A stretch of 64,000 nucleotides of DNA, taken from Bacillota bacterium. GTDB lineage: Bacteria > Bacillota > Limnochordia > DTU087. The translations under genes and the position numbers were made by a program. Each line of letters begins with the position of its first letter. Position 1 is the stretch's first letter. The stretch lies in the NCBI GenBank assembly GCA_012798695.1, contig JAAZMR010000037.1, positions 3,150 through 67,149 on the forward strand, given 5' to 3'. The notes beneath the pieces are model-generated. The model was not told the origin of the DNA, searched no databases, and saw only the letters and a list, made by a program, of their open reading frames with translations. This document shows, one piece after another, positions 1 through 64,000 of the stretch.

Positions 1-1005
1 ATAGCTCCAGAGCCGCATCACGCCGGGCCGTTTCAGGGAATTGTAGGGCTTCCAATTCTGCTGGCTCGGGGTCTGCTCCATGAGCATATACGGCTTACCT
101 TCTTTGAGTCCACGCATCAAATCATATCGGAGAGCCACGTTAGACATATCTTCGCGGCTGGATGGATAGCTGTTAATAGAAATGATGTCTTGATAAGGAG
201 CCCACGCAAAGTAGTTGAGAAACTTGTATGTGCCCATGAAATTAGTCGTTACCATCAAGTCGGGCGTGTGCTCCTTGATTGCCTGGTATTCCTCCAAATA
301 ACATTCGAGCATGCTGTCAGACATGAAACGCTGATAGTCTAGAGATATTGCCTGAAAAGCTGTGCGAGTTGGATCCCGCTCAGACAAGTGCTCACTAAGA
401 ATGTTGGGAAGCACAATCTCCTCCCAATCATAGAAGGTATGGTTCCAAAAACGGGTACCCCAACGCTCATTTAACTCATCTAAGGAGCCGTAGCGCTTCT
501 GCAGCCAAACACGAAAAGCTCGCTCACAGTTTTCGCAATAGCAGTGACCGCCATATTCGTTAGATACGTGCCATGCTATCAAGGTAGGATGGTCTTTGTA
601 GCGCTCAGCCAACTTGCTTGCCAATCGTTTGGAATAATACCTAAAGGTGGGACTGTTGGGACAGGAATTATGGCGTATACCAAAGCGACGTTTCCGTCCT
701 TGAAAATCCACTCGGAGAATGTCTGGATACCGTCGCGCCATCCAGGCCGGATGAGCAGCGGTTGATGTGGCCATACAGGCATAAATCCCGTTTTTCGCCA
801 TCAGATTCAGAATTTCGTCCAGCCATCCGAATTCATAGCGCTCCTCTTCTGGTTGGAGCAGTGCCCAGCTGAATATAGGCAATGATGCCACATCAATATG
901 GGCCAGCTTGAACAAACGCATGTCTTCGTGCCAGATCTCACGGGGCCACTGATCAGGATTATAGTCGCCCCCATACCAGATCTTGGGTAATTTAGGGTTG
1001 ATCAT
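1..1005 (-). CDS. Beta-galactosidase, GH42 family (5' part; runs off the window start)
   Basis: Not in the ORF track. Manual translation from ATG 1005 (SD GGAGG upstream) gives MINPKLPKIWYGGDYNPDQW...WHVSNEYGGHCYC...RPGVMRLWSY, with the GH42 GGDYNPDQW and NEY (acid/base Glu) motifs and Zn-binding Cys residues. Confidence 0.93.
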   Translation of the reverse strand, partial: MINPKLPKIWYGGDYNPDQWPREIWHEDMRLFKLAHIDVASLPIFSWALLQPEEERYEFGWLDEILNLMAKNGIYACMATSTAAHPAWMARRYPDILRVDFQGRKRRFGIRHNSCPNSPTFRYYSKRLASKLAERYKDHPTLIAWHVSNEYGGHCYCENCERAFRVWLQKRYGSLDELNERWGTRFWNHTFYDWEEIVLPNILSEHLSERDPTRTAFQAISLDYQRFMSDSMLECYLEEYQAIKEHTPDLMVTTNFMGTYKFLNYFAWAPYQDIISINSYPSSREDMSNVALRYDLMRGLKEGKPYMLMEQTPSQQNWKPYNSLKRPGVMRLWSY

Positions 1006-1058
1006 ATAGGACTCGCCTCCCTTTTTATGCTAATATTAGACTCATATCTCACATTAGA

Positions 1059-1079
1059 CGCAAGAAGGGAAGTTCCTGC
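1059..1079 (-). promoter_or_regulatory. sigmaH-like promoter candidate for the beta-galactosidase gene
   Basis: Minus strand GCAGGAACT-N11-GTCTAAT versus consensus RnAGGAwWW-N11/12-RnnGAAT, with TAAT for GAAT; coordinates approximate. Confidence 0.3.
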
Positions 1080-1155
1080 GTAGGATAGTGGTCTATCCCT
1101 AGACAGGCCGACTGGAGTTACGATGGTAACGAGTTGACATCATGCGACAACATGC

Positions 1156-1713
1156 CTAGTAGACAATTTTCAGTCTGCCCGCCCCAACAAGCCACTGTCC
1201 TCGTTGTGTACTCCCTATGGGCCATCTGTCAATCACGACGTGTCCATGATAGGATGAGGCGTTAATGAACTCAAATTCATCATTGTTTATCCAGCGAACG
1301 AACAACCCACCATGCGTAACTCTGTCATGATCATTTGTAATAAATACAACATCCCCGGGCAACATGTCGGTCATTGGTAAGAGAACAACATTGAACCGCC
1401 AAAGATCATTAATAATGGCATCAGTTGTTACCCGGCTACCCACGCGAAATATGGCGTCCCTTCCAACCGCCTGTTTGTAAGACCAGGTAATAAGCCCGGA
1501 GCAATCGAATACGTCAGGGCCACGACCACCCAGGAGATACGCAGCCTTCTCCTTGGAGAGCGCATATTCCAGAGCTCTGAAGGCTGTCGCAGCAGGGGCG
1601 ACGGTATGTCTCTTGCCACGAAGAGATAGGCCAAAACAACCTGTTAACGATACTAGCAGAAAACATAGGATCGTGACTATCAGTATAGGTCTACTCACCC
1701 TGGTCATCTTCAC
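1156..1713 (-). CDS. NlpC/P60 (C40 peptidase) family lipoprotein
   Basis: Lipobox LTGC after a hydrophobic signal; FDCSGL catalytic Cys motif; PGDVVF and THGG His motif. Confidence 0.88.
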   Translation of the reverse strand: MKMTRVSRPILIVTILCFLLVSLTGCFGLSLRGKRHTVAPAATAFRALEYALSKEKAAYLLGGRGPDVFDCSGLITWSYKQAVGRDAIFRVGSRVTTDAIINDLWRFNVVLLPMTDMLPGDVVFITNDHDRVTHGGLFVRWINNDEFEFINASSYHGHVVIDRWPIGSTQRGQWLVGAGRLKIVY

Positions 1714-1822
1714 ACCATCTCATCTATCCAGTACTGCGGGGCTATCGCTCGAATGTGACTATCCCTAGTCTTTAATAATGCTCGGTCGAAGGCGATCACC
1801 TCCAGAGGCTCGAAGCACTAAG

Positions 1823-2908
1823 CTATTTACTGTCCTTCCCCCACAATCGCAGCCATCGCCTGATGAGGTCCGACTTGGCGTACAGCAACATGCTCTCTGG
1901 TCGGCCATATTTTTCTGCCAGTTCACCTATGGGGACATGAAACAAACCATAAAGCCCGGGCACAGAGCTAGTCTCAAAGCGTTTTAACACCATGTCGATG
2001 CCATCTGTCTGCAAGTTGCCCAAACTCCACCAAGGTGTTGTCTCTCCTAGATTAGTGAATACGTCCAGGTGGGGAGTGATCATGAATGCCAGTATGGAGG
2101 GAATGCTTGCATATGGTTCTTCAGAGCTCTTGAGTTCCTTGACCCATTCCGCTTCGGTTTTCCCGAGAGCATCCCTGATATTTGATGCATGGAAGTGTTT
2201 CATTGTTTTCGATCTAAGGTACTCAGGTATTCTCTCCAACACGTCCGCTGAGGGTCTTAAGTGCTCAATATGAAACCCCTCTCCATCAGGTACAGGAGTA
2301 TTGAGGAAAACGCAGAATTCTCCCCCGAGAGTAGCCACTCTATGATCGAGGTCTAGTGAGTGAACTAGTTCCACAAACTCGTCAAGCTCGGGAACCAACT
2401 TTTCGGTTAAGAACAGCTGCCATCGCGGATAGATTCCTTCTGCAAGCAACCGCTCCGTGGCAACTAGGCTGTCTCGAAACGCTCCAGATCTTCGGGTAAA
2501 GTAATCGGTGTTCTCCTCGAGCCCGAAGAACGATACTTGAACTGCTTTAGTCTTGACTTCTTTGAGCCATTTGGCGTAGTCTTCATCTCGAGCTAGTCGC
2601 CAGATACTTGCTAATTCGAACCGAACTGCTTGGCCTTCGTCGCTCAGTTCTTTTTCCAATTCCCACAATCTACGGTATTCAGATGAAAAGTCAGGCTCTC
2701 TGTACCATGTCTGGACTATCATTTGGTCAAAGAATGGAGTAGATTCTGTGGGGTGCACATACTCTCTGAACTGCTTGACCACCCAGCGCAAGGTTTCTTC
2801 AGACATGCGTATATTTGGACCATTGCCAACCCAGCAGTGCCTACAACGATTTGGACATCCCGCCATATCCAGAGTTACGGCCACTTTTCGTGCAGTTAGT
2901 GGTGGCAT
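1823..2908 (-). CDS. Radical SAM protein of unknown function
   Basis: N-terminal CxxxCxxC (CPNRCRHC); VSFFG and D(Y)FTRRSGAF resemble radical SAM core motifs. Confidence 0.85.
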   Translation of the reverse strand: MPPLTARKVAVTLDMAGCPNRCRHCWVGNGPNIRMSEETLRWVVKQFREYVHPTESTPFFDQMIVQTWYREPDFSSEYRRLWELEKELSDEGQAVRFELASIWRLARDEDYAKWLKEVKTKAVQVSFFGLEENTDYFTRRSGAFRDSLVATERLLAEGIYPRWQLFLTEKLVPELDEFVELVHSLDLDHRVATLGGEFCVFLNTPVPDGEGFHIEHLRPSADVLERIPEYLRSKTMKHFHASNIRDALGKTEAEWVKELKSSEEPYASIPSILAFMITPHLDVFTNLGETTPWWSLGNLQTDGIDMVLKRFETSSVPGLYGLFHVPIGELAEKYGRPESMLLYAKSDLIRRWLRLWGKDSK

Positions 2909-3043
2909 ATGTTACACTTCCTTGAACCTATTTTCACCATCGTTCTATGGTAGATAGCTTGCGGTCCCCGCATTGATACCTTCTTAGGCTAAAAGAGCCA
3001 TTATCCTCTTCATCTTATAGGCTCTCTGTTGGAGACAAACAGC

Positions 3044-3068
3044 AAAAACCCTGCCTCAGCAGGGTTTT
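3044..3068 (-). terminator. Intrinsic terminator downstream of tRNA-Pro
   Basis: Perfect stem AAAACCCTGC-loop-GCAGGGTTTT followed by a T-tract on the minus strand. Confidence 0.8.
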
Positions 3069-3073
3069 CCCTT

Positions 3074-3151
3074 TGGTCGGGCTGACAGGATTCGAACCTG
3101 CGACCTCATGACCCCCAGTCATGCGCGCTAGCCAAACTGCGCCACAGCCCG
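3074..3151 (-). tRNA. tRNA-Pro, anticodon GGG, CCA encoded
   Basis: Reverse complement CGGGCTGTGGCGCAGTTTGGCTAGCGCGCATGACTGGGGGTCATGAGGTCGCAGGTTCGAATCCTGTCAGCCCGACCA folds as a cloverleaf with a TTCGAAT T-loop and CATGA/TCATG anticodon stem. Confidence 0.97.
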
Positions 3152-3187
3152 ATTATGCAATTGATGTCTAATCCATCTGCATGCTTT

Positions 3188-3216
3188 ATTATAGCACTGT
3201 CGTTCGTGAAAAGCAA
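3188..3216 (-). promoter_or_regulatory. sigmaA promoter of tRNA-Pro
   Basis: TTGCTT-N17-TATAAT with an extended -10 TG. Confidence 0.75.
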
Positions 3217-3254
3217 GGGGATTTTGGTGGCTGCTGGCGGGGTAGCCCGGTTGT

Positions 3255-3992
3255 TCATAGTGAGTAATCAGCAATAGTCCTAAACGTTTCACTTTCAAAG
3301 AATCGCACCAGGTCAGCAAAGCTCCCTCGGTAGTGTGGTTCTCGGCGAAAGGGCCCCATATCCAACAAGCAGTCCTCCAGCAGGTATGTTTGTATCCCAA
3401 GATCCCGGGCCACTAGATCCTCACATGTATTATTGCCGATCATGATACATTCATGGGGAGAGCGACCTATGTTTTGGAGAATCTCGGCATAGTACTCGAC
3501 ATTAGGCTTGCAATAACACGATGTCTCATAGGTTGTAACCAAATGATAACGCAACTCGTCTATGCCACCCCACCGCATGCGCTCTTCAATGGCGATAGCG
3601 GGAAATACTGGATTGGTAGCAATGATCACTTCATAGCCCTTGTCAATCAGTCGCTCCACCAAGAAGCGAGCCTCTGGGATAGGTCTTACTTCCAACATGT
3701 GCTGGATTTTCGGAAAATCCTCTAAATAAAACTGTTCAAGTACAGGAACCAATTCTCCCAGCGGAATACCCAATCCATCAGGAAAGTGTTCCCAAAAGAC
3801 TTCCATATTGGTTCTGTCATCCAATGAGGTGATCATGGCCTCCGTAGCCTCCAACAGCTTCTGCACAAATCGCTTTGGCTCCAACAAAGGGGCAGCCTTT
3901 CTGGCCACAGAATCCAAGAATGCGTTTATGAATACATCATAATCATAGTGAACTAAAGTGCCATCCAAATCGAACATGATTGTCGTAATCAT
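3255..3992 (-). CDS. HAD-superfamily hydrolase
   Basis: Motif I FDLDGTL, ATN motif II, KP motif III, MIGNN..ED motif IV. Confidence 0.9.
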   Translation of the reverse strand: MITTIMFDLDGTLVHYDYDVFINAFLDSVARKAAPLLEPKRFVQKLLEATEAMITSLDDRTNMEVFWEHFPDGLGIPLGELVPVLEQFYLEDFPKIQHMLEVRPIPEARFLVERLIDKGYEVIIATNPVFPAIAIEERMRWGGIDELRYHLVTTYETSCYCKPNVEYYAEILQNIGRSPHECIMIGNNTCEDLVARDLGIQTYLLEDCLLDMGPFRREPHYRGSFADLVRFFESETFRTIADYSL

Positions 3993-4274
3993 CTAACCAC
4001 CCCAACCGTTCTCTATCTTTGGTATCGTATCACAAGGTCTAGGGCGCTAAGGCCTAATAGTACGTACAAATCCCAAACCTCTATGCATCACTATATACTA
4101 CCAGTACAAGTTTAGAAAGGGCTGGTGCAGGATTCTCAAGCTTCATCTCGTGAGAAAGGAACTTTATGAAGAAGATAGAACTCGTCAATGTAGGTCAAGG
4201 GAGATTCCTTGGGCTCATGCATCCAGGAACTAACAGGGTTTAGAGTAGCTTGGACACTCAAAAGGAGGAGCATC

Positions 4275-5558
4275 ATGGACCGGGAACATGAGTACTATCA
4301 AGTTTTTCCGCTAGTCGTACCAGCCGACCAGATGACCACGATTACCATCAGATCACCATATGATCACTGCCGTTTTGAAGATGCCAAAGAATACGAAGTT
4401 GCCTACTATCCCAAAGAGTATTGGCCCAATGAACACCCAAAAAAGGAATTTGCTGTCAGAGCTCAAGGTAGCAGCCTGATCATACCCTATCATTTTACAG
4501 GAGAACAGGAACATATCTTTGCTGTAGCCACTCAAGTAAATGGCACTAGAAAACCAATCGGCACCTTCTCTGTCTACTCTCTTCAGCGGGACCTCTTTGA
4601 GAGAAGGCCCTTTAAGGGCGATCTACACATGCATACCTATTATTCAGACGGAGCGGAATCACCGGCATATGTGGCCGCCTCTAGTCGTAAGATAGGCCTG
4701 GATTTCATTGCCATCACGGATCACCACAAATATGCACCTTCACTTGAGGCCCTAGAGGCGTACAGTTCCACGGTAGTAGATCTGCAGATGTTTCCGGGTG
4801 AAGAGGTGCACCCTCCCGAATGCCATACACACATAGTAAACTTTGGCGGCAGTTTTAGTATAAACGAGCTGTTCGAGGACCGGAATTGGTACCAACACGA
4901 GATCAAACGAGTCATTGAGGAGCTTGGTCCTTTGCCACCCGGAATAGAGCCTCATGAATATGCTTCAGTGTTCTGGTGCTTTGAAAAGGTGCGCGAAGCT
5001 CAAGGGCTCGGCATATTTTGTCACCCTCACTGGGTCACTGATAACCGATACAACATCCCTCAGCCCTTCTTGGAATATGTCTTTGAAAAGCAGCCATTTG
5101 ACGCTTTTGAGCTGTTAGGTGGAATAACCCCCGAAGATAACAACTTACAGGTAGCCTATTACAATGAACAAAGAGCCCATGGTAAGGTAATTCCTATCGT
5201 GGGAGTGAGTGATGCTCATGGCTGCCACTCTCGCCAGAACTTTGGAGCCACTTATGCGATGGTGTTCTCCCCTACCTTAAGGTTACAGGACATCATTTCT
5301 AGCATCAACGAACTGTACAGTGTAGCCATTGAAGCGATACCCGGAGAAAACCCCCGGGTGTACGGACCCTTCCGGCTAGTCAAATACGCCCGGTTTCTCT
5401 TGCGGGAATATATACCACTACATGACCGCTTGTGTTTTGCTGAAGGAAACCATATGCTCGACTTCATCCGTGGGAGCAAAGACGCGGCCGCCTGGCTAGA
5501 GGCTAGCCAAGGCCAAACGAAAAGATTGATGGATAGGCTCTGGGCAAAAGGCACATAA
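4275..5558 (+). CDS. PHP-domain (metal-dependent phosphoesterase-like) protein with N-terminal extension
   Basis: DLHMHTYYSDG, ITDHH, GEEVH, CHPHW, SDAH motifs. Start moved to ATG 4275 behind SD AAAGGAGG. Confidence 0.85.
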   Translation: MDREHEYYQVFPLVVPADQMTTITIRSPYDHCRFEDAKEYEVAYYPKEYWPNEHPKKEFAVRAQGSSLIIPYHFTGEQEHIFAVATQVNGTRKPIGTFSVYSLQRDLFERRPFKGDLHMHTYYSDGAESPAYVAASSRKIGLDFIAITDHHKYAPSLEALEAYSSTVVDLQMFPGEEVHPPECHTHIVNFGGSFSINELFEDRNWYQHEIKRVIEELGPLPPGIEPHEYASVFWCFEKVREAQGLGIFCHPHWVTDNRYNIPQPFLEYVFEKQPFDAFELLGGITPEDNNLQVAYYNEQRAHGKVIPIVGVSDAHGCHSRQNFGATYAMVFSPTLRLQDIISSINELYSVAIEAIPGENPRVYGPFRLVKYARFLLREYIPLHDRLCFAEGNHMLDFIRGSKDAAAWLEASQGQTKRLMDRLWAKGT

Positions 5559-5566
5559 AATGAATC

Positions 5567-5599
5567 AGGGGGAGGTGGGTACACAAAGTGCCTCCCCCT
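5567..5599. terminator. Stem-loop between convergent PHP and aspartokinase genes
   Basis: AGGGGGAGG...CCTCCCCCT inverted repeat; no strong U-tract. Confidence 0.45.
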
Positions 5600-5624
5600 C
5601 AACACGCTATTCCGGTCTTTAGGC

Positions 5625-6851
5625 CTACACCGGAAGCTCTTCACCCAATCTAAATCGGTCATGAATGGCCTTGACGGCGCTTTCTACCCTGTCGGCGCCG
5701 ATCAGGCAGGACACCTTGATCTCGGAGGTACTGATTACTTCAATGTTAATACCATTTTCCGCCAGAGTACCGAACATGGCTGCCGCTACACCCGGATTAC
5801 TCATCATGCCAGCACCAACAATCGAAACCTTAGCCAGCCGATCATTATACAAGACATCAGCGATGCCTAGCTCATCACGAAGCTGCTCAATCAACCGCCG
5901 TGTCAAGGCGTAATCATCCTGACAAATTGTAAATAATAGGTCTGTTACAGGACCCTGTTTAGTGGTCTGCACTATCATGTCGACATTGATGCCATCCGCA
6001 GCTAAGGTGGAAAAAATCTTATGGGCAACACCGGGCCGGTCCGGCACGTCGACGAGCATTACCTTCACTACATTCATATCACGGGTAACGCCACTCACAA
6101 CTCGCTGTTTTTCCATCAGATCGTCTCCTTTGACCAATGTACCAAGACTGTAACTAAAGCTGGAACGGACATGAATAGTAACCCCCCACGCTGCCGCTAG
6201 TTCCACTGCCCTAGGCTGCAGAATACCCGCCCCCAGGCTAGCCAATTCCAACATTTCTCCATGGGAAATCTCGTCTAGCTTGCGAGCAGTTTGAACCAAC
6301 CGCGGGTCGGCCGTATAAACACCATCTACATCTGTATAAATCTCACAGGCGGCAGCATCAAGTGCTGCAGCCAAAGCCACAGCGGTGGTATCAGAACCTC
6401 CCCGCCCGAGAGTGGTAATATCACCCAAATCATTGATCCCCTGAAACCCAGCGACGATCACGATTCTTTCATCATATAGCTCTTTCTTAACCCGGGCCGG
6501 GTCTACCCTTAGGATCTTGGCTCTCGTATAGAGGCTGTCTGTACAAATCCCGCCTTGAGCACCGGTCAAGGAAATGACCCCATGGCCCCCCTCGGCTATG
6601 GCCATAGCTAAAAGAGCAATCGAGATCTGTTCGCCGGTGGACAAAAGCATATCTAATTCACGCTTAGGCGGTGATTGTGAGATCTCTTTCGCCTTCCCCA
6701 ACAGCTCATCGGTGGTATCCCCCTGGGCCGAGACGACTGCTACCACTCGGTACCCTGCTTCTTTGGCCCGGATTATCCGTCGGGCAACCGCCTTCAACCT
6801 CTGACCATCGGCGACTGAAGAACCACCATATTTTTGCACTAAGATATTCAA
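5625..6851 (-). CDS. lysC: Aspartate kinase (two ACT domains, alpha/beta type)
   Basis: VQKYGGSSV, TLGRGGSDTTAVA, DVDGVYTADPR, STSEIKVSCL motifs. Confidence 0.95.
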   Translation of the reverse strand: MNILVQKYGGSSVADGQRLKAVARRIIRAKEAGYRVVAVVSAQGDTTDELLGKAKEISQSPPKRELDMLLSTGEQISIALLAMAIAEGGHGVISLTGAQGGICTDSLYTRAKILRVDPARVKKELYDERIVIVAGFQGINDLGDITTLGRGGSDTTAVALAAALDAAACEIYTDVDGVYTADPRLVQTARKLDEISHGEMLELASLGAGILQPRAVELAAAWGVTIHVRSSFSYSLGTLVKGDDLMEKQRVVSGVTRDMNVVKVMLVDVPDRPGVAHKIFSTLAADGINVDMIVQTTKQGPVTDLLFTICQDDYALTRRLIEQLRDELGIADVLYNDRLAKVSIVGAGMMSNPGVAAAMFGTLAENGINIEVISTSEIKVSCLIGADRVESAVKAIHDRFRLGEELPV

Positions 6852-6877
6852 AGCTCCCCCTCCTACCCATCTCTATA

Positions 6878-7783
6878 CTATCCCGCCAGGTGCGCACCCT
6901 TGATCGCTGGTCTTGTTTCGATAATCTCACACTCAATACCATGATCAATGAAGGCCTGCTGCATGACCTTACCGACTTCATCTGCATTTCCTATAGTCAA
7001 GGCTACCACGGAGGGCCCGGCCCCTGAAAGAGCCGCTCCCACAGCTCCAGCCTCGACTGCAGCAGTTAAGACCTCTTCGAGCCCTGGAACCAACGCCGCC
7101 CGGAAAGGCTGATGCAATCGATCAGCCATGGCCTTGCCTAGAACTTCCCAGCGTTTCTTGGTCCAAGCTGCTATGAAAAGGGCAGCTCTGCCTACATTAA
7201 ACACCGCATCCTTATATGGAACCTTCTCAGGCAGCACACTACGCGCCTTGCTCGTACTGAGCTCAAACCGTGGTACAGCCAGAATCACCTGCAGCTCCTC
7301 ACAAGAATCCAAAACCAGGTAGTCCACCTCGCTATGGTTATCCTCTTTAGCTGTAACCACCAATCCACCCAATAGGGCGGGAGCAATGTTATCAGGATGA
7401 CCCTCAATCATTGTCGCTAAGGATAATAGCTCCGCAGTGCTCAGGCACAAGCCTCCCAGATGATTGGCAGCGTACAAACCCGCTATTACTGCTGTTGCAC
7501 TACTACCTAAGCCCCTGCCTATTGGTATCCTGCTTTCAATATGCAGTTTGACAGAAGGAGCTGACCTAGATCTGTAGGCATGTGCCGCATCCCAGGCTCT
7601 ATACACTAATTGGCCTCGGTCTGATTCCAGCTCCTGTTGCCCTTCTCCTGTAACAGAAAACTCATTACTCCCCAGTTGGAAATCGAAGCAGTTATAGAGT
7701 TCGAGTGCCATCCCCATACAGTCAAACCCAGCCCCGAGATTCGCAGTTGTTGCAGGTACAAGCACTCGTGCCTGTTTCCCCAT
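6878..7783 (-). CDS. thrB: Homoserine kinase
   Basis: VPATTANLGAGFD, IPIGRGLGSSA (GHMP), EGHPDN, LSGAGPS motifs. Confidence 0.96.
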   Translation of the reverse strand: MGKQARVLVPATTANLGAGFDCMGMALELYNCFDFQLGSNEFSVTGEGQQELESDRGQLVYRAWDAAHAYRSRSAPSVKLHIESRIPIGRGLGSSATAVIAGLYAANHLGGLCLSTAELLSLATMIEGHPDNIAPALLGGLVVTAKEDNHSEVDYLVLDSCEELQVILAVPRFELSTSKARSVLPEKVPYKDAVFNVGRAALFIAAWTKKRWEVLGKAMADRLHQPFRAALVPGLEEVLTAAVEAGAVGAALSGAGPSVVALTIGNADEVGKVMQQAFIDHGIECEIIETRPAIKGAHLAG

Positions 7784-7868
7784 TCATATCTCCCCACCTA
7801 TGTGGAATCACCATCGTCATCAAGCTGAAAGCTGCAAGACCATTTTGCGAGTTGGCCTCTTATGTTCA

Positions 7869-8930
7869 TTATCTAAGCGCCATGACCACTGCGGCAATCT
7901 CTTCCAGATCTGCATTCAGAACCAGCGGTGCTTCGGAAACAGCCATAGCTTGATCCGGATCCTTTAGGCCATGGCCGGTAAGCACCGCAACTACTTGCGC
8001 TCCCGGCGGGAAATACTCGGCATCTATCAGTTTAGATATTCCGGCCAGGGAAGCCGCTGATGCTGGTTCACAGAAGATGCCTTCCGTTTGAGCCAATAAA
8101 CGATATGCCTGCAGGATATCCTGGTCAGATACTTTGTCGATCAGACCACCTGATTCATCTCGAGCTCGGACAGCCTTTTGCCAACTGGCAGGATTCCCGA
8201 TGCGAATAGCTGTAGCAATGGTTTCGGGGTGCTCGAATACCCGATTTTCCACGATGGGCGCGGCTCCTGCGGCTTGAAATCCCAAGAGCTTAGGAAGTTT
8301 GCTGCTGAGATTGCTAGCTTGGTATTCCTGAAACCCTTGCCAATACGCGGTGATATTGCCCGCATTGCCGACTGGTATGGATAGGTAATCAGGTGCATCT
8401 CCTAGAGCATCAACAATCTCAAAGGCCGCCGTTTTTTGCCCTTCCAGCCGGTAGGGGTTCAAGGAGTTGACTAGTGTTATAGGATACTGCTCAGTGAGCG
8501 CACGTACGCATCTCAAGGCATCATCGAAATTCCCTCTAATGGCAATCACTTCGGCTCCCTGCATAAGCGCTTGTGCTAGCTTGCCTAAAGCTATAGCTCC
8601 CTCGGGCAACAACACTATGCACCGCAATCCGGCTCGGGCAGCGTAAGCTGCGGCCGAGGCAGATGTATTGCCGGTTGAGGCACACATGACCGCCTTTGAC
8701 CCAGCTTCTACCGCTTTTGATACAGCCATGGTCATTCCCCGATCCTTAAAGGAACCAGTGGGATTGAGCCCTTCGTATTTGACATAGAGTTCTAGGTCTC
8801 CTCCGATAGCCGTAACAAAGTTGGGTATCGCTAAGAGCGGAGTATTGCCCTCTTGTAAGGTAATGATCGGCATCGTCTCCGTCACCGGAAGGAACTCGTG
8901 GTATGCCCTAATGATCCCATCCCAAGACAT
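7869..8930 (-). CDS. thrC: Threonine synthase
   Basis: [16 protein letters not shown] (PLP Lys), [23 protein letters not shown] motifs. Confidence 0.96.
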
Positions 8931-10225
8931 CAGCGCAAGCCTCCCTCTACTCGAATCACACTGGCAATATGCTTGATAGAAGGTAGACTAGCTATCCGCG
9001 CCAGGCTAGCTCGCAATTGCCGTTCTTCTACCTCATGAGTAATGAAAACAATCGGTACTGGTTGGTCCTGCCCCCGCCCCTGCTGGATCATAGACTCTAT
9101 ACTAACACCCTCTGCCCCAAAGCTAGCGGCAACTTGAGCCAATACTCCCGGTTTGTCCACTGCATGTAGACGAATATAGTAACGAGTACGTACATCGCCG
9201 ATAGCCTCTACCGGAATCGGTTGCCAAAGCGTCTCTACCCGGTGATGTGCACCTCGCTTACGGTTGCGCAAGACGTCTACTATGTCAGCGATGACGGCAC
9301 TGCCGGTGGGCAGATCGCCCGCTCCTCGCCCATAGAACATGAGGTCACCTACTGCGTCACCCCGCACAAATATGGCATTAAACACTCCATGCACGGCTGC
9401 CAGTGGATGTCGATTGGGAACAAAGGTAGGATGCACTCTCGCCTCAATCCCTCTTGGTTGCCTTTTGGCTATAGCCAGAAGCTTAATCGTATACCCGAAA
9501 TGCTCAGCAAAGGCGATATCCTCCGCCGTTATCTGAGATATCCCTTCACAGTATACCTGATGGATTGATATCGGTGTCTGAAAAGCCAAGGAAGCCAAAA
9601 TGACTAGTTTATGGGCGGCATCATGACCCTCAATATCCGCTGCGGGATCTGCTTCCGCGTAACCTAAAGCTTGGGCCTCGGCGAGCACATCGACGAAATC
9701 CGCCTTCTCCTGGGTCATCCGACTGAGGATATAGTTGGTTGTCCCATTGACAATTCCCATAACCTCTTCGATGCGATTCCCTACTAGGGACTCCCTTAAT
9801 GGCTTAATAATCGGAATCCCTCCACCTACTGAGCCTTCATAGTAAAGGTCAACCCCTTTACTGGCAGCTAGGCGAATCAGCCGTGCTCCATGGGAGGCAA
9901 TGAGAGCCTTGTTGGCAGTAACCACATGCTTACCTGCATCTAAAGCGGCATGGACATACTCATAGGCAGGCTCCAGGCCACCCATCAACTCTACCACCAC
10001 TGTGATCTCGGGATCACCCAAGATGTCGGTTACATCTGTGGTAAGCAGACACGAATCCACCTTCACAGCACGGGGTTTATCTAGGTCACGGACCAAGATC
10101 TTGGCTATCTCAAAATCAGTACCCGCCCGATGGGAGATAACCTCCCGATTCTGTTGCAGGATCTTGCATACTCCTGCTCCCACAGTGCCTAGCCCTAGCA
10201 AACCCAATTTCACTGGTCTATCCAT
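8930..10225 (-). CDS. hom: Homoserine dehydrogenase with C-terminal ACT domain
   Basis: [41 protein letters not shown] motifs. Confidence 0.96.
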
Positions 10226-10326
10226 ATTATGCGGCTCCAGCCTTCGCTCCCTCTAAAGATTTAGTAACCCGAAGTAGTTGCCCCCACTAGACGGCTCAGG
10301 TATCTACCCGGTATATACTTTGATTA

Positions 10327-10355
10327 ATTATACCATCACTCTCACTACTGGGGAA
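10327..10355 (-). promoter_or_regulatory. sigmaA promoter of the hom-thrC-thrB-ask operon
   Basis: TTCCCC-N17-TATAAT with extended TG. Confidence 0.6.
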
Positions 10356-10392
10356 GTGCTCAGCACATCTATCTCTCATAATCTAGTCAACT

Positions 10393-10416
10393 AAAAGCCC
10401 CGGCCAAGGCCGGGGC
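10393..10416 (-). terminator. Intrinsic terminator after hup
   Basis: GCCCCGGCC-tt-GGCCGGGGC followed by TTTT. Confidence 0.8.
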
Positions 10417-10424
10417 CCGGTTTC

Positions 10425-10700
10425 TTATCTGCCCACCGAGTCTTTGAGCAGTTTCCCTGCCCTAAAGACCGGTATGCGGCGGGCAGCTATTTCTATCTCT
10501 TTACCTGTTTGTGGGTTTCGGCCCTTGCGTGCCGCTCGCTCTCTTACCTCAAAGGTCCCAAAACCAGTTAGCTGTACCTTCTCACCACTGCTGAGTGTCT
10601 CTTGGATGGCAGAGAGTATTGCATCTACGCATGTAGCTACATCCTTCTTTGTCATGTTCGCATTTTCGGCAACCTTACTAACAAGTTCAACCTTCGTCAC
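10425..10700 (-). CDS. hup: DNA-binding protein HU
   Basis: [25 protein letters not shown] signature. Confidence 0.97.
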
Positions 10701-10777
10701 GGGTTCACCCCCTTCCCTATCACCCCTAGTGTCTCATGCTAAGCTGCGTCTTATAAGCACTTCGCGGCATCAGAACG

Positions 10778-10799
10778 AAAAAAAGCCCCGCAGTAGGGC
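10778..10799 (-). terminator. Intrinsic terminator after spoIVA
   Basis: GCCCT-actgc-GGGGC followed by T7. Confidence 0.65.
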
Positions 10800-10883
10800 C
10801 CATCCCCAGGATTTTGGGGTAAGCTCTATCGGGACTATGTGACCACTGAACCGGAGGATTGAAGGAAGGGTGTGCCTCTTAGC

Positions 10884-12362
10884 CTACAGGATAATACAGA
10901 TCAGACCACCACTGCCCTCGTTAATGATCCGAGTCAGCGTTTCCTGCAATTTGATTTGAGCATTATCCGGCATACGATGCAGCTTACTGTTGATTCCCTC
11001 CCGCACAAGTTCCTGCAATGGTTTGCCGAGAAAATCGGAGGACCAAACCTTAGCTGGATCCTTTTCATACTCATCTGATAGATAGCGCACTAGTTCTTCG
11101 CCCTGCTTCTCTGTACCTACAAAGGGAGTTACCTCTGTTTCGATTTCTGCTCGTACCAAGTGTATGGATGGGGCGCTGGCCTTTAGCCTCACACCGAAAT
11201 TCCGTCCTTGTCGGAACAGCTCTGGCTCATCGAAGGCGATATCCTCAGACGTGGGGTTGACGATACCGTAACCGCGAGCCCGCACACTAGCTAAAGCTTC
11301 GGCCACCTTATCGTATTCCCGCTTTGCCTGGGTGAGCTCTTTCATCAGACGTAATAGGTGATGATCACCGGTCACTTCAAAACCGGTCAGCTCCTCCATC
11401 ACCTTGTAAAACAGGCTCTTAGGTGCTTCAATATCAATGAGTGCTGCACCAGTCCCCAGATCCATACTGCTGAGGGTAACCCTATCTATGATCTCGTATT
11501 CGGCGAGCTGCTGTACAGCCACATCGATATCCCTCAGCCGTTCAATTTCGGCGAAGATATCGTAAACAGCATTGTCGTACTCCTGTCTCACCCAATAAGT
11601 GGTCGGCAGTTCGTCTACCCATTCCGAGACCCGGATACTGACTTCTCTTACCGGGAACTCGTAGAGCATCTCATGCAGAATATCCATGATATCTGTTTCG
11701 GAAAGGTGGAGACAATCAACTGACATGACGGTTACACCGTATTTCGCCTCCAATTGCTCGGCTAGCTCTTGGGTAGCCTCGGCCTCCGGATATCTCGAGT
11801 TTAGAAGCACCATAAATGGTTTCCCTTGTTCCTGCAGCTCCCGAATCACCCGTTCCTCAGCTTCTAGATATCCTTCCCGAGGAATTTCTGTAATAGAACC
11901 ATCTGTTAGGACGACTAGACCCAAGGTTGAATGCTCAGCAATAACCTTTCTGGTTCCAATCTCAGCCGCTTCCTGAAATGATATCTCTTCCTCCATCCAG
12001 GGAGTCCTTACCATGCGGGGACCCATTTCATCCATGTACCCTAAAGCACCGTCGACAGCATAGCCCACACAGTCTACCAAGCGAATGCGGAAACCGACAC
12101 TGTCATTTAGACTAAGCTCTACCGGCTCATCGGGCACAAACTTGGGTTCAGTGGTCATGATGGTTTTTCCAGACCCACTTTGCGGCAGCTCATCCCGGGT
12201 ACGTGCTAGAGCGTGTTCATCCTGAATCCTAGGCATCACCATCAGATCCATAAAACGTTTTATGAATGTGGATTTGCCAGTCCGCACCGGACCAACAACC
12301 CCGACATAGATACTGCCGCCTGTACGTTCGGCCATATCCTTAAATATATCGAATTTTTCCAC
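10884..12362 (-). CDS. spoIVA: Stage IV sporulation protein A
   Basis: RTGGSIYVGVVGPVRTGKSTFIKRFM start, LPQSGSGKTIMTTEPKF, C-terminal EGSGGLICIIL; 492 aa. Confidence 0.98.
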   Translation of the reverse strand: MEKFDIFKDMAERTGGSIYVGVVGPVRTGKSTFIKRFMDLMVMPRIQDEHALARTRDELPQSGSGKTIMTTEPKFVPDEPVELSLNDSVGFRIRLVDCVGYAVDGALGYMDEMGPRMVRTPWMEEEISFQEAAEIGTRKVIAEHSTLGLVVLTDGSITEIPREGYLEAEERVIRELQEQGKPFMVLLNSRYPEAEATQELAEQLEAKYGVTVMSVDCLHLSETDIMDILHEMLYEFPVREVSIRVSEWVDELPTTYWVRQEYDNAVYDIFAEIERLRDIDVAVQQLAEYEIIDRVTLSSMDLGTGAALIDIEAPKSLFYKVMEELTGFEVTGDHHLLRLMKELTQAKREYDKVAEALASVRARGYGIVNPTSEDIAFDEPELFRQGRNFGVRLKASAPSIHLVRAEIETEVTPFVGTEKQGEELVRYLSDEYEKDPAKVWSSDFLGKPLQELVREGINSKLHRMPDNAQIKLQETLTRIINEGSGGLICIIL

Positions 12363-12465
12363 CGATGACTTCCCTCCCTCATCTCACCAGTTTCCGGTTT
12401 CGCGCCCACTGATCTACTCCAACACCACTGCCATGCAGATCACATCAGGGCACGATCACAATATT

Positions 12466-12492
12466 ACTATATTAGGCCCTTACTGTAATTAT
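12466..12492 (-). promoter_or_regulatory. sigmaE-like promoter candidate for spoIVA
   Basis: ATA-N16-AATATAGT versus ATA-N16/18-CATAnnnT; spoIVA is sigmaE-dependent in B. subtilis. Confidence 0.4.
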
Positions 12493-12618
12493 TACACCCG
12501 ATGAAAGTGAAGAGACTCATCTTGGTAGTCGTCGCTTAGAGCGTTTCCCAAGATAAGAGCCGTCTGATGGCAAACTACCAAAGTGAGCCCACCGGAGGTG
12601 AAAGTGAGGGAAGCTTGA

Positions 12619-13227
12619 TTACCGCAAATCTGTTTTTTCAGCCTTCTCCCCTATCTTATGCTCTGTACCCGATAACAGCCGCTGAATATTGGTGCGGTGT
12701 CGATAGATAGCAAAAACGGAAATGACAATACCCGCCAGTATATATGTTGTTGAGGCCCGAGATATGATTAGAAAGATGGGAAAGAGGACTGCGGCAGCTA
12801 GAGAAGCTAGAGATATATAGCGAGTAATACCCACCATGATGATCCAAAGCCCCAATAGGATCAAAGCGATGGCTGGTGTTAGGCTAATCACTGCACCGAG
12901 GCTGGTGGCAATCCCTTTACCACCTTTGAACTTGAGATAAATAGGCCAGTTATGTCCAGCAATGGCAGCAACTCCGGCCATGATCTTGGTAAATTCAGCA
13001 CCGGCCAAAGAACCAAGATATACAGCCACAGCTCCTTTACCCACATCCAAAGCAAACACAACGATAGCAGCCGCGGGACCCACTGTCCTGAGGACATTGG
13101 ATGTGCCGATATTACCACTGCCAAATTCTCTTACATCAAGATTCGCCCAGATCTTGCCGATAATCAAACCAAAGGGGATAGAACCAATCAGATAAGAGGC
13201 CAGTATGGCCAAGACCGCTCCTAACAT
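12619..13227 (-). CDS. plsY: Glycerol-3-phosphate acyltransferase PlsY
   Basis: YLIGSIPFG, GSGNIGTSNVLR, DVGKG, GHNWPIYLKFKGGKGIAT, HRTNIQRL motifs. Confidence 0.96.
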   Translation of the reverse strand: MLGAVLAILASYLIGSIPFGLIIGKIWANLDVREFGSGNIGTSNVLRTVGPAAAIVVFALDVGKGAVAVYLGSLAGAEFTKIMAGVAAIAGHNWPIYLKFKGGKGIATSLGAVISLTPAIALILLGLWIIMVGITRYISLASLAAAVLFPIFLIISRASTTYILAGIVISVFAIYRHRTNIQRLLSGTEHKIGEKAEKTDLR

Positions 13228-13308
13228 AGATACTAGCTCCTCTCTTGGTGGTATCGCTGATTCAATTTGATGCTAAACCGCTCCCTGCCATATCTACGCC
13301 CTCCCAAC

Positions 13309-14622
13309 TCAATTCCGTTTCCGCACCTTAAACCATATGGGTGTACCATAGAAGCCAAAAGCCTCTCGCAGCCTGTTTTCGAGGTAACGTCGGTAGGAGA
13401 AATGCAGCAGCTCCGGAGCATTGACGAACAAGGCAAAGACCGGAGGCTGCACACTCAACTGATTTATGTAAAAGACCTTCAGTGGTTTGCCCTTGTCACT
13501 AGGGGGTTGATTTAAATGGATCGCCTCTTGCAGTACTTCATTAAGTCGGCCAGTACTGATTCGCAAGCTATGTTGGTCAGCAACATATTTGATCACATCC
13601 ATAAGTTCCGGAAGCCGCTGCCCAGTTAAGGCTGAGACAAATACGATAGGAGCATACTCCACAAAACTGAGTTCGTGGCGAATATCCTGTTCATAGGTTC
13701 GCATAGTGTTGGCATCCTTTTTAACCAGGTCCCATTTATTGACAACGAGGATCAGAGCCTTGCCCTGCTCGTGTGCATAGCCAACCACTTTCTTGTCCTG
13801 TTCTGTTACACCATCTACGGCATCCAAGACAGCTAAAGTGACTTCACTGCGATCAACCGCTCTCAGGGCCCGGATCACGCTGTAGCGTTCTATGTTCCAT
13901 TCTATCCGTTTGCGGCGCCGCATGCCCGCGGTATCAACTATTACAAAACGCTGACCTTGCCACTCAAATAAGGTGTCAACAGCATCTCGAGTGGTCCCCG
14001 GTATATCTGTAACTATGCTCCGTTCTGTACCGCTTAGAGCATTAACCAGTGAAGACTTGCCCACATTGGGTCGACCAATCACTGCAACGCGAATAATATC
14101 CTCTTCATACTCTTCATGATCATTTGGCGGGAAATGAGAGATCATCCTATCCAGAAGATCCCCGACATTGCGGTTATGCTCAGCTGCTATCCCAATGGGA
14201 TCCCCCAAACCCAACTGGTAAAACTCATAGATGGCCGCTTCGAGAGCGTGGTGATCTACTTTATTTGCTGTCACAATCACTGGCTTACTGCTTCGCCGCA
14301 ACAGGTTGGCGATTTCCTGATCATCTGCCGTAATGCCGGTCCTGGCATCCACCACAAATATGATCACATCCGCTTCATCAATGGCGATCTCCGCTTGGCG
14401 ACGCACTTCCACCACTATATCATCAGTATCATCAAAATCGATACCGCCTGTATCAATCAAGATAAATGATCGAGTTAGCCACTGACTCTCAGCATAGATT
14501 CGATCACGGGTGACACCCGGCTCCCCTTCCACAATAGCCAAACGCCCACCAACAATACGGTTAAATAAGGCGGATTTCCCCACATTAGGCCTTCCTACTA
14601 TGGCCACTACCGGTTTCCCCAT
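13309..14622 (-). CDS. der: Ribosome biogenesis GTPase Der (EngA)
   Basis: Two GTPase domains (GRPNVGKS x2, DTGG/DTAG, NKVD/NKWD) and a C-terminal KH-like domain. Confidence 0.97.
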   Translation of the reverse strand: MGKPVVAIVGRPNVGKSALFNRIVGGRLAIVEGEPGVTRDRIYAESQWLTRSFILIDTGGIDFDDTDDIVVEVRRQAEIAIDEADVIIFVVDARTGITADDQEIANLLRRSSKPVIVTANKVDHHALEAAIYEFYQLGLGDPIGIAAEHNRNVGDLLDRMISHFPPNDHEEYEEDIIRVAVIGRPNVGKSSLVNALSGTERSIVTDIPGTTRDAVDTLFEWQGQRFVIVDTAGMRRRKRIEWNIERYSVIRALRAVDRSEVTLAVLDAVDGVTEQDKKVVGYAHEQGKALILVVNKWDLVKKDANTMRTYEQDIRHELSFVEYAPIVFVSALTGQRLPELMDVIKYVADQHSLRISTGRLNEVLQEAIHLNQPPSDKGKPLKVFYINQLSVQPPVFALFVNAPELLHFSYRRYLENRLREAFGFYGTPIWFKVRKRN

Positions 14623-15917
14623 GGTTCGATCACCCTTTCCACCAATTCCCGTGCCCCAGCTGCAGGGACCACCGGTACCTGCAGTATCTCCGAAACCTCA
14701 TCCAGCGAGTAATCGTCAAGAAAGCGGTCCCCATCTTTCAAGCAAACAGCGGGAAGCAACAGTATGTCTCCTAACGGTTGGTCTGCCAGAGTCGAGATCA
14801 GATCTATCCCAGTAATCAACCCACTGACCGTAATCTGGGGGCCGAAAAAAGAGTTAGGGACTACATAAACTGATAGGTCCAAGTTTCCTAGCCGTCTTAG
14901 TTGCTTTACGGGCTGTCGCAGCACCTTTTCCCCCAGCACACTTGTAGCAATAGAAATCTGACGGGGGTGAGAAAGATGAGCCGGAGCCTGCTTCATTGCC
15001 AACGCGAAGTCCCGAGCAAAAATAGCTGATAGCCCTACCCCATTCTCTAATTGAGGAAAATCCTCATAGTGATCAAATCTCGGCAGCGGCTCCTCGGCCA
15101 GCAGATAGAACTCATCGGCTAACCAGACGAATCTAGTGTCGATTCTTTTGAGAAAATGTAGCTGCCAATCATCGATTTCTTTGATCAGGTCTTTGGCTTT
15201 AGCAGGCGTTATCGTTTCTAGGGGTGCCAAGTCCTCACGGAACCTAGTCAGACCCACAGGCACGATGGCGACTGACCTGGCCTGTGGCCACAGGGCCCCC
15301 AGATCCTCAATGGTTTGGGTGAGAACAGTGCCATCATTAATTCCCGGACAAAGTACTATTTGGCAATGGAACGCAATACCCCAACCGGCTAGGCGCTGCA
15401 GATGCTCTCGGATCGCACCCGCCTCAGGGCTAGACATCAGCTGTTGCCTAATTTCTGGATCGGTAGCGTGCACAGAGATGTAAAGAGGGCTCAAATGGAG
15501 GCGTCTAATAGTATCCCAATCCGCTTCCTGCAAGTTGGTGAGAGTGATGAAATTCCCATAGAGAAAAGAGAGTCGAAAGTCATCATCTTTAACATAGAGA
15601 GTCGACCGCATACCACCTGGCATTTGATCAACAAAGCAGAATTGACATCGGTTACGGCATCGCCGTGTCTCATCAAAAAGCTCCTGGGAGAACTCTAACC
15701 CTATGTCTTCATCTTCGTCTTTCTCTATCTCATAAATCAGCTGTTCTCCACTCGCTTTTCTGACTAGTAGAGTCACCAGCGACTCTGTTGCATAAAACCG
15801 GTAAACCAACAAATCTGTGAGTGGATACCCGTTGATCTCCATCACTTGGTCTCCTGCGGTGATGCCGATTTCCGCAGCAATGCTGCCCTGCCGAATACCG
15901 GCAATAATTGCCCCCAT
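14607..15917 (-). CDS. DUF512 / PDZ-radical-SAM-like protein
   Basis: N-terminal PDZ-like segment, CRNRCQFCFVDQMP, YVKDDDFRLSF, QLENGVG. Start moved to ATG 15917 (SD GGAGG). Confidence 0.85.
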   Translation of the reverse strand: MGAIIAGIRQGSIAAEIGITAGDQVMEINGYPLTDLLVYRFYATESLVTLLVRKASGEQLIYEIEKDEDEDIGLEFSQELFDETRRCRNRCQFCFVDQMPGGMRSTLYVKDDDFRLSFLYGNFITLTNLQEADWDTIRRLHLSPLYISVHATDPEIRQQLMSSPEAGAIREHLQRLAGWGIAFHCQIVLCPGINDGTVLTQTIEDLGALWPQARSVAIVPVGLTRFREDLAPLETITPAKAKDLIKEIDDWQLHFLKRIDTRFVWLADEFYLLAEEPLPRFDHYEDFPQLENGVGLSAIFARDFALAMKQAPAHLSHPRQISIATSVLGEKVLRQPVKQLRRLGNLDLSVYVVPNSFFGPQITVSGLITGIDLISTLADQPLGDILLLPAVCLKDGDRFLDDYSLDEVSEILQVPVVPAAGARELVERVIEPWGNR

Positions 15918-15982
15918 CTTGTGCTGCCTCCAAATACCGTGATCACTGTATCCTGCAGGAGTAAGATTCCACACTAGGCTCA

Positions 15983-16486
15983 TTATTCCTGGTTGGTAGG
16001 GAAAGATACTGGACTGCGCGTACCCATGACACTTCGACAGTGTGCCTTGGTGGCTCTCACTATTTTGGTCAGTTGCGGATATGCCCGTCGGGCACCTCTG
16101 GCCACTAGAGGCCTGCCTAATGAAACTAAACCGAGGCGTCGCGAAAGGAAACCACCGATGCGCATTTGCCAGTTTACAGCCCTAAGGGTATTGACAAATA
16201 ATACTTGGCGGGGATCACCCCCCGCCAACATATACCCAGACTTGATAGCTTGCTGGATGAATCTTTCGTCACTCCCCCGGCCCAGTACGTATATGCGGTT
16301 GCCATCCTCATCGATACCAACCGGAAATACTCGGCCCCGGTCTTCATTATCAATTATGTCAAAATACAGTAGGCCTTCTATAGCCTTAGTAGAAGGTAGA
16401 GGCGCACCCACAAGTCTATTCAGGTGAATGGCGGCTGCCATAGGTGAGGAGTGGGCTCCACCATAACAAGTGTAGATAATCAGCAT
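15983..16486 (-). CDS. DUF3189 family protein
   Basis: IIYTCYGGAHSS...AAAIH start and MRIGGFLSRRLG are typical of DUF3189. Confidence 0.8.
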   Translation of the reverse strand: MLIIYTCYGGAHSSPMAAAIHLNRLVGAPLPSTKAIEGLLYFDIIDNEDRGRVFPVGIDEDGNRIYVLGRGSDERFIQQAIKSGYMLAGGDPRQVLFVNTLRAVNWQMRIGGFLSRRLGLVSLGRPLVARGARRAYPQLTKIVRATKAHCRSVMGTRSPVSFPTNQE

Positions 16487-16494
16487 AACGACTC

Positions 16495-16704
16495 CTAATG
16501 CCTGACAACTATATATACGCCATTGTCGAGTTGATGCACCATCCCGCGGGTAACACGGCTGAGATCTAGTGCCAACTTCTCCTTCTCACCGGCACTACCG
16601 GCATAGAAAATGGGCGCTCCGCCACCGGCCAAAGTTCTATCTTCGGTCACAACAGCAATAATATCTTCTCGCAAAACTTCTCTCAAATTTGCTTCCCTCC
16701 CCAT
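16495..16704 (-). CDS. Small YIEGIA-associated ('capping complex subunit') protein
   Basis: 69 aa with ILA/IIAVVT...GGGAPIF...HQLDNGVYIVVRH pattern, directly downstream of the YIEGIA gene. Confidence 0.75.
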   Translation of the reverse strand: MGREANLREVLREDIIAVVTEDRTLAGGGAPIFYAGSAGEKEKLALDLSRVTRGMVHQLDNGVYIVVRH

Positions 16705-16711
16705 GGCCCCT

Positions 16712-17632
16712 CTATTCTCGATGGGTGTCTGCCAAGCGACCGGCCCGTGCTGCCAGCGGCTTGCGCACTGATGCCTCCAAGACCGGAGTTCTTCGTATTG
16801 CTTCTAATAATGCTGCACAGTTCTGCTCCGCAGGCACTATCGCCATACCCAGTGCGCCGGTAACGGGATGACGCCGCAATAGTGGAACGAACTCTGGCTC
16901 ACCTACATCCATTTGTATCCCTAGTAGAGATGCTGCGTCGTGCAAGATGGCCTGCCGTTGACCAAGATTGGCCAGAGTGGCCTTGCTGTCTGGGTCTTTG
17001 GGCTCTAGCACAACACCTATGCCCTCTTGCAGTATACGCGCACGGGCTGCTTCTAGCCCCACATTCATGATCATGATGTCATCTACCATCAATAAGGGTC
17101 CGTCAAAGTGAATCTTTGCCGCCCGCACATTGGCTAGCTCTCCCACCCTAGACCCCAACATCATCTGGTTGAGCAACAATATGGCTCCCAAACCACCCAC
17201 GATACCGGCTAGTAACGCCACAGTCAACGACCAATATCTACACACGCCCAACATGATCATGCTAGTAAGTAGGGATGTGCCTCCGGCTAGATAATTTCGG
17301 GCTTCAAAGACGCGGGCTATGCCTTCTATATAGGCATTCCCGCGTGGAATAAGTTCTGTGGGCTCCAGGTTCTCCAGCGTTTCCCGCTCGATTTTGCGAA
17401 CTTCCCGAAACTGAGTGGCAGCCAAGGCCAGAAACGTGGCCGCCGCGTAATCCTTCGCCAACAAAGCCGGTAATGCTACTGCTCCCAACAGACTAGCTAT
17501 CAAGCCTAAAGATAGGTGAATGACATATCCTTGGGGATAGCTAGGATACTGACGGTAATCAGTCCGCAGCATATAGAGCCTGGCCAGAAACCCCATAGCA
17601 GATGCGGCCGCCACACTGGCGATTGCTTTCAC
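16712..17632 (-). CDS. YIEGIA family membrane protein
   Basis: Literal YIEGIA motif, DYRQYPSYP, FEARNY. Confidence 0.92.
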   Translation of the reverse strand: MKAIASVAAASAMGFLARLYMLRTDYRQYPSYPQGYVIHLSLGLIASLLGAVALPALLAKDYAAATFLALAATQFREVRKIERETLENLEPTELIPRGNAYIEGIARVFEARNYLAGGTSLLTSMIMLGVCRYWSLTVALLAGIVGGLGAILLLNQMMLGSRVGELANVRAAKIHFDGPLLMVDDIMIMNVGLEAARARILQEGIGVVLEPKDPDSKATLANLGQRQAILHDAASLLGIQMDVGEPEFVPLLRRHPVTGALGMAIVPAEQNCAALLEAIRRTPVLEASVRKPLAARAGRLADTHRE

Positions 17633-17699
17633 TTTCTCACCTCGCTCGCTTGCTAGGTCACGCTGAGCCAGGGTGGTTGCTTACGGGCTGAAGGCCCAA

Positions 17700-18920
17700 T
17701 TAATCTGTTTTTTCATCGCTATCTTGCTCCGTATCTTTGTTCACGGTCTCCTCAGAGGTCTGATCCGGTATGCGCCTTTTGCCCCGCACTCCCAAAGCAC
17801 TCGCGAATTCCCGCCCAAAGAAATTGCGAATACCTTGCCAGCCAATGGCATTGACTACTACTACCGCGATGGCGGCGGCTGCTACCAAAGCAACAATCCA
17901 GAGTACTGATCTAATCCCAGAGGCCCCCATAGGCCTTGTAGACGCGGCTGCAGCCGCCGGCAATACATCGGAAATCAAATCGGCCGCCTTTTCCGCCATG
18001 CCTAGACTAGTCTCATGGGTGCCAAATTCCAAGAGCATGGAGCGAGGCGCCAGATCTTGGTTGTAGTTACCTTTAGCATTGAAGATGCCTTTTACCAAAC
18101 CCGGATATTGTTTGTCAGCCTCGTCCTTCAGTGTCTGGGCAAACTGCAGGTTGGCATCACGATTTTGGTTTTGCCTTCCCACCACTAGCTGTATCTTGGA
18201 TAGTTGATCACCCTCGATTGTTGCTCGATATTCGCTCTCTGGGACAGCATCTCGGTGCACATCTAGAATCACCAGCGGCCGCTCTCTCAACAGTCGTGTG
18301 GCAGTACGCCTCGATCTCACATAGGCCTGTGAATCATGAGGATTGTGGTTGTCGTAAGCAAGATCTACCGTAAATCCTCGCTTCTCAAATTCCTTTTTTA
18401 GAGTATCACCTACTTTGTATACATCTCCCCAATCTTTCGAAGATGTGCCACTGGTCGGTATATACGATTCATCGCTGTGGGTGCAATAAACGGCAATGCG
18501 TCTAGAGGGAGATCCGGTCACCCGAGCTAGCAAGCTCTGCAGCCAAGGGCGCCGTGTTAACCCTACCACCCTTCCTGCCTGCCCCCGAAGGTCAGCGGTT
18601 TTTACCATGTTCTGGCCGATACATTTTACATAGACTTGATCATCTTCAAGCTTGGTCACTTCGTAACAGCGATTGTCACCATCAATGTACGAATCCCCGA
18701 TATCGAGAATCCGCGCTGCCTTGGTGACCACATTACCCGTATCCTCATCGATCAATGTATAATACCCACCATCAGTTCTTTCGAATAGGCCAACAATTCC
18801 CTCGGGAAGGATTTCGCTAGCTCTTGCCCTGGGGTTCGCCGCCCACAGCAAACCAATTCCTATGAGAAGAACCGCTAAAAATAGGTGCAGCAAGCGGCCT
18901 GACGAGTTCCTATCTATCAT
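17700..18920 (-). CDS. spoIIP: Stage II sporulation protein P (engulfment autolysin)
   Basis: YCTHSDESY, HNPHDSQAYVRSRRT, LDVHRDA, YNQDLAPRSMLLEFG. Start moved to ATG 18920 (SD GAGGAGG). Confidence 0.92.
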   Translation of the reverse strand: MIDRNSSGRLLHLFLAVLLIGIGLLWAANPRARASEILPEGIVGLFERTDGGYYTLIDEDTGNVVTKAARILDIGDSYIDGDNRCYEVTKLEDDQVYVKCIGQNMVKTADLRGQAGRVVGLTRRPWLQSLLARVTGSPSRRIAVYCTHSDESYIPTSGTSSKDWGDVYKVGDTLKKEFEKRGFTVDLAYDNHNPHDSQAYVRSRRTATRLLRERPLVILDVHRDAVPESEYRATIEGDQLSKIQLVVGRQNQNRDANLQFAQTLKDEADKQYPGLVKGIFNAKGNYNQDLAPRSMLLEFGTHETSLGMAEKAADLISDVLPAAAAASTRPMGASGIRSVLWIVALVAAAAIAVVVVNAIGWQGIRNFFGREFASALGVRGKRRIPDQTSEETVNKDTEQDSDEKTD

Positions 18921-19815
18921 CTGTGCCTTCCTCCTCACCAGCAGCATTGGCAATTGCTGGGTCTACATAATCCGCGGGGCCCCATGTCGCAAGCTCACCG
19001 GTCTCCTCGACCCGCAAGATATGTTGGCGCCTAGAAGTGCCGGCATCGCTAGGTAGTGCCAAGTCCTCCCCTGTTATGCCCAAAGCACCGACATCAATCG
19101 GGGGCTCTTCCTGCTTGTCTTGACCTTCACCGTCGAATTCATGGATCAAGAACTCTTCATTATCCAAGGCTTTTGGCCGTGTCTCGTCATGAACCGGGCC
19201 GCCTCCCAGCCTTTCTCGGCTTTCACCAATTACCTCAGCCAGGATTACAGCGACTAACCCAGCTAGAATTGTAGCATCGAAAGCTCCGGCACCACCAATG
19301 GCCACAGTAGTCGCCATGCCTTTAGCTAATGCAATACCCATGTGAATCAGATCTGATACCATGATTCCCAAAGTCCCGGCGATAAAGGCGCTACGCCGCG
19401 ATCTTCCCGCTAGGTAGCCGGCAATCCCCGCAATCAAGCTATAGCTCCATATGGGATCAAGCCACTGCTCTGCTGGTTCCCTGTAACCCACCAGCTGGGC
19501 AAAGCCCCAGATGACAATACCAGTAGCTACCCCAGCCACCAACCCCCTCCATTTTTCTACCGCCGAATCTGCGCGGCTGATCAGCCAGAAAACCAGCACC
19601 AAGGGTATCACCGCACCACCCACATTCACCGAGATAGCTACTGGGCCTCGGGAAATGGGAATGTCGACAAAGCTCCCGGCAATGATCAGACCGATGAAGA
19701 TGAAAGCCTGGCTATCGGTAAGGTTCATCCTATCTAGGACCCGCTGTGCCAGACCAAAGTAGACCAGGCCCGCCGTGACGAGCAAAAGGATTAACCCAAG
19801 AGGCAAGACAACCAC
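18910..19815 (-). CDS. DUF1614 family membrane protein with acidic C-terminal tail
   Basis: LDRMNLTD, NVGGAVIP, GRSRRSAFIAG, IGGAGAFD motifs. Confidence 0.82.
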   Translation of the reverse strand: MVVLPLGLILLLVTAGLVYFGLAQRVLDRMNLTDSQAFIFIGLIIAGSFVDIPISRGPVAISVNVGGAVIPLVLVFWLISRADSAVEKWRGLVAGVATGIVIWGFAQLVGYREPAEQWLDPIWSYSLIAGIAGYLAGRSRRSAFIAGTLGIMVSDLIHMGIALAKGMATTVAIGGAGAFDATILAGLVAVILAEVIGESRERLGGGPVHDETRPKALDNEEFLIHEFDGEGQDKQEEPPIDVGALGITGEDLALPSDAGTSRRQHILRVEETGELATWGPADYVDPAIANAAGEEEGTDDR

Positions 19816-19851
19816 TCCTTTACATGGGGACTACTGGTTCTGATTCACAGA

Positions 19852-19881
19852 TAGTTTTCCCGGGCGCTCCCTGCCTTATGC
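19852..19881 (-). promoter_or_regulatory. sigmaF-type promoter upstream of DUF1614-spoIIP
   Basis: GCATA-N15-GGGAAAACTA, an exact fit to GYATA-N15-GGnnAnAHTR. Confidence 0.7.
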
Positions 19882-19886
19882 GGACG

Positions 19887-19911
19887 AAAAAAGCAGGCCT
19901 ATAGGCCTGCT
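19887..19911 (-). terminator. Intrinsic terminator after ispH-rpsA
   Basis: Perfect 20-bp palindrome AGCAGGCCTATAGGCCTGCT followed by a T-tract. Confidence 0.85.
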
Positions 19912-19962
19912 AATTCCTGCTAGATGAAATTGCCGTAGGGTTAATCCAGTTAGAAGCGGCTC

Positions 19963-22254
19963 TTACTCTTCATCCTCGTCTTCATCGTCATCATTGTTAA
20001 ACAAGGCACCTAGATCTCCAACCAAGTCGCCAATCGTAACACCGGATCCTTCAGGTTCACGCTCGCTGTCGAACGTAGTTTCCTGTACAGGAGTGGGTTT
20101 GGGTTTGGCTTCCCGCTGCGCCTCCTTGATGCTTAGGCCGATGCGGCGAGCCTCCTCATCAATACTGATAATCTTGACCTTTACCAGTTCTCCTGATGTA
20201 ACCACTTCCTCTGTATTGGCCACATGCCGGTCTGCCAGTTGAGAGATGTGTACTAGACCTTCAACGCCGTCTTCTAGTTTAACGAAGGCGCCAAAATCTA
20301 CAGTGCGGGTAACTTCACCTTCAACAATATCTCCCTCATGATACTTGCTGCCAACATCATCCCAGGGGTCTGGTAGAGTCTGTTTTAGACCCAAAGAGAT
20401 CCGCTCAGTCTCTTTGTCCAGGTTGAGGATCATTACCTTAGTCTCCTGGCCTTCGGAAAGAATGTCTGATGGATGCCCTACTCGGCTATACGCCATTTCG
20501 GACACGTGTAGTAAGCCCTCTACACCACTTCCGATATCAACAAAGGCGCCGAAATCAGTCAATCGCCGTACGATTCCATCGACTATATCTCCTGGTTCAT
20601 AGGTGTTGAAAATAACCTCTTTCTGCTTCTCATATTCCTCTTCCAGCACTTCTTTATGTGAAAGAACCACATTGTTGCGCTGTTTGTCCAGCTCAATGAT
20701 TTTTAGCCGTAGGCTCTTGCCGACATAGGCTTCTAGGTCTTCAACATAATGGCGTGCTACATGAGATGCAGGTACAAAACCACGTACCCCTACATCCACC
20801 AAGAGACCACCCTTGACCCGTTCGGTCACGGTAGCCTCAATAAGCTCGTTCTTGTCATTGATCTCTTCGAGCTCTTGCCAGGCCTTAGCCTGATCAGCTC
20901 GACGCTTCGACAATACAACACTGCCTTCACTATCATCTATGCGGACAACATATACATCTATCTCATCGCCCACAGCCAACTTATCGGTTGGGTCCTCATC
21001 CGATTTAAGCCCCAGTTCATGTCTGGGGATGCGACCTTCCGATTTCCCTCCGACGTGTACTAGTACTTCGTCACTGCTGACTTGGACAACTTTACCGCTT
21101 ACGATATCCCCTTGGCTCGGGGTGATGAAGGTCTCGTCATATTGGGCCATGGTGGGGGCTTCCATCTCTGCGGAATCCTCATCAGTCTCCTCCACCGTGC
21201 TGGCACTAGCTTCATCCTCAGTTACTTCTTCTTTTGCTACCGCTTCAGCAGTTTCTTCTTCTGCTGTTGCCTCGGCAGCCCCTTGCTCGGCTACCTCTTC
21301 CGTGGCCACTTCTTCCACTGGCCCCTCAGCCGCTGCTTCCGTCTCCGTCTCCGGAGTGGTCTCTTCCTCTGTCACTGTCGCAGTCTGTGCTTTCCTTGCT
21401 TCTTGTTCTTGCATTCCCTCAAACTCGGTCATCCGTTGCACTACCTCCTCAATGAGCCAGTTAGGCGTAGATGCGCCTGCAGTGACACCCACCTTATCTC
21501 CGAGACGAAACCAGTGAGGCTCGATCTCCTCTGCTGTCTCAATATGATAGGTGCGTGCTCCGCTTTCCTGGCAAATCTGCGCCAACCGCGATGTGTTGGC
21601 ACTGTTGCGCCCGCCCACTACTAGCATGACGTCCACACGAGAGGCTAACTCGTGAGCCGCCTGCTGCCTGCGAGCGGTTGCTGTACAGATACTATCATAA
21701 AACTTTACTTCCCGGGCCTTTCCCACCAGCTCCGCAATACACGCCCGGTAATTGGACAACGATTGAGTTGTCTGAGCCACGGCCCCATAGCATTCGCCTA
21801 TGGGTAACGCGACCACTTCTTCGGGGTTGCCGGCTACTACCCCGGTGTTATCGGTAGCCCCTAGGATGGCAGTCACTTCCGGGTGATCCCGATCCCCAAC
21901 AATGACTACCTGGTAACCATCTCTCCTTAGGCCAGCCGCCCAGGTCATAGCTCGTACTACAAAAGGGCAAGTGGCATCAACCACCCGCAGCCCTTTTGCA
22001 CGGGCACGCTCTATGGTTTGGGGAGGCACTCCATGACTCCGGATAATAACCACACCGGTATCAATTTCCTCTATTCTATCTGCTACCTTGATTCCCCGTT
22101 CAGTTAGATGGGCCACAGTCTGGGGACTATGAATCAAAGGGCCTAGTGTATAGATGGGAACACCGTGATGTTCATCTGCGGTTCTCATCGCCGCGTCGAT
22201 GGCACGCTTTACCCCAAAACAGAACCCTGCGTTATCCGCTAACTCAACAATCAA
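19963..22254 (-). CDS. ispH: Bifunctional IspH (HMBPP reductase) / 30S ribosomal protein S1 fusion
   Basis: AGFCFGV, IIRSHG, DATCPFV, SICTAT, TAGASTP (IspH), then an acidic linker and four S1 repeats (LTDFGAFVDIG, EGLVHISQL). Probable TTG start at 22254 (SD GGAGGG). Confidence 0.95.
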   Translation of the reverse strand: MIVELADNAGFCFGVKRAIDAAMRTADEHHGVPIYTLGPLIHSPQTVAHLTERGIKVADRIEEIDTGVVIIRSHGVPPQTIERARAKGLRVVDATCPFVVRAMTWAAGLRRDGYQVVIVGDRDHPEVTAILGATDNTGVVAGNPEEVVALPIGECYGAVAQTTQSLSNYRACIAELVGKAREVKFYDSICTATARRQQAAHELASRVDVMLVVGGRNSANTSRLAQICQESGARTYHIETAEEIEPHWFRLGDKVGVTAGASTPNWLIEEVVQRMTEFEGMQEQEARKAQTATVTEEETTPETETEAAAEGPVEEVATEEVAEQGAAEATAEEETAEAVAKEEVTEDEASASTVEETDEDSAEMEAPTMAQYDETFITPSQGDIVSGKVVQVSSDEVLVHVGGKSEGRIPRHELGLKSDEDPTDKLAVGDEIDVYVVRIDDSEGSVVLSKRRADQAKAWQELEEINDKNELIEATVTERVKGGLLVDVGVRGFVPASHVARHYVEDLEAYVGKSLRLKIIELDKQRNNVVLSHKEVLEEEYEKQKEVIFNTYEPGDIVDGIVRRLTDFGAFVDIGSGVEGLLHVSEMAYSRVGHPSDILSEGQETKVMILNLDKETERISLGLKQTLPDPWDDVGSKYHEGDIVEGEVTRTVDFGAFVKLEDGVEGLVHISQLADRHVANTEEVVTSGELVKVKIISIDEEARRIGLSIKEAQREAKPKPTPVQETTFDSEREPEGSGVTIGDLVGDLGALFNNDDDEDEDEE

Positions 22255-22462
22255 GCCATCTTTTCCCTCCTGCCAGTAGTATTGGCCACCGGCGGCAACA
22301 AAAAACATCAGCCCCTATGATTTGTTCGGTACTGCCAGACCAAACCCTCCCTCTTGCCCACAGTTTGCGAAGAAAGTCGACGAAGTCAAATTAAGCTGAA
22401 CGGTCAAAGGAGCAACCGAATTCCTGAAGATGTTTTATGCCTTGGCCACCAATCGAACAGAT

Positions 22463-23083
22463 CTAGATACCACTTATTGCATGTGAGCGCAGCTCACCGA
22501 TCTTCTCCATGACTAGCTGACTATACTCTTCTAAGGCCTCTCGGGATGGCCTGGTTTCGTCTACGGGTAGATGAATGGGTTCACCAATAAAGACCTTGAT
22601 TTTGGCTGGTCTCGGAAACCATTTCCCCTTCGGAACAACGTTCTCCGCACCCACGATAGCCATGGGAACTATCGGCACCTGGGCCTTTGCCGCCAAAAGT
22701 ACGCAACCGGGTTGCGGCTTGAGTAAGATCTTGCCATTACCCCGAGTGCCCTCCGGGAAAATTCCTACTACTTGACCGGAACGCAACATCTCTATTGCCT
22801 GCCGCAGCGCTCTTCTATCCGCCCCTCTTTGCTGAACCGGAAAGGCATTGAGATGACGAATCAACCACCCCAATATTGGGATATTAAAGAGTTCTCTTTT
22901 TGCCATGAAATGTACTGGCCGTGCGACAGCACAACCCATTAATGGTGGATCAAGATAACTTACATGGTTGGCAGCCAGCAGGGCACCACCGGTTACCGGA
23001 AGATGCTCACTTCCACATACTTCCCAGCGAAAATAGAGACGGAAACAACCCCTAACCAAGCCTCTTATAAATTGGTAGAACAC
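22463..23083 (-). CDS. plsC: 1-acyl-sn-glycerol-3-phosphate acyltransferase
   Basis: NHVSYLD (HX4D), FMAK, FPEGTRG motifs. Confidence 0.93.
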   Translation of the reverse strand: MFYQFIRGLVRGCFRLYFRWEVCGSEHLPVTGGALLAANHVSYLDPPLMGCAVARPVHFMAKRELFNIPILGWLIRHLNAFPVQQRGADRRALRQAIEMLRSGQVVGIFPEGTRGNGKILLKPQPGCVLLAAKAQVPIVPMAIVGAENVVPKGKWFPRPAKIKVFIGEPIHLPVDETRPSREALEEYSQLVMEKIGELRSHAISGI

Positions 23084-23760
23084 CCATCGAACCCTCCCAC
23101 TGCAGAGAGATATCCAAGTATCTCCTCTACAACGGTATCTATGTCTTTACCGGTCGTATCCAATGGGATGGCGTCAGTTGCGGCCCTTAATGGTGCGACC
23201 AGCCTTTCAGCATCCAGATTGTCCCTGGCCCGAATGGAAAGCAATATATCCTTATATGTTACCTTATGTCCTTGGTTGCGTAGTTCCTTCATTCGTCGCC
23301 GAGCTCGCTCCTCAGCACTGGCAGTAAGAAATATCTTTAGGCCGGCATCAGGTAGCACAACCGTACCAATATCTCGCCCATCCATGACTACCCCACCATT
23401 AGATGCCAGTTGTCGCTGTAATGACAGAAGATGCTCTCTTACTCGGGGGTGTTGGGCCACAAGTGATACATTCTCACTGACCACAGGTTCCCGAATGGCA
23501 TCAGTCACATCTTCCTCTTTGAGCAAGACCTTAACTCCGCCATAACTAGAAACCATGCGAATTTGAGCTTCTTGGGAGAGTTTGGCCGTAGCTGCTTCAT
23601 CAGTGGGATCGACTCCTTTTCGTAAGACCAGGAGAGTCAGTGCTCTGTATAGGGCCCCAGTATCAATGTGCAAGTAACCTAACCGTTGTGCCAGCATCTT
23701 AGCTACTGAGCTCTTGCCCGCCCCTGCCGGGCCATCAATGGCGATATTACATCTGCCCAT
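23065..23760 (-). CDS. cmk: Cytidylate kinase
   Basis: IAIDGPAGAGKSS, DTGALYR, DGRDIGTVV, RDNLD motifs; start uncertain (23760-23793). Confidence 0.96.
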   Translation of the reverse strand: MGRCNIAIDGPAGAGKSSVAKMLAQRLGYLHIDTGALYRALTLLVLRKGVDPTDEAATAKLSQEAQIRMVSSYGGVKVLLKEEDVTDAIREPVVSENVSLVAQHPRVREHLLSLQRQLASNGGVVMDGRDIGTVVLPDAGLKIFLTASAEERARRRMKELRNQGHKVTYKDILLSIRARDNLDAERLVAPLRAATDAIPLDTTGKDIDTVVEEILGYLSAVGGFDGCSTNL

Positions 23761-23823
23761 CTGCAAAAAGATCTCCCTTCCCATCAGGAGCATGTCGTAA
23801 ATAAAGATATTACCTGTTCTTCT

Positions 23824-23850
23824 ATTCGTTACAAAAGACCATACTCCTGC
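23824..23850 (-). promoter_or_regulatory. sigmaH-type promoter upstream of cmk
   Basis: GCAGGAGTA-N11-AACGAAT, a close fit to RnAGGAwWW-N11-RnnGAAT. Confidence 0.6.
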
Positions 23851-23875
23851 GTAGGAGAGTCCTTTATGTCACATG

Positions 23876-25198
23876 CTACATAAGCTGTGCATCTTTTGCT
23901 CTCTCTTCCAACTGGGCTCCCAACTGTCCAAAAGTACTGCAAAAACCGGGGAAAGATACTCCTACAGCATCTGCTCCTTGGATACATAGGGGTCCTTCAC
24001 CCCCAAGTCCTAGGACAGCTAAAGCCATCACTACTCTGTGGTCACCATGGCCACAAGTTTTGCCTCCTAATATCCTTTGACCCCCCCGCACCACCCAACC
24101 ATCGGCTTGTTCTTCGATGGCCACTCCTAATCGAGCCAGTTCCTGACTCATTATGGTGATGCGATCACATTCTTTGACCCTCAGTTCAGCCGCATCCCTG
24201 ATCCGAGTCGTGCCTTTTGCAAAGGCGGCTGCTACGGCCAACACGGGCAGCTCATCAATAAGAGTAGGTATGATGTCTCCCCCGATCTCAATACCCTCTA
24301 ACTCCGAAGACCGAACCCTGATGTTTCCCCGCGGCTCACCGCCTCCAGCTTTGGGTTCAACACTTAGATCGGCTCCCATTGCTTGCAGGACGGTGATGAC
24401 ACCCGTTCTGGTGGGATTAATTCCAACATTTTCTACGGTAAAATCGGAATTGGGCAGAATCGATCCAGCCACCATCAGATAAGCCGCGGAAGAAATGTCC
24501 CCTGGTACAATGATATGCCCTCCTTGGGGAATAGTACCGCCCGTGACAGTCACACTCAAGCCATCGATATCAACTGGCACGCCGAGATACTGCAGCATTA
24601 CTTCGGTATGATTACGAGAACGAGCGGGCTCTTTCACCCTGGTTTTGCCGTTGGCACTTAGTCCCGCCAACATGATAGCACTCTTTACCTGGGCACTGGC
24701 TATGGGTAGTTCGTGAGTCTGGCCCTGCAGATTCCGGCTTCCCACAATCGCCAAAGGGGCCCTCGTATGATCTACTCTACCATATATCTGCGCACCCATG
24801 GAGCGCAGTGGCTCGATCACCCGAGCCATGGGACGGGTTCGCAAAGAGGCATCTCCGGTCAAAACCGAGAAACACGGTTGTACTGCTAGTACACCTGCCA
24901 ATAATCGCATAGTGGTACCTGAATTGCCGCAATCCAGCACATTCTTGGGCTCCCGGAACCCTTCCTGCCCCCTGCCCATTATCTGATAGCTGCCTGGAGA
25001 CAGGCGTTCAATAGGTACTCCCAATAGTGATAAGCAACGCAGAGTCGCCAGACAATCGCTGCTCTCCAGGAACCCATCTATTCTGGTCGTGCCTTGGCCA
25101 AGAGCTGCCAGTATAGCGGCTCTGTGAGATATCGACTTATCTCCGGGAACACTTATTCTGCCCCTTAGGCCTCGGCTTGGTTCAACGTACAAGATCAC
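23876..25198 (-). CDS. aroA: EPSP synthase
   Basis: PGDKSISHRA, CGNSGTTMR, SAQVKSA, LIDELP, RVKECDRI, DHRVVM; probable GTG start at 25198. Confidence 0.96.
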   Translation of the reverse strand: MILYVEPSRGLRGRISVPGDKSISHRAAILAALGQGTTRIDGFLESSDCLATLRCLSLLGVPIERLSPGSYQIMGRGQEGFREPKNVLDCGNSGTTMRLLAGVLAVQPCFSVLTGDASLRTRPMARVIEPLRSMGAQIYGRVDHTRAPLAIVGSRNLQGQTHELPIASAQVKSAIMLAGLSANGKTRVKEPARSRNHTEVMLQYLGVPVDIDGLSVTVTGGTIPQGGHIIVPGDISSAAYLMVAGSILPNSDFTVENVGINPTRTGVITVLQAMGADLSVEPKAGGGEPRGNIRVRSSELEGIEIGGDIIPTLIDELPVLAVAAAFAKGTTRIRDAAELRVKECDRITIMSQELARLGVAIEEQADGWVVRGGQRILGGKTCGHGDHRVVMALAVLGLGGEGPLCIQGADAVGVSFPGFCSTFGQLGAQLEERAKDAQLM

Positions 25199-25246
25199 TG
25201 CCCAGATCCCCACTTCCCTTAGCTGCCCTTGAACCCATAGGGTCAA

Positions 25247-26347
25247 TCAACGACGGTAAGCCCGATATCCTTCAGCTTGCAGTAACCTCAAAGCCCGATC
25301 ACTGGACCGCCCATCTGCCAAACTAATGGATAACGCCCCTACCTCGCCTTCCCGCTGACGTACTATAGCAATATCTTTCAAGTTCAGATCGACACTCGCC
25401 AATAAACTGGTAACAGCACTGATCGCTCCAGGCATATCCGGAACTGGTACAATCAATTCAAATGATGGAGGTATCAGGCCTCTTTGGGCAACTGGAACTT
25501 GGGACCGCAAGGTACGAGCTTCTGCAAAAAACTCCCTTAAACTGGCCTCATCCTGGCTGAGCAGGGCCTCTTGCACGGTCTCCAGCTCATCCTGTAAATA
25601 TGCGATAGAGCGCAACACCGGTGCCCTGTTATGCAAGCAAATATCCGCCCAAAGCTCCGGCAACCCGGAAGCAACTCTGGTCGTATCCCTAAACCCACCG
25701 GCCGCTAGAGCCAAGGCCATCGGCACCTTTTCTGCTGTCTGACCCAAAGCGTTGACTAAAGCCGCCGCGGCCACGTGGGGCAAGTGACTAACCGCAGCTA
25801 CCACTTCGTCGTGCATACCAGGTTCCATGATCATGACATTGGAGCCTAGATCCTTCTCGAGCAAGTTAGACAAGCTGTGGAGTCTTTCCCTTTCTAAAAG
25901 AGTGGCTGTCGTTGGGGTAAGTACATAGACCGCATTTTCAAACAAATTGGAATCTGCGGCAAGAATACCTCCACGCTCAGAACCAGCCATTGGGTGCCCA
26001 CCGATAAATGCAAAAGGTGGGTCCATAGCCGCGATACCCTCCACAACCGGTCGCTTCACACTACCGACATCGGTAACAATGGCTCCAGGATTGACATAAG
26101 AGCTGATCTCCTGAACGGTTGTGACTATAGCTCCCACGGGAGTGGCAATGAAGATGAAGCTGCATCCCTCTGCCGCTGCCGCCGCACTCTCCGCCACGGC
26201 ATCAATTGCCCCTAGATGAAAAGCGGTCTGCATTCGCTCTTCAGTCACATCAAACCCGATAATGCGATACCCCTTGTCTCGCAATCGAAATGCCAGGGAG
26301 CCTCCAATTAGACCCAAGCCCAGGATAGCTATATTCTGTCTCGCCAT
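25247..26347 (-). CDS. tyrA: Prephenate/arogenate dehydrogenase with ACT domain
   Basis: GLGLIGGS, TDVGSVK, GGHPMAGSE, SHLPH, GFRDTTRVA, C-terminal ACT (VPDMPGAI). Confidence 0.94.
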   Translation of the reverse strand: MARQNIAILGLGLIGGSLAFRLRDKGYRIIGFDVTEERMQTAFHLGAIDAVAESAAAAAEGCSFIFIATPVGAIVTTVQEISSYVNPGAIVTDVGSVKRPVVEGIAAMDPPFAFIGGHPMAGSERGGILAADSNLFENAVYVLTPTTATLLERERLHSLSNLLEKDLGSNVMIMEPGMHDEVVAAVSHLPHVAAAALVNALGQTAEKVPMALALAAGGFRDTTRVASGLPELWADICLHNRAPVLRSIAYLQDELETVQEALLSQDEASLREFFAEARTLRSQVPVAQRGLIPPSFELIVPVPDMPGAISAVTSLLASVDLNLKDIAIVRQREGEVGALSISLADGRSSDRALRLLQAEGYRAYRR

Positions 26348-26351
26348 GGCA

Positions 26352-27383
26352 CTAAACCACCGTCAGAGATCCGCTTTTTCGCCCCACAGCCTGGGCCACG
26401 GACTTGATTTCTGACATCAATTGCCGGAAATTGACAGGGGTTAGTGATTGGGCCCCATCCGATAGCGCTTCTTCAGGTCGGCAGTGCACTTCTACCATCA
26501 ATCCATCGGCTCCGGCGGCAACCGCAGCCTTGGCCATGGGGGCGACATATCGCCACCGACCTGTCCCATGGCTCGGATCAACGATAATTGGCAGATGACT
26601 ATAATGCTTAACAGCCGGTACAGCACTCAAATCCAAAGTGTTCCTAGTACCCGTTTCGTACGTACGAATGCCTCGCTCGCAAAGAACCACATGATTGTTG
26701 CCACCAGAGATAATGTATTCTGCTGCCATCAGCCATTCCTCGACTGTAGCAGCCAAGCCTCTTTTCAGCAGTACTGGCTTCTGTGACCGCCCTACCTCTC
26801 TCAGCAGAGTGAAATTCTGCATATTGCGAGCACCGATCTGCAGCATATCCGCATATTCGGCAACCAACTCGATATCCCGAGGATTGGTGACTTCTGTAAC
26901 CACCGGCAGCCCTGTTTCCTGTCGCGCTAGAGCTAGAAGCCGTAATCCCTCTGCTTCAAGGCCCTGAAAGGAATATGGTGATGTGCGTGGCTTGAAAGCA
27001 CCGCCTCTCAGGATATGGGCTCCTGCTGCCTTAATCTCCCTGGCCACTTCCATGAGCTGCTCTTCCCCTTCCACAGCACATGGTCCGGCCATAACCACAA
27101 TCTCCTCGCCACCGATGGTTATATCGCCAACCTGTACCTTGGTCGGTTCCGGATGTAATTCCCGGCCAGCCAGCTTGAAGGGCTGCAAGATCGGGACGAT
27201 TTTCTCAACCCCCGGCATCGCTGCCAGCATTTCAATATATCCAGGGCGCTTCTCACCAATGGCACCTATGATGGTGCGCTCAACTCCCACCGACAGGTGG
27301 ATGTCAAAGCCAAGCTGCTTCAGCCGAATACCAACTGCATCTACCAATTCAGGAGACACTTTATGCTCCATAACGACAATCAC
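26352..27383 (-). CDS. aroF: DAHP synthase, type I-beta with N-terminal regulatory domain
   Basis: [48 protein letters not shown]; probable GTG start at 27383. Confidence 0.96.
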
Positions 27384-27410
27384 ATCATCCGCTCCCTTCA
27401 CCCAACGCTT

Positions 27411-28937
27411 CTACCTATGCAAGGCCTTCTCCAAAGCTTCGACAAACCGCCGGTTCTGTGCCTCAGTACCGATTGTTATCCGCAACCAATTGGCACAGCC
27501 AAAAATCGCACCACTGCGAGCTATTACCCCTTGATCAAGCAGCTTTTCATAGATCTCTTGACTATCCTGCTGCAGATTAAAGAAGATAAAATTCGTTTGC
27601 GTTGGGACATACTCAAGACCCAATCTAGAAAGCTCTTGATAAAGCCAGGCTTTGCCCGACTCATTTAGCTCTCTGCTTTCTCTTACGTGTTTCTCATCTT
27701 CTAAAGCGGCTAAAGCCCCGATCTGGGCTAGTGCATTGATATTAAAAGGTTCCCTTACCCGATGTATGAGTTCAGCAATATGGGGCGGTGCTATACCATA
27801 ACCAATTCTCAGCCCGGCCAGCCCATACACCTTGGAAAAAGTTCTGAGGACCACCACATTTTGTCCAGCCTTTACATACGAGAGAGTATCCGGGTAGTCT
27901 TCGGCCATTACATATTCATAGTAAGCTTCATCAAAGACAACCAAGATGCTGTCAGGTATCTTGGCGAGAAAAGCCTCGACGGCCCCTTGATTGACATAGG
28001 CGCCAGTGGGATTATTGGGATTGCAGATAAACACGATCTTGGTGTTGGGGGTTATGGCCTGAGCCACGGATTCCAGATCAAACGCATAACTAGCCAATGG
28101 CAAAGATCGAGTTCTTGCTCCCATTAGGTGTGCCGCATAGGCATATTCACTAAAAGTCGGCTCACAAAACAGTACTTCATCTCCGGGCTCCAGGAAGGTC
28201 AAACCCAGCATCTTGATCACTTCATCAGAGCCATTGCCAAAGATCAATTGCATATCCTGAACACCTAGCTTATCAGCTAGGGCCTGACGCAGTTCAAAGC
28301 AACTGCCATCAGGATAAATATGTAAGGAAGACAATGATTGCTTCAGTGCCTCGACGGCTTTTGGTGACGGGCCCAGAGGGTTTTCATTGGAAGCCAACTT
28401 GACAATATCAACAAGGCCCTTTTCCCTCTGCAGTTCACTAATAGGCTTGCCAGGCTGGTATGGGGCAATCTCCAATATAGTCTGACGATAGGCGGGAGTT
28501 GTCGTATCCTGTCGGTCTCGGTCTTGACATAACGGTCGGGAGTGGGGATCGGTAGGCACAGCGCTTCTGGCTAGATCAGGCCTCAAACTGGCTGCCTTTC
28601 CCAGATATATGTGCTGCATATCCTGAAGCTTGCGATTCGTCGATACCAGCATCAAAGCCCTGATACAACGCGGTAGACTGCCTGGAACCGGAATCTCGTT
28701 AGTACATAAAAGCGCCGTTTCTGTAAGACCCGCCTGACGAGCACCCGCCGCCGGAAAACTCGCATCCAGGTCTTGTGTTACTGAGAAAATGATGCAAGCA
28801 ATCTCTTCTGCATCCACTTGGTTAGCAGCCATCATGGTTTTCGTGAGACGATATGCAGCATCTTTAATCAAAACTTCTGTATTCTCGTCTACAGTAACAG
28901 CTCCCCGAATCCCCCGGGTGACTGGAAATGTCAGCAT
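27411..28937 (-). CDS. Fused AroH-type chorismate mutase / HisC-family (histidinol-phosphate or aromatic) aminotransferase
   Basis: N-terminal RGIRGA...FPAAGAR...NEIPVPGSLPRCIR...HIYL..A.SLRPDL (AroH), then a ~28 aa linker, then PYQPGKP, LASNENP, GNGSDE, NPNNPTG, DEAY, RTFSKVYGLAGLR (HisC). One ORF; ATG 28937 behind GGAGG. Confidence 0.9.
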   Translation of the reverse strand: MLTFPVTRGIRGAVTVDENTEVLIKDAAYRLTKTMMAANQVDAEEIACIIFSVTQDLDASFPAAGARQAGLTETALLCTNEIPVPGSLPRCIRALMLVSTNRKLQDMQHIYLGKAASLRPDLARSAVPTDPHSRPLCQDRDRQDTTTPAYRQTILEIAPYQPGKPISELQREKGLVDIVKLASNENPLGPSPKAVEALKQSLSSLHIYPDGSCFELRQALADKLGVQDMQLIFGNGSDEVIKMLGLTFLEPGDEVLFCEPTFSEYAYAAHLMGARTRSLPLASYAFDLESVAQAITPNTKIVFICNPNNPTGAYVNQGAVEAFLAKIPDSILVVFDEAYYEYVMAEDYPDTLSYVKAGQNVVVLRTFSKVYGLAGLRIGYGIAPPHIAELIHRVREPFNINALAQIGALAALEDEKHVRESRELNESGKAWLYQELSRLGLEYVPTQTNFIFFNLQQDSQEIYEKLLDQGVIARSGAIFGCANWLRITIGTEAQNRRFVEALEKALHR

Positions 28938-28971
28938 TGGACCGACCTCCATCTTGAGTTAGTTTGACGAT

Positions 28972-29000
28972 ATCTTACCATACGGGGAATAACAATGCAA
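28972..29000 (-). promoter_or_regulatory. sigmaA promoter of the aro operon
   Basis: TTGCAT-N17-TAAGAT with extended TG. Confidence 0.65.
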
Positions 29001-29006
29001 AAGTTG

Positions 29007-30281
29007 TTAGGACAATGACTTGGCCGCATGTAACCCTGCCACATACCCCGTCGTAAATGCAGCCTGCAGGTTGAAACCTCCGGTATCGGCGGCCAAATTG
29101 AGCACTTCTCCCCCAAAGGACAAACCACTTACCAACCGGGAAGCCATGGTTTTTGGATCAACTTCATCAAGGCAGACACCTCCGACAGTAACAATGGCGG
29201 CTGACAAGGGCAGTGTCCCGGTCACCGTCAGAGACAATCCCTTCAGTACCTTCAGCAACTGGTGACGTTCAGCTTTGGTCACCTGATGAACCGGGCGGTT
29301 TGGAGATATCATGCTTTCTGCAATGATAACCGGCGCTAGTGCCCGCGGAAGCAGATCAAATAGGCTATTTTTGATTGCCTTCCGAGCATATAGACGAAAA
29401 TCGCGCTGCAGCCGAGCATCAAGCTGGTCTTCATCTAGGGCTGGTTTTAGATCAATCTCTAACCGAAGGAGCGTACCCGAATTTACCCTCGGTGAAACCA
29501 AACGGCTCAATGTCAAGATAATCGGGCCACTCACTCCAAAATGGGTGATTAACATTTCTCCGAATTCAGAGCCGATCAGCTCATCCCCGTCGAACAACCT
29601 GGCCTTGACATTGCGCAGGCTAAGTCCAGATACTTCCTTCACCCATTCTTCCTTGACTTTCAGTGGTACTAAGGCCGGATGAATTGGGCGAATTGTGTGT
29701 CCCAGTTTTTTCGCCATTATGTAACCATCTCCGGTAGAGCCGGTTCCCGGATATGAGGCACCACCAGTAGCTAGTATTACCTTGTCGGCGGGTAGGATAG
29801 TATCATCGCTCAACCGCACACCAGTAATACGTTGCTGCACGCAGTCATTCACTTCTGAACTTGCTGTGCTAATAATCTTTTGTACTGCAGAGTTGAGCCT
29901 GATCTCTACACCCGCTTGTTTGACGTAGCCTTCCAGCACCTTGACAACATCTTGGGCCCGGCCAGAGGTAGGAAACACCCGCTGCCCCCGCTCGACCACT
30001 AGTTCAAGCCCCCGCTCAGCAAAAAAACTCTGAGTATCAAGCGGAGGGAAAGTATTCAGGGGACCATAAAGAAACTTGCCTTCGGGACCAAACTTAGCCA
30101 CAACCTCTTCAATCTCACAGGCATTGGTCAAGTTGCAGCGGCCCTTGCCGGTAATCAGTAATTTCTTGCCCAAGATCCGGTTCTTCTCCAACAAGACCAC
30201 CTGGGCACCCGCCCTTGCCGCGGTTCCGGCTGCCATCATCCCGGCAGCTCCACCACCGATGACAATGACCCTGCTGCTCAT
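29007..30281 (-). CDS. HI0933/YtfP-family flavoprotein oxidoreductase
   Basis: GGGAAGMMAA, ITGKGRCNLTN, TGGASYPGTGSTGDG, THFGVSGP, TGGFNLQAA motifs. Confidence 0.93.
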   Translation of the reverse strand: MSSRVIVIGGGAAGMMAAGTAARAGAQVVLLEKNRILGKKLLITGKGRCNLTNACEIEEVVAKFGPEGKFLYGPLNTFPPLDTQSFFAERGLELVVERGQRVFPTSGRAQDVVKVLEGYVKQAGVEIRLNSAVQKIISTASSEVNDCVQQRITGVRLSDDTILPADKVILATGGASYPGTGSTGDGYIMAKKLGHTIRPIHPALVPLKVKEEWVKEVSGLSLRNVKARLFDGDELIGSEFGEMLITHFGVSGPIILTLSRLVSPRVNSGTLLRLEIDLKPALDEDQLDARLQRDFRLYARKAIKNSLFDLLPRALAPVIIAESMISPNRPVHQVTKAERHQLLKVLKGLSLTVTGTLPLSAAIVTVGGVCLDEVDPKTMASRLVSGLSFGGEVLNLAADTGGFNLQAAFTTGYVAGLHAAKSLS

Positions 30282-30290
30282 GTACTCACC

Positions 30291-31043
30291 TTACTTTCTC
30301 TTTTCTACAGTTGATCTCGCTTGATCCACAAAGGCCAGTAACTCGCTGACCTCGGGAGGCCGAAGTCGCCGATATTGGCCCAGCCCCAAACCCTCTAAAT
30401 CAAGTGGCCCCATACGAAAGCGCTTCAACGAAACCACCCGATGCCCAACAGCATTACACATGCGGCGAATTTGCCGATTCCTGCCTTCATGAATTTCTAG
30501 CACCAGTAACGTGCTATGGCTCGACTTTTCCATTATTTTCACTCTGGCCGGGGCTGTCCACCCATCAGAAAGCTTCACCCCCCGGGCTAGACACCGAATA
30601 GTCCCTTCCGTAGGAAAGCCTTCAACCTCAACTAGATAGCTTTTCCGCACCTGATACCGAGGATGGGTAAAGACCAGTGTTGCATGACCATCATTAGTAA
30701 GCAAGACTAACCCCTCACTATCGTAATCCAAGCGTCCTACGGGATATATGCGTTCTTTAACTCCGGGCATGAGGTCCATTATAGTCGTACGCCCTTGGGG
30801 ATCGTGACAGGAGGAAATCACGCCAGTCGGCTTATTTAAAAGGTAATAGACTTTGACTTGAGGGGCTTTGATCAGCTTGCCATCCACGCTAATCTTATCA
30901 ATAGCCGGATCGACCTTTACCCCTAAGGTCTGAACAGTTTTCCCATTTACCTGCACCCTGCCGGCTAAGATAAGCTCTTCACTAGCTCGGCGGGAAGCAA
31001 CACCACAACGAGCCAGGACCTTCTGCAATCTTTCTCTTCCCAT
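30291..31043 (-). CDS. rluB: 23S rRNA pseudouridine synthase (RluB/RsuA family)
   Basis: S4 domain RLQKVLARCGVASRR, PVGRLDYDSEGL, EGRNRQIRRM; start ATG 31043 (SD GAGGTGA). Confidence 0.9.
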   Translation of the reverse strand: MGRERLQKVLARCGVASRRASEELILAGRVQVNGKTVQTLGVKVDPAIDKISVDGKLIKAPQVKVYYLLNKPTGVISSCHDPQGRTTIMDLMPGVKERIYPVGRLDYDSEGLVLLTNDGHATLVFTHPRYQVRKSYLVEVEGFPTEGTIRCLARGVKLSDGWTAPARVKIMEKSSHSTLLVLEIHEGRNRQIRRMCNAVGHRVVSLKRFRMGPLDLEGLGLGQYRRLRPPEVSELLAFVDQARSTVEKRK

Positions 31044-31059
31044 ACTTATCACCTCTACC

Positions 31060-32427
31060 TTAACCAAGCCCTACCTGCTCTTCTGGATAGCGATAGCGAC
31101 CACTCAAACTGGTTCTTTGCCCCAAGGCCAGTGCTAGAGTCATCGGACCAATTCTGCCACAGAACATCGTTGCCATGATGAGGAACTTACCCACAGGACT
31201 TAGGCTCAAGGTGAGTCCTGTAGATAACCCAACTGTACCAAAAGCTGATACTACCTCAAAGATAGTCGTCATAAGGCCATGTCCTTCAGTCATGAGTAAA
31301 ATCCCCGTGATCAGGAAGATCAATGCGAAAGCAAGAGTGATGATTGCCACTGCTTTGCCAAAATCTCCTGCAGGAAGGCGGCGACCGGAAAGATTGACAT
31401 CATCCTCCCCCCTGATTACGCTGCGCAAACCAGCCAGGATTACGGCAATAGTAGTGGTCTTGACGCCTCCACCGGTCGAACCTGGTGAGGCTCCCACAAA
31501 CATCAGGCCGATCAACAGAAACAATGTAGCCGGTGAGAGGGCTGCTGTAGAAATGGTGTTGAAGCCTGCAGTACGCGGAGTGACTGCTGCAAAAAAGCTA
31601 GCCAAAACCCTGCCTGCTAAGGGCAGGCTGCCTAGAGTAGCGGGGTTGTTCCATTCCAAGAGCCCGATTGCTGCCCAACCAATCATGAGTAATAACAAAG
31701 TCATTCTCAATACAGTTTTCGTATGCAAGCTAAGACGTCTCCAGGATCGTTCTTCATAGATATCGACCAGCACACCAAATCCTAACCCTCCAAAGATAAT
31801 CAGTAAGGCTACTATGAGGTTTACTGCAATATTCGTTGAATACCCCTCTAAGCTGCTGCCTGTAACATCAAACCCGGCATTGCCGAAGGCTGATACTGAA
31901 TGAAAGACTGCATAATATAGAGCTTTCTGCCAAGGCATTTCCTGCAAGAAACATATCCACAATGAAAGGGCACCCAGCCCTTCGATAGCTAGCGTAGAAA
32001 CTAGACAATAGCGTGCTAAGCGCACCATGCCTGCAATATAACCCTGGTTAAGATCTTCCCTGAGGAATAGCCGACCTCTAAGCGAAATGCGCCGACCAGT
32101 TAAAAGCGCAAAAAGGGTTGACATGGTCATAATGCCAAGGGCACCGATTTGAATCAGCACCATTACGGTGACTTGACCCATCCGGGACAGTTCGTGCCCA
32201 GTGTTCACTACGGTCAGACCCGTTACACATACAGCCGATGTTGATGTAAATAGGGCATCCAAATACCCCATGCTTGCCCTTTTCACAGTAGCCGTGGGAA
32301 GAGCAAGTAGTAGAGCTCCGAAAAAAATAACCCCCAAGTATCCCAAGACCAAGAACTGGGCTGGAGATAGCTGGGGCCCCAACGATCTTCTCACCGGAAA
32401 GGGCGCGTTCCTCACTTTGGACAGCAT
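31060..32427 (-). CDS. Trk/Ktr K+ transporter membrane subunit (KtrB/TrkH family)
   Basis: SAVCVTGL, SAFGNAGF, TPRTAGFN, GSTGGGVKTTT, SAFGTVGLS selectivity-filter motifs. Confidence 0.93.
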   Translation of the reverse strand: MLSKVRNAPFPVRRSLGPQLSPAQFLVLGYLGVIFFGALLLALPTATVKRASMGYLDALFTSTSAVCVTGLTVVNTGHELSRMGQVTVMVLIQIGALGIMTMSTLFALLTGRRISLRGRLFLREDLNQGYIAGMVRLARYCLVSTLAIEGLGALSLWICFLQEMPWQKALYYAVFHSVSAFGNAGFDVTGSSLEGYSTNIAVNLIVALLIIFGGLGFGVLVDIYEERSWRRLSLHTKTVLRMTLLLLMIGWAAIGLLEWNNPATLGSLPLAGRVLASFFAAVTPRTAGFNTISTAALSPATLFLLIGLMFVGASPGSTGGGVKTTTIAVILAGLRSVIRGEDDVNLSGRRLPAGDFGKAVAIITLAFALIFLITGILLMTEGHGLMTTIFEVVSAFGTVGLSTGLTLSLSPVGKFLIMATMFCGRIGPMTLALALGQRTSLSGRYRYPEEQVGLG

Positions 32428-32491
32428 GCACCTAAGGCCTTCCTTCTAACTAAAGGTCACAGGGTCTAGCACAGATCTCCTGTTTGCGCCA

Positions 32492-32521
32492 AGTATACTA
32501 CACCAGAGATGACAGTGTCAA
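32492..32521 (-). promoter_or_regulatory. sigmaA promoter of ktrB-rluB
   Basis: TTGACA-N18-TATACT. Confidence 0.65.
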
Positions 32522-32608
32522 ACGCTTGACAGACCTAGACAAGAACCTGGAACCCTGATGGATTGCCAATGAAGCAATGAAGCTATGCCTCAGAAATGAC
32601 TGCGTTTT

Positions 32609-33766
32609 CTAATGATTTGCCAGCAGATTCTGCAGACGCCTGACCAGATATTGCAGTCGGCCCATCCAGCTGCGGACTGCAATGCTCTCTCCTGCCAATA
32701 GTGGAGTTTCAGCCACGACTTGGTGGTCAAACTGCACACGTAGATTGCCCAAGGGCGACCACTGCATTACCGGCGCACCAATTATTGTGGGGACCGCATA
32801 ATCTACTTGTATGGCATCTCGCTGCTGTTTGGGAACTGTCAGCCACACATCTCGGGCTCCCACTACGGTAACAGTATCACTTAATCCTCCTTCTATATGA
32901 ACGGACCCGAGGATCTGCCCTTTTTTGGCTAACATCATGTTCTCAAACTCTTCCAGGCCATAGGTCAATAGAGCCGCTGCATCTTCCCATAACCTGGGGG
33001 CATCGAGAACTATGACAATTACTTGCCTCCCATGCCGGGTGGCGGATGCTGCCAGGCACCTACCAGCCGCCAGAGTATAGCCCGTTTTCACACCATCGGC
33101 ACCTTCGAACTCCCATAGCAACCTATTCTTGTTGTAAATAGGCCGATGTGCGGCTTCCAAAGGATCAGGGATGACTGCTTTGTTGGATGCAACCAGAGAG
33201 GCAAACTCAGAAATGTCTAGTGCATGGCGGGTTAACACAGCCATATCATAGGCCGTAGAATAGTGTTCTGTATCAGGTAGACCGTGCGGGTTGGTGAAGC
33301 TCGTAAGTGATGCGCCCAATAGAACAGCCTTCTTGTTCATGAAAGCTACGAACTGATCTACACTTCCACAACTGTGCTCCGCCAAAGCTACCGCAGCATC
33401 ATTGCCAGACAGCAACATCAGGCCATGGAGCAAATCTCGGACACGATAGTCAACGCCCATACGCAGATACATCGAAGAACCAGGTGTGCGGGCTGCCTCG
33501 CGACTGATAGCCACAGACTCATCTAAATCATTCAGCTCCAGAACCAATATCGCAGTCATGATCTTGGTGAGACTAGCAATCGGTCGCTGCCAATCGGGGT
33601 TCTTGGCCCAAAGCACCTGCCCCGTCTGCTGATCCATGACTATGGCAGCACTAGCAGATATGTTCAAATTCCCGGCAGCTTCTGCTGTAACGGAGAAACA
33701 GCAACCTATGATCACGATAGCGAGAAACCATTTACTTTTACTACAGCCTAGCCATTCAAAACTCAT
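32609..33766 (-). CDS. dacB: D-alanyl-D-alanine carboxypeptidase (S11; DacB/DacF type)
   Basis: ASLTK (SxxK), SGN, NPHGL, KTG motifs, signal peptide; located after ytfJ. Confidence 0.85.
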   Translation of the reverse strand: MSFEWLGCSKSKWFLAIVIIGCCFSVTAEAAGNLNISASAAIVMDQQTGQVLWAKNPDWQRPIASLTKIMTAILVLELNDLDESVAISREAARTPGSSMYLRMGVDYRVRDLLHGLMLLSGNDAAVALAEHSCGSVDQFVAFMNKKAVLLGASLTSFTNPHGLPDTEHYSTAYDMAVLTRHALDISEFASLVASNKAVIPDPLEAAHRPIYNKNRLLWEFEGADGVKTGYTLAAGRCLAASATRHGRQVIVIVLDAPRLWEDAAALLTYGLEEFENMMLAKKGQILGSVHIEGGLSDTVTVVGARDVWLTVPKQQRDAIQVDYAVPTIIGAPVMQWSPLGNLRVQFDHQVVAETPLLAGESIAVRSWMGRLQYLVRRLQNLLANH

Positions 33767-33802
33767 CTTCTCATCTTTCCCAATTTCCCCAGCTGCGGTT
33801 AC

Positions 33803-34261
33803 TCATAAAGGATCATTACGGCCCCCGCCATCATATACCCAAGCTGGTTTTTCAGTGGGCTGTTTGCGACTCCACATTCCCTGCACCTGTTCTACCAACT
33901 TAGGAGCCAAATCAAGAAGACGATCATACACCACGTTGCTATCAACCGGCATCAAGCGGATTTCGTCCTGACGCACTACCAGAAAAGCGACAGGATTGAT
34001 AGACATACCGGCTCCACTACCACCACCAAAGGGACGAGCAGCAGATGATATTACATCCTTGGCCTTCTCATTTGAAAGAGGCTGTTCAGTGCCCCCTGCG
34101 GCAAAACCAAAGGAAACCCTAGACACGGGCAAGATCACTGCCCCATCCGGCGTCTCCACTGGATCACCTAGGATGGTATTGACGTCGATCATTTCCTTAA
34201 GACTCTCCATGACGGTATTCATCAAACCCTCGATCGGATGACTAGATCCATTGGTCAACAC
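33803..34261 (-). CDS. ytfJ: Sporulation protein YtfJ/GerW family
   Basis: MIDVNTILGDPV, PVSRVSFGFAAGG, FGGGSGAG...PVAFLVV; start moved to ~34261 (SD AGGAG). Confidence 0.92.
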   Translation of the reverse strand: MLTNGSSHPIEGLMNTVMESLKEMIDVNTILGDPVETPDGAVILPVSRVSFGFAAGGTEQPLSNEKAKDVISSAARPFGGGSGAGMSINPVAFLVVRQDEIRLMPVDSNVVYDRLLDLAPKLVEQVQGMWSRKQPTEKPAWVYDGGGRNDPL

Positions 34262-34274
34262 CGGCTCACTCCTT

Positions 34275-35027
34275 TTACTGAACTTGTGGGCTTCTCCAAA
34301 AAGCAACTTTCCTGATTCCAACCCGCAACAGATTCATAGCACCCGTGATGATAATATGACCGGCATTGACCCTTAATATGCAGTCAAGAACTATATCTAC
34401 CTGCCGTTGACTGTAGTTGGGTATGACCTGCCAGTGCAGCTGATTGGATTCGATATGGACTCTTTGCTGAAACCAAGATAAGCCTACTGCTTTCAAGCCA
34501 CTGAGAGTGCCGACTGCTATGGCCGTCGCCGCGGCATCACCCAACCCGATTCTGGTATACCAATGCAACACTTCGCAATGACGGGTAAAGGGGTATACAC
34601 TAGCTGCCAGGTAGCCCAATACTGGCTGACCCAAAGGCATGTGATGTCTATTTGGCAGCTTACCATAGGCAAACATATACATAGTGTCCAGAACCACGCG
34701 ATAGCGAGAACTCACTTTGTGGATAGTCTCGATGTTGTCCATCAGTTGCCGCCACCCAACCATCTGCTCAACCTGATCTGCCTGGACATCATCCCCCTGT
34801 TTAGTCCTCCCTAACCTCTCTGACCTATCATCTGAAGGAATATCTACCGATGACAATATCGGTACTCTCAGTTTTGCCAAACGGGTACCCAGCCAGATGA
34901 CTTGCAGATGCAAATCATCATCACCGTGCAGCAGGCGGTAGCTCAGCACTAACCGAAAGGGTACGAACAGAATGATGCCTATAAGAATAGCAAAAGCCAA
35001 ACCGATATGGAGGTACATAAGCCTCAC
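34275..35027 (-). CDS. DUF2953 / YtfI-like protein
   Basis: N-terminal TM, GLGDAAATAIAVG motif, directly upstream of ytfJ. Confidence 0.75.
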   Translation of the reverse strand: MRLMYLHIGLAFAILIGIILFVPFRLVLSYRLLHGDDDLHLQVIWLGTRLAKLRVPILSSVDIPSDDRSERLGRTKQGDDVQADQVEQMVGWRQLMDNIETIHKVSSRYRVVLDTMYMFAYGKLPNRHHMPLGQPVLGYLAASVYPFTRHCEVLHWYTRIGLGDAAATAIAVGTLSGLKAVGLSWFQQRVHIESNQLHWQVIPNYSQRQVDIVLDCILRVNAGHIIITGAMNLLRVGIRKVAFWRSPQVQ

Positions 35028-35060
35028 CCGGTTTAGCTTGTCTCAATTTGTGGAAATCTA

Positions 35061-35582
35061 CTACCTGGCAGGCATGCTGGGCAATGGAGGCAGGTCTGAT
35101 AAGTCAGCCAACCCAAAACACTCCAAGAAGCGCTGAGTCGTACCCAGCAAGATAGGCCGACCCGGTGCATCCTGCCGACCCTTTTCTTCGATCAGCTCTC
35201 TCTCCAATAGTGTATTTACCGATGAATCGGACCTAACCCCTCGAATATCCTCAATCTCTACCTTTGTGACTGGTTGTCGATATGCCACGATGGCCAGTGT
35301 CTCCAAAGCGGCTTGAGACAAACCACTACTTACCTTTGGTCGCTGAAAGGCCTCTAGATATGGTGCAAATGCAGCCTTAGTCATGAACTGATAACCACCA
35401 GCCACAAAACAGAGCCGAATACCTCGGCGGGGTTCTTGATACTCCCGATCAAGCTCAGCCAAAAGGAGTTCAGTTTGCCGCTCAGTCCGGCCCACTGCTT
35501 CTGCCAGATCCTCGAGTGGGATCGGACTGGCGGCCGCGAAAATGATGGCTTCTAGGATCGCTTTGGCCTTCACTGAAGACAT
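35061..35582 (-). CDS. scpB: SMC-Scp subunit ScpB
   Basis: EAIIFAA, GGYQFMT, LSQAALETLAIVAYRQPVT, PGRPILLGTT. Confidence 0.96.
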   Translation of the reverse strand: MSSVKAKAILEAIIFAAASPIPLEDLAEAVGRTERQTELLLAELDREYQEPRRGIRLCFVAGGYQFMTKAAFAPYLEAFQRPKVSSGLSQAALETLAIVAYRQPVTKVEIEDIRGVRSDSSVNTLLERELIEEKGRQDAPGRPILLGTTQRFLECFGLADLSDLPPLPSMPAR

Positions 35583-36318
35583 AGCCTGACTCCTTTACAG
35601 TTCTGATAGCAATGGGCTCACCGATATCGTCTTGATAAACCACAATAGCTCCTTGGCGTACCAATTCTAGTACTGCCAAAAAGGTATAGACTATGTCGGT
35701 CTTGGTGGGCTCCATTCCCAATAGATCATCAAAGAACACTCGGGATCGCTTTTGTACCAAAAGTGCTACTTCCCCGATTCTTACACCTAGATCGATTTTC
35801 CGCCTCTTGATCTGTTGGACTTCCTCTCGGGCTCTCCAACTGATCAGAACATTAGACAACGCAACTGCCAAGTCCTGCACTGTGGCATCGCCGGTAGGGT
35901 TCGTGAACACAGTAGGCCCTGCCTGGCCCAGACTTGAAAACGGCCGGGGCAAGACCCGCTGTCGTTCTTGTGCAATCTCCCCTAGATTCCTAGCTGCTTC
36001 CCGAAATTCTCTATAGATCAGAAGCCGGCGAACCAACTCATCCCGGCTGTATGTAGTATCCTGTTCGTCTGTCTCATTCTCCACCCTGATCTCGGGCAAT
36101 AACGCCTCTGCTTTGATCTGCAGCAGCGTTGCTGCCATAACCAAAAAGTCACCAGCCACCTCGAGGTCATGCTCCTGCATGGTGGCTAGATACTCTAGAT
36201 ATTGTTGAGTTATCCGGGAGATTTCAATATCACGAATATCCAGTTCTTCCTGTTCCAAAAGATGAAGCAACAGCTCCAAAGGACCTTCGAAGACGTCCAA
36301 CTGCACTCGATAGTTCAT
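35482..36318 (-). CDS. scpA: SMC-Scp subunit ScpA
   Basis: FEGPLELLLHL, ITQQYLEY, FLVMAATLLQIKA, TFLAVLEL. Confidence 0.95.
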   Translation of the reverse strand: MNYRVQLDVFEGPLELLLHLLEQEELDIRDIEISRITQQYLEYLATMQEHDLEVAGDFLVMAATLLQIKAEALLPEIRVENETDEQDTTYSRDELVRRLLIYREFREAARNLGEIAQERQRVLPRPFSSLGQAGPTVFTNPTGDATVQDLAVALSNVLISWRAREEVQQIKRRKIDLGVRIGEVALLVQKRSRVFFDDLLGMEPTKTDIVYTFLAVLELVRQGAIVVYQDDIGEPIAIRTVKESGYVFSEGQSDPRSHHFRGRQSDPTRGSGRSSGPD

Positions 36319-36417
36319 GGATGCTGACCTCCGGTGTGACGGCTTTAGCTAGTGGTACCCGCCAGAAGTGATAGCTATACCCGTAAAGTACCTCCCATCG
36401 TCAGCTGCCATGGTTCA

Positions 36418-37032
36418 TCAAAAACGTGGGAAAATAGAGATAAGGCGACCCAGAAAGGAGACAATCGGTGACATGAGCCGACTAGCAAGACCGGTAAAAA
36501 GCAGCACCAGCAAAACGACCGGGCCATAGGTTTCCAGGCGCTGAAATCTCGTCTCATAGCGCGCCGGCAGCAATCCGGCCACAATCTTGGAGCCATCCAG
36601 TGGAGGTATGGGAATAAGATTGAAGGCAGCCAAACCCAAGTTAATCGCTATATTCAATAGGATAAACTGGTGCAAAACCAAACCAATTCGCAAGGAAAAA
36701 AGCGATGGCAGTATGCGAAGCAATATACGGAAAACCCAGGCACTAATTACGTTTGCCAAAGGGCCAGCCAAGCCTACCATCATCATCCCTCGCCGTCGAT
36801 CTTTGAAATAGAGGGGATTGACCATTACTGGTTTGGCCCAGCCGAAACGAAAAAGCACCAACATGAGTGCACCCAATGGATCAAGATGAGCCAGAGGATT
36901 TAGGGTCAGTCTCCCCTGGTACTTAGCTGTTGGATCCCCTAAGCGATAGGCCATCATCCCGTGAGAAAATTCGTGTACGGATACGGCAAAGAGTATGGCT
37001 GGCACCATCAAGATTACCTGTTGGATACTCAA
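36418..37032 (-). CDS. Site-2 protease (M50) family membrane metalloprotease
   Basis: HEFSH, GRLTLNPLAHLDP, AGPLAN, FNLIPIPPLDG; start uncertain. Confidence 0.92.
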   Translation of the reverse strand: MSIQQVILMVPAILFAVSVHEFSHGMMAYRLGDPTAKYQGRLTLNPLAHLDPLGALMLVLFRFGWAKPVMVNPLYFKDRRRGMMMVGLAGPLANVISAWVFRILLRILPSLFSLRIGLVLHQFILLNIAINLGLAAFNLIPIPPLDGSKIVAGLLPARYETRFQRLETYGPVVLLVLLFTGLASRLMSPIVSFLGRLISIFPRF

Positions 37033-37092
37033 ATAGCATCTACTCCTCCCTGACCCCCGATGCAAATACTCGCAAATCACCTATGAGAGAGA

Positions 37093-38439
37093 CTATATGA
37101 GTTTCCCTGCCACGGCTTCCTGAGAAGCTGTCAACCGGGGAGGTACACGATCCAAGCGTACCAAATCCGCATAGGTCTCTCGTTCCACAATGATCTCACT
37201 CTTGCCTTCGTAGACTGTAACCACAGCTGGTCTAGGCAAATGATTGTAGTTGCTGGCCATAGAATAATTATACGCCCCTGTGGAAAAAACCGCCAATATA
37301 TCACCGGGTTCCACCGGAGGCAACATGATATCCTTGATCAACATGTCCCCGGATTCGCAACACTTACCAGCTATCGTAACCAACTCGGTTGCCGCTTCTG
37401 CGGCTTTGCTGGCTAAGCAGGCCTCATAGATAGCCTGATACAGTGTGACCCGGGGATTGTCTGCCATACCACCATCAACAGCCACATAACGCCTAATATT
37501 GGCAATATCTTTGATGGACCCAACTGTATAAAGGGTGGTTCCTGCCTCCCCCACAATAGACCGGCCGGGTTCCACCATAATCTTCGGCATTGGAACATCG
37601 TGCTTGATACAACTTGCAGTGATTGCCTGACCAAGCACCCTTGCATACTCTCGAAGGCTGGGGGGCTCATCACCTTTATGATAACGAATACCCAGACCAC
37701 CACCTAAATCAAGTTCACCTAACTCGATGCCAAGGCATTCATTGATCTCAACCAAGAACCTGATCATGATCTCGGCAGCCGCGGCAAACGACTCTAGACC
37801 AAAGATCTGGGAACCTATGTGGCAATGTAGACCCCAAAGACGCACATTGGGCATCTGATTGGCAGCTTCAATCGCATCTAGAGTTTCCGGCATACCCATT
37901 GGAAAACCAAACTTGGAATCAAATTGACCGGTCTGAATATAAGAATGCGTATGAGCTTCTACACCAGGAGTGATCCGAATGAGGATGTTGGCGATAGTCT
38001 CTTGGAAGGCAGCTAGTTCCTGGAGCAACTGCAGCTCATACAGATTATCAACTACGATACGTCCTATATCATGCTTCAGGGCTAGCTCTAGTTCTTGCGT
38101 AGACTTATTATTGCCATGGAAGTAGATCTTGTCAGTTGGAAAACCAGCAGCTAGAGCAGTATACAGTTCGCCACCCGAAACTACATCCAAGGCCATATCC
38201 TGTTCGTCCATAATTCGGCAAATGGCCTTATTCAGCAGTGCCTTGCCGGCGTAAATCACTTCACTGCCCGGCAACTGTTGAGTAAAGGCCTGGCGGTACT
38301 CACGGGCTTTCTGTCGTACTGCTGCTTCGTCCAGAATATAAAGGGGTGTTCCATAGTGATGGGCAAGCTCTACTGTATCGCAACCGCCGATGACGAGATG
38401 CCCCTTTGCATTGATGCTCATGGTTCCGCGTAAGAACAT
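37093..38439 (-). CDS. lysA: Diaminopimelate decarboxylase
   Basis: YAGKA (PLP Lys), DVVSGGE, HGNNKS, HCHIGSQ, EPGRSI, CESGD, TGAYNYSM. Confidence 0.96.
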   Translation of the reverse strand: MFLRGTMSINAKGHLVIGGCDTVELAHHYGTPLYILDEAAVRQKAREYRQAFTQQLPGSEVIYAGKALLNKAICRIMDEQDMALDVVSGGELYTALAAGFPTDKIYFHGNNKSTQELELALKHDIGRIVVDNLYELQLLQELAAFQETIANILIRITPGVEAHTHSYIQTGQFDSKFGFPMGMPETLDAIEAANQMPNVRLWGLHCHIGSQIFGLESFAAAAEIMIRFLVEINECLGIELGELDLGGGLGIRYHKGDEPPSLREYARVLGQAITASCIKHDVPMPKIMVEPGRSIVGEAGTTLYTVGSIKDIANIRRYVAVDGGMADNPRVTLYQAIYEACLASKAAEAATELVTIAGKCCESGDMLIKDIMLPPVEPGDILAVFSTGAYNYSMASNYNHLPRPAVVTVYEGKSEIIVERETYADLVRLDRVPPRLTASQEAVAGKLI

Positions 38440-38484
38440 CCTACAGCCCCCTCATTCTCCCAAGTGTGGCAGCAATTATTTCTA

Positions 38485-38513
38485 ATGATAACACAGTCAC
38501 TGCCACCGGTCAA
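38485..38513 (-). promoter_or_regulatory. sigmaA promoter of lysA
   Basis: TTGACC-N17-TATCAT with extended TG. Confidence 0.6.
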
Positions 38514-38537
38514 TTAGAGCCTGAAGTGTCTTCAGCC

Positions 38538-39536
38538 CTATGAAGCGCTATGTGGATGCATGCTACCGGCCTCTCTAGTATCCCAGCGTCCACAGCGGGA
38601 ACCCCAACGAGCAACGATTTCATTATCCATATGGATGTTTACGATTTCACAATGATTGGCACAAGCAAGGCACTCAAAACTGCCCACAGTATAATTAGCT
38701 TCACTAATGGCGAAGCCCCGGAAGTTGGTCGCCTGCCCACTGCGTTCGTTCTGGTCCTTAGCCAACAAGGCTGCCCCCAAAGCCCCCATCACATCATAGG
38801 CCGGTGGTATTACCACAGAACAACCGAGTTCATCTTCCAGCGCCTTTCGCATACCACGATTGGCGGCCACTCCTCCTTGAAAAAACACTATAGGGCGAAT
38901 GTCTTTCCCTTTCCCTACATTGTTCAGATAATTGCGGACCATGGCAACACAGAGGCCCGCGAGAATATCTGAAACGTCATGCCCCATCTGCTGCTTGTGT
39001 ATCATATCTGATTCCGCGAATACTGTACAACGGCCGGCAATCCGGACGGGGTTTTGGGCTCTCAGGGCGATCTCACCAAATTCGGCAATAGGAATTCCCA
39101 ACCTAGCTGCCTGCTGATCTAGGAACGAACCCGTACCGGCCGCGCACACGGTATTCATGGCAAAATCTGTAACCACGCCTTCCCGCAAGACAATGATTTT
39201 GGAGTCTTGGCCTCCAATTTCGATGACAGTTTGAACATCTGGACAAAAGTGTGTAGCTGCTACTGCGTGGGTAGTAATCTCGTTCTTGACAATATCTGCA
39301 CCCACGACGGCTGCCGCTAGGTGGCGGCCACTACCAGTGGTGCCCACCGCGCTTACTTGAATATCCGGCAGGACCCGCTTGATGGCCGCCACCCCCGCCT
39401 GTACAGCCGGGATGGGCCGTCCCTGAGTGCGTAAGTACTCCTTGCAATAGATTTCACCATCAGCATCAGTCACAATTAGATTCGTACTCACTGATCCGAC
39501 ATCGATACCTAAGAAGAATTCACCATGCTTTGGCAA
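38538..39536 (-). CDS. Acyl-CoA dehydratase activase (HgdC/BadF-family ATPase, [4Fe-4S])
   Basis: GIDVGSVST, TTGSGR, EIGGQDSK, MNTVCAAGTGSFLD, RCTVFAESD; extra C-terminal CxxCxNxC motif. Confidence 0.9.
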   Translation of the reverse strand: MPKHGEFFLGIDVGSVSTNLIVTDADGEIYCKEYLRTQGRPIPAVQAGVAAIKRVLPDIQVSAVGTTGSGRHLAAAVVGADIVKNEITTHAVAATHFCPDVQTVIEIGGQDSKIIVLREGVVTDFAMNTVCAAGTGSFLDQQAARLGIPIAEFGEIALRAQNPVRIAGRCTVFAESDMIHKQQMGHDVSDILAGLCVAMVRNYLNNVGKGKDIRPIVFFQGGVAANRGMRKALEDELGCSVVIPPAYDVMGALGAALLAKDQNERSGQATNFRGFAISEANYTVGSFECLACANHCEIVNIHMDNEIVARWGSRCGRWDTREAGSMHPHSAS

Positions 39537-39563
39537 TCTTTGACCCCTCTTCCCAGCTGCTCT

Positions 39564-40712
39564 CTATCTATCCCCAGTGAGACCAACCGAAACTAGATCG
39601 ATGTTGGACTCACCGTGGCGTAACTTGTGCTCACCCATTCTTCGGCGATTGGCTAAGAGATCGACAAAAGCCTCCAGCCTGGTACGAATACCAGCAGCAG
39701 CCGAATGCTCATCAACCACCATCGTCAGCACTGGTAGTTGGTAGCCCTCGCTTACCAAAGGCAAGACACTTTGGGCCACTATTTCTGGCATGCAAGTGAA
39801 AGGCAAAATATGGACAATACCATCCACTCCCATTCGTCCGAATTGGACCGTGTGGGCCACTGACTCCAGACCATGGCCACCAACGAAATGATTAAGGTAC
39901 GGCTCGGCCAAACGGCAAAGATGGGCAGTCTGCCTTGCCCTAAATGCTGATAAGACGATATGGTGAAGAATCCAGGTGCTAAACCAGATATTCCGATGGA
40001 CAAGGACACCCATTTCACCTAGTTGCTCTTCTAGTCGGAAATTTACGAAGGGCTCCAGGACAGTATAGATCTCACCAACTAACCCTACTTCAAGCACTAA
40101 CCGGTCAGGTTGCTGCGGCAGCGAGTTGAGCTCCTTAATGCCCTCTTTAACCGCTTTGGTGACCTGGAGTACGTTATGGGCTGTGTCGATTCGTTCTAGA
40201 CTCTGCTCGAGGATTCTAGTCGTAATACCCTGCCTCGCTTCACAGGCTCTCACCCTCAAACTGAGTTGTTCCAAACGATCACAGCCTACGAATTTGGCCC
40301 AAGCTAGACGCAAAGCCTGCACGACCTGTTGAGGTCTATTCACATTCGTCAGTAAACTGAGCTTTTTCCAGAGATCCCCCCAACCGGTTGCTGGAGGTTC
40401 TAAGATGATCATCTCCAGATCAATCCCGATATCACGCAAAATCTCCTGCTGGACATATCCATAGAACCCAAAACGACAAGGGCCGATACCCCCCGCCATC
40501 AGGATAGCTTCAGCCCCTGCTTCGGCCGCCTCCAAGTAATTCCCAATATTGATCTTCAAGGGCAAACAAGCGGATTCTGGAGCATAGCGAGTACCCAGCT
40601 CAAGAGTCCGCTGAGTACACTTAGGTGCTACCACCGCTTGCTGTCCCAAGCCATTAAGCAGTGCCCGAAAGGGGATGTAGGATGTACCCATATGAGGGAA
40701 GGTAATCTTCAC
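39564..40712 (-). CDS. 2-hydroxyacyl-CoA dehydratase / CoA-activase-related subunit
   Basis: ESACLPLK, GPCRFG, VGEIY, PFTCMPE, DEHSAAAGIRTRLEAFVD; GTG 40712 overlaps the upstream stop (GTGA). Confidence 0.78.
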   Translation of the reverse strand: MKITFPHMGTSYIPFRALLNGLGQQAVVAPKCTQRTLELGTRYAPESACLPLKINIGNYLEAAEAGAEAILMAGGIGPCRFGFYGYVQQEILRDIGIDLEMIILEPPATGWGDLWKKLSLLTNVNRPQQVVQALRLAWAKFVGCDRLEQLSLRVRACEARQGITTRILEQSLERIDTAHNVLQVTKAVKEGIKELNSLPQQPDRLVLEVGLVGEIYTVLEPFVNFRLEEQLGEMGVLVHRNIWFSTWILHHIVLSAFRARQTAHLCRLAEPYLNHFVGGHGLESVAHTVQFGRMGVDGIVHILPFTCMPEIVAQSVLPLVSEGYQLPVLTMVVDEHSAAAGIRTRLEAFVDLLANRRRMGEHKLRHGESNIDLVSVGLTGDR

Positions 40713-41710
40713 CGACTTTGCCTCCATCTCAACATATCAACAAAGGCTTCTAGCCTTGTCACCACCCCAGCTTCCCCAGTGTGTTCATCAAGATTCAGGA
40801 TCAGTTGGGGGATTTTGGACTGACGGCGGATAGTGCGTTCAACCAACTCTGCTGTCAGAGAATCTGTGCCACAGCCAAATGCGGTGATATAGACAATGCC
40901 CGCTACTGGCACTTCCATATATTCTGATGCAGCACCCAGGATGCGGCGACCCGATGTCCAAAACATGCGTTTAGGCCATTGTTCAGCTCGGGCCTCCAAT
41001 CTTGCCTGTGAAAGCATATCGACAGTCCTTATCTCAGCGCCCATAGCGCGCAGGCGCGCTACGATCTGCATATTGGCAAATTCATCATAAATGAGATAAC
41101 TGTGCCCCAGCAGTCCGATACACAGATCAGGAAAGGAAAAAGGCTCATAACCTGGTTGTGCATCTACATCGCGCTTGATGGGTTGTTCCCAAGGGCACTG
41201 TGGATCTTGAGTGGGCCAATAGCCTGCTTGCAGATAGGACTCAGTCTGACTTTGGGCTTTCAGCCCTTCCTGCAGGGCCAGATGTGTATCTCGGGAAGAG
41301 TACCCGAGTGTTCTACCTAGTTCCTCAATTTGTCCATACACATATTCTACTGACCGATTTAGATCGATAGTCGGGCACCAAGCTCTAGGGCCTGCGCGGA
41401 ATACCGCAGTCATCATATCAGGCAGTCCCATGAACTTCGGGCAGATATATTCCCGAGGGGCCACACTCACTATGCGTGGCAAAAAAAGGTGATCGACTCC
41501 TGCTTCGATCAGCCACTGGACGTGTCCATAGAAAATCTTGACGGGAAGGCAGGTGCCATCTACGGCCCGCCGCACCCCTTCATTGAGGATAGCTTGATTG
41601 GTTGGTGGCGAAATGACCGGCTTGATCCCTAGGCTAGAAAAAAATACCTCCCAGAGGGAGTAATAATCATAATAGGCAAGAGCCCTTGGAATGCCTACAG
41701 TAACACACAC
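40709..41710 (-). CDS. Activase-related protein (DUF2229 type)
   Basis: VGIPRALAYY, CLPVKIFYGH, YICPKFMGLPD, GHSYLIYD, FGCGTD, DEHTGEAGVVTRLEAF. Confidence 0.8.
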   Translation of the reverse strand: MCVTVGIPRALAYYDYYSLWEVFFSSLGIKPVISPPTNQAILNEGVRRAVDGTCLPVKIFYGHVQWLIEAGVDHLFLPRIVSVAPREYICPKFMGLPDMMTAVFRAGPRAWCPTIDLNRSVEYVYGQIEELGRTLGYSSRDTHLALQEGLKAQSQTESYLQAGYWPTQDPQCPWEQPIKRDVDAQPGYEPFSFPDLCIGLLGHSYLIYDEFANMQIVARLRAMGAEIRTVDMLSQARLEARAEQWPKRMFWTSGRRILGAASEYMEVPVAGIVYITAFGCGTDSLTAELVERTIRRQSKIPQLILNLDEHTGEAGVVTRLEAFVDMLRWRQSR

Positions 41711-41712
41711 GC

Positions 41713-43311
41713 CTAATCCTCTCCGCTCCCTCTGTGATCAGTTTCCTCATTTTCTCTTCTCCTCACTCTCCCCACTCTCCGCACCTGACGCCGCCGAATG
41801 CCCATGGCAGCCGGCAATGGAGCCTCTTTGGGTTTACCTGGAGATGATTGCTCGCCTGCGTTAGACCCTTTCACGTCAGCATCAACGGGGCGGGTAAAGG
41901 GTGGGCGAGCTGATACGGCGGGGATCGGGTAGCGCAATAGCAGACGCAAGAGACTAGGTCCGTGAAACGGCAGAAGCGGCCATAAGTAAGGCAGGCCAAA
42001 TGACTGAGTTAGACCCATCACCAACAGGGTAACAGCTAGACCAATCCCCAGACCCCAAAAAGAGAAGAAGCCAGTTAGAACCAATACGAGAAGGCGAAAT
42101 AGGCGGGTAGCCATACCAAATTCATAGTTGGGAATGGCAAAGAAAGCGATTGCAGCTATCGCTTGGTACAGGATAGTCTCCGGAATAAAGAGCCCCACAT
42201 CCACCGCAAATTGACCTAAGAGGATGGCGGCAACTAGACCTAAAGACGTGGCCAGGGCCGAAGGTGTATGGATAAAGGCCATGCGAGTTAGATCTACCGC
42301 TAACTCGAGTAGAACGAACTGAACAAACAACGGTACAGACGCTTCCCCTTTTGGGCCTATGAATCGCAAGCTTGGGGGCAATATGCTGCGATTTTGGGCA
42401 AGGGCCAACCATGTTGGGGTAAGCAAAAACGCCATAATGAAGGCACCAAACCGCAGCCATCGAATATATGTACCAACTACCGGATTATTAAAGTAATCCT
42501 CTGCATGTTGAGTAAAGTGCCACGCAGTCACCGGTACGATCATGGCGGCCGGTGTGGTATCGGTGATAATCACCATATGGCCTTCAAGCAAATGGGCCGC
42601 CACTACATCGGGGCGTTCAGTGTAACGCACCACCGGGAAGGGGTTGAGTCTTGCCCCAAAAAGGTATTCCTCTAGACTCTGGCTGCCCATGGGTAACGCG
42701 GATACATTAATCGTTTTTAGGCGCCTTTTTAGCTCGGCCAGCATCTCTGGGTCGGCGATATCGTTTATGTAACCAACAAAGACATCTGTCGGCGAACGCT
42801 TACCTATTTGCACCGCCTCGAACCGAAGCCCCGGATCCCGCAATCGGCGCCGGATGAGATTTACATTAAACAAGCCTGTTTCCACAAAGCCATCCCGAGC
42901 ACCCCTGGTAACGCGTTCTAGATCTGGTTCCTCAATGCTGCGGTTGGGGTATTGGCGGACATCGATAATCAGAGCTTCGCTTACCCCATCAACGAGTAGA
43001 GCCATAGGGCCCGCTAGGACCTCTTGGATTAATTCATCTATATGATCAACAATTGAGATCTCGAAATAGGGAATGTGTTCCTCCATCAGTTTCTTGACAG
43101 TATTGGGAACCATCTCGGCCGACTCAACTCTAAGCAGCGCTGAAATCACAGTCTGAGTCGTTTTGCCTTCCACAAATCCATCCAAGAACAGAAGTGCCGC
43201 ATCCTTATGCCCTATCTGGATCTCCCGCAAAATGACGTCAAAGCTGACATCTATGCCCAGCTTGTCCCTGAGAATGTCTAGATTCTTGCCGAGGTCTCTT
43301 TCGACTTTCAA
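41713..43311 (-). CDS. Spore germination protein (SpoVAF / GerA-A subunit family)
   Basis: RQYPNRSIEEPDLERVTRGARDGFVE, NLIRRRLRD, YTERPDVVAAHLLEG, multiple C-terminal TMs. Confidence 0.9.
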   Translation of the reverse strand: MKVERDLGKNLDILRDKLGIDVSFDVILREIQIGHKDAALLFLDGFVEGKTTQTVISALLRVESAEMVPNTVKKLMEEHIPYFEISIVDHIDELIQEVLAGPMALLVDGVSEALIIDVRQYPNRSIEEPDLERVTRGARDGFVETGLFNVNLIRRRLRDPGLRFEAVQIGKRSPTDVFVGYINDIADPEMLAELKRRLKTINVSALPMGSQSLEEYLFGARLNPFPVVRYTERPDVVAAHLLEGHMVIITDTTPAAMIVPVTAWHFTQHAEDYFNNPVVGTYIRWLRFGAFIMAFLLTPTWLALAQNRSILPPSLRFIGPKGEASVPLFVQFVLLELAVDLTRMAFIHTPSALATSLGLVAAILLGQFAVDVGLFIPETILYQAIAAIAFFAIPNYEFGMATRLFRLLVLVLTGFFSFWGLGIGLAVTLLVMGLTQSFGLPYLWPLLPFHGPSLLRLLLRYPIPAVSARPPFTRPVDADVKGSNAGEQSSPGKPKEAPLPAAMGIRRRQVRRVGRVRRRENEETDHRGSGED

Positions 43312-43355
43312 TCCCTATACCCCCGATGGATCTCGTATTCAGCTCTGACCACTAG

Positions 43356-43385
43356 GATCATGCTTCAAAACCCAACAGTTTATGC
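43356..43385 (-). promoter_or_regulatory. sigmaG-like promoter upstream of the spore germination gene
   Basis: GCATA-N18-CATGATC versus GHATR-N18-CATAHTA, just downstream of a terminator. Confidence 0.5.
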
Positions 43386-43402
43386 AATTGAGTGCCAAGA
43401 AT

Positions 43403-43428
43403 AGGAAAGCGCCCCTTGAGGGGGCGCT
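43403..43428 (-). terminator. Intrinsic terminator after the holin-like gene
   Basis: AGCGCCCC-loop-GGGGCGCT followed by TTCCTATTCTT. Confidence 0.65.
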
Positions 43429-43488
43429 GCCAAGATGATCGGCAATAGAGCCTTACGCAAGCCTCGAGACTCATTGCTCTAAGACGAG

Positions 43489-43830
43489 TTACCTTACTGC
43501 CGTAGGTACAAACAGATCGATTATCCCAATGACGAAAGCCGCTAGGAGAGCTCCAAGGATCGAGACCTGCATCTCTGGAACGATAAACTGGGCTGCCCAA
43601 ATCACCACGGCTGATACCAGGAATCCCACGATTCCCCGACCATAGGGAGAGACTCCCTTGCCCAGCGTAGCTTCAATCACCCACCCTATAGCAGCAATGA
43701 CTACTGCTGCCAACAGAGCATTGAGAAACCCCATGGTCCGAAACCCTGGTATGATGTACCCCACCAGCATCAGTACCAATGCTGATACAATAAAACGTAC
43801 AACTGCACCTACCCAATCCATCTCCGTCAC
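43489..43830 (-). CDS. Four-TM 'phage holin family' membrane protein (YvlD-like)
   Basis: VRFIVSALVL...GFLNALLAA...GFLVSAV pattern, 113 aa, hydrophobic. Confidence 0.8.
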   Translation of the reverse strand: MTEMDWVGAVVRFIVSALVLMLVGYIIPGFRTMGFLNALLAAVVIAAIGWVIEATLGKGVSPYGRGIVGFLVSAVVIWAAQFIVPEMQVSILGALLAAFVIGIIDLFVPTAVR

Positions 43831-43878
43831 CTCTTTTCACCGGCAACCGATTCCACTACAAAAACTGCATGGTTTCGG

Positions 43879-44088
43879 CTAAGTGTCATCTACCGCGAAG
43901 GCAAGTTCCACATTGGCTTTGAATTCAACGATATTCCCTTCGGAATCTACTGTCCCGGTTATGTTCTTGACGTGAACACCACTGATGTGCCTAATGGTTT
44001 TAGAGGCCTGCTTTACAGCTGTCTGTATAGCATCCTCCCACCCCGTAGTAGATTCGCCTACCAGTTCTACCACCTTAACAACCGTCAC
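43879..44088 (-). CDS. Dodecin family protein
   Basis: KVVELVGES..GWEDAIQ.AV..ASKTIR...EFKANVELAF pattern, 69 aa, strong SD AAAGGAGG. Confidence 0.9.
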   Translation of the reverse strand: MTVVKVVELVGESTTGWEDAIQTAVKQASKTIRHISGVHVKNITGTVDSEGNIVEFKANVELAFAVDDT

Positions 44089-44134
44089 GTATGTGCCTCC
44101 TTTACCCTGTGAAACTGTGCCACACTCTCAAGGA

Positions 44135-44165
44135 TATTATGTGGCACTACGCGACTTTTTTATAC
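44135..44165 (-). promoter_or_regulatory. sigmaG-like promoter candidate for dodecin
   Basis: GTATA-N19-CATAATA; both boxes match but the spacer is one base longer than consensus. Confidence 0.35.
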
Positions 44166-44216
44166 CTGACCACTCCTCGCCAAGCCCATGACTTTCTTAC
44201 TGGAGATGAGGCCTAT

Positions 44217-45194
44217 TTACGGTAACACAGCCTCAAACGCCCGCAGGAAATTGCCACCGATGAGCTTCTCGAGGCGCCCTACGCGGTGGCCTCGTCTTTG
44301 CAGCTCTGCGACTAGCTGCGGTAGACAGGTTACATCTTCTAGACCTGCCGGAGGAGCATCGATCCCATCATAATCCGTGCCTAAGCCAACGTGTTCTTCA
44401 CCTGCCACATTCCAGAAATGCTCTATATGGCGCACAACATCATCTATGGTAGCAGAACCACTATCTGTGAGGTGAGGTTGACAGAAATTCACCCCGATCA
44501 CACCCCCGTGGTCAGCAACAGACCGCGCTTGTTCATCAGTCAGATTGCGCTCGTGTGAGCAAATGGCCCTAGCATTAGAGTGTGAAGCGATAAAAGGGCC
44601 TGTAACGACTCTAGCCACATCCCAAAAACCAGCAGGAGAAAGATGGGATACATCGATCATCATCCCCAAATTCTCCATCTCGCGGACAACTTCATGACCG
44701 AAAGTGGTTAGGCCACCCTGACTACGAGCCTCCCAAACTCCATCAGCCAAGGCGTTTCTATTGCTCCAGGTAAGAGTTAAGAGCCGCACACCCAATCGAA
44801 AGAGCAGCCGTAAGATCCAGAGCTCTCCACCCAGGCAATCCCCACCTTCGACCCCCAAAATTACCCGCAACTTGGCTGACTCCGTGGTCAGATCTACCAG
44901 GTCATCTTTAGTCTTGACCAAAGCCAGACGAGAATCATTATCTATACAGCGGAGAGCGTACTCCACATAGGATAAGATCTTTTGTAGAGTTATACTCTTA
45001 TTAGCGTTCGGTGCCGCAAACATGGCTAGAACCTGCAGGTTTATGCCTGCCTCAACTAGCCGTGGTAGATCACTATGGGTAACGGTCTGCCGTTGGCAAA
45101 AATCCATCCCCGCTTCTTTCATCCTGGACAAGGTGTCATTGTGAGCGTCTACTACTACTGCCTCTTGGTACCACTGTAAGTGCTTTTCTGTCAT
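44217..45194 (-). CDS. Membrane dipeptidase (peptidase M19)
   Basis: DAHND, LGVEGG, LTLTWS, IDVSH, ASHSN, RNLTD, GLGTDYDG motifs. Confidence 0.93.
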   Translation of the reverse strand: MTEKHLQWYQEAVVVDAHNDTLSRMKEAGMDFCQRQTVTHSDLPRLVEAGINLQVLAMFAAPNANKSITLQKILSYVEYALRCIDNDSRLALVKTKDDLVDLTTESAKLRVILGVEGGDCLGGELWILRLLFRLGVRLLTLTWSNRNALADGVWEARSQGGLTTFGHEVVREMENLGMMIDVSHLSPAGFWDVARVVTGPFIASHSNARAICSHERNLTDEQARSVADHGGVIGVNFCQPHLTDSGSATIDDVVRHIEHFWNVAGEEHVGLGTDYDGIDAPPAGLEDVTCLPQLVAELQRRGHRVGRLEKLIGGNFLRAFEAVLP

Positions 45195-45231
45195 GTCTTT
45201 GCCTCCTGGGTCATCTAATTAACAGCTGGAC

Positions 45232-45274
45232 AAAAAAACCTGCCCACATTGGGACAAACCAATGCCCGGGCAGG
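45232..45274 (-). terminator. Intrinsic terminator after spoVS
   Basis: CCTGCCC/GGGCAGG plus CATTGG/CCAATG stems followed by T7. Confidence 0.7.
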
Positions 45275-45308
45275 CAAATCGTCATGCAACAATACACTCG
45301 ATAGCAGC

Positions 45309-45563
45309 CTAACGGGGTTCTACTATTATCTTGATGGCAGTTCTTTCTTCTCCGTCGATCTCAATGTCAGTAAATGCGGGGATACATATGAGGTCAAGAC
45401 CACTGGGAGCCACAAAACCACGGGCAATGGCCACCGCTTTTACCGCCTGGTTTATGGCACCGGCACCAATGGCTTGCATCTCAGCTGTGCCCCGCTCTCG
45501 CAAAACACCTGCTAGAGCTCCAGCTACAGAATTTGGGTTAGATCTTGAGGATACTTTAAGCAC
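45309..45563 (-). CDS. spoVS: Stage V sporulation protein S
   Basis: LKVSSRSNPNSVAGALAG...QAIGAGAINQAVKAVAIARGF signature. Confidence 0.97.
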   Translation of the reverse strand: MLKVSSRSNPNSVAGALAGVLRERGTAEMQAIGAGAINQAVKAVAIARGFVAPSGLDLICIPAFTDIEIDGEERTAIKIIVEPR

Positions 45564-45627
45564 TTCTGTCCTTAGCCTCCTTGGCGAGATTGCGATTCAT
45601 GCCGTATTTTGCTGCTACTACATTATA

Positions 45628-45654
45628 TATTAACTACTGAAATGGGAATTCCTT
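45628..45654 (-). promoter_or_regulatory. sigmaH-like promoter of spoVS
   Basis: AAAGGAATT-N11-AGTTAAT (TAAT for GAAT); spoVS is sigmaH-dependent in B. subtilis. Confidence 0.55.
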
Positions 45655-45715
45655 TCTCTTCGCGGTAAATTTGTTCAATATTGTAAACATTATTTTCTCA
45701 GTAGTAATGTACGCA

Positions 45716-46246
45716 TCAGCTATTGTCCGAGGCATGGGACTTATTGAATACCAAGACTCTGCCGTTCTCCCGAAAACCGATCAATTCCTGCAGAGGAGTA
45801 TCGCTATCAATACACTCGAGAACTTGTTGAATAAAGTCATCATACCAACTGACATCTTCAATCTGTTCATGTTCATCACTACAGACAAGATTTGCTCCCA
45901 GATAACCCTGCAATAAAGAAACAACCAGCGAAATCTCTTGTAGGCTAATACTATCCATGTCTCGATCCAACTCGATCAGCGAAAAGTCTGCATGCCTTGA
46001 GACACGGATATCTAGCACCATAAGTTGTTTATTCGTTAGGAAAAGAAGAGCCTCGATGCTGTCGGATAGATGCTTACAGAAGTCCATAAAAGGTTTGGAG
46101 TTGCAGAGTCCCTTAGCAAAAAAACCAAAACGCATGCAGCGAGAATGGGATAAGATTTGCAGAGTACCGATCTGGGAATAGCGAACTAAGATTGAGGCCA
46201 GTAGGTTACCGTGATTTGATAATGGATGTTCTTCATGTTGCAACAT
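45716..46246 (-). CDS. Conserved hypothetical protein between rny and spoVS
   Basis: Open frame; start ATG 46246 behind GAGGTGA. The SILVRY...LIGFRENGRVLVFNK pattern resembles hypotheticals I recall upstream of spoVS in Peptococcaceae/Negativicutes (not verified). Confidence 0.7.
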   Translation of the reverse strand: MLQHEEHPLSNHGNLLASILVRYSQIGTLQILSHSRCMRFGFFAKGLCNSKPFMDFCKHLSDSIEALLFLTNKQLMVLDIRVSRHADFSLIELDRDMDSISLQEISLVVSLLQGYLGANLVCSDEHEQIEDVSWYDDFIQQVLECIDSDTPLQELIGFRENGRVLVFNKSHASDNS

Positions 46247-46305
46247 AACACTCACCTCATGAAAGACAGACCCCGACATCAGATCCAACCAACACCAAGA
46301 GGTGG

Positions 46306-46330
46306 AAAAGGCCCGGTTTCACCGGGCCTT
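46306..46330 (-). terminator. Intrinsic terminator after rny
   Basis: AAGGCCCGGT-gaa-ACCGGGCCTT-TT. Confidence 0.75.
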
Positions 46331-46337
46331 CAAGATC

Positions 46338-47876
46338 CTATTTGGCATATTCTATCGCTCTGGTCTCCCGAATCACAGTCACTTTTATCTGACCGGGATA
46401 CTCGAGCTCTCCTTCAATACGCTTAGCGATCTCCCGGGCTATCCAGACAGCCTCGCTATCATCAATTCGCTCTGGCTTCACCATAATCCGAATTTCCCGT
46501 CCAGCTTGGATGGCATAAGCCTTTTCTACTCCTTCAAAGGAATCGGCAATGCCCTCCAGCCTTTCTAGTCGCTTGATATATGATTCAAGTGTTTCACGCC
46601 TAGCACCTGGTCGGGCCGCAGACACTGAATCTGCAGCGGCCACCAATACAGCCTCTATGCTTTCGGGTTCACAGTCTCCATGGTGGCACTGCATGGCATG
46701 GACAACCGCTGGCGACTCCTTATAACGCTTCAGGAGATCTACACCTATCTGGATGTGAGTCCCTTCCACTTCATGATCGACCGCCTTGCCAATATCATGC
46801 AACAGGCCGGCCCGACGAGCTAGTTTCTCGTCAGCACCCAACTCTGCCGCCATCATGGCAGCTAAGTGAGCTACCTCAATCGAATGCTTAAGCACATTTT
46901 GACCGTAGCTGCTGCGGAAACGCAATCGCCCCAAAAGCCGTACCAATTCCGGATGGAGACCATGAACACTAGTTTCAAAGGTGGCTTGTTCACCTTCCTC
47001 TCTAATCACGGCTTCCACTTCCCGCTGCGCCTTTTCAACCATTTCTTCAATACGGGCCGGGTGGATGCGTCCATCCGCCACCAGCTTTTCGAGGGCAATC
47101 CGGGCAATCTCCCGCCTAACTGGATCGAACCCAGATAGGATGACCGCTTCCGGTGTATCGTCAATGATCAGATCAATACCGGTCAATGTTTCAAGAGTAC
47201 GGATGTTGCGTCCTTCACGGCCAATTATCCGCCCCTTCATCTCGTCATTGGGCAAATTGACTACTGAAACTGTTGATTCGGCCACGTGATCGGCTGCACA
47301 CCGCTGGATAGCCAAAGACAGTATCTCACGGGAGCGTTTATCTGCATCCTCTTTGGCCTGGGTCTCTATATCCTTGATCATCATAGCAGTTTCGTGTTTC
47401 ACTGCCTCTTCCACCTGGCGAAGAATGAGCTCCTTAGCTTCCTCCACCGTAAGCTCAGATATCCTCTGCAATTCGGCTTGCTGTCTAGCTAGAGTATGCT
47501 CCACTCTTTCCTGAGCTTCAGCTAGATCCTTTCTTTCCTTTTCTAGAGATACTTCTTTTCTGTCAACATTCTCTGAACGGCGATCAAGCATTTCTTCTTT
47601 TTGCATCACACGCCGTTCCAGCTGCTGCAGCTCATTGCGTCTATCTCGGTGCTCGCGATCAAGCTCAGCCCTAAGCTTATGGGCTTCTTCCTTGGCCTCT
47701 AGCATCAGCTCCCGACTTTTGGCTTCAGCATCCCTTTCCGCATCTTGGATGATGCGTCGAGCTGCTTCTTCAGCTGAAATGATCTTGGCTTCCGCCAGAG
47801 ATTTACGCATAAAATAACCGGCGCCAAAAGCGACGGCAGCTATAAGCGCAAAGTAAAGAAAAGTAATCGCTGTCAC
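46338..47876 (-). CDS. rny: Ribonuclease Y
   Basis: N-terminal TM, coiled coil, KH domain ([14 protein letters not shown]), HD domain (LLHDIGK), [11 protein letters not shown]. Confidence 0.97.
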
Positions 47877-47911
47877 CTCCCACCTATCAAATATTCAATT
47901 CCAAGCTTTGT

Positions 47912-47937
47912 AAAGAAAGCCGAGTAGAGACTCGGCT
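47912..47937 (-). terminator. Terminator-like hairpin in the rny leader
   Basis: AGCCGAGT-ctct-ACTCGGCT followed by TTCTTT. Confidence 0.65.
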
Positions 47938-47986
47938 AGCTAAATGACTACCAGGGAATGTCCGTAGACATGTACTCCACAGTGTA

Positions 47987-48015
47987 ATTTTAGCTTGTTT
48001 TAGAATCAGTGTCAA
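47987..48015 (-). promoter_or_regulatory. sigmaA promoter upstream of rny
   Basis: TTGACA-N17-TAAAAT. Confidence 0.75.
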
Positions 48016-48059
48016 GGAAGTCACAGAGTAGGATCTTCATCAGACCCGCTAGATCCTAC

Positions 48060-48563
48060 CTACTCTTCCAGCACCTGGTCTATGACCTGACGAATGTCAT
48101 TCATGCGAAATCCTCGCCGTTCCAGATAACTTATCAGTTTGCGTCTTTTTGTATTTTGATCATCTCGATGATAGGCTTTCACCCGGTTGGCTGCTAGTTC
48201 GTAGGCCAACTCCGTTTCGTTCACAGTTTCCCGAAACCTGATCATCGCCTCATCAATGATCGGTTGCCGAATACCTTTTTGCCTTAGCTCCAGAACCAGG
48301 CGGCGCTCACCCCTCGGATTTGTACGACAGCGATTTTCTATCCACTGTAGGGAGAACTGCAGGTCATCTATATATCCTAGTTCCTGCAGCCACCCCACCA
48401 CTTTCTCTTGTATTGGTGGTTGATAACCCTTACGACTCAAGTACTGTCGCATCTCAGTACTTGAACGAGCTCTGAACTTGAGATAGTGCAGGGCTTGCTT
48501 TTTGGCTTCACCAATATCTGCGGTAGTGGACTGACTCTCGCCGCCGGGTGTTGGAGTACTCAA
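48060..48563 (-). CDS. recX: Regulatory protein RecX
   Basis: ALHYLKFRARS..EMRQYL, GYIDD..F, ELRQKGI, YLERRGF; directly downstream of recA. Confidence 0.92.
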   Translation of the reverse strand: MSTPTPGGESQSTTADIGEAKKQALHYLKFRARSSTEMRQYLSRKGYQPPIQEKVVGWLQELGYIDDLQFSLQWIENRCRTNPRGERRLVLELRQKGIRQPIIDEAMIRFRETVNETELAYELAANRVKAYHRDDQNTKRRKLISYLERRGFRMNDIRQVIDQVLEE

Positions 48564-48569
48564 TCTCGG

Positions 48570-49604
48570 TCACTCCTTATCCTTTTTCTGGGCATTATCC
48601 TCTTGTTCTTCCGGATCTATCGCCATTCCGACGGCTTCCTTCACTCGACCCTCAATCTCATTGGCCAAATCAGGGTTCTGCCGGAGAAATTCTTTAGCGT
48701 TTTCCCGACCTTGGCCTAAGCGTGTATCACCATAGGAATACCAAGCACCGCTCTTGGTGACAATATCCATGTTGGCTCCGATATCCAATATGTCGCCTTC
48801 TCGCGAAATCCCTTCACCATACATGATGTCAAACTCGGCGTCGCGAAAAGGCGGTGCTACCTTATTCTTAACTACCCTAACCCGAGTTCGACTACCAACC
48901 ATTTGGTTGCCCTGCTTGAGAGTCTCAATGCGCCGAATATCCATCCTGATCGATGCATAGAACTTCAATGCACGGCCACCAGGAGTGGTTTCTGGGTTAC
49001 CAAACATCACCCCAACCTTTTCCCGGATCTGGTTGGTGAAAACTACAGTAGTTTTTGACTTGCTGATCGCCCCGGTCAACTTGCGCAAGGCCTGTGACAT
49101 CAATCTTGCCTGTAGCCCTACATGGGCATCTCCCATTTCGCCTTCAATCTCGGCTCTCGGGACCAGAGCAGCGACTGAGTCGACCACTACCACATCAACT
49201 GCACCACTTCTTACTAGGGCTTCAGCAATTTCCAAGGCCTGTTCTGCATTGTCCGGCTGTGAAATCAACAGATTGTCGATATCCACACCCAGCCTCTTGG
49301 CGTAAGTCGGATCCTGGGCATGCTCAACGTCTATGAATGCCGCAATACCGCCTTTTTTCTGTGCTTCGGCGACTATGTGTAAGGCTAGAGTAGTCTTGCC
49401 CGAGGATTCAGGTCCAAAAATCTCAATCACCCGGCCCCTTGGGACACCTCCTACCCCCAAGGCCAGATCTAAGGCCAAGGAGCCAGTAGATATGACCTGT
49501 ATGTTTGTGGCTTTAGCTTCTCCTAGACGCATAATCGCACCTTTGCCAAACTGCTTTTCTATCTGATGTAAAGCCATGTCAAGAGCCTTGAGCTTTTCCG
49601 ACAT
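48570..49604 (-). CDS. recA: Recombinase A
   Basis: [53 protein letters not shown]; start ATG 49604 behind GGAGGAG. Confidence 0.98.
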
Positions 49605-49639
49605 GTGGCCACTCCTCCCATCAAGTAACTTGCCGGCAC

Positions 49640-49653
49640 CAAACAATTGTTCG
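49640..49653 (-). promoter_or_regulatory. LexA (DinR/Cheo) SOS box upstream of recA
   Basis: CGAAC-AATT-GTTTG versus Firmicutes consensus CGAACRNRYGTTYC, just downstream of the -10 box. Confidence 0.8.
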
Positions 49654-49660
49654 CACTTTG

Positions 49661-49689
49661 AGTATATCATAGGGAATCATGTAGGGCAA
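49661..49689 (-). promoter_or_regulatory. sigmaA promoter of recA
   Basis: TTGCCC-N17-TATACT with extended TG. Confidence 0.7.
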
Positions 49690-49816
49690 GCCGTGCAATT
49701 GCAGACAATCTGCAAAGTTAAGCACGAGATTGCCATTCGGTAATGGCCTGTATGCCGATCCCCATAGGCTGGTAACTTAAAAGTAGGCAGCAACCTAGAT
49801 ATAGGACAAATCTAGA

Positions 49817-49843
49817 ATTCGACACTGCCTGAGCCAATCCTCC
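49817..49843 (-). promoter_or_regulatory. sigmaH-type promoter candidate upstream of recA
   Basis: GGAGGATTG-N11-GTCGAAT. Confidence 0.5.
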
Positions 49844-49964
49844 TTGACTAGCTCCATCCAGCCAACCCCAGGCTTACTTGAACAAGCTAAATCACCAAAA
49901 AGTTCAGGTTAGTATGGATCTGATAGGTACCCAATATGGAGTCAGCCAGTTCTACCTATATCAC

Positions 49965-51212
49965 TCATTTCCGTAAGTGCTGCCGCAAGATATCTAATGC
50001 TGCCAAAGCGGCGCGCTCTTTGACCTGCAGACGGTCACCTGCGAACTGACGCCTATGGGTTTCTGCACCATCAGCATGGCTGAGGCCAAAGTAGACAAGC
50101 CCCACTGGCTTCGTTTCTGTACCTCCCCCAGGGCCGGCGATACCCGTGACAGATAGGCCAATATCTGTGCCAGCCCACTCCCTAACTCCGATGGCCATGG
50201 CTTGGGCCACCTGTTCGCTCACCGCCCCAAATTGGCTCAGTAACTCTGGATCAACACCTAGGACTGATTCCTTGGCGGTATTGCTGTAAGTTACGGCTCC
50301 TTGTATGTAGTACCCGGAACTGCCTGGGACACTCGTCAGTTTGTGGGATATAAGCCCACCAGTACACGATTCTGCCAGTGCTATGGTTCGCCCCTGTGAC
50401 AGTAGTAGCCGAGCAACCACCATTTCCATTCCCTCGTCACCATAGCCATAGAAATATGACCCCAATCGGGCAAGCAGTTGTTCCTCCACAGGTTTGATCA
50501 GTCTGGCAGCTTCAGTTTCATTGGCCGCCTTAGCGGTGAGTCTTAGCCTGACTTCGCCACTCCCGGCATAGGGAGCAATGGTCGGGTTGGTTTGCACTGC
50601 TATGATATCTTGAATCATGCTATCTAGGCTCGATTCTCCCAGCCCGTAGAATCTGAGGACACGGGAGTAGATTATGCCAATTCCGTTCTCCCCCAACCGC
50701 TGTTTAATGTATGGAACAACCGACTCATCCATAATAGCCTTCAGTTCCACCGGCACTCCCGGGAGCATGATTACTGCCTTCCCCTCGTCCAATTCCAGAA
50801 GCACCCCCGGAGCCGTCCCTTTGGGATTGGGCAGCGCTTGCGCGCCCGCTGGCAGGTAAGCTTGCCTCTTATTGTTCTCAGACATACTCGTCTGCAGACG
50901 ACGAAATCGCTGTTCAATCGCTGCTAAGGCTTCAGTACACAGTTCCAGCTCTTTTCCAAAAGCGTCAGCGACAGCTTCTTTTGTCAGGTCATCCGCTGTA
51001 GGCCCTAGCCCTCCCGCAGTAATCACTAAGTCTGCTCTCTGATGTGCTTGTTGGACTAGTTGAGCAATCCTTTCTCGGTTATCGCCAACCCGGGTCACGT
51101 AATATAGATCGACACCCAGTTCAGCTAGGCGCTGGGCCATATACGCTGAATTGGTATCGACTACATCTCCCAAGAGAAGCTCAGTTCCAACCATGATTAG
51201 TTCTGCTAGCAC
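49965..51212 (-). CDS. cinA: Competence/damage-inducible protein A (NMN deamidase)
   Basis: GTELLLGDVVDTNS, GGLGPTADDLT, NPKGTAPG, LPGVP.E, AESCTGG, TGIAGPGGG. Confidence 0.96.
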   Translation of the reverse strand: MLAELIMVGTELLLGDVVDTNSAYMAQRLAELGVDLYYVTRVGDNRERIAQLVQQAHQRADLVITAGGLGPTADDLTKEAVADAFGKELELCTEALAAIEQRFRRLQTSMSENNKRQAYLPAGAQALPNPKGTAPGVLLELDEGKAVIMLPGVPVELKAIMDESVVPYIKQRLGENGIGIIYSRVLRFYGLGESSLDSMIQDIIAVQTNPTIAPYAGSGEVRLRLTAKAANETEAARLIKPVEEQLLARLGSYFYGYGDEGMEMVVARLLLSQGRTIALAESCTGGLISHKLTSVPGSSGYYIQGAVTYSNTAKESVLGVDPELLSQFGAVSEQVAQAMAIGVREWAGTDIGLSVTGIAGPGGGTETKPVGLVYFGLSHADGAETHRRQFAGDRLQVKERAALAALDILRQHLRK

Positions 51213-51641
51213 TTGTGTTCAGCCACATCCTCCGAGCACACTTTCAACCCGGATATGCGCCTTCTCTCCTTTCATCATCCCCGCCTAGATCGTGGCACCG
51301 AATCACAACAACTTCATCGCAATTGGGGAGTTGTGGGCAATGGACTTTAGAAAAGCTCACTTGTAGGTCATCACCTCGGTCCAATCATATTTCTGCAGGC
51401 ATATCGCATATCCTTTCATGGATTCGAGTCCCAGGGGCCAATGAACCACCCAATCTGTAAAACTTGTGTTACTTTGCCGAGATGCAGTTGACTCCGAGCC
51501 TGAGGATGAGTATAATTCAAAGAGACATGCGGGACAAAGATATTGGTAGGCGGGACAGCATTTGACCCAATTAGCTGTACTGACTATGCAACCCGCCTTA
51601 GCTATATGATTTAGCAACAAATGATATCGGAGGTGAAAGAC

Positions 51642-51815
51642 GTGACATGTCCTAAGCGGAACCTGCAGATCAGCCCCAGTCGGTGTCTTACCTGCTCGTA
51701 TTTTGGGGGTTATCACAATCAGGGAGTTTTGTGCTTCAAGGCTCAGCGGCGTCTCGCCTTTGACTATAAGAAAAAACCTTTGCCGGATTTTGCCTTGAGG
51801 CGCAATTGTGGCTGA
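51642..51815 (+). CDS. Small Cys-rich hypothetical protein (57 aa)
   Basis: Perfect SD GGAGGTG 6 nt before GTG; MTCPKR...RCLTCSYF...VLC... Confidence 0.55.
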   Translation: MTCPKRNLQISPSRCLTCSYFGGYHNQGVLCFKAQRRLAFDYKKKPLPDFALRRNCG

Positions 51816-51881
51816 TGGAACTGACGATTTCACACACTACATTGGCATTAATGACCTAATGACAGCCATTCACATATATGA

Positions 51882-51920
51882 AAATACCCTTCCACGAAAG
51901 AGCGTGAGAGGGTATTTCTT
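51882..51920 (+). terminator. Stem-loop / terminator between the two small ORFs
   Basis: AAATACCCT...AGGGTATTT stem with inner pairing, followed by CTTTAT. Confidence 0.5.
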
Positions 51921-51963
51921 TATGTAATGGATACAATATTGTCGAAATCGTGAGGTGACACGG

Positions 51964-52155
51964 ATGGGGAATGAGATCACACTCCATCGCATAGCTTCTC
52001 ATTGTACCGAATATGAACCCATCTCAACTGCCCAAGGTTACGGTATTTCGTGGTTGAATACCGCTATGTCTTCCGAACATTATCGCTGTGATTGGTGTGT
52101 TTATTGGCGAGGAGGCAGCTGCTGTATCTATATCGATCGGAATAGATACCATTAA
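51964..52155 (+). CDS. Small Cys-rich hypothetical protein (63 aa)
   Basis: SD GAGGTGA before ATG 51964; IASHCTEY...CDWCVYWRGGSCCI. Confidence 0.6.
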   Translation: MGNEITLHRIASHCTEYEPISTAQGYGISWLNTAMSSEHYRCDWCVYWRGGSCCIYIDRNRYH

Positions 52156-52586
52156 GCGCCAGTGCCGGCAAGCAGCTCTTGCTTGATTCCCACCAAATCA
52201 CGAATGGTGGTCTTCTCCAAGACTTCCAACATAGCATCTTGAGCTCGTACCCATACATTGTGCAGCGGACAATGGGGCCGGTTGCTGCAGAGTATGTCGT
52301 CATCTAGCAGGCAGCGAGTTATGGAGATAGGCCCATCGACAGTCTCTATTATTTCTCTGACCGTCAGATCTCCTAGATCGACTGAAGATCTAACGCCTCC
52401 TCCCGGACCCCGCATGCCTTCTACCCATCCTATACGACTCAGTATGGAGACTATCTGTGGTACAAAGGTGGAGGGAATGCCCTGCCGTTCAGCGATCTCA
52501 CGGCATGGAATGAACTCATTGTCTGGCTGACAGGCCAGATCCAACAGGATAGTTATCGCGTATTCAGCCTTCTTGGTTATCGCCAC
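52152..52586 (-). CDS. Rrf2 family transcriptional regulator, probably Fe-S binding
   Basis: ITKKAEYAITILLDL, REIAERQGIP, EGMRGPGGG, C-X7-C-X5-C-PLH; GTG start at 52586 (the ORF-track extension is promoter/leader). Confidence 0.9.
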   Translation of the reverse strand: MAITKKAEYAITILLDLACQPDNEFIPCREIAERQGIPSTFVPQIVSILSRIGWVEGMRGPGGGVRSSVDLGDLTVREIIETVDGPISITRCLLDDDILCSNRPHCPLHNVWVRAQDAMLEVLEKTTIRDLVGIKQELLAGTGA

Positions 52587-52710
52587 ATGTTCAGCAGCTT
52601 CATCCCGCCTAATCCCACGGGTGAGTCGGCCGCCTGCCCCCTTTCCTGTGAGAGTACGGCCGATTGATCGCCTGGCCCGACCGTCACTAGGAAAAACTCC
52701 CTTTGCTTCT

Positions 52711-52739
52711 ATTATCACATTCTGGAGACAAGCAGTCAA
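52711..52739 (-). promoter_or_regulatory. sigmaA promoter of the Rrf2 gene
   Basis: TTGACT-N17-GATAAT. Confidence 0.55.
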
Positions 52740-52820
52740 CTATGTGGACGGAGATTGAAGTGGTCTCCTAGTCAGCGGAGGTCGTAGATTGAGTGTCTAA
52801 GTCCATCCGGCCAACCTTGG

Positions 52821-54314
52821 TTAGCTAGCCAAGCAAAGCTTGCGCAAACGGTCCCCTGACAGCTTTTCTTCCTTGAGAAGTTCTTCAGCCAATATGCCTG
52901 CTATTGTCTGATGGCTGCTCAGCAGGTTCCGGACACGCTGTTCCTGCTCAGCAATGATGGTCTTTACCTCCTTATTCACATCTTCCGACAGAACATGCTG
53001 TTTGCTTACTACTCCCAAGCCGGACATTCCGCAATAAATCATCTGGTGTGCCGCGTCAACTGCCTGATCAAAATCACCCTTAGAGCCAGTGCTGCGGCTG
53101 CCGAAGACCATTTCTTCCATGATGGCTCCACCCAAAGCGATGGCGATCTGATCTAGCAGCTGTTGCTTCGAATATAAATAGCGATCACCTTCTGGAGCCT
53201 GGCGCATATAGCCCAAAGCTTGTCCTCTGGGAATCACCGTCAAAGAGGAAACTGAGCCTTTGCGAATGCTTTCACTCACCAGGGCATGACCGATCTCGTG
53301 GTAGGCGATCCTGCGTCTCTCCTCTTCTAGAGGTTGGCGATCTAGTTTCTCTCCCAACATGACTTTTTCCAGTGCCTCACGCAGGTCTTCCTCACGAATC
53401 ACATTCGACTGATTCCGCAAAGCATTAATAGCTGCTTCATTCAACAAGCTTTCCAGATGTGCTCCAGAGAAACCAAAGGTTTCACGTGCTATCTTGTCCA
53501 AATCCACACTAGCTGCCAAAGGCTTGTTTTTGGCGTGGATCCTGAGTATATGCAGCCGCCCTTCCTTGTCAGGTAAATCGACCCTAACCACCCGATCAAA
53601 CCGACCGGGCCGAATCAGCGCGGGATCTAGTAAATCAGGCCGGTTGGTCGCGCCCACCATCAGCACCCGCACTTCTGTCTCAGCATTTATTCCGTCCATT
53701 TCTACGAGCAGCTGATTCAGAGTCTGATCATACTCCAAATGGCTGCTGTGACGACCCCGCTTTCCCCCAATTACTTCGATCTCATCTATAAAGACAATCG
53801 CACTATCTTTTCCCTGATGTGCAGCTGCTTGTCTACCCATGTTAAACAGCTTACGTATTCTCTGTGCCCCAACTCCAGCATACATTTCTACAAAAGATGA
53901 GCCACTGGCGGAAACAAATGCAGAATCCGTAAAACTCGCAGCTGCCTTAGCCAAGAGAGTTTTGCCGGTACCCGGAGGCCCAACCAGCAAAATGCCTTTC
54001 AAAGGACGAATACCCAGACTTTGGCTTTTCTCTCGGTTACAGATGAATTCTAAAGCTTCTAGGAGCTCTCGTTTGGCGGTTTCTTGACCACCGATATCAT
54101 CAAAGGTGACTACAGGTCCTGTGGAATCACGCGCATCAAGGGTTACAGCCTCTAGCTTACGGCTACTGGAAAAACGCCCGGCAAACATCATCTGCAGTAG
54201 AACGGCCAGTCCCGCCATCACCACTATAGGGGTAATATCGACACCCCAGATCCCTAACGCGATGACCAAGGCGAAACCTGAACCTAGTGCTGCCTCTTTC
54301 CAGTAAATCTCCAC
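52821..54314 (-). CDS. Short FtsH-like AAA+ / M41 metalloprotease paralog
   Basis: GPPGTGKT, FVEMYAGVG, FIDEIE, ATNRPDLLDPALIRPGRFDR, HEIGH; N-terminal TMs with no extracytoplasmic domain; GTG start at ~54314. Confidence 0.88.
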   Translation of the reverse strand: MEIYWKEAALGSGFALVIALGIWGVDITPIVVMAGLAVLLQMMFAGRFSSSRKLEAVTLDARDSTGPVVTFDDIGGQETAKRELLEALEFICNREKSQSLGIRPLKGILLVGPPGTGKTLLAKAAASFTDSAFVSASGSSFVEMYAGVGAQRIRKLFNMGRQAAAHQGKDSAIVFIDEIEVIGGKRGRHSSHLEYDQTLNQLLVEMDGINAETEVRVLMVGATNRPDLLDPALIRPGRFDRVVRVDLPDKEGRLHILRIHAKNKPLAASVDLDKIARETFGFSGAHLESLLNEAAINALRNQSNVIREEDLREALEKVMLGEKLDRQPLEEERRRIAYHEIGHALVSESIRKGSVSSLTVIPRGQALGYMRQAPEGDRYLYSKQQLLDQIAIALGGAIMEEMVFGSRSTGSKGDFDQAVDAAHQMIYCGMSGLGVVSKQHVLSEDVNKEVKTIIAEQEQRVRNLLSSHQTIAGILAEELLKEEKLSGDRLRKLCLAS

Positions 54315-54319
54315 GGTCC

Positions 54320-54859
54320 TCACCCCTCTCGTTCTACACTTTTCCACGCCATCGCGTGATTGCGCGCAAACACCTGGTAAAGATGCTCAGGTCCATGGTG
54401 CATTGCCAAACAAACAAATTGCGGCCCTACCCAGATCTCGTAGTCCTCTATACCGCGATGGGCTAGTTCATTCTCAACACTGTTTACCATCAGCTGAAAC
54501 CGACCTGTAGCAATGCCTTCCTCAACAGCATAGTGGATGGCGTAAAGTGCCTCGGAAAGGATAGGACCCCTGCTATCTTGGATGAAGATCCGCTCAGGCG
54601 GTATCCCTGCCTGCTTTGATAACCTCAGCATCTCGTCATAAGCTATCTTGAACCCAATCCCCTCTTGCAGCTCCACAACTAGGCTAAGACCGTCCGCGTC
54701 GGATTTGATATGGGCGGTTTTCACCCCCGTAGTATCCAGGAATTCTGCTTCAAGGTTACTGAGCATATGCTGCCTAAAGACAAAACGCTGACCGAGCAGC
54801 AGCAGGGTCAGTGTAATTGCAAAAACTATGATCACGACCGGAATCCGTATTCTCCCCAT
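54320..54859 (-). CDS. Hypothetical membrane-anchored protein
   Basis: MGRIRIPVVIIVFAITLTLLLLG signal/TM anchor; couples to the FtsH-like gene; start uncertain. Confidence 0.7.
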   Translation of the reverse strand: MGRIRIPVVIIVFAITLTLLLLGQRFVFRQHMLSNLEAEFLDTTGVKTAHIKSDADGLSLVVELQEGIGFKIAYDEMLRLSKQAGIPPERIFIQDSRGPILSEALYAIHYAVEEGIATGRFQLMVNSVENELAHRGIEDYEIWVGPQFVCLAMHHGPEHLYQVFARNHAMAWKSVEREG

Positions 54860-55002
54860 TTGGCGCCCCTCCCACCTGTAAGTCATTATAACATGGGGAA
54901 GTAGGCCACGAGACATGTAATACCTGCCAGGGGGAGTCACTACCGGCAGACAACATCAAGCGGCAATTGAGGCGAATATAGCTTGGTTGGGTTGAGCATG
55001 CC

Positions 55003-55524
55003 TCAGTTAAATAAGCCCCTGGCACGATAGAAATAGTCTAAGCCTGAGATCACAGTAATGGCTGTAGCCAACCCCATCAAGAATAACCCAAAGGGCCACT
55101 GCAAGAGTAAAGCAACGATAGCCGCCATCTGAAGAGTTGTTTTCAGTTTGGCCAAGGGGCTGGCGGGTATGACTATCCCTTCTACAGCTGCTATGATTCT
55201 CAAACCAGATACTGCGAACTCACGACCAACTATCAAAACCGCGATCCATGATGATACACGCCCCATCTCTACCAAAGTAAAGAGGGCAGCTGTTACCAGG
55301 AGCTTATCGGCTAAGGGATCGACCAACTGTCCGAATCGGGTGACTTCCTTGCGAATCCGAGCTGCGTATCCATCAAGGCTGTCAGTGAGGGCTGCAATAG
55401 CAAAAATGACAGCAGCAGCGGTGTTCGCATAAGGCAGCGAGCTGGAGACCAGAAGCATGAATACAGGGATCAGCAAGATTCGTGCAAATGTGATAGCCGT
55501 CGCCAGAGTCAGCCGCCGCATCAT
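55003..55524 (-). CDS. pgsA: CDP-diacylglycerol--glycerol-3-phosphate 3-phosphatidyltransferase
   Basis: TDSLDGYAAR...TRFGQLVDPLADKLL, REFAVSGLR. Confidence 0.95.
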   Translation of the reverse strand: MMRRLTLATAITFARILLIPVFMLLVSSSLPYANTAAAVIFAIAALTDSLDGYAARIRKEVTRFGQLVDPLADKLLVTAALFTLVEMGRVSSWIAVLIVGREFAVSGLRIIAAVEGIVIPASPLAKLKTTLQMAAIVALLLQWPFGLFLMGLATAITVISGLDYFYRARGLFN

Positions 55525-56912
55525 CCCTCACCGCTTTCGTCTAAAATTTCCGCTACTAAATCGTAGGTATGGCTTTCAATAATCCGTGCCTGGGCCAATT
55601 CTCCTGCTGGGAGCCAGCGGTTGCCTATGTAAATTTGACCATCTACCTCTGGTGCCTGGTATTGAGAGCGAGCAGTCAAGACTAAATCTGTCTCCTCTGA
55701 GGGGCCATCGATCAACACCTCGTAGACTCTGCCCACCCGGGCCTGGTTTTTCTTTTCAGCAATCTCCTGCTGCAGCGACATGGCTCGATGCCACCGCTCC
55801 TTCTTAACCGACTCGGGGATCTGGTCAGGAAGCCTAGCCGCCCGGGAGCCTTCTTCCGCGGAATAAGTGAAAATCCCTACATGGTCGAACTTTACATCCT
55901 CCAGGAAATCCAGCAGCTCCTTGAAGTCAGTCTCTGTTTCGCCAGGAAAGCCTACAATGAAGGAGCTCCTCAAGGCCACATCAGGTATAGCCTTACGCAA
56001 TCTATCGATCAATTGCCTTTGTGCTTTGGCTACTGCCCCTCTTCCCATACGCCTCAGAACATGATTACTCGCGTGTTGTAAAGGCAAATCTACGTAGTGA
56101 CAGACTTTCGGATTGCGTACATATTCATCGATCAAACGAGCGGAGAAAGTGGTCGGGTAGGTGTACAAGACTCGCAGCCAGTGTATATCGGGCAACTTGG
56201 ATAGCTCTTGGAGCAGTTCCGGTAATCCGGGGCTGCCGGGCAAGTCTTTACCATAGGCACTAGTATCTTGGGCGATCAAGATCAATTCTTTAGCACCATC
56301 TAAGACTAGTCTTTTCGCTTCTTCTATGATACTCACCATGGACCTGCTCCGATAGGGTCCCCTGATGGCGGGAATCACACAATATGCACATGAATGGCTG
56401 CATCCTTCAGCTATTTTTAGATAGACACTGTGGGGAGCGGTGGTCACAAGTCGCGGGAGTGGCCCATCATAGTTATAGCCCGGTTGACCGATATAGAGGG
56501 GACGCTCACCCCCGAAAACAGCCTCAAGCAGCTCTGGCAAACGATCCAGTTCGCCGGTACCCAACATCCCATCGATTTCCGGCATCTCCCACATCAGCTC
56601 TTGCCCATATCGCTGGCTAAGACAACCTGTAACAATCAAGGCCCGGCACCGATGGGTCTGCTTGTAGTTGGCCATCTCCAATATGGTATTAATTGATTCT
56701 TCCTTGGCAGGCCCGATAAACCCACATGTATTCACTACTATCACGTCAGCCTCACCGGCTGAGTTGGTCATCTCATAACCGGCTCTTTGCAGGTCACCTA
56801 ACATGATCTCACTATCCACCAGGTTCTTAGCACACCCTAAAGAGATCATGCCTACTTTAGTGGACTCTGGGGCCTGTCGAAAATCGTCTGGTAAATCATT
56901 CTTATCTACCAA
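55521..56912 (-). CDS. rimO: Ribosomal protein S12 methylthiotransferase
   Basis: SLGCAKNLVDSE, NTCGFI, YLKIAEGCSHSCAYCVIP, TRAM domain with APEVDG. Confidence 0.95.
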   Translation of the reverse strand: MVDKNDLPDDFRQAPESTKVGMISLGCAKNLVDSEIMLGDLQRAGYEMTNSAGEADVIVVNTCGFIGPAKEESINTILEMANYKQTHRCRALIVTGCLSQRYGQELMWEMPEIDGMLGTGELDRLPELLEAVFGGERPLYIGQPGYNYDGPLPRLVTTAPHSVYLKIAEGCSHSCAYCVIPAIRGPYRSRSMVSIIEEAKRLVLDGAKELILIAQDTSAYGKDLPGSPGLPELLQELSKLPDIHWLRVLYTYPTTFSARLIDEYVRNPKVCHYVDLPLQHASNHVLRRMGRGAVAKAQRQLIDRLRKAIPDVALRSSFIVGFPGETETDFKELLDFLEDVKFDHVGIFTYSAEEGSRAARLPDQIPESVKKERWHRAMSLQQEIAEKKNQARVGRVYEVLIDGPSEETDLVLTARSQYQAPEVDGQIYIGNRWLPAGELAQARIIESHTYDLVAEILDESGEG

Positions 56913-56988
56913 TCAACTCTCACCCGTTTCTCTGTCAAAGACTGCAACTAGCCCATTGCGTATAGTGACGAATTTGATGCCCTAATTA

Positions 56989-57015
56989 CTTCTGTTAGTT
57001 TCGAGGAACTCCTGC
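56989..57015 (-). promoter_or_regulatory. sigmaH-like promoter candidate for rimO
   Basis: GCAGGAGTT-N11-ACAGAAG (GAAG for GAAT). Confidence 0.35.
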
Positions 57016-57143
57016 CCCACTCTCTGGCCCTGCCTGGGACTCAGATGGAGAAACGAACGCCCTAGCAGGGATGAGGCGTCTTCTGGTGGAACCATCTATT
57101 AGTAGACAGGATTAGTGTGGTAATGTACGAGAAAGGAGATCAT

Positions 57144-58100
57144 ATGCTAGTCCCCATCTTTCTCATTGCGGTTGCTTTACAGGTATGGTCCTGGTCACCC
57201 GCAGCCTACCCTTTCTTAGTTTTCCTCATGATCACGGGAGTTATGGTGGCCAACAATTTGGTTTTCATGTTACTATTCTGGCAAGGAGTCACATGGGCTG
57301 GATATCTCATTCTGATCGCCTCTCGGCGGAAGGCCTGGACTGCAGCTCTCTCTCCTCTTCAACATGATATGAATGCTTTCCAAGAAGATGACTCTCGCGG
57401 GCAACCGACCGGAATGAAAGCAGCTTTTCACCATGCACTGCTCTGGCAATTGATCGGTGATGTACTCTTGCTCTCCCTGCTATTTGTGGTCAATCCCCAC
57501 CTAACAGCGCCAATTGCGGCAGATACCTACACTGCATCTATTGCCTCTTGTTTGACGCCTTCCACAGGTTGGCTGGGCACCATGTTCTTCATCTTGGGTG
57601 CCACTACACTCCTTCTAAAAATAACAGCCTGGACCCTTATTCAAAAGGAAAGCTTGTCTCTTACCTTTTTGCATACAGATCAAATGTATGTCAATTCATT
57701 CTGGGTATCTATTACCCTAGTAGCACTATATCAAACAATACGCCTGGCACATGTTTGCTTGCCCTCAACCCATAATCTAGCCGGAACAATTGGAATAACG
57801 GTTTCCTTCATGGTGCTAGCCTACCTATTGCACAGCTGGATTGACTACTACGGACATAAGCATCTGTGGCTCCCTCAGATATTGCCACTCCTAGGTCATG
57901 GCACTTCCGGCTGGGACATCAGGCTTAGTTTGGGAGCACTTGATTTCGCTGTATCATCCTTGAGTACTTTGGGAGCTGCCTGTATTGAGTTTGAGACCCA
58001 CCTGGTGCAGCTGAGCCAAGGTCTTATGCGCGTGCTTCTGATCGCTCAATCAGTGCCAAGAAGAATTTACCGGCTTTTGTTCAGCAAAACGATTGACTAG
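57144..58100 (+). CDS. Truncated, degenerate NuoL/MrpA-like membrane protein (318 aa)
   Basis: ANNLVFMLLFWQGV..AGYLIL aligns by eye to NuoL ADNL...GWEGVGLCSYLLI, and LIGDV aligns to RVGDV. SD AAAGGAG before ATG 57144. Much of the family core is missing. Confidence 0.6.
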   Translation: MLVPIFLIAVALQVWSWSPAAYPFLVFLMITGVMVANNLVFMLLFWQGVTWAGYLILIASRRKAWTAALSPLQHDMNAFQEDDSRGQPTGMKAAFHHALLWQLIGDVLLLSLLFVVNPHLTAPIAADTYTASIASCLTPSTGWLGTMFFILGATTLLLKITAWTLIQKESLSLTFLHTDQMYVNSFWVSITLVALYQTIRLAHVCLPSTHNLAGTIGITVSFMVLAYLLHSWIDYYGHKHLWLPQILPLLGHGTSGWDIRLSLGALDFAVSSLSTLGAACIEFETHLVQLSQGLMRVLLIAQSVPRRIYRLLFSKTID

Positions 58101-58155
58101 CCTAGCAGAGTTTTTAGCTTATGTAGATTTTGCACAGTGACAGGAGGTCATCTCT

Positions 58156-59595
58156 GTGTTAACAACCCTAACGTTTTTCCCAGTAGCCGCAGCTTTACTA
58201 TTGATGCTCACACCCAAGGATAATCAAGAACTTCTATATAAGTTGAATATAGCAGTCTCGCTGGTGCCCTTCGTCTTGGTGCTCCTAGCCTGGCCCATGT
58301 TTTCTTTTGAGGAGCCGATCCTCTCTCTGCTGGAAAGCCGCGACTGCATACCCTCCATAGGTGTCTCCTATTCCTTGTTACTAGATGGAGTCAATCTCCC
58401 CTTTCTGGCCATGCTAACTTTTCTTACTGTTGTTGCAAGCCTCATACCACCACTACCAGGAGAGAATCTAAAAAAGAGAAGCATGCTGCTCCTCGTTTGG
58501 GAAGCCACTCTCATCGGCGCATTCCTAGCACAAGATTACGTTCTTTTCCTGATGTTTTGGGCACTGGGAACCATCCCCATATACTTCCTAATGGAGCCCT
58601 CCCTTGACTTAGAACCAATACCCACAACTCGATGTTATGTGTTGTCCAGCCTACTCAGCATAGTAGCTCTAGGCAGTGGTCTTCTGATCCTTTCTGCTAC
58701 GGTTGATACCTCCACCCCGACCATTAGCGAACTAGCGAGTTCTGTCGTAACCCACCTAGACCCAGACACTCAGTGGTGGATTTTTCTCGCTATCTTCGTG
58801 GGATGCTCCTTGCGTATCCCACTCTTCCCTTTTCACATATGGCTGCGGCTGATGATCAGCAAATTGCGGCCACCTGCTGGGATACTGCTGGTCGGAGGCT
58901 TCATCCCACTGGGAGTCTATACCCTGCTGCGCTTCGCCCTAGCAGTCTTGCCTGACGCAGTAGCAGCCTTTACGTTGGTCTTGGCCGCGGCAGGAATAGT
59001 GAATATGCTTTTCGGTTCACTAGCAGCTCTGGGGACACCAAATCGCCAGCACAAAGCCGCATATTATGTTATGGGCTATACAGGTACTGCTCTCCTAGGA
59101 ATGGCAACCCTGACTGTGGAGGGAATTAGTGGCGCCTTCTATACCATTCTTTCACTCGGGGCAGCCATCACCTTCTCCCTGACACTGACCTACCTGACAT
59201 CTAAGCAGATCACCTCCCAAGGGTGGCCTCTCGTCCTTCATGGCCTAGAAGCTGCTCAACAACTGCGCCTACCTGGTTTTGCCGGTTTTGTTGGCCTTAT
59301 GTTGGTCTTTCCCCCGGTATTTCACAGCTTTGCCGGCATGTCACTAGCTATCATAGCCGTTCTTTTTCTTACCGCCATTGATTATGCCCGGTCCTTGTCA
59401 GAAACCCTCGACAGGCCTGATATACAGAAAGCCCCTCACCCTCTAGATACCTCTAGTCTCCAATGGCCACCGATCGGGTTGGTGGCCGCAATCGTCCTGC
59501 TTCTCGGTGGAAGTGTAGTCTTGGGGCTAAACCCGGAGCTGATTCTGAAGGTTGTAGAGCCTGCCATTAAGCACGTAGCTCTCTTGCTGGACTGA
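58156..59595 (+). CDS. Degenerate NuoM/MrpD-like membrane protein (479 aa)
   Basis: IPSIGVSYSLLLDG, FLAQDYVLFLMFW..IPIYFL, IPLFPFHIWL, GVYTLLRF, LPGFAGFVG match NuoM; SD AGGAGG. Confidence 0.8.
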   Translation: MLTTLTFFPVAAALLLMLTPKDNQELLYKLNIAVSLVPFVLVLLAWPMFSFEEPILSLLESRDCIPSIGVSYSLLLDGVNLPFLAMLTFLTVVASLIPPLPGENLKKRSMLLLVWEATLIGAFLAQDYVLFLMFWALGTIPIYFLMEPSLDLEPIPTTRCYVLSSLLSIVALGSGLLILSATVDTSTPTISELASSVVTHLDPDTQWWIFLAIFVGCSLRIPLFPFHIWLRLMISKLRPPAGILLVGGFIPLGVYTLLRFALAVLPDAVAAFTLVLAAAGIVNMLFGSLAALGTPNRQHKAAYYVMGYTGTALLGMATLTVEGISGAFYTILSLGAAITFSLTLTYLTSKQITSQGWPLVLHGLEAAQQLRLPGFAGFVGLMLVFPPVFHSFAGMSLAIIAVLFLTAIDYARSLSETLDRPDIQKAPHPLDTSSLQWPPIGLVAAIVLLLGGSVVLGLNPELILKVVEPAIKHVALLLD

Positions 59596-59604
59596 TGAGC
59601 TAGC

Positions 59605-60594
59605 TTATACTTCATCTAGTGTCTCGAACTCTACTGGTGTGGACTGGAGCAGCTCCTGAATCACGTGTTCAGGGGCCCTCCCTCTTAGCTGGCTTTCTGG
59701 TTTCAGGATCAATCGATGACTTAAGATGGGCACCGCTACATGCTTGATATCATCGGGGAGCACATAGTCCCGCCCTCGCAAAGCTGCAAGGGCTTGCCCA
59801 GCCCGAAATAGAGCTAATGAACCGCGGGGGCTAGCGCCCAGAACTACATCAGAATGCCTGCGAGTCGCCTGAGTGAGCCTGACAATATACTCTCTTACGG
59901 AATCTTCGACATGTATTTTCCTGATCGCGTTCTGCATCTTGGTGAAAATCTCAGGAGTTGTACAGGCCTGGACGGCTTCGATGGGATGCTCATATTGTAG
60001 GCGAATGAGGATTTCATTTTCCTCTATTTCAGCAGGATAGCCGATCTGCAGTCGCAGTAAGAACCGATCTAACTGGGCCTCAGGTAAAGGGAAGGTGCCT
60101 TCATATTCCACTGGGTTTTGTGTAGCCATGACCAGGAAAGGTTTCGGCAGCCGCCGTGTCTTGCCATCAACCGTGATCTGGCCTTCTGCCATGCATTCCA
60201 GCAAACTAGATTGAGTTCTGGGTGTGGCGCGGTTGATCTCATCAGCCAATAGAATCTGCGACATGACTGGACCGGGCCTGAAGACAAATTCGCCGCTGCG
60301 TGGTTCATAGACTGAGACACCGGTTACATCTGAAGGCAAGAGATCAGGTGTACACTGAATGCGGCTGAAACTGCATCCCAAAGATACCGCCATAGTCCGT
60401 GCCAGAATTGTCTTCCCCACCCCCGGCACGTCTTCAACCAATACATGGCCCTCACTCAGCAAAGCCACCAACAGCAATTCTACAGCCTCAGTCTTACCGA
60501 TGATTACCTGACCAACGTTGTCCATTATCTTTTGACACAGTAGAGCTATTCTTTCCACATCCACTCTGTCTTTGCCACGGTTTCCGTCCACCAT
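59605..60594 (-). CDS. MoxR-family AAA+ ATPase
   Basis: EDVPGVGKT, RIQCTPDLLPSDVTG, LADEINRATPRTQSSLLE, ATQNPVEYEGTFPLPEAQLDRF. Confidence 0.95.
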   Translation of the reverse strand: MVDGNRGKDRVDVERIALLCQKIMDNVGQVIIGKTEAVELLLVALLSEGHVLVEDVPGVGKTILARTMAVSLGCSFSRIQCTPDLLPSDVTGVSVYEPRSGEFVFRPGPVMSQILLADEINRATPRTQSSLLECMAEGQITVDGKTRRLPKPFLVMATQNPVEYEGTFPLPEAQLDRFLLRLQIGYPAEIEENEILIRLQYEHPIEAVQACTTPEIFTKMQNAIRKIHVEDSVREYIVRLTQATRRHSDVVLGASPRGSLALFRAGQALAALRGRDYVLPDDIKHVAVPILSHRLILKPESQLRGRAPEHVIQELLQSTPVEFETLDEV

Positions 60595-60646
60595 GAGCCT
60601 GGCACACTTCCTTCCATAGAGTTGCCACTCTGTCTATTCTCGCCAT

Positions 60647-62320
60647 TCAAGTAGTCTGGTTCCCATTTTCCTTATCTGCTGGGGCTTCATCTCCATCTGA
60701 CCAACTATTGATGGCCGCCATCACCGCTTTCCACCAAGTATCGACCAATCGCCCTGTGTCTGCAGGAAGATCATGCTCACTATAACGAGCCTCGAGATAG
60801 GAATCAGTGAGCAGCTCCAGTTCCTCTTGGGCCGTATGCAGCTTACTGCCCAAGCTTGCTGAGTACTCCAAGGGCGTTTCACCAAGACCGGGCGCCATGC
60901 CATGTCTCCCGGCAGCCTCAATCAATAACCCAAACAGGTAGCGAACATATAAGGCAGCGGCCGTAGGAGGAGCTCTTCGGTGCAGCTGCCTTCTCGTGCC
61001 TCTCTCTACCTGCCTGACCGGTTCAGCCCTGTGCAGCCGATTCCACAGTACCTTACCTCGTCTGGCACCGATAGAGATTAACCTCAGAAGCTGCCGAAGG
61101 GTCTCTCTTGACCAAAGGTAGACATAGACAGGGATCCTAAATAGTCCATGGAGCTTCTCCCACTCATCTCGGAAGAATGTGAGGAGTACTAGTCCCACCA
61201 AGGCGGCAACCACCCCCAGCACTACAACAACCATCACGAAAGACATAATAAAATAAAAGATAGCCACCAACCAACTGAACACTCCAGCCTCCGGTACCCC
61301 CGTTAAGCCTGGTGATGGTGTATACGCCGTGCCACCCCCAGGTTGTTGCTGAGGTACAGAAAACTCCATGGTTTTGCCCAGCCACCGGCCTAGCGCGGCC
61401 ATAGTCCGGCTGAAGCTGAGTGGTGATAAACCAGCTGGCACGATTGACCCCAGGAGAAGCACCAAGCCAATAAACCCTATACTACTCCAGACCCACTGGC
61501 TAGGCAGTTCCGGGCCCACCGGGATTCTCACTTCCTGCCATATTACCTGCAAACGATAAAGATACACACAGGCCTGCAGCAGTAAACCCGAAAACAATAG
61601 GCCTAGGGTAGCCAGGTTGGTCAGATTGCTCCAACCGGTTAGCTGTGCCAATCTCTCGGGAAAACCTTCTATGACAATTGCATTAAGCACACAAGACAGA
61701 GAGGCGTAAAAGAGAAATCTACGGGTAAAGTAGGTTGCTGTCCGGGAACGTCCTTCACTAACCTGATAATCCGAGAGATATGATTCAGTCTCCCAAGAGA
61801 AGGTCTGAGCGCCCTGGTCACCTACTTCCCTGGCTATATCCCCTAGCCCCACAAAAGCCTGACCATAACCTCTAGCTAGAGACCAAGCACCGGCTACCAA
61901 GAGTAACGGCAGCAAAACGTCTGGGTTGCGCCAGATCAACGAAGAGAAGAAAGGATACTCCCCTCCTGTTCTGCCAATACGCAAGCCCACATATACCAGG
62001 CTCAAGATCGCAAGCAATTCCAGAATCCGCAAACTTACAGGAGTTCGAAGCCTCAGATGCATGCCGGCAGCATAGATACTCTCCACAGCGGCTATAGCCC
62101 CTGCTGCTATCACCCAGCGGGGCACACATACCTGTGGTGCCATGATCACCAAGTATTGCCGCCCCAATATCAATAAACTAATAGTAAAAATGCTGGCTAA
62201 CCCCGGCATGATCAATCTCTCCAACCAATGCCCCTGTTGTTTAGCCAAATGCATAATTCTATCAATATAAGGGTCGTTACGTGCCGATGTAGATTGCGTC
62301 TCAAAAGTGTTTTCCTGCAT
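60647..62320 (-). CDS. Multi-pass membrane protein with C-terminal DUF4129-like domain
   Basis: About 10 TM segments; C-terminal ETPLEY...LTDSYLEARYS is typical of DUF4129; start ATG 62320 behind GGAGG. Confidence 0.75.
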   Translation of the reverse strand: MQENTFETQSTSARNDPYIDRIMHLAKQQGHWLERLIMPGLASIFTISLLILGRQYLVIMAPQVCVPRWVIAAGAIAAVESIYAAGMHLRLRTPVSLRILELLAILSLVYVGLRIGRTGGEYPFFSSLIWRNPDVLLPLLLVAGAWSLARGYGQAFVGLGDIAREVGDQGAQTFSWETESYLSDYQVSEGRSRTATYFTRRFLFYASLSCVLNAIVIEGFPERLAQLTGWSNLTNLATLGLLFSGLLLQACVYLYRLQVIWQEVRIPVGPELPSQWVWSSIGFIGLVLLLGSIVPAGLSPLSFSRTMAALGRWLGKTMEFSVPQQQPGGGTAYTPSPGLTGVPEAGVFSWLVAIFYFIMSFVMVVVVLGVVAALVGLVLLTFFRDEWEKLHGLFRIPVYVYLWSRETLRQLLRLISIGARRGKVLWNRLHRAEPVRQVERGTRRQLHRRAPPTAAALYVRYLFGLLIEAAGRHGMAPGLGETPLEYSASLGSKLHTAQEELELLTDSYLEARYSEHDLPADTGRLVDTWWKAVMAAINSWSDGDEAPADKENGNQTT

Positions 62321-62379
62321 TTTCCTCCATCTTTCTCCGTCAAACGCCCATTTAGACCGAAACTGCTGTGCAGGCACCC

Positions 62380-63639
62380 TTACCGAAAAGACCCTATCCC
62401 CCAGGTGATGGTTTCCCTTTTGGTTATCCGAAACAGCTGTAGGTTCGCTTGAGCGGACCGATACAAGAGCTGAGGGTGTGTGACTGTACGGCCGACGACA
62501 AAGATCAGTACTTGATACCCCGAGCGCAGCAAGGCCATAGCAGTTTCCACCAACTCCGGAGAATCGTTGGGGGTAATTACCAGCAAGGTTGCACCCCATG
62601 CCAAATTCCCCGCTTCATTGGAGAAAAGTTGAGTAAATGATGCCCCCGGACGACATTCGGCGGCGGCTAAGGCTTCAAGGATCCGCATCAGTTGAGCCAT
62701 ACCCTTCCGGGGTAGGAATCTTACCGTCGGCTGTGAGTTAAGTGTTGCGGCCGGGGCTGGTTCCTCGGGGAGCTTCAGGCCTACCTCAGCTCGCTGTTGC
62801 CGAAGGTAAGCATTAGAAACCAATCCAAAGGACTCACCCGCTTGTGCCAAATGATTGGCCAGACTAGCCGCTGCCTCGATGGCTAGTTCACTCTCAACGT
62901 AAAAGTTGTCTACTGGATAGTCCTCTTCATTGAGGTTGAGGAAAATAACGATATCAACGGCAACAGTATGCTGGAATTGCTTTACCTGCAATTCTCCCGT
63001 GCGAGCAGTGAGTTTCCAGTGAATTGACTGGCGGCTGTCACCACTTTGATACTGTCTTACTCCAGCTAGCCGGGCCGGATCAGGAAAAATTGGCTGCCTA
63101 GTGCGTACGTTGCCATAGGGTAATTTGGACGGTAGCCCCAACTCCGGTAAGGCAAAAACACGAGGATATACGATTATGTCGTGATAGGATTCAACTATGT
63201 CAGAAAACTGATGCAAGCCGAGAGGTTCCCCGGCAGATATCTCCAGAGGGCCAACAGTATACAGGCCGCGCTGGGACGCGGTGATAGTATATCGGGCAGT
63301 AGATTCAGCCAGGGGACCTAATGACAGTACCCATCGCTGCGCACGCCCTGCTTCTAAGGCCACCGGCAGATGCTCATATCCGGAAAGCCATGCCAGGGGA
63401 ACTATGGTCCGATTGCGAAAGGCGAGTGAGATTTCGCCCGTCTCACCCAGGAAAAGTCGAGTACGCTCCGATGAACGTGTGGTCTCTACCCGTTCGAATG
63501 CATACTTGAGTAAACGTCCACCACCCCAATAAGCTATCCCCAAGGCACAAAATGTCATATATATGCCTTTTGCTGGAAAAAAGAGAGTGATTACCAGCAA
63601 GAAAGCTAAGTACAATTTCCACCAATTCAAGGCATTCAC
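62380..63639 (-). CDS. DUF58 domain protein
   Basis: RGLYTVGP, IIVYPRV, GVRQYQSGDSRQSIHWKLTARTGELQVKQF. Confidence 0.9.
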   Translation of the reverse strand: MNALNWWKLYLAFLLVITLFFPAKGIYMTFCALGIAYWGGGRLLKYAFERVETTRSSERTRLFLGETGEISLAFRNRTIVPLAWLSGYEHLPVALEAGRAQRWVLSLGPLAESTARYTITASQRGLYTVGPLEISAGEPLGLHQFSDIVESYHDIIVYPRVFALPELGLPSKLPYGNVRTRQPIFPDPARLAGVRQYQSGDSRQSIHWKLTARTGELQVKQFQHTVAVDIVIFLNLNEEDYPVDNFYVESELAIEAAASLANHLAQAGESFGLVSNAYLRQQRAEVGLKLPEEPAPAATLNSQPTVRFLPRKGMAQLMRILEALAAAECRPGASFTQLFSNEAGNLAWGATLLVITPNDSPELVETAMALLRSGYQVLIFVVGRTVTHPQLLYRSAQANLQLFRITKRETITWGIGSFR

Positions 63640-63694
63640 CTCTGGTGGAGGTTTTCTTGGTCCTAAACTATACTCCTTCCATCAATTCAAGAAT

Positions 63695-64000
63695 CTAAGA
63701 GGATGACCGTCTCTGTAAAGCTTGCACGAACCGTTTGGTAATATCTTGGGGACGCGTAATCGCAGTTCCGACCACCACGGCCCATGCACCCAAATCCAAC
63801 GCATGGCAAGCCGCTGCCGGAGTCCAATATCCGCCCTCCGCGATCACCGGTATGTCAACTGCATCAATAACGTCCTTAAGTAACCGGAAGTCAGGAGCCG
63901 CTCCTAGGGATGTCATGCGAAAAGCCCACGTAGTGGCTATGGCATCAGCTCCTGCCCTAGCCGCCTGTACAGCATCTTCTACTGTCTTGATATCAACCAT
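63695..64000 (-). CDS. nanE: N-acetylmannosamine-6-phosphate 2-epimerase (3' part; gene starts beyond the window)
   Basis: GADAIATT, PDFRLL, PVIAEGG, VVVGTAITRPQDITKRF are NanE C-terminal motifs. Confidence 0.85.
   Translation of the reverse strand: MVDIKTVEDAVQAARAGADAIATTWAFRMTSLGAAPDFRLLKDVIDAVDIPVIAEGGYWTPAAACHALDLGAWAVVVGTAITRPQDITKRFVQALQRRSSS

Follow-up and report, generated by a model that had tools for sequence, protein, structure and literature searches.

An in-frame fusion of AroH chorismate mutase and a HisC-family aminotransferase in the aromatic supraoperon of a Limnochordia bacterium

In the genome of an uncultured biogas-reactor bacterium of the class Limnochordia, an AroH-type chorismate mutase and a HisC-family aminotransferase share one reading frame. 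This raises the question whether the joined frame is a genuine gene fusion, whether it yields one protein or two, and which steps of aromatic amino acid synthesis its two halves would carry out. We analyzed the frame within a 64,000-nucleotide stretch of contig JAAZMR010000037.1 (the window) and compared it with related genomes, metagenome assemblies and protein structures.

Domains, linker and integrity of the reading frame

The locus is covered by a single minus-strand open reading frame (27411..28952), which counts 513 aa from its first ATG, at 28952. The ATG at 28937 is the probable start of the gene, in agreement with the conserved MLSFPVTRGIRGA N-terminus of homologs; use of the upstream in-frame ATG would lengthen the protein by 5 aa. 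A scan of the region that separates the fusion gene from the flavoprotein gene preceding it detected neither a sigma-70 promoter nor a terminator. A TTGCAT-17-TAAGAT sequence upstream of the gene was spotted by eye; it lies below the threshold of the promoter scan and is given no weight.

The sequence-only reading had described one 508-aa ORF with a complete AroH, a linker and a complete HisC, and profile matches above the curated cut-offs bear this out; the two domains take up residues 8-122 and 148-508. All motifs quoted in its support are present: RGIRGA (8-13), NEIPVPG (80-86), CIR (91-93), HIYL (109-112), LRPDL (118-122) and TFSKVYG (366-372).

Chorismate mutases of the AroH class are homotrimers with their active sites at the subunit interfaces. 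The N-terminal domain matches Pfam PF07736 (CM_1) over profile positions 2-116 of 116 (E 1.8e-40; 138.4 bits, cut-off 27) and TIGR01796 (aroH; 120.7 bits, cut-off 82). The active site of the B. subtilis enzyme comprises Arg7, Arg63, Cys75, Glu78, Arg90 and Tyr108 (PMC5458464), and the equivalents here are R11, R67, C78, E81, R93 and Y111 (plus R119), in a register taken from the match to 1com (residues 7-124 to 3-121) and from motif identity, with the position of a one-residue gap approximate. When 27 fused proteins were aligned, R11, R67, E81, R93 and Y111 were invariant and C78 nearly so. The domain shares this conserved active site, and homology over its whole length (E 1e-19 to 1e-29), with the monofunctional AroH enzymes of B. 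subtilis (1com/2cht), Thermus thermophilus (1ode/1ufy) and C. thermocellum (1xho). Unlike these stand-alone proteins of about 120-130 aa, it makes up the N-terminal quarter of a protein of 508 aa, and its C-terminus runs into a 385-aa extension; this difference in size is no ground for leaving it out of the AroH fold family. A profile search of the source genome found this single CM_1 domain and no CM_2 domain, and the DAHP synthase encoded next to the fusion gene carries a ferredoxin-like rather than an AroQ regulatory domain. The AroH domain is thus the only chorismate mutase detectable in the source genome.

The C-terminal part matches Pfam PF00155 (Aminotran_1_2; residues 177-502, E 5e-68) and, over residues 151-504 and profile positions 1-348 of 349, TIGR01141 (hisC; 375.3 bits, cut-off 276.55). 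In a Foldseek comparison the HisC domain of the AF2 model superimposed on 3get and 3ffh with a target-normalized TM-score of 0.92 and an rmsd of 2.1-2.4 Å; the best solved HisC match is 3ffh, from Listeria innocua. In addition to K369 (RTFSK), the 27 fused proteins have in common SNEN (183-186), GNGSD (234-238), N309 (NNPTG), D336 and Y339 (DEAY), R377, R474 and R486. We take the roles of the PLP- and substrate-binding residues to be those assigned from the E. coli and T. maritima HisC structures.

The two domains are joined by LARSAVPTDPHSRPLCQDRDRQDTTT (about residues 123-147). Its abundance of Asp, Arg, Thr and Pro agrees with the sequence-only reading, which put its length at about 28 aa; we arrive at about 25 aa. 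The AF2 model of the monomer has a mean pLDDT of 89.9 and falls below 50 solely at residues 124-145. As had been claimed, the linker lacks an internal start: a scan found no in-frame ATG, no Shine-Dalgarno-like motif and, apart from a GTG (residue 127) that again lacks such a motif, no other start codon.

In principle a stop codon could have been lost or the frame shifted through faulty sequencing or assembly or through a chimeric contig, as the source genome is a draft assembled from a metagenome (130 contigs) and its own gene call at this locus is only 402 aa long. Logan contigs of three metagenome runs, each from a different study, nevertheless contain the identical linker and span 28446-28747 or more with no indel. 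The fused frame also occurs in 28 species genomes, among them the complete genome of Limnochorda pilosa, and in dozens of metagenome proteins. The genomes of the source family, the Logan contigs, the census of Limnochordia and the L. pilosa genome rule out an artefact, to which we attach a practically negligible probability.

Table 1. Features of the fusion gene and its supraoperon (window coordinates)
Feature	Position	Strand	Remarks
aroH-hisC fusion gene	27411..28937	-	508 aa + stop; probable start ATG 28937
Shine-Dalgarno GGAGG	28946..28950	-	8 nt before ATG 28937; read directly in sequence
AroH (CM_1) chorismate mutase domain, residues 8-122	28572..28916	-	Pfam and TIGR profiles
Inter-domain linker, residues 123-147	28497..28571	-	low complexity, D/R/T/P-rich, predicted disordered
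HisC-family (class II) aminotransferase domain, residues 148-508	27414..28496	-	N-terminal arm (AYRQTILEIAPYQPGKP) included
PLP-binding lysine K369 codon (RTFSK motif)	27831..27833	-	invariant in 27 fused proteins
Type I-beta DAHP synthase gene, N-terminal ferredoxin-like regulatory domain	26352..27401	-	next gene after fusion; profiles
tyrA: prephenate dehydrogenase + C-terminal ACT domain	25247..26347	-	profiles
EPSP synthase gene	23876..25246	-	profile
cmk	23065-23793	-	supraoperon
plsC-like acyltransferase gene	22463-23083	-	supraoperon
ispH(lytB)-rpsA fusion gene	19963-22308	-	supraoperon
Strong terminator-like hairpin	19892-19911	-	after ispH(lytB)-rpsA

Distribution and origin of the fusion

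No stop interrupts the fused frame in any of the source family's 12 species genomes, whose proteins are 66-77% identical to the window protein, and the recurrence of the same stop-free two-domain frame in these genomes is far beyond chance. Across the class, 28 of 95 Limnochordia species (about 30%) have the fusion; in the families f6, f10 and f13 every member with a match keeps the fused frame, and a family outside the class (f21) also has it. The L. pilosa protein (WP_158509602.1; 508 aa, RefSeq) combines CM_1 with Aminotran_1_2. The family-wide frame, the independent contigs, the conserved residues and the census uphold the earlier claim of a genuine, conserved in-frame fusion.

In unfused relatives aroH lies directly before hisC or overlaps it, and in some of them the two genes are in frame and only 1-2 stop codons apart. 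Each family is monophyletic in the HisC tree. Under parsimony 5 changes of state are needed, well-supported branches require no fewer than 3, and the AU test rejected one common clade for all fused genes (p = 5e-7). The tree indicates several gains or losses of the fusion, within Limnochordia and also in at least one further family, although this gene tree is unrooted, so that gains and losses are inseparable and some apparently recurrent fusions could be fissions. We propose that stop-codon loss or a frame shift would have joined adjacent, translationally coupled aroH and hisHb genes of an ancestral Firmicute aromatic operon. The earlier statement that this does not look like a merely lost stop codon holds in so far as the fusion is conserved and genuine and not a fresh, pseudogene-like stop loss; in evolutionary terms a stop loss or frame shift between adjacent, often overlapping genes is what appears to have happened, or to have been reverted, several times.

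An alternative is one ORF that yields two proteins, through cutting of the tether or an internal HisC start, the fusion being a neutral by-product of overlapping genes. The linkers of relatives show little conservation and range in length from about 10 to 40 aa, the repeated state changes in the HisC tree fit near-neutrality, and gene callers choose internal starts that give products of 402-406 aa. A Met at the former HisC start (MPSYRK...) persists in part of the family, and there NCBI annotates a 362-aa HisC (P0014). In the window protein, however, this Met is gone (TPAYRQ) and the linker offers neither ATG nor Shine-Dalgarno-like motif, whereas M107, the start chosen by the gene caller, would destroy AroH and with it the only chorismate mutase. 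As the fused frame is moreover kept in the whole source family and in all matching members of f6, f10 and f13, we consider two separate products improbable. The explanation that we favor, and as a whole hold to be likely, is a single polypeptide (about 56 kDa) in which a flexible tether connects two active enzymes.

Pathway role of the fused enzymes

In the proposed mechanism the AroH domain of this polypeptide would convert chorismate to prephenate, which would pass to the co-operonic TyrA-ACT dehydrogenase and to a prephenate dehydratase, whose gene lies elsewhere in the source genome, outside the fusion operon. The resulting 4-hydroxyphenylpyruvate and phenylpyruvate would then be transaminated by the C-terminal domain, acting as a Bacillus-type broad-specificity "HisHb", and in most fused lineages this domain would also make histidinol phosphate.

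Overall similarity points to TyrA being a prephenate dehydrogenase: its residues 3-364, with the ACT domain included, align with the Bacillus anthracis enzyme (5uyy/6u60). A published position-222 rule for the arogenate versus prephenate specificity of TyrA is valid for clades I and II as defined in that study (PMC5681985). For the aminotransferase, the neighborhood of the fusion gene shows the order hisHb > tyrA > aroF (> cmk > rpsA), which has been defined as the hisHb linkage group (PMC1173090). That most fused genomes with a histidine pathway have no other HisC-level gene points to a broad-specificity enzyme of the Bacillus type, for which phenylpyruvate, 4-hydroxyphenylpyruvate and imidazole-acetol phosphate would be substrates, with the qualification that the substrate specificity of HisC-family enzymes is not readable from sequence.

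The his operon of the source genome (hisZ-G-D-B-A-F-IE) has no hisC. A second HisC-level paralog is present on contig C54 (324.8 bits), and because of it a histidine role of the fused domain is uncertain in this genome. Of 9 other fused genomes, each with hisD, 8 contain no match above the HisC cut-off besides the fused gene. As the only HisC-level gene alongside hisD, the fused domain is therefore likely to work in histidine as well as in Phe/Tyr synthesis, as the HisHb of the Bacillus type does.

The sequence-only reading had suggested that the fusion couples chorismate to prephenate to arogenate, together with TyrA. In such a module the HisC domain would be a prephenate aminotransferase, TyrA and the dehydratase would use arogenate, and the tether would favor the hand-over of labile prephenate. 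The covalent joining of a chorismate mutase to an aminotransferase within one operon with TyrA is in line with this, and the recurrence of the fusion in the same order hints at a functional benefit. Against it stand the full-length likeness of TyrA to the B. anthracis prephenate dehydrogenase-ACT protein, and the lack, in most fused genomes with a histidine pathway, of any HisC-level gene besides the fused one, which must there handle at least imidazole-acetol phosphate. The long linker, predicted to be disordered, offers no fixed geometry for channeling. To our knowledge, the HisC family is also absent from the aminotransferase classes with shown prephenate activity. We do not favor the proposed coupling and consider consecutive steps unlikely.

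Since TyrA resembles the Bacillus prephenate dehydrogenase-ACT from end to end, the two fused enzymes probably catalyze the first and the last reaction beyond chorismate, and not a consecutive route to arogenate. Therefore the likely benefit of the fusion is fixed 1:1 co-production and co-localization of the two enzymes, and direct substrate channeling is unlikely. A trimer-by-dimer assembly, the higher-order 3x2 form suggested by the sequence-only reading, is a reasonable possibility. A more far-reaching proposal is that trimeric AroH and dimeric HisC, tethered 1:1, form a closed particle (a D3 hexamer of about 340 kDa or a larger cage) that serves as a post-chorismate metabolon scaffold, with HisC also taking prephenate; we regard this as improbable. 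If true, it would define a fourth, HisC-type class of prephenate aminotransferases, take chorismate to arogenate on one particle, and mean that the repeated fusion reflects selection for assembly. AroH trimers are already parts of designed assemblies, as judged from the names of PDB entries 4nwo and 7l85.

Relation to known systems and implications

The aromatic operon of Bacillus and Listeria has the order aroG > aroB > aroH > hisHb > tyrA > aroF, with aroH and hisC as separate genes (Song et al., 2005; PMC1173090), as the sequence-only reading had stated for B. subtilis. The window shares with it the enzyme families, their order and the neighborhood (tyrA-ACT, EPSP synthase, then cmk...rpsA), as well as a HisC encoded outside the his operon and probably shared by histidine and aromatic amino acid synthesis. 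In contrast to Bacillus and Listeria, the two genes form one reading frame with a 25-aa tether, and the regulatory domain of the DAHP synthase is ferredoxin-like, not AroQ; in B. subtilis, moreover, the trp operon separates aroH and hisC.

Fusions are known elsewhere in the pathway, such as hisHb-tyrA in Rhodobacter sphaeroides (PMC1173090), the AroQ-PheA P-protein, the AroQ-TyrA T-protein, TyrA-AroF and AroQ-DAHP synthase (PMC1173090, PMC10520331). Like R. sphaeroides hisHb-tyrA and the AroQ fusions, the present one joins neighboring supraoperon genes and involves a HisC-type aminotransferase or a chorismate mutase; it differs in that AroH and HisC are the partners and its chorismate mutase has the AroH fold, regarded as monofunctional in the literature (PMC8408635). 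Metagenome proteins contain other AroH fusions (AroH-PDT-ACT, AroH-DAHP synthase, AroH-Cmk and AroH-TyrA), in which AroH is likewise joined to the product of a neighboring gene of the aromatic supraoperon and only the partner differs. In the two fusions with a checked domain order, AroH-PDT-ACT and AroH-DAHP synthase, AroH is N-terminal; match positions put it at either end in other long representatives. Among the best 150 AroH relatives, an aminotransferase is the partner in only 4 of 34 long representatives, and no characterized member was found among these AroH fusions, the aminotransferase carriers included. A word-indexed search with the AroH part alone returned 17 proteins; the census was taken from an exhaustive search.

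The sequence-only reading had allowed that the architecture might be common and already characterized. It is not unique to the source genome, as about 30% of Limnochordia species have it, and its RefSeq representative in L. pilosa carries no name for it; our full-text literature search found no description of an AroH-HisC fusion, and databases call the protein only "histidinol-phosphate transaminase." AroH-HisC is thus a new, uncharacterized domain combination of known enzymes.

The locus places AroH, the textbook "monofunctional" chorismate mutase, in one of several natural AroH fusions, here with a partner that probably serves two pathways and that, in most of the fused genomes checked, is unaccompanied by another HisC-level gene. 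The relatives provide a natural series of gene fusion, from overlapping genes through genes in frame with one stop between them to fused genes with a fast-evolving linker, seen several times in one class. As a natural joining of a trimer to a dimer, the protein might be expected to yield a symmetric higher-order assembly, and the cultured carrier L. pilosa makes the fusion experimentally tractable. For abundant biogas-reactor bacteria it means that their only chorismate mutase is hidden under the name of a histidine enzyme. Gene callers often clip AroH off (402-, 406- and 362-aa calls), and Phe/Tyr synthesis can then look broken. Numerous auxotrophies have been reported in Limnochordia (PMC9347119), and with AroH clipped they may be over-called.

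The fusion gene, its domains and its annotation

A single ORF on the minus strand gives a product of 508 aa when read from the start at 28937. Upstream of this start lies GGAGG, at a spacing of 8 nt, and the N-terminus of the product (MLSFPVTRGIRGA) is common to homologues. Profile searches find both domains complete, with all four models above their curated cut-offs (see table), in agreement with the sequence-only reading of one ORF joining a complete AroH to a complete HisC; all motifs quoted there (RGIRGA, NEIPVPG, CIR, HIYL, LRPDL, TFSKVYG) were found in the protein. The Asp/Arg/Thr/Pro-rich linker (residues about 123-147) lies between LRPDL and the N-terminal arm of HisC. The claim that it lacks an in-frame ATG and a Shine-Dalgarno sequence was also borne out: a start-codon scan found no in-frame ATG in the linker, and its sole alternative start codon, a GTG, has no Shine-Dalgarno-like motif.

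In an alignment of 27 fused proteins, R11, R67, E81, R93 and Y111 are among the invariant positions of the AroH domain, and C78 is nearly invariant. In the register of the 1com match, these residues correspond to the hydrogen-bonding active-site residues Arg7, Arg63, Cys75, Glu78, Arg90 and Tyr108 of B. subtilis chorismate mutase (PMC5458464). In the HisC domain the PLP lysine K369 (RTFSK) is invariant, as are D336 and Y339 (DEAY), N309 (NNPTG), GNGSD, R377, R474, R486 and the SNEN motif. Two fused proteins of family f10 (P0032 and P0042) carry an extra Gly/Ala/Glu-rich insertion of ~40 aa within this domain, shortly before GNGSDE (alignment columns 304-343). An AlphaFold2 model built on the 27-protein alignment is confident, with a mean pLDDT of 89.9, and predicts a disordered tether, as residues 124-145 fall below a pLDDT of 50. 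Its HisC part matches experimental HisC structures with a target-normalised TM-score of 0.92. Sequence and fold comparison with the PDB found no entry spanning both domains.

We reject the possibility that the fusion is an artefact, since the linker is intact in Logan contigs and the two-domain frame is free of stops in all 12 species-level genomes of the window's family (66-77% protein identity). These contigs, which come from separate studies of biogas, digester and sludge metagenomes, span the linker with zero indels and show one silent-looking C>T substitution outside it. In a database of 5.8 billion proteins, dozens combine CM_1 with Aminotran_1_2 at 43-77% identity. The fusion is thus real and conserved. 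It is invisible in the deposited annotation, as the gene call of 402 aa begins at M107, within AroH. Limnochorda pilosa (one contig, 3,817,036 bp) encodes the same fusion (RefSeq WP_158509602.1, 508 aa) under the sole name 'histidinol-phosphate transaminase', and the older GenBank call BAS27631.1 is cut to 406 aa; for a further fused relative (P0014), NCBI calls a 362-aa HisC. Every truncated call (402, 406 and 362 aa) removes or destroys the sole chorismate mutase domain, and Phe/Tyr synthesis can then appear incomplete.

Coordinates of the features discussed (window positions unless a contig is named; residues are those of the fusion protein; G000, genome of the window; other G codes, genomes of relatives; C, contig; L, locus)
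Feature	Position	Strand	Remark
aroH-hisC ORF	27411..28952	minus	
Deposited truncated call	27411-28619	minus	
Pfam CM_1 (PF07736)	residues 8-122		E 1.8e-40
Pfam Aminotran_1_2 (PF00155)	residues 177-502		E 5.3e-68
TIGR01796 aroH	residues 8-122		120.7 bits, cut-off 82
TIGR01141 hisC	residues 151-504		375.3 bits, cut-off 276.55
HI0933-like flavoprotein gene	29007-30281	minus	ends 70 nt upstream of fusion gene
ispH-rpsA ORF	19963-22308	minus	781 aa
Terminator-like hairpin	19892-19911		strong; right after ispH-rpsA
his operon	G000 C17:91000-97300 (L103 3001-9287)		hisZ-hisG-hisD-hisB-hisA-hisF-hisIE
Second HisC paralogue	G000 C54:9484-11746 (L007 6484-8746)		TIGR01141 324.8 bits
In-frame unfused pair	G015:C130:23659-25152		two TAG codons
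In-frame unfused pair	G065:C23:84550-85998		one TAG codon

Distribution and probable repeated origin

A cluster look-up places the relatives of the fusion protein in the Limnochordia, and in a census of the class 28 of 95 species genomes carry an uninterrupted fused frame: 12/12 in the family of the window (f1), 2/6 in f8, 1/4 in f3, and eight, three and two genomes in f6, f10 and f13, respectively. Sampling of 400 genomes from the phylum added one fused family outside the class (f21); nearly all the rest encode HisC as a separate protein.

In unfused relatives, including the sister family of the same order, aroH ends a few nt before the hisC start or overlaps hisC, in the ancestral Firmicute order aroG > aroB > aroH > hisHb > tyrA > aroF (Song et al., PMC1173090). 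The outgroup state is clearly 'separate'. Seven genomes (G015, G065, G420, G287, G408, G433 and G296) have both genes in one frame, with no more than one or two stops (TAG, TAA or TGA) in between; such pairs are one point mutation short of fusion, or just past one. The taxonomic families are recovered in an unrooted maximum-likelihood tree built from 52 HisC domains, in which fused genes are sister to unfused ones within f8 and f3. On this tree the fused state takes five parsimony changes, at least three of them forced by well-supported branches. A single clade of all fused genes was rejected (AU p = 5e-7), the constraint costing 128.7 log-likelihood units. The true linkers span roughly 10-40 aa and are of low complexity, unalignable between families and variable even inside f1. 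The simplest reading is that the coupled genes aroH and hisC were joined repeatedly, by loss of the stop or a shift of frame; as the gene tree lacks a root, some reversals are possible. The earlier statement that the fusion is not merely a lost stop codon therefore holds for the conserved frame and the exclusion of an artefact, but not for its simplest origin.

AroH has been described as monofunctional (PMC8408635), and the known fusions of the aromatic pathway are AroQ-PheA, AroQ-TyrA, AroQ-DAHP synthase, TyrA-AroF and HisHb-TyrA (PMC1173090; PMC10520331). An AroH-HisC protein was not described in any paper found by our full-text literature search. Only 1674 AroH relatives emerged when 1.84 billion representatives were searched exhaustively. 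At odds with the monofunctional reputation, Pfam scanning of the 34 of the 150 closest representatives that are at least 237 aa long identified as partners cytidylate kinase (nine), prephenate dehydratase with or without ACT (eight), class I/II aminotransferase (four), TyrA (four), DAHP synthase (two) and, as single cases, TrpA, type II dehydroquinase and others, with AroH at either end. The proteins P0121-P0124 likewise carry AroH fusions. Fusion of AroH to supraoperon neighbors is thus a wider, apparently undescribed phenomenon, within which fusion to HisC is rare.

Probable cellular role and predicted assembly

The genome of the window (estimated completeness 100%) lacks any AroQ-type (CM_2) domain, and its single CM_1 domain is that of the fusion, which thus carries the only recognizable chorismate mutase; the adjoining DAHP synthase has a ferredoxin-like regulatory domain, not one of the chorismate-mutase type. 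As in Bacillus, hisC is absent from the his operon (hisZ-G-D-B-A-F-IE). For hisH, no ORF of at least 120 aa lies between hisB and hisA. A second HisC-level paralogue occurs in 11 of the 12 f1 genomes, including that of the window, where it is 41% identical to the fused HisC domain; this gene begins 1 nt downstream of a glycerol-dehydrogenase-family gene and precedes an aliphatic-sulfonate-type ABC transporter. Nine fused genomes of six further families, each with hisD, were checked; in eight of them the fused gene is the only match above the HisC cut-off, and judged by gene content it would there probably serve histidine synthesis.

The fusion heads the supraoperon hisHb > tyrA > aroF > cmk > (plsC) > ispH-rpsA, a position that marks the fused HisC as a probable 'HisHb', the aromatic aminotransferase (PMC1173090). 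The operon contains a second fusion of neighboring genes: its last gene joins IspH/LytB (residues 21-293) to ribosomal protein S1 with four repeats. Upstream, no predicted terminator or consensus promoter separates the HI0933-like flavoprotein gene from the fusion, so the operon may be read through from upstream. A prephenate dehydratase gene is present on another contig.

The sequence-only reading proposed that the fusion could couple chorismate to prephenate to arogenate, with the cotranscribed TyrA. This route is possible, yet we consider it improbable: residues 3-364 of TyrA, which take in the ACT domain, align with prephenate dehydrogenase of B. anthracis (5uyy/6u60). Together with the HisHb position and the probable histidine role in the eight genomes, this match favors a Bacillus-like pathway with HisC acting on aromatic keto acids. 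The AroH domain would convert chorismate to prephenate, which would pass to TyrA and PheA, and the HisC domain would transaminate the resulting 4-hydroxyphenylpyruvate and phenylpyruvate. In this favored pathway the two fused activities bracket the branch rather than catalyze consecutive steps; the benefit of fusion would then probably be stoichiometric co-production and co-localization, perhaps assembly. As AroH forms trimers and HisC forms dimers, a 1:1 tether would predict at least a D3 hexamer.

Judged from sequence, the enzyme is probably bifunctional, and in most lineages trifunctional. AroH-HisC combines well-known domains in a new way; it was made several times by a simple mutational route, and is uncharacterized and systematically mis-annotated. 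Its recognition corrects the reconstructed pathways of a group that figures prominently in anaerobic digesters. The fusion also offers a natural trimer-dimer fusion and, in the genes of the Limnochordia, a natural series of fusion intermediates, with a carrier in culture for experiments.

Follow-up and report, generated by a model that had tools for sequence, protein, structure and literature searches.

A NuoM-type membrane protein without the charged relay, and its NuoL-like neighbour, in uncultured digester Bacillota

Antiporter-like membrane subunits of the NuoL and NuoM type normally function inside multi-subunit complexes. What, then, is the role of two neighbouring genes that resemble such subunits and stand among unrelated genes in a 64-kb stretch of Bacillota DNA (hereafter the window)? 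They might be parts of a complex whose remaining genes lie elsewhere, a transporter working by another route, leftovers on their way out of the genome, or a membrane module that selection has kept for a different purpose.

A two-gene unit between rimO and moxR

Both genes are on the plus strand. Gene 1 (57144-58100, 318 aa, in a frame open from 57117) is preceded by the Shine-Dalgarno sequence AAAGGAG at 57132-57138 (+), 5 nt 5' of its ATG at 57144, of which AA.GGAG is invariant in eight loci. Gene 2 (58156-59595, 479 aa) begins with a GTG codon at 58156, and its Shine-Dalgarno sequence AGGAGG lies 8 nt upstream at 58142-58147 (+). On the minus strand, rimO (55521-56852/56912) is divergent from gene 1, while moxR (59605-60594) converges on gene 2 across a gap of 9 bp. 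The initial annotation had described two plus-strand genes with strong Shine-Dalgarno sequences between these neighbours, and the open reading frames, ribosome-binding sites and 9-bp gap all proved correct. It had also remarked that no other nuo, mrp, ech or mbh genes flank the pair. A six-frame scan agrees: in the window there is no further antiporter-like ORF and no nuo, mrp or hydrogenase gene other than the pair, and the remaining scanned ORFs are all housekeeping.

This surrounding bears on the reading that the two genes are working subunits of a displaced multi-subunit complex (complex I with 11 or 14 subunits, an Mrp-like antiporter or an Ech/Mbh-type hydrogenase) whose other genes are encoded elsewhere in the genome. 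The normal habit of such subunits speaks for it. The absence of partner genes from the window speaks against it, as does the result from ten family loci, where no partner gene was found in up to 10 kb of flank per locus; near the pair, none of mrpB, C, E, F and G was found either.

The position next to rimO is shared widely, since a PF00361 gene adjoins rimO in the window and in L001, L003, L005, L086, L089, L090, L095 and L096; the count of ten independent loci takes in L091, whose contig stops short of rimO. The contigs L092 and L093 do not overlap, so that adjacency of the pair is unproven in this most divergent lineage. A functional tie to the moxR-DUF4129-DUF58 operon was considered and is weakened by L096, where the pair still adjoins rimO and the operon is gone. 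PADLOC returned no defence-system match for either the pair or the moxR operon, and scans for promoters, terminators and repeats around the pair gave nothing exceeding chance.

A conserved non-coding element lies 5' of the pair (56988-57103, +). In an alignment of eight loci it consists of four blocks, namely ACTTCTGTTAGTTTC at 56988-57002, GGAACTCCTGCC at 57005-57016, (G/A)GCAGGGATG at 57064-57073 and GGTGGAAC at 57085-57092, the last followed by CATCTATTA. These blocks are near-invariant in the eight loci, L001 included, although the coding genes there are just 43-66% identical at the amino-acid level, and every family locus inspected has the element. Each family locus contains the pattern CTCCTGC-N20-50-GCAGGGA exactly once, with a single match elsewhere, in the unrelated locus L050. 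The element may act as a promoter/operator or as a leader. A riboswitch reading was rejected, as the sole consensus helix comprises six invariant base pairs, shows no covariation and has a fold z-score of 0.74, and a search of Rfam at gathering and E-value thresholds recovered no RNA family in the leader or element. Checked by eye, neither a short conserved leader peptide nor a sigma-54, ECF or sporulation-sigma promoter gave a consistent fit.

Gene 2, a NuoM-type protein with a replaced relay

Gene 2 codes for a full-length antiporter-like protein of the NuoM/ND4 type. Residues 125-334 (58528-59157, +) match the Pfam family PF00361 (Proton_antipo_M) with E=1.2e-14 and 54.7 bits, well above the gathering cut-off of 21.5, and the NuoM model TIGR01972 aligns end to end (positions 2-474 of 486, E=2e-54). 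The score against the latter (184.9 bits) is under the curated cut-off of 263.8; indeed, gene 2 stays under the cut-off of every curated NuoM/NdhD model, and far under those of the NF0045xx equivalogs. Other subunit types score far lower than NuoM (MrpD 48 bits, HyfB 25, NuoN 24). By sequence as well as by fold, the top solved relatives are NdhD, Nad4 and NuoM chains (6hum_D, 6tjv_D, 8e9g_M and 8qby_M), and in a NuoL-rooted tree the gene 2 family falls within the subunit-M group as a single clade with a support of 100 and a long stem. AlphaFold2 models of gene 2 and gene 1 were poor (pLDDT 58.6 and 50.5) owing to shallow alignments, and structural statements made here are read from sequence alignment; on that basis all 14 helices of the NuoM architecture are present in gene 2. 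Deposited annotations of the metagenome-assembled genomes (MAGs) label it a hypothetical protein. A PF00361 or "NuoM" match of this kind can mislead automated metabolic reconstruction of digester MAGs into a false respiratory complex I.

What sets the family apart is the fate of the residues that carry charge along the membrane arm. Fifteen gene 2 family proteins were compared with 101 canonical NuoM sequences at the five relay positions (TM5 Glu, TM7 Lys, TM8 Lys, TM11 His and TM12 Glu), and the family departs from the canonical residue at every one of them. In the alignment with 6hum_D, the TM5 Glu position is occupied by Ala136 (codon 58561-58563, +), which aligns with E144 of T. elongatus NdhD1 and which we take to correspond to E144 in E. 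coli NuoM numbering; the family has Ala in 13 proteins and Thr and Val in one each, against Glu in 90 and Asp in nine of the 101 canonical sequences. The TM7 Lys (100 of 101 canonical sequences) is Arg220 (58813-58815, +), an Arg in all 15 members, and the central TM8 Lys (likewise 100 of 101) is Pro251 (58906-58908, +), again without exception in the family. At the TM11 His position (99 of 101) stands Tyr308 (59077-59079, +; Tyr in 13 of 15), and at the TM12 Glu position (99 of 101) Leu381 (59296-59298, +), which is Leu in 13 members and otherwise Ile or Phe.

The residues that shape the fold have fared differently. The family retains P222, P225, H227, W229, G253, Y255, R259, P373 and F378, and gene 2 keeps the TM7 motif P-x-x-P-x-H-x-W-L as well as the TM12 motif L-P-G-x-x-G-F. 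The protein thus offers a natural split between fold-building residues, which are kept, and proton-moving residues, which are all lost, and this split may be useful to the debate on the mechanism of complex I and Mrp. Since all ionisable residues of the lateral relay are replaced, canonical translocation of protons or Na+ has very probably been lost in gene 2. The earlier suggestion that the pair might belong to a normal complex with standard residues is contradicted as regards the residues, the Glu/Lys/His relay being replaced family-wide in gene 2.

Could transport have been re-routed? Gene 2 may be an ion or solute transporter using a re-wired polar path through Glu116 (TM4), Asp127, Arg220, His227 and Lys300, all five of which vary little or not at all among the 15 family members. 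Glu116 (58501-58503, +), in the middle of TM4, is a family-specific invariant acid (15 of 15; canonical sequences have Ser in 47, Glu in 16 and Thr in 12) and lies beside the lost TM5 Glu, so that a Glu116-Arg220 pair, if as close as the known fold would place it, could replace the Glu-Lys pair. However, Arg is a poor proton carrier, no charge compensating for the change of the TM8 Lys, TM11 His and TM12 Glu into Pro, Tyr and Leu was found, and the positional ortholog in L096 (23.5% identical) is without E116, D127, R220 and K300, though it may keep the TM8 Lys. The deviation of this ortholog at family invariants indicates that constraint is not uniform over the clade. We regard a re-wired transporter as improbable.

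Gene 2 belongs to a family of about 17 clusters, every one from uncultured digester Bacillota. A profile search of genome contigs with the family alignment gave at least 599 matches, and no family member was among those listed, which were canonical NuoM; these canonical loci were the source of the operon-encoded NuoL and NuoM sequences. Metagenome contigs scanned with the gene 1 alignment and with a family-specific 51-bit DNA pattern yielded nothing.

Gene 2 is held by purifying selection. Its dN/dS is 0.13 and 0.15 at an unsaturated dS of 0.76-0.91, compared with 0.10 for rimO and 0.05 for moxR. More than 17 lineages carry an intact ortholog, and neither the 15 aligned family proteins nor any retrieved ortholog showed a stop or a frameshift. 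Neutral decay, which would show as a dN/dS near 1 or as frameshifted orthologs, is therefore disfavoured for gene 2, and the earlier proposal of a repurposed module under selection rather than decay is supported for this gene, its dN/dS being close to that of rimO. Two studies yielded metatranscriptome contigs that span 58365-58758 with 99-100% identity, at a low depth that leaves room for DNA carry-over. Gene 2 may be seen as a clear case of a selection-held "pseudo-transporter" derived from a transporter.

These observations weigh on two of the readings. That both genes are non-functional leftovers heading for deletion would agree with the loss of the catalytic residues of gene 2, its very long stem branch and the extreme divergence in L096. 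On the other side stand the low dN/dS and the intact frames, together with the strong Shine-Dalgarno sequences, the conserved upstream element and the gene 2 RNA contigs, and for gene 2 this reading is disfavoured. As to a displaced complex, purifying selection and transcription would suit any functional role. Such complexes need the relay that is replaced throughout the gene 2 family, and gene 2 diverges far more quickly than would be expected of a core subunit of respiration, with 23-66% protein identity between organisms whose RecA is 82-92% identical. A displaced complex is, in our estimation, an unlikely source of the pair.

The NuoL-like neighbour and its C-terminal domain

Gene 1 codes for a polytopic membrane protein with about six to eight helices, for which a search of 1.84 billion representatives yielded just 15 relatives. 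No match was found in Pfam or NCBIfam at E up to 1, PF00361 and PF00662 included. Profile comparison (hhalign, HMM and a PDB profile) nonetheless aligns residues 24-219 (57213-57800, +) with TM4-TM8 of NuoL. Against 35 operon-encoded NuoL sequences, hhalign gave a colinear alignment with E=6.7e-5, a score of 44.3 and a probability of 64%, as against 29.0 for NuoM and 12-23 for shuffled or reversed controls. A NuoL HMM matches gene 1 with a per-sequence E of 1.5e-4, and seven of eight family members in the same register, reversed controls reaching E 0.02 or worse; in one member, P0138, the NuoL and NuoM profiles match about equally. The PDB profile search pointed to residues 124-169 of the NuoL chain 8qby_L (E=0.039). 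The canonical TM5 motif GWEG reads FWQG in gene 1, and the TM5 Glu of NuoL is Gln, Leu or Val in the family. An hhalign comparison of gene 1 with the gene 2 family was not significant, and Foldseek with the AlphaFold2 model of gene 1 found no meaningful match.

A full NuoL would combine a PF00361 core with PF00662, about 14-16 TM helices and a long C-terminal lateral helix, and gene 1 does not fit this description. With its weak profile signal, gene 1 may represent a partial homologue of NuoL rather than a member of the NuoL family. Both genes had been called antiporter-like at the outset; this is firm for gene 2, which matches PF00361, and stays tentative for gene 1, which resembles NuoL by profile comparison only.

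The C-terminal domain (residues ~205-318, 57756-58097, +), delimited by aligning 20 forms, both full-length and shortened, has a different history from the core. It consists of a TM helix, a loop, a second TM helix with a terminal F-E/D motif and a basic amphipathic helix, and has no similarity signal with NuoL or NuoM profiles; the low-confidence AlphaFold2 model would draw a single long helix over 254-314. This domain of about 100 aa is retained by every shortened ortholog, whereas the NuoL-like core has been removed in frame in L090, L091, L003, L089 and P0135. Independent in-frame deletions have left forms of 154, 140, 122 and 116 aa, and one lineage (L001) has no gene 1. A dN/dS of 0.42-0.44 indicates relaxed constraint. 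Selection on the whole module, as initially proposed, is accordingly not borne out for gene 1, whose core is dispensable. Its in-frame shrinkage provides a stepwise view of how a complex-I module may decay.

Gene 1 also completes the balance for the two readings above. Its repeated deletion or loss and its dN/dS of about 0.4 are what leftovers would display, but the deletions stay in frame and leave the start codon as well as the C-terminal domain untouched; for the pair as a whole, we hold it very unlikely that both genes are mere leftovers. A displaced complex is further hard to reconcile with a subunit that is lost or cut to ~115-150 aa in many lineages.

Origin of the pair and comparison with known systems

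On balance, we favour as probable the reading that the pair is a nuoL-nuoM relic in which the M-type protein is now a non-pumping membrane protein kept by selection and the L-type gene is decaying. This builds on homology, relay loss, selection, synteny, the decay pattern and transcription. In nuo operons nuoL precedes nuoM, and the pair has the same order, L-like then M-like. The two genes would thus be the remnant of a nuoL-nuoM type module that outlived the rest of a complex-I-like operon in a clade of uncultured spore-forming digester Bacillota. In gene 2, the Pro/Gly/His/Trp motifs shaping the broken helices TM7 and TM12 would have been kept while the lateral proton relay was given up. 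Purifying selection, transcription and a conserved upstream element of its own suggest that gene 2 most likely has a non-pumping membrane role, for example as scaffold, partner or regulator. Gene 1 would be its decaying NuoL-like neighbour, with an antiporter-like core that is dispensable and undergoing deletion and a C-terminal domain that probably serves gene 2 as a small partner.

A bolder version, which we consider speculative and rather unlikely, holds that the NuoM fold was exapted as a non-transporting "pseudo-antiporter", working with a small protein made from the former NuoL C-terminus under control of the upstream element, i.e. a minimal L-clamp/M pair surviving after complex I was lost. 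On this view, the lateral-helix clamp of NuoL would possibly live on in the C-terminal domain of gene 1.

Literature searches turned up no account of an orphan NuoM lacking the relay, and comparison with known systems places the preferred relic in context. Like NuoM, Nqo13, ND4 and NdhD (PF00361, TIGR01972), gene 2 is full-length and colinear and nests among subunit-M sequences; it differs in lacking the five-residue relay, in its sub-cut-off score and in having no nuo neighbours in the window. Gene 1 shares with NuoL, Nqo12, ND5 and NdhF a remote colinearity over TM4-TM8, including the TM5 motif region, and lies directly upstream of an M-like gene as nuoL does. However, it has 318 aa instead of ~600-700, TM1-3 and TM9-16 are unrecognisable, and the core is dispensable in relatives.

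Small L-type/M-type units apart from the main operon are known from cyanobacterial NDH-1MS (ndhF3-ndhD3-cupA and ndhF4-ndhD4-cupB), and among solved structures gene 2 is closest in sequence to NdhD1 and NdhD3. The NDH-1MS subunits, however, retain the relay, attach to a full NDH-1 core and are accompanied by CupA/B, and none of these traits was seen for the pair. DAB/MpsAB systems of Bacillota and autotrophs (DabB or MpsA with DabA/MpsB) provide a PF00361 protein outside complex I in a two-gene unit (10.1101/476713; PMC13144422). The pair resembles them in being a two-gene unit with a PF00361 protein, but no DabA/MpsB (PF10070/DUF2309, ~800-1000 aa) adjoins it in ten family loci, and gene 1 is unrelated to DabA. 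DabB itself is NuoL-like and retains its functional polar residues.

Gene 2 is also far from the antiporter-like subunits of hydrogenases (HyfB/HycC, EchA, MbhH), with 24.9 bits against a cut-off of 667 for hydrogenase 4 subunit B and 32.9 against 794. Its MrpD scores are 21-48 bits against cut-offs of 540-690 (48.3 against 542 for NF009306, 21.3 against 692 for TIGR00944), which places it outside Mrp (CPA3), and the superfamily that it has in common with MrpA and MrpD is seen in weak matches to 7d3u_A and 7qru_D.

A plus-strand pair between rimO and moxR

The two genes run on the plus strand, gene 1 (57117/57144-58100, 318 aa) with its likely start at ATG 57144, 5 nt 3' of AAAGGAG, and gene 2 (58156-59595, 479 aa) from GTG 58156, 8 nt 3' of AGGAGG. 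Upstream, the minus strand encodes rimO, pgsA, a 206-aa hypothetical protein, an FtsH-like AAA/M41 protein and an Rrf2 regulator. Gene 2 converges downstream, across a 9-bp gap, on moxR (AAA_3), with genes for a membrane protein of the DUF4129 type and for a DUF58 protein behind it. These ORFs and motifs confirm the arrangement given in the initial annotation, namely a plus-strand pair with strong SDs, divergent from rimO and convergent on moxR at 9 bp. Its further claim, that the pair is an orphan without complex I, Mrp or hydrogenase partners, holds within the 64-kb window, because an HMM of 101 canonical NuoM sequences matched nothing but gene 2 across all six reading frames and the remaining scanned ORFs are all housekeeping (thr/asp genes, spoIVA, plsY, der, spoIIP, ispH-S1, cmk, aro genes, trkH, dacF, scpAB, lysA, recA and others).

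A strong strand bias runs across the window (1-64000): 58 ORFs reach 90 aa or more, 54 of them on the minus strand, and the pair, running opposite, makes up two of the four exceptions. GC content shows no anomaly. The 9 bp between the stops of gene 2 and moxR (59596-59604) correspond to -4 to 36 bp in relatives (including loci L001, L086, L090 and L095), a spacing that leaves terminators no room; the two convergent transcripts must therefore overlap or run into one another. The FtsH-like protein (52821-54940) is short (508 aa, AAA plus peptidase M41, the AAA domain beginning at residue 119). In the window and in relatives its gene is always followed by that of a conserved 175-206-aa protein without family match, and the two, together with pgsA and rimO, make up a unit that all relatives conserve.

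Identity, relay positions and selection of gene 2

Gene 2 matches PF00361 above the Pfam threshold. The NuoM model TIGR01972 aligns with it end to end (E=2e-54), though under the curated cut-off; scores fall further, step by step, for the NdhD, MrpD, NuoN and hydrogenase models. Its best solved sequence relatives are NdhD1 (6hum_D), NdhD3 (6tjv_D), plant Nad4/NdhD and mycobacterial NuoM. Poor as the AF2 model is (pLDDT 58.6), nearly all of its best Foldseek matches are M/ND4/NdhD chains; the few MrpD, subunit-N and HycC chains come in at weaker E-values. Among 5.8 billion proteins searched, its close relatives make up a small family set sharply apart from the rest (about 17 clusters, 35-66% identity). 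All come from digester metagenomes or from MAGs of uncultured "Firmicutes bacterium", and those that bear a name are annotated as "hypothetical protein". A gap in score follows, from 234 bits down to the 113 bits of canonical NuoM. With NuoL as the root, phylogeny recovers the family as a single clade (support 100) that branches on a long stem within subunit M; its weakly supported neighbours (82) are the Halobacillus NuoM, from Bacillota, and P0020, an unnamed canonical sequence.

Antiporter-like subunits work by a lateral proton relay. We aligned 15 family members with the 101 canonical NuoM sequences and found the relay residues replaced. The TM5 position (residue 136), Glu in 90 and Asp in 9 canonical sequences, is Ala in 13 members, Thr in one and Val in one. 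The TM7 Lys (residue 220, 100/101) is Arg in all 15, and the TM8 Lys (residue 251, 100/101) is Pro in all 15. The TM11 His (residue 308, 99/101) is Tyr in 13/15 and the TM12 Glu (residue 381, 99/101) Leu in 13/15, while the His of WLPDAH (residue 234, 87/101) is Leu, Ile or Met. Given the established mechanism, these replacements suggest that the gene 2 protein would be unable to run the canonical relay. Fold-shaping residues are retained (P222, P225, H227, W229, G253, Y255, R259, P373, G374, G377, F378), and new family-specific invariants appear: E116 (mid TM4), QWW206-208, K300 and R371. A transporter re-wired through E116, D127, R220, H227 and K300 is conceivable, if improbable, and is weakened by a relative (locus L096) that is without the residues of the proposed pathway.

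Concerning selection, the 15 aligned members share 49 invariant columns and contain no stops. In the two nearest ortholog pairs for which DNA was available, dS is unsaturated (0.76 and 0.91) and dN/dS of gene 2 is 0.13 and 0.15, compared with 0.10 for rimO, 0.18 for the adjoining hypothetical protein and 0.05 for moxR. Judged by these values gene 2 does not appear to be decaying, in agreement with the earlier proposal of selection rather than simple decay, and they contradict, for this gene, the notion that the pair consists of neutral relics, which we regard as very unlikely. The residues and evolutionary rate of gene 2 also speak against a role of the pair as subunits of a complex encoded elsewhere in the genome, to which we give little credence. 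Metatranscriptome contigs from two independent studies map on 58365-58758 with 0-2 mismatches, a weak but positive indication of transcription.

Gene 1 and its reduced forms

Gene 1 has no match in Pfam, NCBIfam or PADLOC, and only 15 proteins, all of the same small family, came out of an exhaustive profile search over 1.84 billion representatives. Against a profile of 35 NuoL proteins encoded in nuo operons, residues 30-219 are colinear with NuoL TM4-TM8 (E=6.7e-5, probability 64%, score 44.3). The score against NuoM is 29.0, and controls reached 17 (reversed profile) and 12-23 (20 column-shuffled profiles). Moreover, a NuoL HMM gives same-register matches in seven of eight family members (E=3e-7 to 9e-4; reversed controls 0.02 or worse), and a PDB profile search finds NuoL 8qby_L (E=0.039). 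On these matches the label "NuoL-like" is correct as remote homology; unlike NuoL, however, the protein is half the size, with neither TM1-3 nor the C-terminal half, and its counterpart of the TM5 Glu is Gln, Leu or Val.

From 318 aa in the window, gene 1 ranges in relatives through 315 (L086), 303 (L095), 302 (P0138, on L092), 283 (L005), 154 (L090), 140 (L091), 122 (P0135) and 116 aa (L003, L089) to absence in L001. The short forms consist of an N-terminal helix fused in frame to a common C-terminal domain of about 100 aa (TM helix, loop, TM helix ending F-E/D, basic amphipathic helix), the only part conserved across all forms and without similarity to NuoL or NuoM. As this series of forms shows, gene 1 is being dismantled; its dN/dS is 0.42-0.44. 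In L003 (2781-4358) and L089 (5651-7243) rimO is called at 525-530 aa, versus about 443 aa elsewhere; this is probably an over-call, since the extra N-terminal stretch extends into the space freed by deletion of the gene 1 core.

We lean, with modest confidence, towards the pair being the relic of a nuoL-nuoM type module, as gene order (L then M), homologies and decay pattern fit. M would have been retained in a non-pumping role, and L would be shrinking to what is left at its C terminus, a small membrane domain that is probably still a working partner of M. Literature searches returned DAB/MpsAB as known orphan antiporter-like systems, and no relay-less orphan NuoM.

Upstream element and conservation of the locus

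Upstream of the pair (56988-57103), four non-coding blocks (ACTTCTG..TTTC, GGAACTCCTGCC, GGCAGGGATG, GGTGGAAC) are nearly invariant in eight loci whose coding genes are 43-66% identical. They are conserved in every family locus examined, and in L001, where gene 1 is missing, stand immediately ahead of gene 2, which supports a dedicated conserved control region of the pair. The element contains an imperfect inverted repeat (TCCTGC/GCAGGG) around a variable 40-60 nt; its sole consensus helix is invariant, without covariation, and it matches no Rfam family.

A PF00361 gene adjoins rimO in ten independent family loci, usually with a gene 1 form ahead (the L091 contig stops short of rimO), and converges on moxR in nine, with the same -4 to 36 bp between stops. 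In L096 (602-3464; RecA 82% identical) a D12-class DNA methyltransferase replaces the moxR-DUF4129-DUF58 operon, and a PF00361 gene (23.5% identity to gene 2, Pfam E=1.6e-8) still stands beside rimO; the link of the pair to moxR is therefore merely positional. A 141-aa ORF upstream of that gene has no evident similarity to gene 1.

The closest RecA sequences belong to unclassified Firmicutes MAGs (83-92%), then Limnochordia MAGs (79-80%), and the sequence is present in biogas-fermenter, anaerobic-digester and landfill metagenomes. On L094, a 1.7-Mb contig (GCA_900198705.1; RecA 84% identical), the region upstream of cinA is rearranged (TctA, PdxA, cupin, racemase), and neither rimO nor the pair lies within 10 kb. 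In the most divergent lineage, L092 (1-50, 5' of the gene 1 homologue P0138) and L093 (1600-1710, 3' of the gene 2 homologue P0019), a contig start and a contig end from one sequencing run, share an imperfect inverted repeat some 33 bp long (core GGCAGAAGGGAGTATTTTCA). Inverted repeats may bracket the pair there; alternatively, the repeat may just be where the contigs break off.

Follow-up and report, generated by a model that had tools for sequence, protein, structure and literature searches.

An orphan NuoM-like membrane protein family of anaerobic-digester Bacillota in which the six canonical relay residues are replaced

The gene at 58156..59595 on the forward strand encodes P0001, an orphan NuoM/NdhD-like membrane protein of 479 residues in which all six residues of the canonical relay have been replaced. 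We lean towards reading it as a repurposed, non-pumping membrane module, a relic of the distal arm of complex I with a dehydrated interior and a structural or conduit role. In complex I, Mrp and the membrane-bound hydrogenases, protons are pumped by antiporter-like subunits, whose function is considered to be defined by an axis of Lys, Glu and His residues. What appears to be new here is a conserved orphan NuoM family without this defining relay, its fold and ancestry being already known; literature searches turned up no account of an orphan NuoM family that lacks the whole relay. Below, the window is the whole 64-kb stretch of DNA that was analysed.

Sequence homology and fold matches agree in placing P0001 on the NuoM/NdhD branch of the antiporter-like superfamily. 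The start codon is a GTG at 58156, and a Shine-Dalgarno sequence (AGGAGG, 58142..58147, forward strand) can be read directly 8 nt 5' of it. In Pfam, the protein matches PF00361 with 54.7 bits (gathering cutoff 21.5), over residues 125–334 only. In NCBIfam, TIGR01972 (NDH_I_M) aligns with it from end to end at 184.9 bits, under the cutoff of 263.8, and the scores against all equivalog models are well under their cutoffs. The full-length homology to NuoM, Nqo13, ND4 and NdhD thus extends over a 479-residue alignment to the NDH_I_M profile, while the MrpD and NuoN models give at most 48 bits, the best MrpD score being 48 versus a cutoff of 542. By sequence, the closest solved chains are cyanobacterial NdhD1 (6hum_D, 2.8e-31), NdhD3 (6tjv_D) and chloroplast NdhD, with plant Nad4 and bacterial NuoM coming next. 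NdhD3 is a close match to P0001 in both structure and sequence, yet it keeps its own relay residues. Relatives of P0001 are annotated either as 'hypothetical' or, wrongly, as 'NADH-quinone oxidoreductase subunit M'.

The AF2 model, built with 13 orthologues as input, is of moderate confidence (pLDDT 66.6, pTM 0.69). It shows the 14-TM antiporter-like fold with discontinuous TM7 and TM12, the helix breaks falling at residues 219–227 and 370–374. Foldseek returns NuoM, NdhD and ND4 chains as top matches to this model, with TM scores of 0.67–0.73 (about 0.7 to 8e9g_M, 6khi_D and 3rko) and E-values down to 5e-15. Furthermore, the motifs at the two breaks, P.FP.H.WL in TM7 and LPGF.GF in TM12, are retained in P0001, and it shares with NuoM, ND4 and NdhD the residues D84, D135, H241, W243, Y269, R273 and Y317 (E. 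coli numbering). The structural signature is likewise kept across the clade (in P0001 numbering, D77-G78, D127, F/W135, Y143, Q206, P222, P225, H227, W229, Y255, R259, D267, Y303 and P373-G374-F378).

The relay positions were compared in three alignments: HMMER pairwise alignments to the solved NdhD1, NdhD3 and chloroplast NdhD; a MAFFT alignment of 22 sequences comprising P0001, its orthologues, canonical NuoMs and E. coli NuoM taken from NC_000913; and a MAFFT alignment of 262 sequences. The substitutions at the six canonical positions are identical in all three, so that the replacements proposed by eye in a preliminary description of this DNA all proved correct. At the site of the TM5 glutamate (E144 in E. 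coli NuoM numbering), P0001 has A136 (codon 58561..58563, forward strand, as are all codons below); the clade has A, T or V here, and Glu is present in 174 of 174 fully canonical sequences. The TM7 lysine K234 is replaced by R220 (58813..58815) and the central TM8 lysine K265 by P251 (58906..58908), with Arg and Pro, respectively, in 17 of 17 clade members. Y308 (59077..59079) occupies the H322 site, where 15 of the 17 members have Tyr and the other two Cys and Gln. The TM11 histidine H348 corresponds to L334 (59155..59157; L, M or T in the clade), and the TM12 glutamate E407 to L381 (59296..59298; L, I or F). The formal alignment therefore places neither Glu nor Lys at the equivalents of E144, K265 and E407, and places Arg at that of K234. 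Further differences from NuoM surround these sites. The LPDAH motif after TM7 reads LRLMI in P0001, with D246 changed to L and H248 to I and with H241 kept, and about 13 residues of the TM11–TM12 loop are deleted before 'LPG' in the 22-sequence alignment, bearing out the shortening noted earlier at this place.

Among the 245 other NuoM-like proteins of the 262-sequence alignment, the canonical residue is kept in 214, 210, 224, 208, 225 and 204 at E144, K234, K265, H322, H348 and E407, respectively, a retention of 83–92%. Every one of the 17 clade members, in contrast, keeps none of the six, and TM5 Glu, TM7 Lys, TM8 Lys, TM10/11 His and TM12 Glu/Lys are all missing from the clade. Because the other NuoM-like proteins are mostly canonical while 17 of 17 clade members retain 0 of 6, the shared relay loss exceeds chance. 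The losses are common to all 17 orthologues in both the 22- and the 262-sequence alignments, which answers the question, raised with the original observation, of whether they are conserved.

The preliminary description went further and held that the buried charged axis had been lost. The six relay residues are indeed gone; however, the wording is overstated, as R220, E116, R371 and D409 are charged, and the axis is not wholly charge-free. R220 preserves the positive charge at the TM7 lysine site. E116 (58501..58503) lies in TM4 in hydrophobic surroundings and is Glu in all 16 scored clade members and in 65 of 174 canonical NuoMs. Two residues before the proline of the TM12 'LPG' break stands R371 (59266..59268), which is Arg in 14 of 16 clade members (Lys and His in the others) at a site where 155 of 174 canonical sequences have Gly. 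D409 (59380..59382), in TM13 at the site of E. coli Y435, is Asp in 16 of 16, compared with Tyr in 163 of 174 canonical sequences. K300, R371 and D409 are thus gains specific to the clade, whose alignment holds 52 invariant columns with new clade-specific residues among them. The pairs E116–R220 and R371–D409 may be structural salt bridges. As a counterpoint to the explanation that we favour, these charges might line a polar path that has been rewired, E116 and R220 being invariant and R371, D409 and K300 newly acquired.

Seventeen P0001 orthologues were found, all full-length and intact, at 35–99% identity. Those recovered by the word-indexed search, each under the name 'hypothetical protein', were without exception from metagenomes or MAGs of anaerobic digesters or biogas plants; the sequencing runs that contain the P0001 sequence are also biogas or anaerobic-digester samples. 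A profile search of 1.84 billion representatives gave four matches to the clade (701, 624 and 583 bits, and a fragment at 299), and the next match scored 237. Given this drop after the four representatives at 299–701 bits, the family is narrow and sharply set apart, a clade of uncultured Bacillota of anaerobic digesters; its tree support is 1.0. Against genome contigs, a query with the clade alignment was dominated by canonical NuoMs at 24–32% identity, while P0001 alone as query recovered four true relatives. Gene order is the same in seven loci (rrf2, ftsH-like, hypothetical, pgsA, rimO, a small partner gene, the NuoM-like gene, MoxR, DUF4129 and DUF58) and GC content is uniform across the region. 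Both features point to vertical inheritance of the P0001 gene, as a lineage-specific descendant of NuoM/NdhD. Recent horizontal transfer was considered and rejected on the same uniform GC content and fixed synteny.

The gene shows signs of selection and, more modestly, of expression. By the Nei-Gojobori method, in the least saturated pairs, its dN/dS is 0.17–0.21, as compared with 0.05–0.075 for rimO in the same genome pairs, synonymous sites being near saturation in this comparison. A value of about 0.2 shows clear purifying selection, some three times more relaxed than on a housekeeping enzyme. Identity to relatives is 43–65% for the P0001 gene versus 68–91% for the neighbouring genes, and its reading frames are intact in relatives at 35–66% identity. 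A pseudogene was rejected on the dN/dS of 0.17–0.21. Since the gene is under purifying selection, its role is real; the nature of that role is what we infer here. Two contigs of one metatranscriptome, 99–100% identical to the gene, span 58365–58758 and offer modest evidence of transcription, being assembled contigs from a single run in which DNA carry-over is possible.

The surroundings of the gene provide no complex to which P0001 could belong. Homology searches of the 64-kb window found no second PF00361 protein and no NuoN, NuoL, NuoK, NuoJ or NuoI homologue. No nuo or ndh gene is present in the window or in the six related loci, the P0001 gene has no partner from complex I, Mrp or a hydrogenase and neither DabA nor CupA in its vicinity, and none of the seven loci contains DabA or CupA. 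All neighbours in the window were assigned by Pfam and NCBIfam to unrelated functions. A functional tie to the convergent MoxR/DUF58/DUF4129 cluster or to the divergent rimO-pgsA genes is unsupported. As the whole region is syntenic among relatives, adjacency is uninformative on function.

Immediately upstream, at 57144..58100 on the forward strand, lies a gene for a 318-residue membrane protein, putatively co-transcribed with the P0001 gene, whose ATG at 57144 is preceded by AAAGGAG. This partner matches no Pfam or NCBIfam family at E-values up to 10, and the NuoM profile, run with HMMER against all ORFs of the window, does not detect it. Long forms of 294–318 residues occur in five further clusters and in locus L089. 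In other relatives the protein is shortened in frame to 116–154 residues, of which the N-terminal helix and some 100 residues of the C-terminal part remain, and locus L002 lacks the gene entirely. At the end of the hydrophobic segment in the C-terminal part, a Phe-Glu motif is invariant in 10 of 10 aligned forms (Phe-Asp in one). The partner's dN/dS of 0.22–0.39 marks it as a real gene that is changing rapidly. It is probably a strongly eroded, NuoL-like remnant. A central segment, 'NNLllmlxFWxGVTWAGYLI', resembles TM4–5 of NuoL, and the NuoL TM5 glutamate site is occupied by Q, V or L in the partner forms. BLASTP against E. coli NuoL gives E=0.004; hhalign against the NuoM-family profile gives E=1.4e-4 and 2.9e-3 over about 160–170 columns; and a PDB-wide profile search has Paracoccus NuoL, residues 124–169, as the sole match at E<=10 (E=0.039). 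Each of these signals is weak and all three are concordant in position, so that NuoL ancestry of the partner is reasonably probable.

Beyond the clade, the nearest neighbours in the tree are other partly degenerate NuoM-like proteins, a placement to which long-branch attraction may contribute. The sister protein P0247 reads ERKQAG at the six relay positions; it comes from a related Firmicute, where its gene is close to the same SNF2 and YqhG genes. In its locus (L093) it is flanked by unclassified proteins of 557 and 493 residues. The former carries a TM7-like motif, 'GIFPFHLPWL' (hhalign E=0.0075), and profile comparison found no NuoN/NuoL-type similarity in the latter; a link to the C-terminus of the P0001 partner reaches E of about 0.1 only. 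The pair of changes K234R and K265P is also present in the unrelated metagenomic proteins P0070, P0147, P0200, P0224 and P0240 of the 262-sequence alignment. P0224, P0240 and P0163, the last of an A/R/A type, stand in L-M or M-N pairs with no complex I genes visible. Of the fully canonical relatives, P0021 is the closest in the tree, and it adjoins DabA and three more PF00361 genes. The P0001 clade adds to a scattered pattern of 'dead' antiporter-like orphans, and its own fold and ancestry are clear.

Unlike NuoM, P0001 has all six relay residues replaced, has lost LPDAH, has the shorter TM11–12 loop, and is encoded outside any nuo or ndh operon, standing alone with its small partner. In NdhF3 of the cyanobacterial NDH-1MS complex, aromatic or aliphatic residues take the place of central polar or charged ones and are proposed to form a channel for gas instead of one for protons (PMC6358722). 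NdhF3 thus resembles P0001 as an antiporter-like subunit in which hydrophobic residues replace the charged axis (PMC6358722). However, NdhF3 belongs to the NuoL type, still contains an ion pair of Glu and Lys, and operates as part of a complete NDH-1 together with CupA and CupS. P0001 belongs to the NuoM type and lacks such a pair, and its neighbourhood contains no gene resembling cupA. Nor does the locus contain the adjacent cupA/chpY and ndhF3 of the NDH-1MS module (NdhD3/NdhF3/CupA), its host being an anaerobic-digester Bacillota. DabB of the DAB pump resembles P0001 in being a stand-alone PF00361 protein outside complex I with one partner; in contrast to P0001, it is NuoL-like and retains its proton-path residues. 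In DAB2, Glu444 of DabA2 stands in for the TM12 Lys/Asp of the NuoL-like DabB2 (bioRxiv 10.64898/2026.03.13.711513). DabA itself (PF10070, 800–1100 residues) is absent from all seven loci, where the partner has 116–318 residues and belongs to no recognised family, and there is no PF10070 match among the neighbours RimO, the small unclassified membrane protein and MoxR. MrpD and MrpA (CPA3) belong to the same superfamily and show the same adjacent arrangement of an A/L-type and a D/M-type gene. Nevertheless, P0001 scores 48 bits against the 542-bit MrpD cutoff, mrpB, mrpC, mrpE, mrpF and mrpG are missing, and the relay residues are lost; neither a qualifying match to the MrpD model nor an mrpA-G operon is thus seen at this locus.

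It is established for complex I and Mrp that the canonical mechanism depends on a hydrated axis lined by Lys, Glu and His side chains that can be protonated (for example PMC7419157, PMC11496545). In P0001, Ala, Arg, Pro, Tyr and Leu stand at these sites. Since no Lys/Glu/His chain is left and arginine is a poor proton shuttle, translocation of H+ or Na+ of the type known in this family is very unlikely. The history that we favour starts from a nuoL-nuoM distal membrane arm of a complex I-type enzyme, which would have outlived the remaining genes, now absent nearby. The NuoL-like partner would have gradually eroded, leaving the pair as the surviving remnant. A distal arm is suggested by the NuoM rather than MrpD homology, the NuoM-type profile being far ahead (185 versus 48 bits), by the order of an L-like followed by an M-like gene, and by the progressive erosion of the L-like member. 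The once hydrated axis of P0001 would now be packed with the hydrophobic residues A136, P251, Y308, L334 and L381, and possibly stapled by the salt bridges E116–R220 and R371–D409. The protein would then serve, alone or with the small partner, as a scaffold or as a hydrophobic conduit, an integral membrane module that does not pump. By analogy, NdhF3 may serve as a precedent for hydrophobic replacement of a charged axis (PMC6358722). The earlier label of a 'pseudo-antiporter' seems reasonable for a NuoM-like, relay-less protein whose losses are conserved under purifying selection, but the roles suggested with it, a scaffold, a sensor or a carrier for another substrate, are not told apart by our results. 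On a further reading, which we consider rather improbable, the tip of complex I has given rise to a device of just these two proteins. Either the P0001 interior would be a conduit or binding site for a non-ionic ligand, such as a gas (CO2 or H2) or a lipid- or quinone-like molecule, or the Phe-Glu helix of the partner, inserted at the TM12 break beside R371 and D409, would rebuild a single gated charge site in trans.

The conserved charges could instead belong to a rewired transporter, in which an ion or small solute moves via a remodelled set of E116, R220, H227, K300, R371 and D409, with a partner helix perhaps donating an acidic residue. Of these residues, E116, R220 and D409 never vary in the clade and R371 hardly does; R371 and D409 were gained where canonical proteins have Gly and Tyr. 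Also conserved are the helix breaks in TM7 and TM12, which in this family are the parts that move. The invariant Phe-Glu (Phe-Asp once) at the end of the partner's hydrophobic segment in 10 forms would suit such a donation, for which DabA2 offers a precedent (bioRxiv 10.64898/2026.03.13.711513), and P0021, the nearest fully canonical relative, adjoins DabA. Nevertheless, we regard this as unlikely. Arg and Pro are no substitute for the lysines as proton carriers, and the remaining charges lack a connecting chain of His, Lys or Glu. The supposed donor is also fast-evolving and highly variable in length, its gene is missing from locus L002, which has an orthologue of P0001, and neither DabA nor CupA occurs in any of the seven loci.

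If P0001 does not transport on its own account, it might still dock as a non-pumping spacer or terminal cap in a complex encoded elsewhere, such as an 11-subunit complex I, an Ech/Hyf-type hydrogenase or an Mrp-like module. Antiporter-like subunits normally operate within multi-subunit membrane arms, the interface-forming structural motifs are kept in P0001, and other partly degenerate NuoM-like proteins adjoin NuoL- or NuoN-like genes. We find this doubtful, however, as the gene holds a fixed position apart from any such operon in all seven loci and no other complex I or Mrp subunit is encoded within the 64-kb window. The DTU087 genome is small, about 2.2 Mb (PMC4736482); the small genomes of the relatives and their fermentative life in anaerobic digesters also speak against a complex of this kind. 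Far less probable is a relic that no longer has a function and is itself being lost, its ORF surviving by chance. Such a relic could be expected from the disappearance of all catalytic residues, from an evolution faster than that of the housekeeping neighbours (43–65% versus 68–91% identity) and from the evident erosion of the adjacent partner, from 318 residues to nothing. Yet 17 intact, full-length orthologues exist at identities as low as 35%, dN/dS is about 0.2 and synonymous sites are nearly saturated, the 52 invariant columns include new clade-specific residues, and a strong ribosome-binding site and RNA contigs point to expression.

Taken together, the non-pumping module that we favour would make the P0001 clade a natural null mutant of the antiporter-like subunits, in which the fold and the broken helices have long been kept under selection while every relay residue was replaced. 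The clade would thereby show what the scaffold is capable of without pumping, and P0001 may serve as a naturally stable, dehydrated reference for structural work and simulation of hydration-gated proton transfer. It would also document a complex I whose distal arm survived when the remainder of the enzyme was lost. For users of genome annotation, misannotation as NADH-quinone oxidoreductase subunit M can mislead the metabolic reconstruction of anaerobic-digester genomes. If the two-protein ligand conduit or the charge site in trans were true, it would represent a new functional class in the PF00361 superfamily, and the scattered orphan pairs of the K234R/K265P type in other phyla would be convergent or related instances of it.

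The gene directly upstream of the NuoM-like ORF (58156-59595, plus strand) encodes a membrane protein of no recognised family, which is 318 aa long in the window (57144-58100, plus strand). The length of this partner differs among the orthologous loci as a result of in-frame internal deletions: it is 283 aa in L089 (4675-5526), 154 aa in L087 (7471-7935), 141 aa in L084 (7509-7934), 136 aa in L086 (5328-5738) and 116 aa in L088 (4408-4758), and at the orthologous locus in L002 the gene is absent (0 aa). What all these forms retain is the N-terminal helix together with a C-terminal region in which a Phe-Glu/Asp is invariant; the long forms additionally contain FWxGVTWAGYL, a motif resembling TM4-5 of NuoL.

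Throughout the window (1-64000), nearly all ORFs of at least 200 aa lie on the minus strand. The only plus-strand units are the partner and NuoM-like pair and 4209-5558; hence, transcription of the pair opposes the prevailing gene orientation. Among the minus-strand genes, 52821-54347 encodes a 508-aa AAA+/M41 protease resembling FtsH, whose match to the FtsH model begins only at profile position 114 and scores 459 bits, under the model's cutoff of 600. The N-terminal transmembrane and periplasmic region is apparently missing from this protein, and the same arrangement is kept in all related loci. It should also be noted that the DUF4129 and DUF58 ORFs, as listed (60647-62599 and 62380-63639, both minus strand), overlap by ~220 bp; the true DUF4129 start is probably downstream of that implied by the longest ORF.

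Outside the clade of the window's NuoM-like protein, its sister P0247 (relay pattern ERKQAG; L093:687-5342) is flanked by two unclassified proteins of 557 and 493 aa, one on each side. The 557-aa protein carries a TM7-like 'GIFPFHLPWL' at roughly the expected position (hhalign E=0.0075), and L093 may be an L-M-N trio degraded nearly past recognition. A different arrangement is found at L091:8001-17282, where the canonical NuoM-like P0021 is followed by DabA (1084 aa, PF10070), a NuoL-like and two NuoM-like proteins. The cluster is thus an inorganic-carbon pump locus of the DAB type that encodes four antiporter-like subunits in place of one.

Several relay residues are also missing in six NuoM-like proteins from unrelated metagenomic contigs, namely P0070, P0147, P0200, P0224, P0240 and P0163 (loci L090, L094, L095 and L097), five of which share the K234R and K265P pair of substitutions. 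P0224, P0240 and P0163 each belong to an L-M or M-N pair, beyond which no complex I genes are seen; the L095 pair, for instance, is flanked by genes for a cNMP-binding protein and a LOG-family protein. Dead antiporter-like pairs may be a recurrent, undescribed theme.
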